Positions 1 to 26,741 of a stretch of DNA of 26,741 bases are shown here, one piece after another; positions within the stretch are counted from its first letter, which is position 1; the number at the start of each line of letters is the position of its first letter. Location of the stretch: positions 1-26,741 of IMG/VR virus record IMGVR_UViG_3300006752_003262; one strand, given 5' to 3'. The notes below the pieces were generated by a model. It ran no database searches. It was given only the letters and a program-made list of their open reading frames with translations, and was not told where the DNA came from. The DNA is from a virus (taxonomy: Duplodnaviria > Caudoviricetes). Both the position numbers and the translations under genes were made by a program.

Positions 1-72
1 CCGGAACCCGAACCTGAGCCGGAACCCGAACCTGAGCCGGAACCCGAACCTGAGCCGGAACCTGAGCCGGAA
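1..72 (+). repeat. Coding tandem repeat, unit ccggaacccgaacctgag x3 plus partial copies, encoding (Pro-Glu)12
   Basis: Directly visible; it may continue upstream of the window. Confidence 0.95.
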
Positions 73-672
73 GTCGTCACCATCAACGGTGAAGAAGTTG
101 ACGTTGAAGATTTCTTTGAAGAGTTCGCCGTTGAAGAAGAGTACGAAGAGCTAGCATTAGACCTCAACAGTCTTGGTATTGATATTGAGGGCGTAGAACT
201 GTCTGAGGTTGACGAGGCTGAAGAAAAAGTTGTTGAAGCACTTGACGCCATAGACGAGCAGCTAGCTGAAGATTTCTTGGATGTTGTTGACGGTGAAGTC
301 ACAGTCGAAGAGGTTAGCGCACTTGTGTCAGAAGCAAACTTTGATGAAATTTCTGACGACGGTAAAAAGATTCTTGTCACCGCCCTGAATGACGCTGGAG
401 GGGAAGTCAAAGAAGAGTTTGAGGACTCAGTTAACATCTTTGAGGATGACGCTTACAACGAGTACGTAGCAGATGGGTCTACCGTCGATACGGAAACTCG
501 GCGTACCGTTGTTGCAGCTACGGCAGCGGCCACTGTTGTTGCAGCGGCAGCATCTTCCGGCCCATCTGGTCCTGCTGGCGGAGGTGGCGGAGGTGGCGGT
601 GGCGGAGGCGGAGGCGGTGGTAGCAGCGACTCTGGCGGCGACAGAAAAAGTTCAAGAAGAAAGACTCGCTGA
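1..672 (+). CDS. 5'-truncated acidic protein with (PE)n linker, Ala/Val-rich hydrophobic stretch, Gly15 run and basic tail
   Basis: Frame 1 is open from base 1 (PEPEPE...VVTINGEEVDVEDFF...) and continuous with track ORF 277-672; stop TGA at 670-672. Confidence 0.85.
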   Translation, partial: PEPEPEPEPEPEPEPEPEPEPEPEVVTINGEEVDVEDFFEEFAVEEEYEELALDLNSLGIDIEGVELSEVDEAEEKVVEALDAIDEQLAEDFLDVVDGEVTVEEVSALVSEANFDEISDDGKKILVTALNDAGGEVKEEFEDSVNIFEDDAYNEYVADGSTVDTETRRTVVAATAAATVVAAAASSGPSGPAGGGGGGGGGGGGGGGSSDSGGDRKSSRRKTR

Positions 673-683
673 AAGGAGGCGAT

Positions 684-908
684 ATGAAGTTGGTTGAAAA
701 ATTAATTGGTGCTGTCAAACGAATGGGACGGGAAATGCTTTACCTCGGCTGGACCTTGGCGGGAACAGGCTTGGTTCTCGTCACCCTATCGTCCACGACA
801 CTACATAGAGGTATTTATATCTCTGTTGCAGGGCTAGGGCTGCACCTACTAGGAACTGTATTGGATTACATAGATGATGAAAAGGAAAGTGATAAAAATG
901 AAGAATGA
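684..908 (+). CDS. Small two-TM membrane protein
   Basis: Strong SD aaggagg at about 673-679; two hydrophobic segments (LYLGWTLAGTGLVLVTL, IYISVAGLGLHLLGTVL); acidic tail. Confidence 0.8.
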   Translation: MKLVEKLIGAVKRMGREMLYLGWTLAGTGLVLVTLSSTTLHRGIYISVAGLGLHLLGTVLDYIDDEKESDKNEE

Positions 909-1155
909 AACACGTAAACTGATTGTTAACACCATAGGCCGCATCTTTGCGGTTTTTGTTATGAATGCTATGGCTATCATTGGCGGTGCAAGCTTTATCG
1001 GTGGTATTGAGCCGTGGAAAGCTGCGTTTCTCGCTGGCGTTACAGCAACCGCTACTGTTTTGCAGAAGCTGGCTGGGGCTTATGCTGATGATGGGGTGGT
1101 TACTGCGGACGAAATTGATGCCGCATTCAGACTCGCACCAGATAAAGTTAAATAA
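898..1155 (+). CDS. Membrane protein, holin-like
   Basis: ATG 898 after aaggaaag is preferred over 874; two hydrophobic segments; C-terminal DDGVVTADEIDAAF. Confidence 0.7.
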   Translation: MKNETRKLIVNTIGRIFAVFVMNAMAIIGGASFIGGIEPWKAAFLAGVTATATVLQKLAGAYADDGVVTADEIDAAFRLAPDKVK

Positions 1156-1192
1156 CTTTTATAATTGTCCTCCTATCATGTTATATGAGGTA

Positions 1193-1201
1193 TGGTACAA
1201 T
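1193..1201 (+). promoter_or_regulatory. Extended -10 promoter (TGgTACAAT) upstream of the holin
   Basis: TGn-TACAAT in an AT-rich intergenic region; SD aaggag at 1240-1245. Confidence 0.55.
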
Positions 1202-1251
1202 ATAAGAGAGACAGATTGTCTTGGTCATAGTCCCCTAACAAGGAGAACAGT

Positions 1252-1449
1252 ATGGAAGTTAGTATTTACAAGCAGGTTGCAGAACGTGCCCTCATGACAT
1301 TTGCTCAGACGTTTTTGGCAATGTTTGTCGTGACTGACATGGCGTCAGCTAAGGGTGCTGCCACCGCAGCAGTTGCCGCCGCTCTTTCAGTGGTGAAGTC
1401 ATTTGCCGCTACAAAGGTTGGCGACCACTCAACTGCCTCGGTAGTCTGA
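1252..1449 (+). CDS. Holin, phage r1t holin-like
   Basis: ERALMTFAQTFLA...AAVAAALSVVKS matches the r1t-holin pattern (ERAxKTFAQ...LSxLxS); 65 aa; good SD. Confidence 0.75.
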   Translation: MEVSIYKQVAERALMTFAQTFLAMFVVTDMASAKGAATAAVAAALSVVKSFAATKVGDHSTASVV

Positions 1450-1466
1450 GGTAGCACACAGATCGC

Positions 1467-1496
1467 TTGAACAAGCGTGAAGTGATGCTGTAGAAT
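1467..1496 (+). promoter_or_regulatory. Sigma-70-type promoter TTGAAC-N18-TAGAAT with no sense ORF downstream
   Basis: Motif match; palindrome cgcttg-aa-caagcg (1464-1477) overlaps the -35. Confidence 0.5.
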
Positions 1497-1501
1497 ACAA
1501 C

Positions 1502-1545
1502 TGTTAGGGGACGAGTTTTACTCCTTTTGTGTAACCCCCTAACTG
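1502..1545 (+). ncRNA. Candidate small hairpin RNA / cis-regulatory element with anti-SD loop
   Basis: Stem gttagggg (1503-1510) / cccctaac (1536-1543); loop contains ctcctt; begins at the predicted TSS; 5' arm complementary to holin leader 1230-1240. Confidence 0.45.
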
Positions 1546-1558
1546 GAGAGTTCCCTGG

Positions 1559-1861
1559 TTACTGATGTGACCGGGGTTCTTTCTTTTTACGGGAGCGTTT
1601 TTTCGGAATGTGCTTCAGCCGTTCGATCCTGACAGACCTCCATTGACTATGACCGGCTGAGCCTCCCCAAACGTCAACCCACTCACTGTTGGTGTTGGTG
1701 TTCCAGACATGTCGTAAGAATACGAACTTGCCTTGCTCTCCTTTTACTCGGCATTCATCGCCTTTGGATAGCGTTACTTGTGGCGACATTTGAAATGTCT
1801 CACACACAACCCATCCTTTAGGCGGGCCTACGGGTTCGGTTGTTTTTGCTTTTTTAGGCAT
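1559..1861 (-). CDS. Hypothetical basic protein (actinophage-type, small beta-rich domain)
   Basis: SD aaggagg and own promoter; motif KGEQGKFVF...EWVDVWGG...RS. Confidence 0.8.
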   Translation of the reverse strand: MPKKAKTTEPVGPPKGWVVCETFQMSPQVTLSKGDECRVKGEQGKFVFLRHVWNTNTNSEWVDVWGGSAGHSQWRSVRIERLKHIPKKRSRKKKEPRSHQ

Positions 1862-1885
1862 AGTGGTTTCCTCCTTGGAATAGGA

Positions 1886-1914
1886 AGGCTACCACATATC
1901 CTACGGTCTGTCAA
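1886..1914 (-). promoter_or_regulatory. Promoter TTGACA-N17-TAGCCT
   Basis: Consensus -35 (it includes the recA TGA stop) and 17-nt spacer. Confidence 0.7.
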
Positions 1915-2885
1915 ATCGAAGCGTAGATTGCCTTCGCAATTGTTTCCCGTACATCTTCGTTTTCATCAAGGTACGCCTTGGTATTAACCCGCCCCTGTCC
2001 AATGTTCGTGCCCTCGTAGGCGTACCACGCACCCTTCTTATCAAGGATTCCCATTTGTGCAGCGATATCTACAATGTCCCCGGTTCGGCTGATACCTTCA
2101 CCGTAAGCAATCTCAAACTCTGCCTGCCTGAATGGGGGAGCGACCTTGTTCTTCACAACCTTAACACGGGTCTTGTTACCGACTGCTTCGGAAGCGTCCT
2201 TCAGTGTTTCAATGCGTCGAATGTCTAGGCGAACCGATGCGTAGAACTTTAGAGCCTTACCACCAGTAGTCACTTCGGGTGATCCAAACATGACACCAAT
2301 TTTTTCTCGCAACTGATTAATCATGATTAGTGTGGTCTTTGAGTTGTTCAAGTTTGCAACAATCTTACGCATAGCTTGAGACATGAGTCGTGCGTGTAGT
2401 CCAACATGACTGTCACCCATTTCGCCTTCAATCTCGGCACGGGGTGTAAGGGCTGCTACCGAGTCCACGACTACAACGTCTAGGGCACCTGATTCAATCA
2501 ACTTGTTCGTGATGGTCAGCGCCTGCTCCCCGGTGTCTGGCTGAGCAACGAGTAGAGAGTCTACGTCGCATCCGATTGCTTTTGCGTAGATTGGGTCAAG
2601 GGCGTGCTCAGCGTCGATGAATGCACACTGCCCGCCGTTCTTTTGTGCTTCAGCAATCACATGCAAAGCTACCGTGGTCTTGCCTGACGACTCTGGACCG
2701 TAAACTTCAGTGACACGCCCTCGTGGGAGGCCACCAACACCGAGCGCTAAGTCTAGGGCGATTGATCCTGTTGAAATGGTCTCTACGGCCATTGAGGCGT
2801 TGTCCCCGAGGCGCATGATTGCACCTTCCCCAAACTGTTTTTCAATCTGGCCCAGTGCGTCTTCAAGAAGTTTAGATTTGTCCAT
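1911..2885 (-). CDS. recA: Recombinase RecA (bacterial-type, 324 aa, no acidic tail)
   Basis: [16 protein letters not shown] Walker [48 protein letters not shown]. Confidence 0.98.
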
Positions 2886-2891
2886 AAGCGT

Positions 2892-2920
2892 ATTGTATGC
2901 TTTCGCTGGTCTTGAGTCAA
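2892..2920 (-). promoter_or_regulatory. recA promoter TTGACT-N17-TACAAT, leaderless (6 nt to ATG)
   Basis: Near-consensus elements; no SD before ATG 2885; palindrome cttga-g-tcaag (2911-2921) covers the -35. Confidence 0.75.
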
Positions 2921-2926
2921 GGGTGC

Positions 2927-2935
2927 TGGTACGAT
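2927..2935 (+). promoter_or_regulatory. Extended -10 TGgTACGAT, leaderless start at ATG 2942
   Basis: 6 nt between -10 and ATG; divergent from the recA promoter. Confidence 0.6.
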
Positions 2936-2941
2936 ATTTGT

Positions 2942-3310
2942 ATGAGTAAACGTGGTCCGAAGCGGATGGTAACTCAAGCTGTTCGTTTGGGTGAGTATGG
3001 GAAAACTAAGTGGCACATCGAACTTGACTGTGGGCATTCCGTGGAAAGCTCCCGTAAGCCCAAGATCAATGAAGATCGTCTATGCTGTAAAACGTGTGGC
3101 GCTCCGCCAGCGCCTGTTCCTTTGATGCAGGTTTTAGCAGAGGATGGAGAGTTTTTTGAGCCATACGAACCTATGGACGAAATAAAGACGAAGGCAGTAA
3201 TTGCGTCTAAGGTTGGAGTCCCCTTGGATCAGGTGGAGATTGTCAATGGCACAGCTACTGTCTTCTTGGACGCTCAGCAAGTGAAGATGTTGAAGTCTTC
3301 CTCTGCTTAG
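2942..3310 (+). CDS. Hypothetical protein with probable Zn-binding motif
   Basis: LDCGH...CCKTC; ATG 2942 fits the leaderless promoter better than the track start at 2897. Confidence 0.75.
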
Positions 3311-3763
3311 TCTCAGCCTGTCGGTGTATGTGTTTGGGTATAGAACACCTACCCTATCGTGTGGAGGTTGACGCCGCCCCACGATAGCCTTAGGCAATTC
3401 CCGTAGTGTTATATAAGTACTGTTCACTTCATGGACCCCAAACACCGCCTATTTTTTCAGCGATGCCCACTCTCCCTAGATATGGCTCTAGTAGCCCGTG
3501 TGCCGGAACTGCGTGGGCGCTTGCTTGTTCCGAATCTGTATCTCAAGTCTTGATGCTCTCCGTGCAGTGACTGGCATTCCGTCAAGAATGGTGTTCCAGT
3601 GTATCGTGCGATCCAAATCTTTACTCTGTGATACAGACGTGCCCGTCTTATCAGTAGTTAACCAGTTGCGTAACGAGTGTTACCCTCCGGTCCTTCAGTG
3701 AACGTTTATGTCATCGGGGTTCCCCGGTTTCAGTCTTGTGGCAGGTTTCTCCTTTGTAGGTTT
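3311..3763 (-). ncRNA. Candidate large structured ncRNA (~450 nt), family not recognised
   Basis: Largest non-coding gap in the window; own promoter; at least 8 helices including long-range 3422-3437/3689-3703, pseudoknot 3330-3338/3437-3445 and complementary loops 3368-3373/3580-3585. Ends approximate. Confidence 0.6.
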
Positions 3764-3769
3764 GCTGAT

Positions 3770-3798
3770 AGGGTAGTCCTCTGCGCTGTTTGTGTCAA
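3770..3798 (-). promoter_or_regulatory. Promoter TTGACA-N17-TACCCT firing into the non-coding gap
   Basis: Perfect -35, 17-nt spacer, TAnnnT -10; predicted TSS near 3763. Confidence 0.6.
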
Positions 3799-3811
3799 GT
3801 GTGGTTTTGGG

Positions 3812-3840
3812 TTGATACCTTGACACTGTGTTTATACAAT
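3812..3840 (+). promoter_or_regulatory. whiB promoter TTGATA-N17-TACAAT
   Basis: Motif match; inverted repeat gtgtcaag (3792-3799) / cttgacac (3819-3826) spans the divergent promoter pair. Confidence 0.65.
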
Positions 3841-3863
3841 ATGCTTGTGATGAAGGATACAGC

Positions 3864-4112
3864 ATGTTAAACGTCAAAGCGCCCGAGTGGTTTAAGGAGA
3901 CTCCTTGTGTCGGAGAGGATAGGTTGTTCTTTTCGTCGAAGCCCACGTTACGTAGAGAGGCTATTTCTATGTGCGATAAAGTTTGTGGTGTCAGAGAACA
4001 GTGTTTACAGTTTGCATTAGACAATCAGTTAACAATTGGAGTTTGGGGAGGTCAAACGGGTCCTGATCTAGTTCGTTTGCTAGAGGGGTCTGAAGATGTT
4101 CACCGGGTATGA
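3864..4112 (+). CDS. whiB: WhiB-family Fe-S transcription factor
   Basis: Four Cys (C...CDKVC...C) and the GVWGG turn; ATG 3864 after aagga. Confidence 0.92.
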   Translation: MLNVKAPEWFKETPCVGEDRLFFSSKPTLRREAISMCDKVCGVREQCLQFALDNQLTIGVWGGQTGPDLVRLLEGSEDVHRV

Positions 4113-4488
4113 CGATTTTGATCCCGATGTATTAGCGGTTTTAAAACGTGGTGATATCAAGATTACGTTTGTTAATGCACCGAAGACAGGTATTGACGGC
4201 AAAGACTTCTCTGTTATTTCCTGGACTATGGATCATCTGACTATTGCTATTTCGGACCAGTATCTTAATAATGAAATAGATGAGTTTGTCGCTAGCGGTA
4301 TTTATAAAATGCTGGGGAGTGAAGCTTCTGATGATGAAATGCAAGAGGCCGTCAAAGACAATGCTATCCGGCTCTTTTCGGAGAAGCTGACGATGGTGTC
4401 GGAAGAGGCGATTTCGTCGGTTAAGAATCCTTTAGAGTTCAGCGTTGACTATGCCTTAGAACAACTGCTGATTGATCCAGAATCATAG
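4096..4488 (+). CDS. Hypothetical acidic protein
   Basis: Overlaps the whiB end; SD-like gagggg upstream. Confidence 0.75.
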   Translation: MFTGYDDFDPDVLAVLKRGDIKITFVNAPKTGIDGKDFSVISWTMDHLTIAISDQYLNNEIDEFVASGIYKMLGSEASDDEMQEAVKDNAIRLFSEKLTMVSEEAISSVKNPLEFSVDYALEQLLIDPES

Positions 4489-4490
4489 CC

Positions 4491-4519
4491 TTGACCTGCG
4501 GTGTTAAATCGTGTAAACT
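4491..4519 (+). promoter_or_regulatory. Promoter TTGACC-N17-TAAACT for the recombination operon
   Basis: Motif match; SD aaggag before ATG 4551. Confidence 0.7.
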
Positions 4520-4550
4520 AGCCGTAGTTACTATTTATTAAGGAGACCAG

Positions 4551-5063
4551 ATGTCAGATTTATCTGAACCTATGTCAATACTACACGAGGTTCAGTCTTT
4601 GTTGCGTACCCTTGATGGTAGCATCATTAAACTCAGCGATGATATTGAATCCGCTGACACCACTGACTTATTGCAGTTCGCTACTGACCTGCACGCTGTT
4701 AAGTCGTTTGGTACCCTACTGTTCAACGAGTTACAGTCTATCGTTACGGAGCATGTTGGGAACCTGACGATTCCCGTTGATGTAGACGGGGCAACGGTTG
4801 AGATTAAGTCGGGGTCACCTCGTAAGACGTGGGACCATAAGTCGCTCATTGACGATGTTAGCAAGCGGCTTGTGGACAGTAGTGTCGATTTGACGACAGG
4901 CGAAGTCGTTAAGACTCCCACGGATATGATTCGTGAGGCGCTAGAGTTTGCAGGTATTTCTTATTGGAAGGTATCTAAGTTAAAAGAGCTTCATTTAGAT
5001 GCTGATGATTATTGTGAAGTTGGCGAAGCCAAAAAGAGTCTAGTTATTAGGAGAGACAAGTGA
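4551..5063 (+). CDS. Hypothetical phage protein upstream of the SSAP
   Basis: Strong SD; coupled by GTGA overlap to the next gene. Confidence 0.8.
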   Translation: MSDLSEPMSILHEVQSLLRTLDGSIIKLSDDIESADTTDLLQFATDLHAVKSFGTLLFNELQSIVTEHVGNLTIPVDVDGATVEIKSGSPRKTWDHKSLIDDVSKRLVDSSVDLTTGEVVKTPTDMIREALEFAGISYWKVSKLKELHLDADDYCEVGEAKKSLVIRRDK

Positions 5064-5737
5064 CATTATTTGAACAGCTATCGGAGCCTTTTGATCCTGC
5101 GGTTGAACGGCAATTGAAGAAGGGTGGGGCTAGTCTCACGTATATTCCTGTCAGCGAGGTTATTACTCGTTTGAATAGGGTGCTAGGTGTGGACATGTGG
5201 TCCTATGAGATTGTCTCGTGTGAGCGTGATAGCCTTGATCCTGATTTTATTGTTGCCCACGTTCGTCTTAGCGCTACGTTTGTTCCTACAAACGAGGCAC
5301 CTGCCCTAACCATCGTCAAGGACGGTATCGGTGGGCAGAAGATTAAGCGCACCAAGGCTGGCGACATTCTTGATCTTGGTGATGAGATGAAGGGCGCTGT
5401 TTCAGATGCCTTGAAGAAGGCGGCGCAACACTTTGGTGTTGGCCTGTATCTTGCTCGTTCTGAAGAGTCCATGAGTCTGGAGCATGAACAGGATATGGCT
5501 GATCAGCCTATCTCACCGGAGCACTTTGAAAAACTCCGAGAAGTTCTAAACAATCAGGCGGAGAATGTCATTGAGGCGTGCCGTGCGCATTGGGTGGAGG
5601 TTTCAGGCGGAGTTGAGTTTGCTAATGAGCATGTGACTCGTGACTTGCTTAAGGAGATGTTGACCTTTGTTAAGTCGGCATCAGAGCAGGCCACGACAGA
5701 GGGCACAGAAGTAGAACCAGAAGGCGATGCAGGATAG
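5060..5737 (+). CDS. Rad52/Sak-family single-strand annealing protein
   Basis: LTYIPVSEVITRLNRVLG..W, KDGIG, KGAVSDALKKAA..FGVGLYL. Confidence 0.9.
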   Translation: MTLFEQLSEPFDPAVERQLKKGGASLTYIPVSEVITRLNRVLGVDMWSYEIVSCERDSLDPDFIVAHVRLSATFVPTNEAPALTIVKDGIGGQKIKRTKAGDILDLGDEMKGAVSDALKKAAQHFGVGLYLARSEESMSLEHEQDMADQPISPEHFEKLREVLNNQAENVIEACRAHWVEVSGGVEFANEHVTRDLLKEMLTFVKSASEQATTEGTEVEPEGDAG

Positions 5738-6515
5738 CTTCGACTTGGGGCCACTTAAGTACGACTACCCGAAGTACATGTCCCCTAGTTCTATCAGCAC
5801 GTTCCAGCAGTGCCCTTTGAAGTTCAAGTTTTACAAACTGGATAGGTTACCTACAGAGTCAACTGAAGCGCAGCACTTAGGTTCTTTCGTTCACGAGGTG
5901 CTTGAAGAACTTTTCACTTATCCACGGGAAGAGAGAACAGAATCTACTGCCCGTAAGTTAGCCCGTGAGCAGTGGGACAACAAGTGGTCGGCAGAGTTTC
6001 ATGCACTTACAGAAAAGTGTGATGAAAACGAGTTCCGTTGGAAGGCGTGGTGGTGCATTGAGAACTATTTCGGTATGGAAGACCCTACGTCGTTTGATGC
6101 CGAAGGCATTGAAGCAAAGATGGACGGAGATATCGACGGAGTACCATTGTTCGGGATCATTGACCGCTACACAATTGAAAACAACAAGTTAGTCATTTCT
6201 GATTACAAGACTGGCAAAAAGCCTCGCAAGCAGTACGAGTGGGAAAAGAAGATGCAGATCACTATCTACAGCATTCTTCTTAAGGCACAGACTGGGTTGG
6301 AGGTTGAGCGGGCAGAGTTGTTGTACGTTAAGTCGGGCAAGTTCGCACGTTACAATGTAGACGAGGAGCTTGAGAACGCTGTCCGTGTGGAGGTCCGTAA
6401 GACGTGGGATGAAGTTAGGACAATGTGTGATTCTGGCGAGTTTGAAACTCGGACTGGTCCCCTGTGCAACTGGTGTGACTATCAGTCAATTTGTCCTGAA
6501 TTCGGCGGGAGATGA
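5727..6515 (+). CDS. PD-(D/E)XK nuclease, RecB/AddB/Cas4-like with Fe-S staple
   Basis: SPSS...CP, G..VH..LE, GIIDR, DYKTG, Q..Y, C-terminal CNWCDYQSIC. Confidence 0.9.
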   Translation: MQDSFDLGPLKYDYPKYMSPSSISTFQQCPLKFKFYKLDRLPTESTEAQHLGSFVHEVLEELFTYPREERTESTARKLAREQWDNKWSAEFHALTEKCDENEFRWKAWWCIENYFGMEDPTSFDAEGIEAKMDGDIDGVPLFGIIDRYTIENNKLVISDYKTGKKPRKQYEWEKKMQITIYSILLKAQTGLEVERAELLYVKSGKFARYNVDEELENAVRVEVRKTWDEVRTMCDSGEFETRTGPLCNWCDYQSICPEFGGR

Positions 6516-6518
6516 TCT

Positions 6519-6977
6519 ATGTCCCAGATGCATAACTTTGCAATTATTGTATCCGAAGATATCAAAAACAGTGCGTCACAGCATGATAGGGACTTTATTC
6601 GCCTGCCCGAAAACCTTTCAATGTGGAAAGACTGCTTGTTAGAAATCATCAGCACGGTTTCAGAAAAGATTAACGAACTGGAAAGAGACATCAAGTCTTT
6701 GCGTTCATCGTATCCAGATTTTGTCACTGATCCGGCTGCGGGGATGGAAGATCAAAAAAGTAAGTCAGAGCGGTTCAGGTTTTATGCTGAAAAGCGATTG
6801 GCCGAAGTAGAGCGATTGACGGCTCTAGGTCAGCCTGCTGATCCCTCTCTTTCATTAGCTACGTTCTTACGAGATGCTATTTTGGCACATAAGCAAATGA
6901 TTGAGTCAAATGACTTGTCTACTTCAGCGGCTGACGACTGCCTGTACGCTGCGCTTGATGGGGTGTGGAAGTTCTAA
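6519..6977 (+). CDS. Hypothetical helical protein
   Basis: In operon; TAATG coupling to the next gene. Confidence 0.8.
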   Translation: MSQMHNFAIIVSEDIKNSASQHDRDFIRLPENLSMWKDCLLEIISTVSEKINELERDIKSLRSSYPDFVTDPAAGMEDQKSKSERFRFYAEKRLAEVERLTALGQPADPSLSLATFLRDAILAHKQMIESNDLSTSAADDCLYAALDGVWKF

Positions 6978-8095
6978 TGAAAATTGGCTTTGCATCTAAT
7001 GACTGGTCACGCTCTATGGTTTCTCGTGATCAGACGCCTGTCATGGGCGGGTCGGGGCACATTCGGATTGGGCAGTATATTTTACCTTTGCGTAAAAAGG
7101 GTATTGACGTTGCTGTGGGGATTCTTGCACACAACTCTATGACTGGAACGTTTGGGATTCATGCCTTTGATGGTTCTGGAGATCACTTTGATTGTGATGT
7201 GATTGTGATGCAGCGGTACATGCATAAGCAGGTGTTACCTGATATGAAAAGGGCGCAGGATGCGGGTCAGATTATTATCAATGATGTTGACGATTGGTAT
7301 TGGGGTTTAAGCGAAAAGAATGCAGCGTTTGCTGCGTCTAATCCTAAGTTGAATCCTGACGAAAACATTGAGTGGTACAAAACTATTTTACAAGAGTCTG
7401 ATGCAATTTTTGCGTCTACTCCTTTTCTTGAGAAAAAGTTATTGGACTGGAATGATAATGTGTGGCTTCATACAAACTATGTCACTACTGCACAGTATAA
7501 GGATGTTCCTCCGTTTGAGTCACCGAACCCTCACAAACTGGTTGTAGGTTGGATGGGTTCGACTGCCCACAGAAGCGGTGACTTAGAGATACTTAAACCG
7601 TATAGTGCTCAGATAACTAGCTTTGCGTCCTTTCATCACACGGGTGATATCAAAATTCCTAATGTTCCCCGCTTCAATAGGGAAATTGGGGTGAGCGCTG
7701 GTATTGTTGAAACATCGCCGTTCCTCCCACCGTATGAGTTGCAGGATGGATTTTTATTTCAAGTTGGGATTGTCCCACTTACAAATATCCCGTTCAATCA
7801 CGCCAAGTCCTATATTAAGGGGCTGGAGTACGCCGCAGCGGGTATTCCTTTTGTGTGTTCTTACTCTCCACAGTATGAAGAACTAACTTCAGCACATGGG
7901 ATAGGGTTGATGGTCAATGATCCGTCAGAGTACCCTGAGATGCTTGAGCGCTTCCGAGATCATGACTACCTAAGAGATACTTCTAAAGATATCCGCAAAA
8001 AGGTAAAGAAGTTTGATATTCATGTTGGGGCAGCGCACTTGTACAAAAAGATTCTGAAGATTCATAAGAACTATTGGCGTCATGAAAAGGGGTAA
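6977..8095 (+). CDS. Glycosyltransferase, GT-B / family 4-like
   Basis: DVDD, VGWMGS..H, KS.IK.LEY.AAG.P.V.S; ATG 6977 overlaps the upstream stop. Confidence 0.85.
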   Translation: MKIGFASNDWSRSMVSRDQTPVMGGSGHIRIGQYILPLRKKGIDVAVGILAHNSMTGTFGIHAFDGSGDHFDCDVIVMQRYMHKQVLPDMKRAQDAGQIIINDVDDWYWGLSEKNAAFAASNPKLNPDENIEWYKTILQESDAIFASTPFLEKKLLDWNDNVWLHTNYVTTAQYKDVPPFESPNPHKLVVGWMGSTAHRSGDLEILKPYSAQITSFASFHHTGDIKIPNVPRFNREIGVSAGIVETSPFLPPYELQDGFLFQVGIVPLTNIPFNHAKSYIKGLEYAAAGIPFVCSYSPQYEELTSAHGIGLMVNDPSEYPEMLERFRDHDYLRDTSKDIRKKVKKFDIHVGAAHLYKKILKIHKNYWRHEKG

Positions 8096-8540
8096 ACCGC
8101 TTCGGCGCACTCCCCTCAAGCGGGGAGACAGTCAGTTGAAGCGCTCTCCTTTGAATAACCGTTCAAAGAAAATGAGCGATAAGTATGTGGAGCGTCGGTC
8201 ACTAGTTAAAGAGTTATTGAGCGATCAACCTTACTGCGAAGCGTGTTTAATCTTTGCAGTAAAGGACGGTAAGCCGGGGGTGATTGGAGTCAATCACTCT
8301 ATGGACATCCACGAGTTAGTTAATCGTTCTCAAGGTGGAAGCATTCTACAGCGCATCAACCTACTAGCAGTGTGTCGGCCTTGTCATACTAGAATAACAG
8401 TTAACCCCAAAGAGGCTGAGCTACTTGGCCTACATTTAGAAAGCTGGTGCAATACTGATCAGCACTTTCATGAAGCGAAAAGAGTGAGAAATGAATGGAA
8501 AAACGGAACTGCTGCAAAACCTTATTGGTTCAGCAACTGA
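8082..8540 (+). CDS. HNH endonuclease-family protein
   Basis: Basic N-terminus, CEAC, DIHE...RSQGG, NLLAVCRPCH. Confidence 0.85.
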   Translation: MKRGKPLRRTPLKRGDSQLKRSPLNNRSKKMSDKYVERRSLVKELLSDQPYCEACLIFAVKDGKPGVIGVNHSMDIHELVNRSQGGSILQRINLLAVCRPCHTRITVNPKEAELLGLHLESWCNTDQHFHEAKRVRNEWKNGTAAKPYWFSN

Positions 8541-9390
8541 AGCACATCCAGACTTATTAAATGATATTAACTTATTGTCAGGCGGCTTTGCTGACAAGGA
8601 CTTACCTTGGCTTGATAGAGAAAGCGTTGGCGACTCACTTTTAAGTCAGGTAGCGGAGACTTGGCGTACTGATGGAGTTTTGGTGTTGGAGTCGTTCATG
8701 CCTAATGATATTATCGACACGTACAAAGAGGCATGGGTTCAGCATAACCGTGTCAACTATGACAGGCCAATGGGCTATCCAGGGGAATGTGCATACTATC
8801 AAGTCCCTAGCCTAATGGAGTTGGCTACTTACAAGCCGCTTCACGACGTTCTGGAACAACTGATCGGTGATCCAATGGGGATTCATTTGAATCTTACCGG
8901 GTGGAAGTCTACCACCCGTAACTGGCATCAAGACGGATACCTGAACCCTGATTCTAACAACGATCATTATCTTGCGGTATGGGTTGCGTTGGATGACATT
9001 CATGAAGACTCTGGTCCTTTTGAGTTTGTTCGGGGCAGTCATGTGTTACCACGTATCACACAAGAGGGAGCTAAGCAGAGGATTCCGGTTAGTTTACGTG
9101 ACGATCCAGCGTGGCCGAGGTATTCGGAAGAGTTCCTTACTCCCATGTTTGAAGACATTCTGACTCGTGGCGGGCTAGAGAAAGAAAAGTTTATTGCCAG
9201 CAAGGGCGACGTTCTTATTTGGCACTCCCGCTTAATGCATCGTGGTACTGTACCCAACAATCCTGATCTTTGGCGAGAGGCTGTCATTTTGCATTATTCT
9301 GGGATTTCTCATCGACCAGATATGCCGGAGGCTGAACAGTATAACGACGGAGGCTGGTTCTTTCCAATTTATCAGGACATTGACTTTTAA
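8491..9390 (+). CDS. Phytanoyl-CoA dioxygenase (PhyH)-family 2OG-Fe(II) oxygenase
   Basis: WHQD, WVALDD..GP...GSH, GDVLIWH..LMHRG. Start codon uncertain. Confidence 0.88.
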   Translation: MNGKTELLQNLIGSATEAHPDLLNDINLLSGGFADKDLPWLDRESVGDSLLSQVAETWRTDGVLVLESFMPNDIIDTYKEAWVQHNRVNYDRPMGYPGECAYYQVPSLMELATYKPLHDVLEQLIGDPMGIHLNLTGWKSTTRNWHQDGYLNPDSNNDHYLAVWVALDDIHEDSGPFEFVRGSHVLPRITQEGAKQRIPVSLRDDPAWPRYSEEFLTPMFEDILTRGGLEKEKFIASKGDVLIWHSRLMHRGTVPNNPDLWREAVILHYSGISHRPDMPEAEQYNDGGWFFPIYQDIDF

Positions 9391-9770
9391 TGCCTGCGGA
9401 CTATGGTAAGAGCGCAAAGGCAAAAGCCACTAAGCTACATAGCCTGTATGTACGCACTAGGGACAACTTTACTTGTCGTTGGTGTGGTGTCACTAAGGAG
9501 AGTGGAAAGCAAATTCAGTGCGCTCATATTATTTCTCGTAGCATTTCTGCGACTAGGACTGATGAGAGAAACGCCTTGGCGCTGTGTGCCTCGTGCCACT
9601 GGGCGCAGTCGAAGAACCCACTTGTTTGGGCACGGTGGTTGGAAAACGAATTGGGGCGTAAGTTTTTAGACGAGTTACTTGAGCGAGGTGTTCCGGGTGT
9701 TAAGGTTGACTGGAATGATGAAGTTGACCGACTGAAAATCGCCCTTGACGCTTTGCCTGATAGTAAGTAG
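9390..9770 (+). CDS. NinG/Rap-like HNH nuclease
   Basis: SLYVRTRD, CRWCG, QCAHIISR, DERNA..LCASCH. Confidence 0.8.
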   Translation: MPADYGKSAKAKATKLHSLYVRTRDNFTCRWCGVTKESGKQIQCAHIISRSISATRTDERNALALCASCHWAQSKNPLVWARWLENELGRKFLDELLERGVPGVKVDWNDEVDRLKIALDALPDSK

Positions 9771-9773
9771 ACT
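9745..9773 (+). promoter_or_regulatory. Promoter TTGACG-N17-TAGACT, leaderless start at 9780
   Basis: The -10 begins with the upstream stop codon; 6 nt to ATG. Confidence 0.7.
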
Positions 9774-9779
9774 ACCCTT

Positions 9780-10130
9780 ATGAACACTGTACGCAACAAG
9801 CCAATTACCCCTGTAGAGGTTGAGAGCGAGTTACTGCGCCTTACAAGTGAGATTGAGCATGAGACAGAAGCGTTTGAAGTTCTGGCGAAAGACCACGCCC
9901 AGAAAGAGGCTGCATACAAGAAGCAATGGTTTAAAGAATACCTTGCGTCGGAAGGGGCTGTTAAGCAGAAAGAGAGTTGGGCAGGGTACAAGACCAGCGA
10001 GTTATATTATGATGCAATGGTCGCTGAAGCGCTCGTTAAGGCTAAACGAGAAAAGTTACATTCCTTACGCACGGCGTGTGACTCTCTACGCACGATTGCG
10101 GCAAATGTTCGATCACAGTCAAAGTTTTAA
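9780..10130 (+). CDS. Hypothetical coiled-coil protein
   Basis: All-helical character; leaderless promoter. Confidence 0.8.
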   Translation: MNTVRNKPITPVEVESELLRLTSEIEHETEAFEVLAKDHAQKEAAYKKQWFKEYLASEGAVKQKESWAGYKTSELYYDAMVAEALVKAKREKLHSLRTACDSLRTIAANVRSQSKF

Positions 10131-10132
10131 TT

Positions 10133-10747
10133 ATGTCTACCGAGTATTACAGAGGCGACCCCAAATACAAAGACACTGTTGAGTTTCAAGTATTTCAAGA
10201 CAAGATGAACGCTGGAGAACCTAAGAAGATTCTTGAGGTTGGCGTAGCAAGGTCAAACCCCAACGTATGCACGCACCACGAAGCGTTGTTTACTAACGTT
10301 AAGTCTTACGTAAAGACGGACTTTCAAGACGACGGTATTGATGTAGATATTGTTAGTGACATACATCGCCTGGAAGATACTTTTGATACAAGCTCGTTTG
10401 ATGGGGTATTAGCAAGGTCTGTCTACGAGCATGTAGAAAAGCCTTGGGTAGCTTCTGCTTCTATCAATAAAGTTCTCAAGCTTGGCGGTCTGGCACATAT
10501 TGACACGCATCTTACGTTCCCGATACATGGTTACCCTAATGACTACTTTAGGTTTACTACCGATGGCCTAGTGTCGTTATTTGATGATAGTTTCGGCTTC
10601 AAGGTTATGGCGTGTGACCACTACTGGCCCGTTTCTCTAGTTTTCTCAGGAAATCAACAGGGCCTTCCGGTATGGGACGAGTATGCAGCGGCTCATCGAA
10701 ACTTTTTACACGTTAGTATTGTTGCTAAAAAGATTAAGGATGTATAA
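10133..10747 (+). CDS. Class I SAM-dependent methyltransferase
   Basis: ILEVG, FDGV...VYEHV..PW, VLK.GG, HGYPNDYFRFT. Confidence 0.85.
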   Translation: MSTEYYRGDPKYKDTVEFQVFQDKMNAGEPKKILEVGVARSNPNVCTHHEALFTNVKSYVKTDFQDDGIDVDIVSDIHRLEDTFDTSSFDGVLARSVYEHVEKPWVASASINKVLKLGGLAHIDTHLTFPIHGYPNDYFRFTTDGLVSLFDDSFGFKVMACDHYWPVSLVFSGNQQGLPVWDEYAAAHRNFLHVSIVAKKIKDV

Positions 10748-11542
10748 ATGATTCACAATATTACTGAGAACATTCAGGGGCTTGCTGTAGACATCGACTT
10801 ACTTATTCCCTTGGAAAACAATGCAAGACGAGGAGACGTAGACGCAATTATGGCGTCGTATTCTAAGTTCGGGCAGGTGAAGCCTATTGTCGCTGTTACG
10901 GGCGATAACGGTGAACTTACGGTGATTGCGGGCAACCACCAACTAGAGGCAGCAAAGCGATTGGGCTGGCAACAGATTGCGGTGTCTGTTGTTGATATGT
11001 CAACAACAGATGCGTTGGCGTTTGCTCTGGCAGACAACCGGATTTCAGAGTTGGGTGTAACCGACAACGACTTACTCTACGAAATGCTAACAGATGCCAT
11101 CGGTGATCATGAAGACTTTTTTGAAGTTCTAGGATGGGACGACTTTTCAGTTGCTGCTATTGAAAACAGTGTAATTGCTGATCAGCTTGGAGAAGTGATT
11201 GATCCGAATGGGGGTTGGACTCCGCCCGAGATTGTTATTAATGATATTACTTCCACAGAACCAGTTCAGACTCCGACGAGTGTTGACCGTCCTGCATCCG
11301 ACCCGACTACGTTAACCCCAACTGCATCGACAGAGAGTATTGTCACACAGGGCAGCACTGTTACAGGTAGTTCAGGGACAAAGAACGCTGCTATTCAGTT
11401 CACTCTCGTGTTTGAGAATGCTGATCAGCAGTCAAAGTGGTATTCCTTTTTACGGTGGTTAAAGGATCAGCCTGCTTACGACGGTGACACCACTTCAGAG
11501 CGTCTTCTGGACTTTATTGCTCAACACTCTCCACGAGGCTGA
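10748..11542 (+). CDS. ParB/Srx N-terminal domain protein with Thr/Pro-rich linker
   Basis: NAR, FGQVKPIV, IAGNHQLEAA, LADNR. Confidence 0.88.
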   Translation: MIHNITENIQGLAVDIDLLIPLENNARRGDVDAIMASYSKFGQVKPIVAVTGDNGELTVIAGNHQLEAAKRLGWQQIAVSVVDMSTTDALAFALADNRISELGVTDNDLLYEMLTDAIGDHEDFFEVLGWDDFSVAAIENSVIADQLGEVIDPNGGWTPPEIVINDITSTEPVQTPTSVDRPASDPTTLTPTASTESIVTQGSTVTGSSGTKNAAIQFTLVFENADQQSKWYSFLRWLKDQPAYDGDTTSERLLDFIAQHSPRG

Positions 11543-11543
11543 C

Positions 11544-12716
11544 ATGGCACGGCGTCGAATGTTTCTAGACATAAATTGTGTTGAGGCTGCGAGAGAGCGG
11601 ATGCGCCATGTCTATGACACGTTTGATACAGTCTGTGTTCAGTTCAGTGGTGGCAAGGATTCTACTGCATGTTTGTATCTTGCAAAAGAGATTCATGAAG
11701 AACGTGGGCTTGGGCCAGTTAAAGTAATCTTCCGGGATGAAGAAATGCTTTCTCCTGCGGTAGAGGACTATGTAAAGCGTGTCAGCAACTACGACTGGGT
11801 TGACATGGAGTGGTACTGTTTGCCTCAAGGTCAAGAGTTGTGGGTGCTGGGGCGCAGACAATATGTATTGTTGTGGTCAAAGAAGCGAGAGCGTAGTGGG
11901 CGCTTGTTCAGACCTTTTCCTGAAGGGTCACTTAGGGCAGAGCACTTTGGGTTAAACCCAGAGAAGGCAATTCCCCGTAAGATTGACGAGTATACCATGC
12001 ACGGTAAGAAAGGGCGAACGGCATTTATCACTGGAATCCGGGCTAATGAGTCTATGATCCGTTACCGGACAGTGACACAGAAGTTGAATGAAAACTATAT
12101 CAACCGACCTTTCAAACTTTCCAAGGCCATCCCAATGCGGTTCGCTAAGGTAATCTATGACTGGACATCTGACGATGTTCTTAAGTTCATCCACGAAGAG
12201 CATGACGGGGAGTACTGCGACTATTACGATTACGCAGCGATGAGTGGGGCTAATCAGCGGGTGGGTATCCCTCTTCATTCAGTGGCTGCTCGCCGTCTGT
12301 CGGATGTTTTGCGCACTGAACCTGACTTCTATGATGAACTGTATAGATGCTTCCCTAGTATTGAGGCACAGCGTCAGTTGTGGGCAGAGTACGATATTGA
12401 GGCGGCTATTGACTTTTACGCTGCCGAAGGATGGAAGGGCGTCAAGCACTGCGTTGATGATAATGTGCTAACACCAGGTCTTCATAGGGCTGCATTGGTG
12501 TATGCCAACAACTTCAAGAAGAAGCACGCCACAGATTCATACGGGTATCCAGTAGATCATTTGATTAGAACTTTGCTTTTAAACTCTTTCATGGGTTCCC
12601 CTAGCCCGGTTGGCCCTAAAACAAAGGCGCACAATAAACGTGTTGCGCTATTAGACGAAGAGACTCAGCAGTTAATGGATGCGGACAGTCTTGACATTCA
12701 AGACGACACTCGGTAG
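11544..12716 (+). CDS. PAPS-reductase-family (PP-loop) protein, IbrA-like
   Basis: AARERM, FSGGKDS, FRDEE, W.CLP, GIRANES..R, IYDW...DV; ATG 11544 follows the upstream stop. Confidence 0.88.
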   Translation: MARRRMFLDINCVEAARERMRHVYDTFDTVCVQFSGGKDSTACLYLAKEIHEERGLGPVKVIFRDEEMLSPAVEDYVKRVSNYDWVDMEWYCLPQGQELWVLGRRQYVLLWSKKRERSGRLFRPFPEGSLRAEHFGLNPEKAIPRKIDEYTMHGKKGRTAFITGIRANESMIRYRTVTQKLNENYINRPFKLSKAIPMRFAKVIYDWTSDDVLKFIHEEHDGEYCDYYDYAAMSGANQRVGIPLHSVAARRLSDVLRTEPDFYDELYRCFPSIEAQRQLWAEYDIEAAIDFYAAEGWKGVKHCVDDNVLTPGLHRAALVYANNFKKKHATDSYGYPVDHLIRTLLLNSFMGSPSPVGPKTKAHNKRVALLDEETQQLMDADSLDIQDDTR

Positions 12717-12719
12717 AGT
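12691..12719 (+). promoter_or_regulatory. Promoter TTGACA-N17-TAGAGT, near-leaderless start at 12727
   Basis: Consensus -35; the -10 starts with the upstream TAG stop; palindrome tcttga-cat-tcaaga covers the -35. Confidence 0.65.
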
Positions 12720-12726
12720 AACGGTA

Positions 12727-13248
12727 ATGGATTATTGTAAAACCTCTGAGTTAACCCCTGCGAAGTGGTCGTCTGCGTGTTACATTGTTGCACCCGACTA
12801 CAAGCGGCTATTATCGTCTATAGACACATACGGTATTCTCAGTCCAATTGTAATTCAGAAGAATGGTACAATCATTGACGGGTACCATCGCTGGATTATT
12901 GCAAACGAGTTGAAGATTAAAAAGGTTCCTGTTGCTGTAGTGAAGTGTGACGACGTGGAAGCTGTACTGCTACACATTGACATGAACAGATACCGTGGGA
13001 TTGTGATTGCCAAATATTTGTCTAGGTTGATGCAGCGTGTTATGCAGTCACAGCGCTATACCGAAGAAGAATTACGCACAAAGTTAGGCATGACCTACGA
13101 CGAGTTTGATGTGTTGCTGGATGGGACACTGATCAAGATGCGTAAAATTAAACAGCACACGTATTCCCCTGCGTGGGTTCCTATTGAATCCAAAAACGGT
13201 GAAGACCTTCACATCGAACGGCCCACGGGTCATTCCGAGCAAGCTTAG
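12727..13248 (+). CDS. ParB-like protein, IbrB-like
   Basis: SI..YG..SPIV, IIDGYHRW, NRYRG, C-terminal HTH-like LGMT..E and YSPAW. Confidence 0.85.
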   Translation: MDYCKTSELTPAKWSSACYIVAPDYKRLLSSIDTYGILSPIVIQKNGTIIDGYHRWIIANELKIKKVPVAVVKCDDVEAVLLHIDMNRYRGIVIAKYLSRLMQRVMQSQRYTEEELRTKLGMTYDEFDVLLDGTLIKMRKIKQHTYSPAWVPIESKNGEDLHIERPTGHSEQA

Positions 13249-13257
13249 GAGACTAAC

Positions 13258-13584
13258 ATGGAAATGAATGCATATCAAGCGGCAGCACGGGAAACAGCAG
13301 TATTCCCCCCGGATCAGGGTATTGTGTATACTGCTTTGGGTCTAGCTAGCGAAGCGGGCGAAGTGGCAGACAAAGTTAAAAAGGCAATCCGAGATAAGGA
13401 TAGTGTTTTTTCGGAAGAGGTTCAGAATAGCATCATGAAAGAACTGGGTGATGTGCTGTGGTACGTTTCTGGTCTTGCTTGGGAGCTTGGGTATACTCTG
13501 GATCAGGTAGCAGACGCTAATATCGCAAAGTTGTCCAGCAGATATGACCGGGGTAAGATTGGTGGATCGGGAGATGACCGATAA
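13258..13584 (+). CDS. MazG-like nucleotide pyrophosphohydrolase
   Basis: YQ..A..TA, LGLASEAGEVADKVKK, ELGDVLWY, N..KL..R. Confidence 0.92.
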   Translation: MEMNAYQAAARETAVFPPDQGIVYTALGLASEAGEVADKVKKAIRDKDSVFSEEVQNSIMKELGDVLWYVSGLAWELGYTLDQVADANIAKLSSRYDRGKIGGSGDDR

Positions 13585-14533
13585 GGCATGGTCCACCCTT
13601 GTAACTGGTAGGGCAGCGGACGACGGTACATACGAAGTTGATGATATTTTACGGAAGGGGCTAGCCGACTACTTAGTAGTTACTAACCCTATTTTCGTAT
13701 ATGACCGCTTTCAGGACGCTTATGTACAGATTCCCAATCGCTTTGCTACTGGACGTGAAGTAGCGTGTGGCGCAACCTGTCGTTTAGACAGTTGGGAAGT
13801 TGTCAAAGATCGTTACGAGGTTGAGCAAAACCGTAAGATTTTGTCTCGGGCTATTTCTTTAGTCAACAAGTATGGTGATGCTGCTAAGTTAATGGGCTGC
13901 GGTGTGTTAGACGACGGCCGTAAGTTTTTTGCGGTGGTTCACACGGGGTCACTCTCTATTACCACAGCTAACAATGATACAGACGTAGTTGATTCATACG
14001 TGATCGTCATGTCATCACATGATGGTAGCATCCCAATCTGCTACTACAATCTTGACACTCGGCGCAACACTCACATTGTCTACAGATTTAACGCCTCTAA
14101 AGAGTACGAGTTCAGTGTCCGTAAGCGCCATACGCCCAGTGAGGCTGACTTAGATGGCGAAGCTAGAGAGGTATTGAATATGCGTGCTTCGTGGTCGCAG
14201 CATGTTGTGAACAATATAAGTCATATGTCTGTTCCGGTTTCGCAGACTTATATTGAAAGCGCACTGGAAACTGTGTGGCCTCTTAAGACTGCAAACACAG
14301 AGAAGAAGCGGGAACACATTGAGTCAGTTCACAGTAGGGTTAAAACGCTTTATTCGTCTTCGCACAACAGTGGTTCTTATGGGCCTAGTAAGTGGGCTTT
14401 ATTTAACGCCATGACTGAGTATATTGATTTCCATAGAAACATCCCTGATAGGGAGGCGGCGCAGCACGCTTTAGAGATTGATAACTTTAGCCATCGACTA
14501 AAACTGGAGGTGCATAAGTGCTTGAGTTCATAA
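13574..14533 (+). CDS. DUF932-like (LGT_TIGR03299-type) phage protein
   Basis: RYEVEQN, G.L.DGRKFF, SHDGS, RHT, W.LFNAMTEY.D. Confidence 0.75.
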   Translation: MTDKAWSTLVTGRAADDGTYEVDDILRKGLADYLVVTNPIFVYDRFQDAYVQIPNRFATGREVACGATCRLDSWEVVKDRYEVEQNRKILSRAISLVNKYGDAAKLMGCGVLDDGRKFFAVVHTGSLSITTANNDTDVVDSYVIVMSSHDGSIPICYYNLDTRRNTHIVYRFNASKEYEFSVRKRHTPSEADLDGEAREVLNMRASWSQHVVNNISHMSVPVSQTYIESALETVWPLKTANTEKKREHIESVHSRVKTLYSSSHNSGSYGPSKWALFNAMTEYIDFHRNIPDREAAQHALEIDNFSHRLKLEVHKCLSS

Positions 14534-15081
14534 GTGACGACTTTGCTCTTATACACAATTTCTCACCAGACTGCGAAAGCCTTTTACATATGGTTGAGAA
14601 TCCTCGTGACGGTGAGATTATGGAGATGCCTGATCGGTGCTACAATTTCTTTACTCGGCATCTTATCAATGGTGGCAATCCTGACAGTCTGGAAGATCAG
14701 ATCATCTTGACTTATTCGCAGTCTATAGCTGATGCGTTAAAAGAGGCGTTTGACTTTGATGCTGTGGTGAATAGTTCGCTACCTGCTGTGATCTATCCCG
14801 AGGGGTGCGATATGGGTTTACACGATGACTTGTATCATAACTCGGATGATCCTGAAAAGCGGGAAAACGTTCATGTCTTTAGTTCGGTCCATTACTTGAA
14901 CAGCGGCTACGACGGGGGCGAGTTAGTTTTCCCAGAGATGGATATTGCCATCACCCCTGAGCAAAACCTATTGTTATTGTTTGCATGTCGCTACAAGCAC
15001 AGGGGCAACCCGGCAACAAACGGCATTAAAATGTCGTCCACTAAATTTTGGAGAGATAAAAATGCAGAATCAGCAGTTTAG
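14518..15081 (+). CDS. 2OG-Fe(II) oxygenase (prolyl-hydroxylase-like)
   Basis: HDD, YLNSGYDGGELVF, distal His (KHRG); GTG start after ggagg. Confidence 0.85.
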   Translation: MLEFISDDFALIHNFSPDCESLLHMVENPRDGEIMEMPDRCYNFFTRHLINGGNPDSLEDQIILTYSQSIADALKEAFDFDAVVNSSLPAVIYPEGCDMGLHDDLYHNSDDPEKRENVHVFSSVHYLNSGYDGGELVFPEMDIAITPEQNLLLLFACRYKHRGNPATNGIKMSSTKFWRDKNAESAV

Positions 15082-15652
15082 TCCTAGCGAGCAAGAAAAC
15101 TTTGTTATTGCAATGACCCAACTAAAGAAGGGTGGGCATTATGTCGAACTAGGTGCTTTCAATTCCCACGAGGGTAGTAACACCCGTATTCTTGAAGAGG
15201 ATTTCAATTGGAACGGTGTGTCGTTTGAAATTGACCCTGAACGTAAGGAGCAGTTTACTTCCAATAGAAAGAACCCTTGTTTTGGTGATGCGTTGAGCTT
15301 TGACTATACAGAGTATTTCAAGTCACAGGAGTGGCCTAAGCAGATTGACTTTCTGCAAGTTGATATCGACAACGGGTATGATCAAGCTATGCGACCTGAG
15401 GGAAGTCCGTACACTTCTCTGCTTGGGCTAATTTCTTTACCTCTTACTGTTTATCGGTTTTCGGTTATCACGTTTGAGCATGATGCTAACATGTACTTTC
15501 GGAACCAATCTATTCGTGATGCACAGCGAGAGATTCTAGACGCCTTAGGCTACACATTAGTTGTTAGGACTATACACGAAGACTGGTGGGTTGATCCTAC
15601 TGTTATTCAGCCAGATATCTACAGGCAGCAGTTGAGGTGGGAAGTTCTCTAG
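15062..15652 (+). CDS. FkbM-family methyltransferase
   Basis: YVELGA...SNT..LE...W.G..E, IDFLQVDID, VITFEHD, EDWWV; ATG 15062 after ggaga. Confidence 0.8.
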   Translation: MQNQQFSPSEQENFVIAMTQLKKGGHYVELGAFNSHEGSNTRILEEDFNWNGVSFEIDPERKEQFTSNRKNPCFGDALSFDYTEYFKSQEWPKQIDFLQVDIDNGYDQAMRPEGSPYTSLLGLISLPLTVYRFSVITFEHDANMYFRNQSIRDAQREILDALGYTLVVRTIHEDWWVDPTVIQPDIYRQQLRWEVL

Positions 15653-16965
15653 ATGATGATTTCAATCTTGCGGCGAATGCCCATACCGAGTCCGGCGCAT
15701 AGGTTGAAGGCGTGGGTGGCGGCGTCAACTTGATCGTCGTGGACTCGTGCTTCGGGGAAGGACGACAGTTCATCAATGAAGTCTGTGGTCCAGTCGCCTC
15801 GTATTAGACGCACGTTACCGTTAGCTACAGCCGCCGCAAATGGCTTTGCTCTTGTTACTTTGTCGCCTGTGGCTCGTTGCCCTGAGAAGGTGTAGCCTGG
15901 CAGGACGTACCGAGCGTATTGGTCCACTAAGTTTTTACCTGCTGATCCTGGTTCTTGCTCCATCTGGATTGTTATCTCAGGCCCGTCCTCTTCAGCAGTT
16001 TCTTTAATAAACTTTTCAACTTTTTCACCTTTCGCACGAATGCGGCGTACATCTAGGATGTAAAAGACACCGTTATCAAATGCTCCGAGGCATCCAACTG
16101 TCCAGTCAGGATCAGGATTAGAGTTAGACGGTTCAGTTCCGGCTAAGTCCCAGAATCGCACCACAGTTGTGTCTTTACTCAAGTCTGGCATTTCGCTTGG
16201 TTCAATGACCTCAAAGCTACCACGGTCAAACATTGATCCGAGTGTGGTTGCCCACCAGTCACCAAACTCTAGGCGCTTTCGTTCGATGGGGTCTAGCTCT
16301 GCGAGCATGGTGCGGTAGGAGTCTGGGTCAATTCCGGGGTTATCAGTTAGCATTGAGGGAATAAAGATACGTCCCTTGGTTTTACCTTCAACTAGGAAAC
16401 GCTGACGGACCCAGTTAGGTGCAGGGTTAGTTGCACAGCGCATTCTGAGAGGGACTGAAGCTAGCGGACCACTTGCGGGGCGGCGTAAACGTGAGAACAT
16501 GTACCGGTAATCTGCTTCTCTGATTTCGGTAACCTCATCCATTCCGATGAACTGAAACTCTGAACCCTTGTATCGCAGATAGTCGTTGATGTTATTTAGG
16601 TAACCGAATGTTATTCGTGCCCCATTGGGAAACGTTGCAGTGTACGCATTTGCGTTCCAGTGTACATCATCAAACTGCATAATCCATTCTCTGAAACGGT
16701 CCATTAGAGCGCCAGGTAGGGCAAGGTCAGCGTATGTGCGCCTAAACAAGATAGCACTGTAGTTTGGGATGTCCACGTATTGTAGAGCGGCCATAATCAG
16801 TGCCGAGGATTTGCCCCCACCTGCGGCTCCACCAAACATTACTTCTTGTCCTTCTGACCGGAGAAAAACTTTTTGAGTTAGCGAGGGTTCTTCAACCCAG
16901 TATTCAGATCGCTTTGGTTCTAAATATGCTTTGATTTTTTCCCAGTCGGGAGTCTCTGTGGACAT
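15649..16965 (-). CDS. terL: Terminase large subunit
   Basis: Walker A GGAAGGGKS, Walker B FIGMDE, ATNP, nuclease WDLA and HDDQVDA; SD aggag precedes ATG 16965. Confidence 0.95.
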   Translation of the reverse strand: MSTETPDWEKIKAYLEPKRSEYWVEEPSLTQKVFLRSEGQEVMFGGAAGGGKSSALIMAALQYVDIPNYSAILFRRTYADLALPGALMDRFREWIMQFDDVHWNANAYTATFPNGARITFGYLNNINDYLRYKGSEFQFIGMDEVTEIREADYRYMFSRLRRPASGPLASVPLRMRCATNPAPNWVRQRFLVEGKTKGRIFIPSMLTDNPGIDPDSYRTMLAELDPIERKRLEFGDWWATTLGSMFDRGSFEVIEPSEMPDLSKDTTVVRFWDLAGTEPSNSNPDPDWTVGCLGAFDNGVFYILDVRRIRAKGEKVEKFIKETAEEDGPEITIQMEQEPGSAGKNLVDQYARYVLPGYTFSGQRATGDKVTRAKPFAAAVANGNVRLIRGDWTTDFIDELSSFPEARVHDDQVDAATHAFNLCAGLGMGIRRKIEIII

Positions 16966-16971
16966 ATCTGC

Positions 16972-17003
16972 TTGTCTCCTAGACAAATAAACGGTACAGT
17001 ATA
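16972..17003. promoter_or_regulatory. Overlapping divergent promoters for terL and the portal operon
   Basis: Plus strand: TTGTCT-N17-TACAGT-N6-ATG(17007). Minus strand: TATACT at 17003-16998 overlapping the same -10. Confidence 0.55.
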
Positions 17004-17006
17004 CCT

Positions 17007-17165
17007 ATGAAGAATCTTCTAAATCGTTCTGGCGCTGCTCATATCATGATGGGCGCTGGTATACTACTAATAGGCTTTGGTATTAGTATACTCAGTTTGG
17101 GGTGGGGTCTGGCAAGCGCTGGCTTTGCTTGTGGAATTTACGGCTATCTCTTAGGGGCTGAATAA
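17007..17165 (+). CDS. 52-aa two-TM membrane protein upstream of portal (not in ORF track)
   Basis: MKNLLNRSGAAHIMMGAGILLIGFGISILSLGWGLASAGFACGIYGYLLGAE; TAATG overlap with the portal start. Confidence 0.8.
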   Translation: MKNLLNRSGAAHIMMGAGILLIGFGISILSLGWGLASAGFACGIYGYLLGAE

Positions 17166-18631
17166 TGGCGTGGAACTCAAGTTCAAATAAATCTCTTCAA
17201 GATGCAATCTCGGGGCAGCAAAAGGCTGCTTCTGTTTCGGTAGGCGCACCAGTCTCGTACAGCCCGTCGTTGACCGGCAATGATCGTGGGTATCACGATG
17301 GTTGGGATATCACTAAGGCTTATAAAGAGGGTGTGTCTAAGGTTACTTGGGTGTTCCGCTGTATTGATGTTATTTCATCAAACCAGGCACGCCTACCTAT
17401 GATGTTCCGCAAAGACAACAATCCGTTTGGTGAGGTTGTCGGGGATCACTCTATGTTGAAATTGTTCAACAACACTGCAAATGACGGAGAGAACGCTTTT
17501 GCCTTCAGGTATCGTTTATCTTCGCAGTTGCTGATTAGTAGCCGTGGTGTCTTTGTTGAGATTGTTAGAGGACGTGGCGGTAAGCCTATTGCGTTACATC
17601 TGCTACCCCCACAGAACACTTCGCCCATTCCCGATGTAAACAAGTTTGTGAAGGGGTTTGAGGTTCAGATTAGTGCGATGGAGAAGCGTACTATTAAACC
17701 CGAGAACGTTATCTGGATTCGCCGCCCGCATCCACTAGACCCTTATCTATCTATGACTCCGATGGAGGCAGCGGGTGTTGCTATTGAGCTAGAGAACTTG
17801 GCTAAGATTTATAACCGTAACTTCTTGATTAACGATGGACGACCGGGCGGGCTGTTGGTTCTTCGTAGTGAGATTGCTGACGAAGATAAAGAGGAACTTC
17901 GTTCCCGGTTCCGTGGCAATATTGGTCGTGCAGGGTCGGTTGGTGTCATCTCATCGGATGACGGTGCAGATTTCGTAGACACTGCTGCGAGTCCACGAGA
18001 TGCTGCTTACGTACAGATGCGTACTATTACAAAAGAAGAGATTCTTGCTGCGTTTGGTGTACCTGAGTCTATCATCGGTAACTCGTCTGGTAGGACTTTC
18101 TCTAACGCTATGGAGGAAGGTAAGGTTTTCTGGATGGAAACCATGTCTCCGCACCTTGACTTGATTGCTCGTTCCTTTGATAAGATTGACGACTCTTTCT
18201 TTGTGGATTTTGATGTGAACAACGTTCCCATTCTTGTCCTCGCTAAGCAAGAGCGTGAGCGTCACCATCTGACAGAGTTTCAGACTGGCTTGATTAGTGC
18301 CAATGAATACCGTGAAGCGTCCGGCAGGAAAAAGGTTGTTTCTGACATTGCGGACTCTCTCCTTTCTAACCCGAACCAGACCCCAATTGCAAATACAGAA
18401 AAGCCCATGAATGATCAGGGTACTGTCGAAGAGGGTGTGCCGTTAGATGTTCAGGCACAAAATGCTCAACAGTCCGTGGTCACAGAGTTTAGCCCAGAAG
18501 AGGGCGGCTTTGTTGAAGCAGGTACTGTAACAGGTACTGAAAATATTGAAGCTCCTGCATCACAAGTTCCAAGCGAATTAGAAGGCGATGAAGCGGAGGG
18601 TAAGAAGAGTGCCCCTTTTCAGCAGGTCTAA
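17165..18631 (+). CDS. Portal protein, HK97 family, with acidic C-terminal linker
   Basis: VFRCIDVIS...ARLP, NFLINDGRPGGLL, EEILAAFGVP, ANEYR. Confidence 0.95.
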   Translation: MAWNSSSNKSLQDAISGQQKAASVSVGAPVSYSPSLTGNDRGYHDGWDITKAYKEGVSKVTWVFRCIDVISSNQARLPMMFRKDNNPFGEVVGDHSMLKLFNNTANDGENAFAFRYRLSSQLLISSRGVFVEIVRGRGGKPIALHLLPPQNTSPIPDVNKFVKGFEVQISAMEKRTIKPENVIWIRRPHPLDPYLSMTPMEAAGVAIELENLAKIYNRNFLINDGRPGGLLVLRSEIADEDKEELRSRFRGNIGRAGSVGVISSDDGADFVDTAASPRDAAYVQMRTITKEEILAAFGVPESIIGNSSGRTFSNAMEEGKVFWMETMSPHLDLIARSFDKIDDSFFVDFDVNNVPILVLAKQERERHHLTEFQTGLISANEYREASGRKKVVSDIADSLLSNPNQTPIANTEKPMNDQGTVEEGVPLDVQAQNAQQSVVTEFSPEEGGFVEAGTVTGTENIEAPASQVPSELEGDEAEGKKSAPFQQV

Positions 18632-18644
18632 AGTTTGGTGACCT
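18595..18644 (+). promoter_or_regulatory. Predicted -1 programmed frameshift cassette 1
   Basis: GGAGG (18595-18599), 13 nt, in-phase C.CCT.TTT (18613-18619), then stem aggtc/gacct (18624-18644). Confidence 0.75.
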
Positions 18645-19413
18645 AGGTAGATACACAACTTGGGAAGAAAAAGCTCTATACAGGGTTGAGTCGTTAGAAG
18701 ATCAACTGTCTAAGCAGTTAGACGTTATTATTGACGCTCAAGAGCAGACAGTTCTTGATGCCATTAACACGCAGGCCACATCAGCTTTACTGACATTAGG
18801 GGAAGACGCCAACTTCGCTTCAATTGTCCCCATGTCGGCTTTAGCTGTAAGTACCATCCCTCTCACAGACTCAATGAAAGACATTTACCAGCAGGCGATT
18901 TCTGACAATATAGAAGAAGGTTATGGGGAATCTGTAACCGCAGAGCAGGCAGATGCCGCAATCTCTGAGCACCTAGCTACGGTAAACAATTTCAACTCCA
19001 CGACACAGGATCAAGTTGAAGTTTCCTTGGCCTCTGCATCGTTAGGGCGTGACAAGGACGGTAATGATCTAAACATTACTTTCAAGATTATTTTGGCTAC
19101 GGTGCTTATTAAAGCAGTTTTCAATAAATTGCGAAGTAATCGCAAATCTATGATTGTAGACTCGGCTGTTCTTGGCCCATATAACCAAGGACTGTATGAT
19201 TCTGCTGCTAGTGCCGATACTGGTCTGAACAAAGAGTGGATTTCGTTGAAGGACGAGAGCGTGCGGATCAGTCATCGACAGTTACACGGTGATAAAGTCC
19301 CTGTTAGTAGTGCCTTTTATGTGGATGGGACTCCGATTAGATTTCCGAAAGACCCATTGGCCCCTCCGGGCTTGACAATTAATTGTCGTTGCGTGTTAAA
19401 GTTTACGAGATAA
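18619..19413 (+). CDS. MuF / SPP1 gp7-like head morphogenesis domain, probably made as a portal-MuF fusion by -1 frameshift
   Basis: KEWIS..D..VR.SH..LHG, RFPKDP, INCRC. The frame is open from 18604, but the first ATG (18832) has no SD. Confidence 0.85.
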   Translation, partial: SAGLKFGDLGRYTTWEEKALYRVESLEDQLSKQLDVIIDAQEQTVLDAINTQATSALLTLGEDANFASIVPMSALAVSTIPLTDSMKDIYQQAISDNIEEGYGESVTAEQADAAISEHLATVNNFNSTTQDQVEVSLASASLGRDKDGNDLNITFKIILATVLIKAVFNKLRSNRKSMIVDSAVLGPYNQGLYDSAASADTGLNKEWISLKDESVRISHRQLHGDKVPVSSAFYVDGTPIRFPKDPLAPPGLTINCRCVLKFTR

Positions 19414-19448
19414 TATATAAACCCAACGCACACTTTTTATATAAACCC
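19414..19448 (+). repeat. 11-bp direct repeat TATATAAACCC x2 (24-bp period)
   Basis: Copies at 19414-19424 and 19438-19448, upstream of -10-like TACTAT (19474-19479). Confidence 0.85.
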
Positions 19449-19509
19449 TCTCTAATGGTTCAGTTGCAGAGTGTACTATATGAGTGTCGCAGTATTCTTA
19501 AGGAGAGTC

Positions 19510-21126
19510 ATGACCAATTTAATTGAGCAGTCAGATGTTGCTGAGAACACTGATCCCGATTTTGATTTTAAGGCAATTTCCGGTCAAATCGGCATTGACA
19601 AAGCACAAGGCGTGGTTGAAGCGTTTGTGTCTGGTATTGGTAACAAAGATTCAGTCGGTGATGTGGTGGTTTCCGGTGCGTTTAATGGCTCTCTTAAACG
19701 GCGTAAGCCTCGTGTTGTGTGGGGCCACGATTGGAACCAGCCTATCGGTAAGGTTCTGGAAATTTATGAAGTTCCCAAGAGTGATCCTCGCCTCCCAGAA
19801 AAGATGAAGCAGGCAGGCATCGGCGGGCTATTTGCCAAGGTTCAGTTCAACCTCAACACCGAGCGTGGTCGTGAAGCTTTCGCTAACGTAGCTTTTTACG
19901 GTATGGACCAAGAGTGGTCAATCGGTTACAAGACAATTACAGCCGACTTTGATGCTGGGCGTCAAGCAAATATGCTTAAAGAAGTTGAGTTGTACGAGAT
20001 GTCTCCTGTTCTGCATGGAGCTAACCAACTGACTGGGACAATTTCTGTCAAAGACGACAGTGAGGGCACTGTTGAAAAGGGGGGAGTATATAGCATGGAT
20101 GACGACAAAGACGCTCCTTCTAACCGGGTGGACGCATTGTCAGCGATGATGGGACGTATGCTGTCTCAAGCGCTCAAAAAGCCAGTTCAGATTGTAGAGA
20201 TCACTGGTAACTCTGTTGTGTTCCAAACGGGTGAGGACATGACGTGGATGGCTACTTTCACTCGTGAGGGCGACCGTATTATGGTAGGCAAGCCGACTCG
20301 TGTAAAGCCGACGACTTCTTACACCCCCGTTGGTGATGAGGCCCCACCAGCAATGATGGTTAAAGACCCGGACGAAAAAGACGCTGAAGAGCCTGAGGGG
20401 GTCCGTGCTGATGACGACGAGCAGGGGACGTGGGCTACGCCAGACATTGCGCTGGCATGGTCGAAGACTCTAGGGTGCTCAGGGTATCACTCCCACGGTG
20501 GAGGCTACATGCCGTGCGAAACGCACGAAGAGTATGAGGAAGCATTGAAGAAGTTTGATGGGAATGCTAACATCAACTCACACAATAACTATTTAGCAGG
20601 TGTGGATGTTGATGAAGCCAAGGATGCTGCTTGCGGTTGCGAGTCAGAGAAGGACGCATGTGCTTGCGATACCTTGGAGGAGAAGGGCAGCATGATTCGT
20701 TATCAGAAGCCTGACTACTTGAAGGACCCAATGGCGTTATTGCTTATGGCTTACAATGAGATGCTAAAGATTCGTGGAGCAGGCGATTTGCGGGAAGCAA
20801 CGTTGAGCTTAATTAGCGAAGTTGAGAACTTTTTGACGGAGGCTCCCATGTCTCGCCCAATGGAGCAAGGGGAGAAGGCGACTTCAGGGTTTATTGTGCA
20901 TGTTAAGTGTTCAGAGGTGGAGTCGTTTGATGTTAGCAGTGCTGTTGCACAAGTGCCGGTGTTTGCGTTCAAGTCGGAAGACGGCGTTGACTTGCACTTC
21001 TCGGCAAAGGTTGAGCATCAAGAGTTGCTTGAGAAGGTAGCTTCAGCGCTTGCTGTGCTTTCTTTTGAGCCTAATATTTCAGTATCCAAGCCCGAGGACC
21101 TTGACACTGCTGCCGGTGTTGAGTAA
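19510..21126 (+). CDS. HK97-family prohead protease with long multi-domain C-terminal extension
   Basis: DSVGDVV..GAF, WGHDW (His), EWSIGY (Ser), ELYEMSPVLHGAN; SD aaggag before ATG 19510. Confidence 0.93.
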   Translation: MTNLIEQSDVAENTDPDFDFKAISGQIGIDKAQGVVEAFVSGIGNKDSVGDVVVSGAFNGSLKRRKPRVVWGHDWNQPIGKVLEIYEVPKSDPRLPEKMKQAGIGGLFAKVQFNLNTERGREAFANVAFYGMDQEWSIGYKTITADFDAGRQANMLKEVELYEMSPVLHGANQLTGTISVKDDSEGTVEKGGVYSMDDDKDAPSNRVDALSAMMGRMLSQALKKPVQIVEITGNSVVFQTGEDMTWMATFTREGDRIMVGKPTRVKPTTSYTPVGDEAPPAMMVKDPDEKDAEEPEGVRADDDEQGTWATPDIALAWSKTLGCSGYHSHGGGYMPCETHEEYEEALKKFDGNANINSHNNYLAGVDVDEAKDAACGCESEKDACACDTLEEKGSMIRYQKPDYLKDPMALLLMAYNEMLKIRGAGDLREATLSLISEVENFLTEAPMSRPMEQGEKATSGFIVHVKCSEVESFDVSSAVAQVPVFAFKSEDGVDLHFSAKVEHQELLEKVASALAVLSFEPNISVSKPEDLDTAAGVE

Positions 21127-21129
21127 AAT
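21101..21129 (+). promoter_or_regulatory. Promoter TTGACA-N17-TAAAAT
   Basis: Near-perfect consensus; the -10 starts with the protease TAA stop; inverted repeat ttgagta-aaa-tactcaa (21119-21135) covers the -10. Confidence 0.75.
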
Positions 21130-21153
21130 ACTCAAGAGCAATAGGAGTTCAAA

Positions 21154-22992
21154 ATGAGTGAAAATATCAATGACGACCTTGACAAGTTTGAAGAAATTGA
21201 AGCACTTCTTTCTGTTGAGGAAAAGGATGCTGCTGAAGACGAGAAGGACGATGCTCCTGTCTTTATGACTGAAGTTCTCTTTAAAGAGGCTGTGGAAACA
21301 GGCGACCTGCTAGACGAGACTGCATTTTCTGCGCTTGATCCTGAGGATCAAAAGGGCTATGAGATGATCAACGTTGTTAACGAAGAGACTAAAGAGCCTT
21401 TGGGCTGGATGTTCCGTTACAAGGCTGACGATGTAGATGAAGATGTCGAAGTCAAGGAAGACGCAGAGGCAGAAGTCGTTGCTGATGAGACTGACGGTGA
21501 GTCCGTTGAGGAGATTACAGACTCGGTTGACGAGAAGACCGCCTCAATCATGATGCAGATGGTTGCTGATGACGAAGAGAAAATGCCAGAAATGGTCATG
21601 ACTGATTCCCGATTGAAGCAGATGGAAGATGACGACGACCTTATTAACGAAGAAAAGTATGAAGGTCTTGACGATGACGCCAAGGATTCATACGAGGCAG
21701 TAGAAGTTGTTGATGAAGATTCTGGCAAGGGATATGGCAAGCGGTATCGCCGCCGTAGCCCGCTTGAAGTTAGCGCCATGCGTAAGGGTGAGGCAGTAGA
21801 GAAGGCCGATGAGACTGCGTTAGAGGAGAACGTTGTTGAAGTTGAGGAAAAGGGCGAGATGGCCCCCGAAGACATGTTTGACACGGAAGAAGAGGCACTC
21901 AAGCGTGCTGCCGACTTAGGTTGTGAGGGCACTCATGGTGCTGGCGATAAGTTCATGCCTTGTTCAACTCATGACGAGTGGGATAAGCTGAGTTCCGCTA
22001 AGCCTAAAGATAAGCCGGAAGCTTCTCCTGAAGCGGCTCCTGAGGCTGCTGAGAAGTCAGACGACTTCCTGTGCGGGTTCCAACGTAAGTCTGTTGCTCA
22101 GCCGTGCGATTTCTGTCAGGGTGGTTGCGCTCCAGAAGACGGTCTGCCCGGTTTGGCAGAGGTTGAGTCAGTCGTTAAAGTTGCGCACCCTGGTGAAATT
22201 GTTGGATCGGGTTACTCATCCACGGATGATATGTTTGTCATTGACGTTAAGTGCGAGGATGGAACATGCATTGAAGTGTTCCTGACAGGCGAAGGCGACG
22301 AACTTGGTTGGTTGCGTGTTGACGAGAGCCTGGTAGAAGGTAAGTCAGCCGAGGAACTGAACATCATTTCTTCATCTGACGCAGAAGCCGTTGCGGTCAA
22401 AGCCTTTGATGATATGGAGCTTGACACCTTGGCTGAAGTAATGGGCATCATGGTGGACGTATTCGCTGATGAAGATGTGTACGTTGTTGAACTTGACTCC
22501 GATAAGAAGAGCTTTGACTTCTACGTTTCTGTAGAGGGTAAAGTCTTAGGCTACGACGAGTACGACACGATTGAGGACTTTGCTTATGACATGAGCGAAG
22601 AGGAAGAGATCAAGGCACTTGAAGCCGAGCTTGAAATCAAGCGCATGTACTCACGTGAGCAACGTGAGGCAATGGCTGAGTCTGGTGAAGCTATGGAGGA
22701 TGGATCATTCCCGATTGCTGACGAGGCTGACCTCAAGAATGCCTTGGCCGCTTTCCAGCGTGCTAAGGATGTTGACGCTGCTAAAGCCCACATTGCTAAG
22801 CGAGCAAAGGAGTTGGGTCTTGAGGAAATGCTTCCTGAGGGCTTTGCTTCCAGTGAGGATGAAGCTCCCGAAGCTCCTGAAGCTGAGAAGCCAGAAGCCG
22901 AGGCAGCGGTTGAAGGCGAAAAGTCTGACGACTCCGAGTTGCTTTCCGCTCTAGATGAGTTCCGCAGTTTGATGGGAGACGATCTTTCCTGA
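21154..22992 (+). CDS. Very acidic multi-domain head-assembly/scaffold-like protein
   Basis: SD aggag; lies after the protease; contains a duplicated 53-aa unit, a DUF3721-like motif, a 4-Cys cluster, two PepSY-like units and a C-terminal DGSFPI domain. Confidence 0.8.
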   Translation: MSENINDDLDKFEEIEALLSVEEKDAAEDEKDDAPVFMTEVLFKEAVETGDLLDETAFSALDPEDQKGYEMINVVNEETKEPLGWMFRYKADDVDEDVEVKEDAEAEVVADETDGESVEEITDSVDEKTASIMMQMVADDEEKMPEMVMTDSRLKQMEDDDDLINEEKYEGLDDDAKDSYEAVEVVDEDSGKGYGKRYRRRSPLEVSAMRKGEAVEKADETALEENVVEVEEKGEMAPEDMFDTEEEALKRAADLGCEGTHGAGDKFMPCSTHDEWDKLSSAKPKDKPEASPEAAPEAAEKSDDFLCGFQRKSVAQPCDFCQGGCAPEDGLPGLAEVESVVKVAHPGEIVGSGYSSTDDMFVIDVKCEDGTCIEVFLTGEGDELGWLRVDESLVEGKSAEELNIISSSDAEAVAVKAFDDMELDTLAEVMGIMVDVFADEDVYVVELDSDKKSFDFYVSVEGKVLGYDEYDTIEDFAYDMSEEEEIKALEAELEIKRMYSREQREAMAESGEAMEDGSFPIADEADLKNALAAFQRAKDVDAAKAHIAKRAKELGLEEMLPEGFASSEDEAPEAPEAEKPEAEAAVEGEKSDDSELLSALDEFRSLMGDDLS

Positions 22993-23009
22993 TTGGGGGT
23001 TAGGCTATT

Positions 23010-23189
23010 ATGAGACCCGCAGAAGTGGGAAGCAGGATTAGCCTCGCTAACGAAGCCTTACTTAATGTAGGGTCCAGGATTGTTTTAGGCTCCACGGTAG
23101 ACATCGAAGCGGTAGAATACCTAGAGGACGATGGCGTAATTTATGAGTTTAGACCGTTAGAGAGGTTTGGCGATTCTGATGCTGACTGA
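23010..23189 (+). CDS. 59-aa hypothetical protein (not in ORF track)
   Basis: MRPAEVGSRISLANEALLNV...FGDSDAD*; fills the gap and overlaps the next start. Confidence 0.6.
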   Translation: MRPAEVGSRISLANEALLNVGSRIVLGSTVDIEAVEYLEDDGVIYEFRPLERFGDSDAD

Positions 23190-26100
23190 AATTGAAAGAG
23201 CAGAGGTTGGAGCCTTTACCCTTAAAGTGGGACCTGAAGTCGGGCCTAACGCTGATGCTCTGACGAGTCTTACTCGTGGACGAGGGCCACGTAGGGGTAA
23301 CCTAGAAGACCTCTTGAAGTACTGGCGTCCGATCATGAAGAAGCCTGGCGGTTTTCGCCGTTGTGTCGTCATCCTCATGGATAAGCCTCAGTTTGGCGGC
23401 AAGCCTCAGCGAATCTGCGCTTGGTTGCACCACGAGATCACGGGCAAGTGGCCCAACGAAGGCAAAGGCAAGGGCAAGGGTAGCCGTAAGCGTCGTGGCC
23501 GTAGTGTACGGCGTGTTAGCAGTGCGGCTCGTAGGGGAAAGTCTGGGGAACTCTCTTCACATAATCAGGTGATTGAAGTGTCTCCTTTGCGTATCGCAAT
23601 TCGGGAGTCTAGAGACTTTGGTGGCGTGCTGGTTCAGCCTATTGCGGGTCGCCAGGGCGCAGTCGATATGAAGGCTGCGATGTTTTCTACGTATGCCTTA
23701 AAAGTCCCTGTCAACGAGGCGGTAAATGAAAAACGAGTGGGCATTTTTGGCGCTAACTCTCGTGCAGGCCAGGCCGCTCAAGCGGCTGGTAGTATTATTC
23801 TTCCGGGCGACATTTCAGATATTCGTAGCCCAATCCGATCACAAATTTATGAAACACTAACACCCGGTGGCGGTCGTGGTCGTCCGGGTATTCCTAGCGC
23901 TAGGCGTTTGATTGGTGGGCTAGGGCGTCGTGGTAGCCGTAGCACTGGTGGTGTGCGTAATAAGTTTAGGTGTCCTCCCGGATTCCAAAAGGGCGGAACC
24001 TTCACAAACGCTCAGTTCAGTACCTGTGGTGCTCAAATTTTGGGTATTCCTGGTAAGGGTGTAGGCTCACCTTCTTCTGGGGCGCAGCGAGCTTTGGCTG
24101 CGTTGGCTCGTGACGCTGCTCTTGTTCGGGAGATTGGTGACCTTCGGAGCAACCGTAATCCTTATGATATTATTCGTGCGGCTCAGATTCCCGTTGCCCC
24201 CAAGAAGGGTAGCCCCACCCGGAGGCAGACCTCTATCAACAATGTGTTGTCCCGTGCAGACGAGGCCGATTTCAGTTTGCGTGCTGTTAGGCGTGACGGC
24301 GTTATTTTGGAACCTGTTGTTTCTTTGCAGGCTTTGGGTAAGCTTGACGAGTTTGACGATTTAGCTGATGGTACTCTAATTGATCGGTATACTTCCGGGC
24401 AGATTGGTAAGGACATTGTTCCTGCGTTTTCTACAGGTCTTCGTGATGTTTATGTTGACATCCCTGAGTCGGGTTCAGTAAAGATTAGCAGGGTCGGTGG
24501 CGAGTTGACACCTACCGAAGTAGATAGTCTTCGTAGAAGTTTCCCTACTTCTATGCGTCGGGCAGCTAATTTACCTGACCCAAGCGCCGGAATCCGTGAC
24601 TATGCAGATAGGTCCGATGGTAGGTTCTCGGTAGACTTTGGTGAACTGAAAAACAATAAGTTTGAGGTTGCGGATAACAAGAACAAACTGATTCGTGTTG
24701 AAACGGCAGGCGGTAAAACTCTGAGTGTTCCGCAGTGGGTTTACGATACGTTCCTGTCTCGTTCTGCGCCACGCCGAGCAAAGAACGCTCCGGTCTATGA
24801 GATGATTTCGGAGGAGAAATCGGTAAACCCTTTTTTCTTATCCACCAAGACGATCACGGCGCTGACGCACCGAACGGCCAATTATCACGACTTGATTGAA
24901 GTTCGGGCCGCTATTTTTGCGGAGGGCCGAGACAACATTCAGTTTAAGAAGCGTCGTGCTGGTGGGCGTGCTCGTGCAATGTTCAATCCGGGTCTCAACC
25001 GATATCAGTGCCCTCCCGGTACTCGATATGGTGGTCGTATTACTGACCAGTTTGGCCGGAACTGTGGCTATTCCCTTCCACGAACAGTGGTTAACAGTTT
25101 GGTTGACCTTGGTACCCGTATTGAGGACGGTATGGAACGTCGGCGTAAACGTCGTCAGGAGCGTGGTTCCCGTCGTGAGCGTTTGGGTTCTGCTGTTAAG
25201 GAGAAGTACGATAATTCTTTAAATAAGCTTGCTGACGTTATGGACAAAATGGCTAGCGTTTTGGACAAGACGGAGGATAAGCGTCCGGGTCGGATTGGTC
25301 CGAGTATTCAGGATCGACGGAATGCTGCTGAGTTGACAGATGAAGATCGTAACCTTTTGGGGGGTGCGCCTTTAGCTGACGCTTTAGATAATTTAAAGAA
25401 TGTTGTTAATGGACAAGACTTTAATAACCCTGATCTTCCTGAGCTTCAAAAAGCCTATAAGGCTGTGGAGAAGGCTGCTGGTTTAGAGGCCGGTCGTCTT
25501 ACGGACAATCCTCCGAAGACTGACAATGACCGCAAGATGGGCAAGCGCATACTTGATTCAATTGCTGGTATTTTGGACCGGATTGCTAATTTTGTTGATC
25601 CTGATACATCTCGTCGGGACCGAAGTGAGAACCGTCGTCCTGCTGCGTCTGCTGCTTCGGCTCCGAAGGCTCCGAAAAAGTTTGATTCTCCTCGGAAGCC
25701 TAAGAATGTGGACAACTTTGCGCAGCAGTCTATTGGTGGCCGTCGTAAGAAGGTTGATGTTCCTGAGCTTAAAGACTTGTCTGATGATGACAAGACGAAG
25801 TTAGACGTTGCAATTCAGAGTGAGTTTAATGAGTTGTCATCGTTTTGGGCTAATCGTCTAAACAAAGATATTAATGATTTTTCTGAAAAAGATATTCGGA
25901 AGTATCTAAAAGCCAACAAGAAAGATAAGGACGCCCGTCTTGAGCGCCGTCGTTATAATGACTGGTTAGAACTTAACGAGTTGAAGCGTGCCCAAGACGA
26001 GTTGCGTTTTGATGACGATTACGAAGATTTCATTGGTCGTCTTGCGCCGAACCGTCGTGATTCTATTGTAAGTTCACTGAAGCCTCCTCAAGACCCTCCG

Positions 26101-26741
26101 GCTGACGCTAATGTTCCTGGCGATGTTGATGTTCCCGGTGGCGTAAACATAGAAACTCCTGCTGCTGATTTGCCTAAGACTCCTAAAGATTATGGTCCTG
26201 ACGGGTTCAAAAAAGAACGTGGCAAGATGAAGAACTTGGAGTTTATCAATAGTCTTTCTGATGAAGAGTTAGAAAGCTATAAGCAGGCACATATTGAGTA
26301 TAAGAAGCAACGGGAGGCTGATGGTGAGACTGCTTACGGTATGAAAAACCGGATTAAGCAGATGGAGCAGATTCAGGCTATACGAAGTAAGCAACGTGGC
26401 GAGTCTAAGTCACCTCCAACTTCTAAAGACTTGTCTGTCAATGGTTACACGCAGGAACGTAATAACTCTATAAATGTAACCTCTGATCCGTTTGGCGATT
26501 CAGATGAGACATTTATAGTAAGTTTGACAGACGAAGAACTTGATGGGTATATTGAGAGCTTCAACAAGGACTTGAACGATCCAAAGACGCCACCTATGTC
26601 TCCGAGTAAGAAGCAGATCAGAGCGAAACTTTTGGGTGAGCGTAGTAGGCGTGATAAGAACGAAGATTCTAAAACGGCTGTAGACAGCGCCGAGTTGGAG
26701 ATGGGTGATCCTGATCCAGACGGTTTCCATCCGATTGACAA
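23179..26741 (+). CDS. Giant modular protein (>1187 aa, 3'-truncated), probably virion-internal
   Basis: Frame 1 read codon by codon from ATG 23179 (gagg upstream) to the window end with no stop; absent from the track, presumably because no stop is reached. Confidence 0.9.
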   Translation, partial: MLTEIERAEVGAFTLKVGPEVGPNADALTSLTRGRGPRRGNLEDLLKYWRPIMKKPGGFRRCVVILMDKPQFGGKPQRICAWLHHEITGKWPNEGKGKGKGSRKRRGRSVRRVSSAARRGKSGELSSHNQVIEVSPLRIAIRESRDFGGVLVQPIAGRQGAVDMKAAMFSTYALKVPVNEAVNEKRVGIFGANSRAGQAAQAAGSIILPGDISDIRSPIRSQIYETLTPGGGRGRPGIPSARRLIGGLGRRGSRSTGGVRNKFRCPPGFQKGGTFTNAQFSTCGAQILGIPGKGVGSPSSGAQRALAALARDAALVREIGDLRSNRNPYDIIRAAQIPVAPKKGSPTRRQTSINNVLSRADEADFSLRAVRRDGVILEPVVSLQALGKLDEFDDLADGTLIDRYTSGQIGKDIVPAFSTGLRDVYVDIPESGSVKISRVGGELTPTEVDSLRRSFPTSMRRAANLPDPSAGIRDYADRSDGRFSVDFGELKNNKFEVADNKNKLIRVETAGGKTLSVPQWVYDTFLSRSAPRRAKNAPVYEMISEEKSVNPFFLSTKTITALTHRTANYHDLIEVRAAIFAEGRDNIQFKKRRAGGRARAMFNPGLNRYQCPPGTRYGGRITDQFGRNCGYSLPRTVVNSLVDLGTRIEDGMERRRKRRQERGSRRERLGSAVKEKYDNSLNKLADVMDKMASVLDKTEDKRPGRIGPSIQDRRNAAELTDEDRNLLGGAPLADALDNLKNVVNGQDFNNPDLPELQKAYKAVEKAAGLEAGRLTDNPPKTDNDRKMGKRILDSIAGILDRIANFVDPDTSRRDRSENRRPAASAASAPKAPKKFDSPRKPKNVDNFAQQSIGGRRKKVDVPELKDLSDDDKTKLDVAIQSEFNELSSFWANRLNKDINDFSEKDIRKYLKANKKDKDARLERRRYNDWLELNELKRAQDELRFDDDYEDFIGRLAPNRRDSIVSSLKPPQDPPADANVPGDVDVPGGVNIETPAADLPKTPKDYGPDGFKKERGKMKNLEFINSLSDEELESYKQAHIEYKKQREADGETAYGMKNRIKQMEQIQAIRSKQRGESKSPPTSKDLSVNGYTQERNNSINVTSDPFGDSDETFIVSLTDEELDGYIESFNKDLNDPKTPPMSPSKKQIRAKLLGERSRRDKNEDSKTAVDSAELEMGDPDPDGFHPID
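24810..24837 (+). promoter_or_regulatory. Predicted -1 programmed frameshift cassette 2
   Basis: GGAGG (24810-24814), 13 nt, in-phase C.CCT.TTT (24828-24834), overlapping T.TTT.TTC; the -1 frame stops at TGA 24897-24899. Confidence 0.6.

Follow-up and report, generated by a model that had tools for sequence, protein, structure and literature searches.

Genomic locus and neighbouring genes

The window, that is the whole 26,741-nt stretch analysed (IMG/VR record IMGVR_UViG_3300006752_003262), is a tailed-phage fragment with genes for a holin, RecA, WhiB, a single-strand annealing protein, an exonuclease, a terminase, a portal protein and a prohead protease. The element under study lies on the minus strand between whiB and a convergent ORF, and the features of this locus are listed below.

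3331..3764, minus strand: predicted RNA of ~430 nt, its ends estimated from the promoter on one side and the last conserved pairing on the other
3770..3798, minus strand: sigma70-type promoter motif, -35 TTGACA at 3793-3798, 17-nt spacer, -10 TACCCT at 3770-3775
3828..4112, plus strand: divergent whiB, likely start ATG at 3864, own promoter at 3812-3840, Pfam Whib E=1.2e-12
2897..3310, plus strand: convergent ORF of 137 aa without a known family, stop codon 20 nt past the predicted 3' end of the RNA

The minus-strand promoter TTGACA-N17-TACCCT reported by the first-pass annotation was confirmed in the window, and its arrangement (TTGNNN, 17-18 nt, TANNNT) was found in all 50 homologues with a complete 5' end, out of 53 sequences. 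Transcription by a host-type RNA polymerase is very probable, as predicted from this motif. The whiB gene is placed divergently upstream of the element in 43 of the 47 loci with enough flank. A TGTCAAG/TGTAAA word (window 3815-3826), kept in most homologues ~20-25 nt upstream of the -35 box of the RNA, forms an inverted repeat with that box; placed between the divergent promoters, it may be an operator or a second -35. Two loci (L473 and L474, ~2100-3280) carry an insert of ~1.15 kb with a 98-aa ORF which separates the RNA promoter from whiB, so the adjacency of the RNA and whiB is not obligate.

The convergent 137-aa ORF is the downstream neighbour in 15 of 51 loci (the window and 14 others), and at 33 of the 51 a co-oriented gene starts 33-63 nt away, belonging to at least five mutually unrelated kinds including recA and a methyltransferase. 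These changing neighbours argue for a free-standing RNA, and the element is independent of any fixed downstream gene. A riboswitch-like 5' leader acting in cis on the gene behind it would agree with the closeness of the co-oriented genes and with the search for a canonical terminator closing the RNA, which found none at the window locus; however, the convergent orientation of the next gene in the window and 14 further loci and the unrelated nature of the co-oriented genes render this explanation very improbable.

Phage lineage and host setting

All homologues are contained in a single lineage of whiB/recA phages, whose genome size of ~150 kb is implied by related IMG/VR records of 66-110 kb at 44-74% completeness. 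The element is present as one copy in each of the five related partial genomes searched. A domain scan of two related records covered 125 of 213 listed ORFs; one related record encodes a sigma70 factor, DNA polymerase A and ribonucleotide reductase. The sigma70-family phage gene at L432:8257-9273 is preceded by DNA polymerase A and directly followed by tRNA-Leu. This tRNA is single copy in each of three partial genomes, tens of kb away from the element. WhiB is a pointer to an actinobacterial host, and the best single-domain RecA structure matches are mycobacterial entries. The RecA homologue search named no credible host. The RNA runs in which the element sequence is best represented are marine.

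Several further observations were made on the gene content of these phages. Consecutive ParB-like, PAPS-reductase-like and ParB-like genes at window 10748-13248, also seen in the related genome G001, are possibly a DNA-modification module. The terminase is on the strand opposite to the portal gene (window 15649-16986; L429:5309-8782; L428:4069-6912). LAGLIDADG and intein-like HINT domains are present in the terminase of G001, and a LAGLIDADG domain in the G001 primase-helicase; the window terminase has neither kind of domain. An ORF of at least 1191 aa at window 23167-26739 runs past the window end, and at the same place the relatives have a very long ORF (2344 aa, L437:2135-9169). In a second related genome, G002, nine or more 2OG-Fe(II)/TauD oxygenase genes are densely arrayed at L434:144-11315, together with a glutathione peroxidase. 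Window 1-672 encodes an acidic protein end with Pro-Glu repeats and a Gly/Ser-rich tail, downstream of which lies the holin.

Homologues, conservation and coding potential

Viral and metagenome contigs were scanned with proteins and with patterns, which yielded 550 loci. The profile match obtained in 275 of them gave 54 distinct full cores of close homologues plus one divergent member at ~52% identity, L495. As pattern scans favour copies that keep the pattern, the neighbouring 170-aa protein was added as an unbiased anchor. Among the 57 loci anchored in this way, whiB and the element were both present in 42, nine ended less than 600 nt upstream, and both were absent from six, which belong to more distant phages.

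The median identity of the element DNA to the window was 77%. It was higher than that of whiB (58%) and of the neighbouring 170-aa gene (63.5%) at every one of 32 loci, than that of the annealing gene (69%) at 31 out of 32, and than that of recA (76%) at 15 out of 21. Codon-type conservation, looked for as the mark of a hidden protein, was not found: length differences between homologues fall evenly over the three frames (16/19/17), indels break the reading frame, and changes per column by position modulo three (2.78/3.01/3.07) have no three-base rhythm. The tested ORFs overlapping the element gave no Pfam or PHROG match. The element is non-coding.

Searches for more distant relatives were also carried out. 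A 21-letter pattern had two matches in GTDB genomes, both chance by profile search. A core-junction pattern scan, with a gap setting one base longer than L495 fits and hence L495-like copies out of its reach, returned 48 matches and no new divergent member; three of these (L514, L528 and L546) are chance. A 40-nt tandem duplication was observed within the variable hairpin after P3 in one homologue (L007:3768-3807 region), which suggests that this hairpin tolerates insertions.

Secondary structure and covariation

The alignment comprised 52 distinct sequences of 61-99.8% identity, after removal of seven partial duplicates and of one copy in which 40 nt are duplicated internally. The elements of the proposed fold are as follows.

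3715..3726, minus strand: hairpin P1, 100% paired, two-sided changes in 3 of 4 pairs
3706..3714, minus strand: near-invariant AUGACAUAA, reading Met-Thr-stop, in 53 of 54 sequences including L495; one variant ends UAC
3422..3703, minus strand: long-range helix P2, closing the core domain (3697-3703/3422-3428 and 3689-3693/3433-3437)
3468..3679, minus strand: helix P3, nested in P2 (3675-3679/3468-3472), absent from the first-pass annotation
3515..3644, minus strand: pseudoknot P4, 3641-3644 with the P9 loop 3515-3518
3534..3638, minus strand: arm P5-P6-P7 with hairpin P8 (3570-3600), from the covariation model and RNAalifold
3368..3585, minus strand: kissing contact of the P8 loop 3580-3585 with the P13 loop 3368-3373
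3442..3532, minus strand: hairpins P9 (3504-3532), P10 (3476-3491) and P11 (3442-3466, A-rich loop), 100% of cells paired
3334..3441, minus strand: short 3' pseudoknot core, 3438-3441 with 3334-3337
3354..3387, minus strand: 3' hairpin P13, 91.6% paired, two-sided changes in 4 of 8 pairs

In the 5' to 3' direction the order is leader, P1, AUGACAUAA and P2, which encloses P3 (itself enclosing the P5-P8 arm, P9 and P10) and then P11; after P11 follow the closing strand of P2, P12, P13 and the 3' tail, and three contacts cross this nested frame. On 40 sequences the 94-pair model was 94.3% paired, compared to 84.1% for shuffles and 35-41% when the model was slid, and covariation was present as two-sided changes in 50 of the 94 pairs. 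Covariation over all pairs was assessed by a G-test against a tree-based null (own script, 25 simulations, not R-scape); three pairs reached E<0.05, and the six pairs at E up to 0.12 are all in the final model. When only proposed pairs were considered, 22 of 88 had E<0.05 and 37 had p<0.01 against 0.9 expected, figures which lean in favour of the model as it was drawn from the same data. These results show the predicted base-pairing pattern to be kept by compensating changes across more than 50 related phage sequences.

RNAalifold recovered most of the nested helices unaided, but not P13. The long-range helix P2, one of those recovered, has two-sided changes in 9 of 12 pairs. The P3 pair 3676/3471 is U-A, A-U or G-C in 52 of 52 sequences (all-pairs E=0.04), the P10 pair 3490/3477 has an all-pairs E<0.05, and P12 in the RNAalifold register pairs in 33-40 of 40 sequences. 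Pseudoknot P4 is 100% paired, its G-C pair changing to A-U in 10 of 40 sequences. The kissing contact forms 5-7 bp in 52 of 52 own loop pairs with 11 different loop sequences, whereas of 1928 swapped pairs 531 reach at least 5 bp. Of the predicted tertiary contacts, this one and P4 have the best support. The most conserved junction, 3602-3608 and 3561-3567, is located in the P5-P6-P7 arm and its unpaired residues are invariant.

All 11 pairings drawn by the first-pass annotation are present and fully paired in the window, and eight of them have two-sided changes: 3354-61/3380-87, 3476-80/3487-91, 3535-42/3630-37, 3570-74/3596-3600, 3575-79/3586-90, 3715-18/3723-26, 3422-28/3697-3703 and 3433-37/3689-93. 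The other three, 3465-70/3513-18, 3670-74/3679-83 and the full 9-bp pseudoknot 3330-38/3437-45, have no covariation (0 of 20 pairs) and are jointly 72.3% paired against 71.9% for shuffles. A core of the pseudoknot does survive, 4-6 bp being possible in 51 of 52 sequences, with no two-sided changes. That drawing was thus partly wrong, and it missed P3, the kissing loop, the P4 pseudoknot and the Shine-Dalgarno tail. The GAA/AUGA internal loop, which had been offered as evidence of orientation, is seen in that form in 20 of the 52 sequences, so the orientation rests on the promoter instead.

The folding energy of the single sequence does not discriminate the element from shuffles. The minus strand gave an MFE z of -1.15, with 15 of 100 shuffles equally good; the plus strand gave -1.30 and a further single-sequence folding -0.82. 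A folding energy like that of shuffles had been named beforehand as counting against a structured RNA, and this is what was obtained. The window sequence of the element holds 63 helices of at least 5 bp against 62.8 in shuffles, and four of at least 8 bp against 0.76, a number reached by 3 of 200 shuffles.

A DNA element, such as a replication origin or an operator array whose repeats mimic RNA helices, might be expected between divergent promoters near recA; five CACG words are present and the transcript is a predicted one. Nevertheless, nested long-range pairs, tolerance of G-U and a six-base loop contact co-changing across 11 variants are features of a single strand, and the promoter points into the element in 50 of 50 cases, making this reading extremely improbable. 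Other motifs were considered and rejected. A K-turn made of the words GAUGA and CUGA fails as both are paired elsewhere, and a palindromic dimer site after P2 is a perfect palindrome in fewer than half of the 52 sequences. A second Shine-Dalgarno word with a near-cognate start near the 3' terminus was likewise discarded, as its frames are short and have no relationship to each other, and either the antisense gene or a downstream promoter constrains them.

The divergent member L495

L495 is situated between whiB and a homologue of the 137-aa ORF, with a profile E of 6.5e-15 and 46-56% identity to the other members. On placement by eye in this one sequence, helices P1, P2, P3, P5-P7, P9-P11, the 3' pseudoknot (6-7 bp) and P13 all pair. 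L495 retains the promoter arrangement, AUGACAUAA and the P7 junction. Its P8 hairpin is reduced to 3 bp, and neither the kissing loop nor P4 was found in this sequence. Retention of the junction 3602-3608/3561-3567 and loss of the kissing loop would make the former core and the latter peripheral, an assignment resting on one sequence, by eye and not statistical. The 13 nt at L495:3446-3458 are identical to the beginning of the Ocean-VII model of Rfam, probably by chance (E=1.1, well short of the gathering threshold).

The same junction could be the active site of a ribozyme or of a ligand-binding RNA, as its invariant unpaired residues survive at 52% identity while the peripheral arms change; catalysis is frequent among large ornate bacterial RNAs (PMC5737381). 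Against this, no Rfam ribozyme or riboswitch matched at E up to 10, the element interrupts no gene, a substrate or guide segment is not evident, and the invariance is partly due to collecting homologues by conserved patterns. This explanation is considered unlikely.

The 5' leader and its Shine-Dalgarno word

The region ahead of P1 comprises two features.

3727..3764, minus strand: A/C-rich unpaired 5' leader, self-folding median -1.7 kcal/mol
3749..3753, minus strand: Shine-Dalgarno (SD) word AGGAG, 21 nt before P1, not followed by a start codon

All 52 leaders long enough to judge retain AGGAG, and the commonest base of the flanking columns occurs in 22-45 of 52; as all homologues share one ancestor, the 52 copies are not 52 independent events. 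It is also the most enriched 5-mer before the ATG starts of these phages (16.7-fold, 58 of 383 starts), where the usual spacing to ATG is 4-8 nt. Only one of 50 homologues has a start codon behind the AGGAG of the element. The linker to P1 is 17-22 nt long and consists of 78% A+C (569 of 728 letters), and the distance to the AUG of AUGACAUAA is 30-35 nt. In L495 the word is AAGGGG, which can pair with the generic anti-SD through G-U and is followed by a 20-nt linker. The anti-SD octamer used for the duplex energies is the generic one. With it the leader duplex has a median of -8.1 kcal/mol, against -4.1 for shuffled leaders (n=53). The five-base core of this octamer is given in the abstract of PMC10783764.

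The footprint of a free 30S subunit in E. coli extends from -15 to +15, as stated in bioRxiv 10.1101/2025.04.04.647229. The 4-8 nt spacing together with this E. coli footprint to +15 amounts to 19-23 nt, which would bring the edge of a docked 30S to the start of the fold. Binding of the 30S through the SD tail is probable on these grounds.

A tiny mRNA was also considered, in which a 30S would pause at the upstream SD until P1 opens; a ribosome translating AUG-ACA-UAA would then park at P2 and switch the fold. The near-invariance of AUGACAUAA, extending to L495, is what such a reading would expect, as are the always purine-rich 5' strand of P1 and the beginning of P2 11-13 nt past the A of AUG. 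Yet the stop is lost in one variant, and this together with an ACA third base that never varies points to constraint at the level of bases; the pairing of P1 with the anti-SD is weak too (median -4.3 kcal/mol). Such a small message seems quite improbable.

Comparison with known RNA families

The first-pass annotation had found no match to tmRNA, RNase P or group I/II introns, and the searches bear this out. Rfam 15 gave no hits in the window at the gathering threshold (ROOL, GOLLD, OLE, raiA, RNase P, tmRNA and introns included); with the limit relaxed to an E of 10, the window gave AniS alone (E=6.6) and five homologue loci gave nothing, and ARAGORN found neither tRNA nor tmRNA in the window. 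A group I/II intron was rejected on the negative Rfam result and on the position of the element between a promoter and intact genes, and mapping by eye to the intron core failed because the candidate strands belong to the covarying hairpins P10 and P11. Searches of five genomes, 44-74% complete, for TROVE, reverse transcriptase and CsrA (the partners of Y RNA/Ro60, retron/DGR and Csr systems) found none, although such a partner could be encoded by the host, and a RegB search of five partial genomes, in which no positive control matched, likewise found none. By BLASTN the element has no match to any cultured phage, including those bearing the Pleft RNA described below.

Engagement of the ribosome, a similar size and several pseudoknots are known from tmRNA, which is present in some phages. 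The element differs in having neither tRNA-like ends nor a conserved tag frame, in accordance with the negative ARAGORN and Rfam results.

The Pleft ncRNA of the cluster A mycobacteriophages L5, D29 and StarStuff resembles the element, by description, in its ~500 nt, its early actinophage promoter and its lack of a canonical terminator; PMC5712189 describes it as abundant, stable and arising from a host-toxic region. The Pleft region is divergent and indel-rich, whereas the element is among the most conserved DNA at its own locus. The nearest likeness to the leader is STAB-SD of the Bacillus thuringiensis cry3A mRNA, a 5'-proximal start-less SD that can pair with 16S rRNA, binds the 30S and blocks RNase J1, as reported in PMC4113751. 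STAB-SD protects an mRNA, whereas the SD of the element heads a non-coding structured RNA, 17-22 nt from its first helix.

ROOL and GOLLD are similar in kind only: they are large multi-junction RNAs of phages and prophages, their kissing loops and pseudoknots covary (PMC5737381; PMC12286853), and their function is still unassigned. ROOL averages 581 nt and GOLLD is often longer than 800 nt, compared to ~430 nt here, and both are often beside tRNA genes, whereas the element is not and is tied to whiB and a start-less SD tail. This likeness raises the explanation that the tail only stabilises the RNA and that the body is a self-assembling scaffold or cage like ROOL, GOLLD and OLE with contacts between copies. 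The three crossing contacts and the A-rich loop of the element would suit it, and the covarying kissing loops of ROOL and GOLLD are intermolecular bridges (PMC12286853). On the other hand, L495 keeps the core without the P8 arm and the kissing loop, a covarying palindromic loop was not seen (the AUGACAU homodimer has -0.5 kcal/mol), and the element is smaller than ROOL with no adjoining tRNA. A scaffold or cage is therefore doubtful.

No description of this RNA was found in the literature, of which subscription papers were thinly covered. PMC10690425 predicts 8,495 candidates of 29-151 nt from IMG/VR; six motifs of the element are absent from the three of its supplement files that can be searched, and a fragment of this RNA may be listed among those candidates. 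The proposal of an undescribed large structured phage RNA with its own promoter was upheld by the covariation, the absence of a coding signal, the promoter in 50 of 50 homologues and the lack of an Rfam match. On the sequence evidence it is a real, uncatalogued and likely new class of large structured phage RNA, outside every family tested.

RNA runs and possible transcription

In three RNA runs (X1-X3) the phage is present in long or tiled contigs over genes and gaps alike, with flat depth across 28.9 kb (X2) and 13.2 kb (X3); this coverage is DNA carry-over or uninformative. Four further runs from four studies (X5, X6, X9 and X10) contain seven contigs of 80-194 nt at depth 2-4, all inside the element, the loose ends of which match four known element variants. 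These short contigs are a weak hint of a transcript only. The missing cover of the flanks in these runs proves nothing, as the flanking genes have diverged and the runs were chosen by this sequence.

Proposed function and significance

In the preferred explanation, the element's own promoter would give a free, folded, non-coding RNA of ~430 nt which likely acts in trans. Its start-less SD tail would dock on the small ribosomal subunit (30S) of the host, and docking could protect the RNA from 5' decay, as STAB-SD does against RNase J1, and hold the pseudoknotted body at the mRNA entrance. The docked RNA would likely tie up or modulate ribosomes during infection. That the start-less SD both docks the RNA on the host 30S and thereby affects host ribosomes during infection is put forward tentatively, at somewhat less than even confidence. 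Nothing found here connects the structured body, which bears most of the conservation, with the ribosome, and AGGAG could equally be read by a protein or a nuclease. Moreover, L495 is a single sequence, the footprint figure comes from E. coli and the folding energy is no better than that of shuffles. A stronger form, in which an RNA-only trap threads its tail through the 30S mRNA channel and clamps the entrance with its triply pseudoknotted body, is rather doubtful.

Few bacterial or phage RNAs are both large and highly conserved, and where the job is known it is mostly that of a ribozyme or of a part of the translation and secretion machinery (PMC5737381). A start-less SD placed one footprint from a fold would be a specific and cheap handle, which makes its partner directly testable in vitro. 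If the 30S is not bound, the element would still be a new 430-nt fold with L495 as a natural minimal variant marking its core. If the 30S is bound, a new route of phage control over translation would be revealed, and if the ribosome trap is true, a new class of RNA would park or take over host ribosomes without any protein.

Follow-up and report, generated by a model that had tools for sequence, protein, structure and literature searches.

A large structured RNA predicted in a marine phage lineage, with two hairpin loops that covary as a kissing helix

Only a handful of large, ornate RNA classes are known from bacteria and phages, and what the phage-borne ones do is an open question. ROOL and GOLLD are large RNAs encoded separately on phage genomes, and their folds combine multiway junctions and pseudoknots with kissing loops that covary (PMC12286853, PMC12990946); they assemble as homo-oligomers made of RNA only, measure 550–833 nt (table in PMC12990946) and, like OLE, have Rfam profiles (PMC12286853). 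ARRPOF is a mobile-element RNA of 255 nt from a Fusobacterium plasmid, with long-range pseudoknots that can be either intra- or intermolecular (PMC12990946). The pRNA of phage phi29 is shorter still at 174 nt (PMC2241910) and carries two complementary hairpin loops on separate arms; it is reported only in phi29-like phages (~20 kb, with a terminal protein), and the large terminase is described as its structural equivalent (PMC5066667). Ms1, a several-hundred-nucleotide stand-alone RNA, binds RNA polymerase in Actinobacteria (PMC9130861).

We analyzed a stretch of phage DNA of 26,741 nt (hereafter the window) in which an ORF-poor gap lies between the gene for a 122-aa protein and a whiB gene. 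The whiB operon also includes genes for a Rad52-like annealing protein and an exonuclease. Farther along, the window has phage genes for a portal and a prohead protease as well as for a large terminase, which has an RNase H-like domain. Within the gap we predict a non-coding RNA gene; an earlier, sequence-only reading had called a candidate RNA at this place, and we refine it to an RNA read from the minus strand, from about 3763 to 3346. The locus comprises the following features.

1911-2885, minus strand: recA
2942-3310, plus strand: gene for a 122-aa protein that belongs to no known family, convergent with the RNA gene
3346-3763, minus strand: predicted non-coding RNA gene of about 415 nt, with 46 distinct homologs aligned; 3' end approximate
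3749-3754, minus strand: Shine-Dalgarno-like AAGGAG in an A/C-rich 5' leader, without a start codon behind it
3770-3798, minus strand: sigma-70-type promoter, TTGACA (3798-3793), 17 nt, TACCCT (3775-3770)
3812-3840: promoter-like site of the whiB operon
3864-4112, plus strand: gene for a WhiB-family transcription factor, divergent from the RNA gene and heading its operon (start codon picked by comparison with L023)

WhiB is a pointer to an actinobacterial host, and the phages carrying the RNA probably infect Actinobacteria. Comparison of RecA did not narrow the host, the best identity being 70 per cent among 251 sampled genomes of the phylum. Judging by the CheckV figures of related records (e.g. 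128 kb at 87 per cent complete), the genomes are near 150 kb, and record names and run labels point to marine and estuarine samples.

Rfam gave no match at gathering score in the window, only AniS (E 5.5) across 3200–3950, and nothing where the RNA lies in four divergent homologous loci; covariance models of ROOL, GOLLD and OLE matched neither the window nor those four loci. ARAGORN found no tRNA or tmRNA gene in the window. With nothing from ARAGORN or Rfam, and with the element intergenic and under its own promoter, we rejected tmRNA, RNase P RNA and group I or II introns as identities. 6S RNA is shaped like a rod, whereas the RNA described here is branched and pseudoknotted; Ms1 has an Rfam entry. 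A several-hundred-nucleotide stand-alone RNA in an actinobacterial setting recalls Ms1 and 6S RNA, but this one is phage-borne, lacks their Rfam match and the HAD-hydrolase synteny (PMC9130861), has whiB and a phage gene as neighbors, and its model found nothing in 141 sampled cellular genomes. It likewise shares with ARRPOF its place on a mobile element and its long-range pseudoknots, and differs in length, in lying on a phage and not a plasmid, and in having no Rfam match.

The closer likeness is to the ROOL/GOLLD/OLE type, with which the RNA shares an ornate, covariation-supported fold, two well-supported long-range pseudoknots and a phage-borne gene. It differs from ROOL and GOLLD in matching neither their sequences nor their covariance models, in being shorter at about 415 nt, in having turned up in just one marine phage lineage and in usually having no tRNA nearby. 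The tRNA-island neighborhood that marks ROOL and GOLLD was found in only 4 of 33 loci, all of the L125/L171 lineage, and the window has no such gene. A full-text literature search over mostly open-access papers turned up none that describes the RNA among those listed; a phage RNA survey (PMC10690425), part of whose supplements gave no match, may bear on novelty. The predicted RNA belongs to a class of large phage RNA that is not catalogued, built along the lines of ROOL and GOLLD and yet unrelated to them.

The sequence-only reading had also drawn a comparison with phi29 pRNA, which survives as an analogy and fails as membership. Two complementary hairpin loops on separate arms recall the CE and D loops of pRNA (PMC5066667). 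The loops of pRNA interlock; those described here are complementary and covary, and might interlock between molecules. That the RNA serves in packaging like pRNA, as a ring on the prohead, is nevertheless very improbable. phi29-type phages have about 20 kb, a terminal protein and no large terminase, while the window encodes a conventional RNase H-like large terminase with portal and prohead protease, and related records reach 128 kb. The RNA gene adjoins the whiB/recombination operon, outside the packaging module and 12 kb from the terminase, and its product is more than twice the 174 nt of pRNA (PMC2241910).

Homologs were gathered from IMG/VR and metagenomes by way of neighboring proteins and DNA patterns. 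True homologs made up forty-three of the fifty-two matches in a gapped viral scan, forty-seven of fifty-one in a metagenome scan and none of seven in cellular genomes. The remainder (nine, four and seven matches, respectively), together with two of seven held-out contigs, were non-homologous pattern matches and were set aside; L037, L051 and L052 were also pattern matches and not homologs. The alignment holds 46 distinct sequences, without L082 (which has a 40-nt duplication), truncated copies and L124 (whose core is the same as that of L114). Two later scans with other motifs supplied the held-out set, seven new contigs of which five are homologs.

Every member of the family that we found belongs to a single lineage of marine phages. 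A blastn search with the RNA against 50,697 annotated phages gave no match, nor did the RNA model, under strict filters, in the 141 sampled cellular genomes, which represent the class with the closest RecA. The model also found no match in 17 related-phage records, of which one is at least 90 per cent complete and none is shown to have an intact homologous locus. The RNA is better conserved than the neighboring protein: in L090, identity is 73 per cent in the RNA core against 54 per cent in the aligned part of a 170-aa neighbor protein, and in L097 it is 57 per cent in the RNA against 37 per cent in the 170-aa protein.

From these homologs we built the fold model laid out below, listed in the direction of transcription where possible.

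3726-3715, minus strand: 5' tetraloop hairpin
3714-3707, minus strand: invariant single-stranded AUGACAUA after the 5' hairpin
3422-3703, minus strand: core enclosed by long-range helices P1–P3
3703-3697/3428-3422, minus strand: helix P1, double changes in 5 of 7 pairs
3693-3689/3437-3433, minus strand: helix P2, double changes in 5 of 5 pairs
3679-3675/3472-3468, minus strand: helix P3, double changes in 2 of 5 pairs
3644-3641 with 3518-3515, minus strand: long-range pseudoknot PK1, 98.9 per cent of cells paired
3534-3638, minus strand: long irregular arm with hairpin A as its tip; its internal loops carry the most invariant letters of the RNA
3575-3590, minus strand: hairpin A, 5-bp stem, double changes in 5 of 5 stem pairs
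3580-3585 (read 3585-3580), minus strand: predicted kissing loop A, UUGACG, the 5' one
3533-3503, minus strand: hairpin P9, double changes in 4 of 9 pairs
3491-3476, minus strand: hairpin P11, double changes in 2 of 5 pairs
3466-3442, minus strand: hairpin P12 with an A-rich loop, double changes in 7 of 7 pairs
3353-3388, minus strand: 3'-terminal hairpin B
3368-3373 (read 3373-3368), minus strand: predicted kissing loop B, CGUCAA, the 3' one

The model has 93 pairs (5' hairpin, P1, P2, P3, long arm, P9, P11, P12, hairpin B and pseudoknots), and 91.9 per cent of its cells are paired, with double changes in 51 of the 93 pairs. When partners were moved by one to three columns, 33–43 per cent of cells were paired, a control that favors the model since the structure was derived from the same sequences; the shuffles, for their part, ignore relatedness. 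Within the count, the outer helix of hairpin B was scored one column off register (48.6 per cent paired), and eight rows were misaligned at the loops, which lowered the figure for the kissing helix (87–89 per cent paired). Against shuffles, the whole region has a z of −1.7 on the plus strand and −1.8 on the minus strand; it folds only modestly better than they do, and the case therefore rests on the homologs.

Hairpin A is set apart from the rest of the arm by a 5-nt bulge (3595-3591), and some 33 nt of variable linker (3421-3389) lead into hairpin B. Down to 49 per cent identity nothing changes in the internal loops of the arm, whereas the letters of the kissing loops are free to vary; AUGACAUA is also unchanged in all homologs down to that identity and has no pairing partner in the model. 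One PK1 pair is altered at both positions in eight of the 46 rows, with more double changes in the held-out L266 and L226. A candidate third pseudoknot of 3 bp (3496-3494/3486-3484) is weakly indicated: a single double change occurs among the 46 rows, and the held-out L226 has one mismatch there. Beside helix P5, the purines 3622 and 3550 are A-A in 33 rows and G-G in 13, covariation that suggests a non-standard pair.

Paired columns read on the minus strand contain 245 G-U cells against 44 A-C cells, and the RNA strand is therefore minus. A promoter of the form TTG[A/C]C-17/18-TAnnnT, with varying spacers, precedes the RNA in 44 of the 45 homologs with enough upstream DNA; its position is what we used to infer the 5' end (near 3763), and together with the G-U bias it rules out a plus-strand reading. 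GGAG is present in 45/45 leaders, and ATG, GTG or TTG follows at initiation distance in one of the 45. Two small ORFs were rejected: one would begin at an invariant AUG, 34 nt away from the Shine-Dalgarno-like site, and terminates at varying places among homologs; the other, after hairpin B, has no conserved frame.

These data bear on whether the element acts in cis, as a leader or switch in which the loop contact controls a downstream gene, or as a DNA element such as an origin or packaging site. In many homologs a possible start codon comes after the purine-rich GGGAGG or GGUAGG that lies at the foot of hairpin B, and in one lineage a tRNA-Arg gene follows. The frames behind that codon vary in length and sequence, though, and the codon is often the start of a TTGCCA-17-TAGAAT promoter of the next gene. 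Furthermore, the window and several other lineages have a convergent gene next to the RNA, no conserved peptide occurs downstream of the RNA across the homologs, and the one-strand bias (245:44) and the RNA's own promoter are what a transcript would show. The convergent neighbor and the lack of a conserved downstream peptide support a stand-alone RNA gene, and we give the cis-acting or DNA-level explanation only a slim chance.

The sequence-only reading started from TTGACG (3368-3373) and CGTCAA (3580-3585), which are indeed exact reverse complements; both are apical, in hairpins (3353-3388 and 3575-3590) that fold on either strand. In the lowest-energy fold of loop A, U1 and G6 are closed and a 4-nt loop is left. 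One of 100 doublet-shuffled copies of the sequence had two hairpin loops with an exact 6-base complement; loop complementarity in one sequence is thus unusual and, alone, not decisive. The same reading had proposed looking for compensatory loop changes in homologs, and these were found both in the 45 rows with both hairpins and in held-out loop types. For loop A we took the letters at a constant distance from a conserved motif, and for loop B those of a fold made independently. Six consecutive pairs can form in 31 of the rows, five in 10 and four in 4. The ten aligned combinations (loop A/loop B) are UUGACG/CGUCAA, CUGCUA/CAGCAA, CUACCG/CGGUAA, UGGACG/CGUCUA, UAGGCA/CGCCUA, GUAGUG/CGCUAC, GUAGUG/CACUAC, AUAGCG/CGCUAC, UGAGCG/CGCUUA and UUAGCG/CGCUAA.

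We permuted partners among the eight unique loop pairs. The true pairs sum to 44 against a mean of 25.4, a value reached by one of the 40,320 permutations, the identity. In eight rows the folded loop B is 9 nt long; the best hexamer register inside it was used, in the same way for true and permuted pairs, and in two of these rows (L148, L153) loop B was set by hand. An all-against-all mutual-information scan placed the pair 3582-3371 sixth overall and first outside the nested fold, a rank obtained with eight rows out of register at the loops. Among the held-out contigs, L236, L242 and L266 have UUGGUA/UACCAU, and L226, which is 49 per cent identical to the window, has UGGAGA/ACUCCA; each makes five of the six pairs, in the same register as the aligned rows. 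In all 12 loop combinations the four central pairs are kept, and each of these four has changed on both sides. Since the effective sequence number is about 13 and the loop types cluster on the tree, these amount to some ten independent loop events and not 45. The covariation bears out the proposed loop-loop contact in a large structured RNA, and we consider it very likely that the two loops pair as a helix of 4–6 bp.

That the loop might instead imitate a −35 element and attract RNA polymerase, as a decoy in the manner of 6S or Ms1, had been offered as a more speculative alternative. The commonest loop A is a usable −35 hexamer: the TTGACG that the sequence-only reading had pointed out at 9745 is there, with TAGACT after 17 bases, but the plus strand of the window contains 24 copies of the hexamer. 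Ms1 provides an actinobacterial precedent (PMC9130861). Loop A is UUGACG in only 24 of the 45 rows, however; elsewhere it is CUGCUA, CUACCG, UAGGCA, GUAGUG, AUAGCG and others, always matched by loop B, so that most variants lose the hexamer yet keep complementarity, and two members have no loop A at all. Promoter mimicry through the loop has the faintest of chances, although polymerase could still bind through another part of the RNA.

The two members without loop A also bear on what the contact is for. In L097 and L228 hairpin A is missing, with a short tetraloop stub left and the core kept; loop B of L097 is a non-matching tetraloop, and in L228 the 3' region has about 60 extra nt. The contact is retained in L226, with which L097 groups (support 98/91); the tree hints at two losses of hairpin A, but L097, L226 and L228 are all long branches. 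Because two distant homologs without hairpin A keep the core, the contact looks like a peripheral, dispensable brace.

Covariation cannot separate pairing within a molecule from pairing between molecules. Our main reading, at a probability of roughly one half, is that the loops would pair as a clamp, probably within one molecule, tying the tip of the arm to the 3'-terminal hairpin; granted that the pairing is real, we lean toward its being intramolecular. Loop A of one molecule might also pair with loop B of the next to give a ring or cage in the style of ROOL and GOLLD, a serious possibility that we put at less than even. The covariation speaks for it equally, and the loops sit on separate arms with a variable linker between them. 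There is precedent in ROOL bridge B4 and GOLLD bridge B7, which were predicted by covariation and are intermolecular by cryo-EM (PMC12286853), and in the pseudoknots of ARRPOF, which switch between intra- and intermolecular forms (PMC12990946). The A-rich loop of P12 could add A-minor bridges. Counting against assembly are the absence of hairpin A from two distant members, the lack of an Rfam match to ROOL or GOLLD, and the fact that inspection of the alignments revealed no conserved self-complementary loop. A more elaborate version, in which an early RNA would assemble itself without protein into a ring or cage through head-to-tail kissing loops, with a six-base code specific to each lineage and monomeric hairpin-less variants, seems to us rather doubtful.

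Under the clamp reading, host RNA polymerase would transcribe the RNA early, from a promoter standing back-to-back with the whiB/recombination operon. Hairpin B, the last part to be made, would dock on loop A, and the variable linker of about 33 nt could plausibly let it reach back; docking would stiffen the long arm and shield the 3' end. At the other end, the orphan Shine-Dalgarno may bind 30S subunits and so shield the 5' end. Non-initiating Shine-Dalgarno sequences of the STAB-SD type block 5'-3' decay through 30S binding (PMC4113751), and by analogy the leader site is possibly a 5' stabilizer or a ribosome-binding handle. The working surface for a protein partner, with the RNA as decoy or scaffold, would then be the invariant internal loops of the arm and not the kissing loops; we advance this protein-binding role tentatively.

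We also looked at sequencing runs labeled as RNA, nine of which contain part of the stretch, all as contigs. The contig from run X1 aligns from 3761 downward, beginning at its second base, and the next listed piece aligns from 3818; the match between the contig end and the predicted RNA start is at most a weak hint. Runs X2 and X3 of the same study have contigs of 28.9 kb and 13.2 kb that span the locus and may be DNA. Short contigs (80–194 nt, depth 2–4) lying solely inside the RNA gene came from four runs, each of a different study, but these runs were found using the RNA gene itself and diverged neighboring DNA may not align, so that the missing cover outside it is no evidence. Transcription of the RNA is a prediction.

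Twelve naturally occurring loop pairs, usable for swap-and-rescue, and two members that have lost the contact give the family a test set of its own, and a size of about 415 nt suits in vitro transcription, mass photometry and cryo-EM. The results would tell if large phage RNAs build cages in general, or if this one is a compact monomer bound to a host machine.

The surroundings of the RNA vary among homologs. In L084, L085 and L176 the RNA and whiB stand about 1.2 kb apart, with other DNA between them, and in L097 and L228 the RNA directly abuts the 170-aa gene, with whiB absent between; the orientation divergent from the operon is retained. L082 (2296-2709; same contig as L047 and L141) has its 40-nt tandem duplication in the variable linker, either a tolerated insertion or an assembly artefact. 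The 122-aa protein has a zinc-ribbon-like CxH...CCxxC pattern and no Pfam or PHROG family; an ESM Atlas query with it gave only unnamed viral clusters, below 0.9, and it is also encoded in two related phage records in which the RNA was not found.

Elsewhere in the window, 9745-9773 (TTGACG-17-TAGACT) is a promoter-like site directly before a gene at 9780, and the large terminase and portal genes (15649-18631) lie divergently on opposite strands. No long closed ORF is listed for 23000-26741, where the DNA looks coding and may hold a long frame that leaves the contig end. In L125 (1927-2000) and L171 (1148-1221), and in that one lineage only, the RNA is closely followed by a tRNA-Arg(UCU) gene on the same strand. 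The site 3' of hairpin B is an insertion hot spot (L007, L012, L013, L076, L078, L087, L090, L113), and its inserts, whose motifs mark them as putative methyltransferase-like and other modification-type genes, are often preceded by a TTGCCA-17-TAGAAT promoter near their start codon.

Follow-up and report, generated by a model that had tools for sequence, protein, structure and literature searches.

Predicted -1 frameshifting at the portal-MuF junction of an uncultured marine phage and its relatives

The locus and its question

How can a phage express a MuF domain whose reading frame opens inside the portal gene, lies in -1 relative to it and offers no conventional start codon for 76 codons? 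Documented phage frameshifts lie in tail chaperones, tail tubes and capsids, and the tail-chaperone G/GT junction is the canonical place for a -1 shift in phages. The junction considered here is that of a portal gene, not that of a tail assembly chaperone preceding a tape measure gene. It lies in a stretch of 26,741 nucleotides from an uncultured marine phage (IMG/VR record IMGVR_UViG_3300006752_003262), referred to below as the window. A preliminary description of this DNA had proposed that a programmed -1 frameshift yields a portal-MuF fusion alongside the plain portal protein.

The features of the locus are collected in Table 1. The first part of phrog_2662, a portal-MuF fusion family, aligns to portal residues 21-433. 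The PF04233 domain occupies residues 178-265 of the -1 frame and lies directly 3' of the portal gene, as in the MuF superfamily (MuF1). The elements that the preliminary description had placed at the site itself are all there: an in-phase heptamer whose TTT codon is the fourth before the portal TAA, an internal Shine-Dalgarno (SD) sequence GGAGG 13 nt upstream, and a -1 frame that opens at 18604, just 3' of a TAA (18601-18603), runs for 76 codons without ATG, GTG or TTG to an ATG at 18832 that has no SD-like pairing, and continues into the MuF domain. A -1 shift on the heptamer is predicted to produce a fusion of 749 residues. GGAGG, the rest of the purine element and the heptamer are together called the cassette below. 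A scan of the window for promoters and terminators gave results at chance level. As a side observation, DUF3721 is present both in the protease ORF and in the next acidic ORF (window 19471-22992).

Table 1. Positions of the features at and around the portal-MuF junction in the window
Feature	Position	Strand	Remarks
Terminase large subunit	15649..16986	-	PF03237/PF17289; divergent from portal operon
Portal gene	17165..18631	+	488 aa, frame 0 product; PF04860, E 8e-53; stop 18629-18631
Internal SD-like GGAGG	18595..18599 (GAGG core 18596-18599)	+	13 nt 5' of heptamer; likely stimulator
Rest of 5' purine element, R-T-R-R-G-M-A-G	18600..18607	+	conserved; includes -1-frame stop 18601-18603
MuF (gp7/gpF-like) frame	18604-19413 open; 18613..19413 predicted portal extension	+	-1 relative to portal; PF04233
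Slippery heptamer C_CCT_TTT (X_XXY_YYZ)	18613..18619	+	in phase; predicted -1 shift site
3' stem and pseudoknot partner of the preliminary description	18624..18661	+	present, not conserved, outside signal
Start-less N-terminal part of MuF, conserved Trp to first ATG	18661..18831	+	pN/pS 0.26; predicted helices
HK97-type prohead protease (S78) ORF	19471..21126	+	PF04586

Conservation of the junction among relatives

Among 240 loci examined, 229 reached the end of the portal gene and gave 85 distinct junctions. The preliminary description had named relatives as the place to look for the heptamer with its -1 offset, or for in-frame fusions, and both were found: MuF lies in -1 behind an in-phase CCCTTTN in 49 of the 85 junctions and is fused to the portal in frame in 17, four of which belong to cultured actinophages. 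Ten junctions have no detectable MuF (one being the long Cantare portal), five have MuF in +1 and three have it in -1 without the heptamer, which is absent from all junctions of these three kinds. The one remaining junction (L282) has too little flank; it shows C CCT TTA, and its -1 frame is open and MuF-like. Being related by descent, the 49 junctions do not count as independent events, and their portals diverge to about 66% identity. The MuF-less and +1 lineages are nested inside the frameshift clade in a quick tree; both trees that were made are quick searches in which distant portals drew long-branch warnings, and the junction tree omits three short rows. One relative (L267:805-2268) is a mosaic portal whose N-terminal half resembles L283 and whose C-terminal half, with the cassette, belongs to the clade of the window; it is either a recombinant or a chimeric assembly. 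The GTDB genomes contained no relative of the portal and one match to the cassette, on a 3-kb MAG contig. On this contig (L375), which belongs to an Opitutaceae MAG, a cassette-bearing portal runs on in frame 0; it is a candidate host link on a contig too short to name the host.

Could the junction be an assembly error or the remnant of a decayed single fusion gene? In-frame fusions are common (17/85), which is what gives this idea its appeal. In the window, portal and MuF do not form one uninterrupted frame, being separated by the stop at 18629-18631 and by the conserved offset. The same -1 offset recurs across 49 diverged junctions, which refutes an artefact or decay, and MuF is intact and under selection. 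The preliminary description had also advised looking for an indel in the C4T4 run; this was done in contigs, which hide rare variants, and those of eight runs (five of them possibly the source of the window) show no indel at the site. We regard this explanation as next to impossible.

The letters that are conserved, and those that are not, are informative about the process. GAGG at -17 to -14 from the heptamer and the in-phase CCCTTT are invariant in the 49 junctions, as are T-12, G-9, A-7 and G-6, and the triplet at -12 is TGA in 30, TAG in 16 and TAA in 3. The last base of the heptamer varies (T in 39, A in 6, C in 4). The codon 5' of the proline encodes six different amino acids, yet its third base is C throughout; the glutamate codon is always GAG and the proline codon always CCT, against usages of 0.42 and 0.36 in the portal body. 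A free last base together with fixed NNC and CCT codons is the pattern expected of tandem slippage on X_XXY_YYZ. As background, CCCTTT is found in phase at 4 of 23,727 codon positions in the portal bodies of relatives. Pairing with the anti-SD, taken here as a generic sequence that may not be that of the host, peaks over GAGG at a mean of -11.0 kcal/mol, a strength that on average 1.5% of portal-body windows attain.

A motif in the portal tail might instead be kept as a peptide, for example as a Lys-Ser site of the head protease, and have nothing to do with recoding. Within the main clade Lys-Ser hardly varies, and across lineages the serine is encoded by both AGY and TCN codons. However, synonymous positions are fixed, and lysine is found replaced by glutamine and glycine by aspartate with the nucleotides unchanged; the cassette moreover recurs in tail chaperones, and a peptide would leave MuF unexpressed. 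While a dual role as recoding signal and peptide is possible, we give very little credence to a peptide in place of recoding.

The start-less region of MuF

The stretch between the conserved tryptophan and the first ATG behaves as coding sequence. Over the 50 codons from this tryptophan, pN/pS is 0.26 (105 within-group pairs from 32 sequences), and the MuF frame contains no stop in 1600 codons, compared with 181 and 156 in the other two frames, so the comparison of sequences indicates that the stretch is under purifying selection. Structure prediction also places it within the folded MuF domain: an AlphaFold model of MuF has a mean pLDDT of 79.7, with helices at residues 20-54 and 57-68 at about 90. 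This model gave 68 matches at E <=0.001 in a Foldseek search of BFVD, among them models of head-morphogenesis and minor-capsid proteins, and none at that threshold in a fold search of the PDB. Positions 481-706 of phrog_2662 align to residues 20-266 of the MuF frame, which makes the start-less stretch a homologue of the equivalent segment in natural fusions. A W-x-x-K motif (window 18661-18672) opens MuF in 45 of the 49 frameshift junctions and in 10 of 13 uncultured fusions, and it is a candidate cut site at which a head protease could release MuF from the portal.

These data bear on the view that MuF is made as a separate protein, from an SD-less or otherwise non-standard start or by coupling to portal termination, with the overlap of the two frames being incidental. 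There are relatives that do so: in eight junctions from two related lineages, MuF is a separate gene without the heptamer and has its own ATG just 5' of the conserved tryptophan, where SD pairing is weak (about -3.9 kcal/mol). In addition, all 43 relatives tested retain the ATG at 18874, and two of them have SD pairing there. The first ATG, GTG or TTG of the MuF frame, however, falls at 19 different positions and is accompanied by SD pairing in one relative out of 43; portal starts, for comparison, have an SD in 46 of 46. No CTG or ATH codon is conserved 5' of the tryptophan in the 49 junctions. Starting at 18832 or 18874 would remove the two predicted helices, which are under selection and also present in the in-frame fusions, and would leave the heptamer unexplained. 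An independent start of MuF thus appears highly improbable to us.

Mechanism and RNA structure

We consider it very likely, on comparative grounds, that a programmed -1 ribosomal frameshift yields both the 488-aa portal and a portal-MuF fusion of about 749 aa. The part of the original proposal that placed this shift at C_CCU_UUU with an upstream SD has gained strong comparative support (49/49 junctions, selection on MuF), and its 3' stem and pseudoknot have not. In the proposed mechanism, the 3' end of 16S rRNA in an elongating ribosome would pair with GAGG. At CCU-UUU the spacer to GAGG would then be stretched to 13-14 nt and the tRNAs in the P and A sites destabilised, so that tRNA-Pro and tRNA-Phe (or Leu) could re-pair on CCC and UUU with no RNA structure on the 3' side. 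A fraction of the ribosomes would slip back by one base, and both products would arise from one mRNA. Portal and portal-MuF would presumably co-assemble in a mixed ring, through which MuF would enter the head covalently. The available parts of the literature are in line with such a signal: in E. coli all four C_CC.U_UU.N motifs shift, those ending in A, G or U at >0.10% without stimulators and C_CC.U_UU.C at a high level, stimulation by a GAGG 6-17 nt upstream is proven, and 3' structures are not always present in prokaryotes (PMC4066793). According to another source consulted in part, the optimum SD distance in dnaX is 10-14 nt, and back-slippage driven by an SD at 12-14 nt has been shown (bioRxiv 10.1101/2020.04.16.045807).

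The 3' stimulator of the preliminary description is a 5-bp stem (18624-18628/18640-18644) with a loop partner at 18657-18661; it is present in the window, but not beyond chance. Among 11 indel-free close relatives, only the window and L001 retain the two helices in full, and downstream folding is at the level of shuffled sequences, with z values of +0.17, +0.47 and -0.03 for three windows of the locus, mean values of -0.6, -0.14 and 0.0 over the 49 junctions, and the same result for 38 cassettes picked across gene types. This stimulator was consequently rejected. As the 3' structure is not conserved, stimulation appears to come from the 5' side only, and without a 3' stimulator the efficiency of the shift may be low.

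On the 5' side, GAGGG could pair with CCCTT of the heptamer in a hairpin. Its mean z is -1.25, with 13 of the 49 junctions below -2, and it amounts to only -0.5 to -1.4 when the invariant letters are kept constant; this pairing is possible and weakly supported. A stop of the -1 frame at -12 was considered as a further requirement, being conserved in 49 of 49 junctions with TGG in 1 of 114 motif matches; it was dropped because the cassette occurs without such a stop in the L430 portal and in five lineages of the chaperone type. The stop probably arises as a side effect of the purine element. Apart from one mismatch, the conserved letters beyond GAGG resemble the 5' portion of the consensus SD UAAGGAGGU given in bioRxiv 10.1101/2020.04.16.045807, and they might serve as a second docking register.

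A rival that would also deliver the same two proteins is slippage of the RNA polymerase on the C/T runs, which would add a base, perhaps aided by the GAGGG/CCCTT hairpin. A precedent for hairpin-stimulated slippage on a mixed run, T5C5, is described for a Roseiflexus IS in the available part of PMC5009743. In that precedent, as far as the text available goes, the hairpin lies 5' of a 10-nt run and a base is deleted, whereas the hairpin considered here would contain the site; the hallmark of such realignment, an extended homopolymer or a T5C5-like stretch with a hairpin immediately 5' of it, is not found here. Only C3T3 is invariant while the flanking bases vary, and in near-relative contigs from two RNA libraries, which may hold DNA, a substitution at 18612 shortens the C run. 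The free last base and the fixed codon phase, finally, fit tandem tRNA slippage. We therefore think that polymerase slippage is improbable and that the shift, if it occurs, is most probably made by the ribosome.

Spread of the cassette and its two polarities

A strict form of the motif gave 65 viral matches, 64 of them at portal/MuF junctions, and a relaxed form gave 114. From 36 new loci with full flanks plus L093, seven loci of the main clade and two with short upstream frames were set aside, and a family scan of the 28 remaining upstream frames identified 17 portals, one tail chaperone, one MptE-like protein and nine frames without a family. The 17 portals match PF04860 and, in four cases, PF06381, a second portal family. 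A further 34 loci with short flanks were classed by our own profiles and by translation only. The tail chaperone (L319) has PF11836 upstream and a -1 frame that matches PF06223/PF09550; it is flanked by the major-tail and tape-measure genes.

Two sets of control letters at -12 to -10 were searched as well, for which the family scan covered only the 22 frames with at least 60 upstream codons. Set one gave 22 matches (15 distinct), none at a portal and one at a site of the chaperone type (L390); set two gave 61 matches (48 distinct) with one portal (L430) and four chaperone-type lineages, two assigned by phrog_344 (L400, L456) and two by layout (L414, L445). The cassette thus occurs at seven lineages of the tail-chaperone G/GT type, three by family match (L319, L400, L456) and four by their layout 5' of a tape-measure gene (L306, L390, L414, L445). 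Six other spacings between GAGG and heptamer gave 27 matches, which is the chance level, and none of the five with a long upstream frame had a PHROG family. As the motif was imposed by the searches, the matches show where the cassette occurs and not which of its letters are needed. A search for longer in-frame fusion proteins gave 3 weak matches among 4829 candidates.

Several loci deserve mention in their own right. In L313 and L329, a PF06381 portal is fused to an Acb1-like domain (PF23474) with the cassette right behind it; here the -1 frame stops after 2 codons and frame 0 continues for 149 codons without a family match. Long genes without a family also carry the cassette, in forward (L317, L321, L337) or inverse arrangement (L328, L331, L352, L356, L366), and their sequences make them candidates for further recoded genes. 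Three distant portals with the cassette (L305, L316, L340) have -1 extensions of 212-215 codons that miss PF04233 and end in a Cys-rich C-terminus. The portals of L303:1610-5005, L310 and L311 are interrupted by inteins with LAGLIDADG-like endonucleases, identified by Pfam in L310/L311 and by inspection in L303. About 20 viral contigs (L404, L406, L408, L409, L417, L419, L421, L425, L426, L437, L440-L443, L451 and duplicates) contain a motif GAGGG-R-A-R-G-M-AGCCA-Y-ACCCTTTT, mostly outside long in-phase frames, which is possibly a family of structured RNAs or terminators.

The cassette is also found with the inverse polarity, in which it is intact but it is frame 0 that runs on into MuF, the -1 frame ending after 3-13 codons (L303, L322, L323, L333, L335, L338, L310/L311, L430; L323 is truncated and was assigned by 76/144 identities to L303). 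Sister lineages differ in this respect: L309 and L322, whose MuF parts are identical at 192 of 277 positions, L343/L345 and L338, judged by their MuF N-termini, and the group of the window and L303/L323. Among the 17 fused junctions, two (L221, L303) have an in-phase heptamer in the stretch scanned, which in the four cultured fusions may miss the true linker. With either polarity a shift would give portal both with and without MuF, and it is this mixture that appears to be selected, as the sequences suggest. The same efficiency would give opposite ratios in the two polarities, hence the low-copy logic of the preliminary description cannot be assumed. The idea that shift efficiency would set a low MuF number per ring is complicated by the inverse polarity, by full fusions whose scanned stretch showed no heptamer and by MuF-less lineages.

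On balance we lean, by a little, towards regarding GAGG-R-TRR-G-M-AG-N5-CCCUUUH as a portable, structure-free -1 module of diverse phages that operates at portal/MuF and tail-chaperone junctions and in both portal polarities, the frame downstream having changed by one base in at least three flips with the signal left intact. If so, the module would either add MuF to a plain portal or truncate a fused one, and selection would act on a portal ring that mixes subunits with and without covalent MuF cargo, possibly freed by the head protease at W-x-x-K.

Significance and comparison with known systems

If the frameshift is real, these marine phages would have a DNA-packaging ring of two isoforms, and start-less MuF genes would be mis-annotated as truncated ORFs. 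A 24-nt signal for which nature provides forward, inverse, fused, separate and MuF-less versions opens the number of MuF per head to direct testing, and a 5'-only cassette would be a clean system for SD-driven back-slippage without downstream RNA structure.

No frameshift in a portal gene was found in the literature searched, much of it available in part, and supplements of frameshift surveys may list such sites. The word 'portal' is absent from the first 300,000 of 449,034 characters of PMC5009743, from PMC3711429 and from PMC10274946, which has MuF once, among predicted false positives; the available parts of PMC7911831 and PMC4276943 deal with frameshifts in tail chaperones.

Four known systems come close to the one described here. 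The slippery motif of dnaX is A_AAA_AAG. As in dnaX, IS911 and IS3-type elements, going by the parts of the sources consulted, an in-phase X_XXY_YYZ is combined with an SD-like element 10-14 nt upstream, and relatives of inverse polarity would, like dnaX, give a shorter shifted product. In contrast to dnaX and IS911, the motif is C_CCU_UUN, the 5' purine tract is longer, there is no conserved 3' stem-loop and the gene is a virion structural gene. The tail-chaperone genes G/GT (lambda; SPP1 17.5/17.5*) likewise use a -1 shift at the end of a gene, yielding one short product and one with a C-terminal extension, and their shift may work without structural stimulators (available parts of PMC5009743, PMC6316719); here, however, the gene is a portal and the extension MuF, the products would be virion components, and the polarity flips from one lineage to another.

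In SPP1, as in the window, the gp7 (MuF) gene lies directly 3' of that of the gp6 portal, and MuF is predicted to reach the head via the portal; gp7, however, is a separate protein on the portal, present at 1-2 copies per capsid and dispensable for assembly, whereas the link would be covalent here (PMC5576092, PMC6316719, consulted in part). SPP1 gp7 is the only well-studied MuF protein, and function and copy number of MuF are poorly understood according to the first of these sources. The same domain order is found in single-ORF portal-MuF fusions, such as gp46 of Streptomyces phage Gilgamesh, those of Microbacterium phages of the EA3, EA5, EA8 and EB groups (available part of PMC7302621) and the family phrog_2662, and the cultured portals that come nearest (39-43% identity) are either long or part of fusions. 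Unlike in those phages, the fusion would here require recoding, with the plain portal as the default product. Portal-MuF fusions are thus already known as single ORFs and a dnaX/IS911-like signal is known from elsewhere, here in a 5'-only form.
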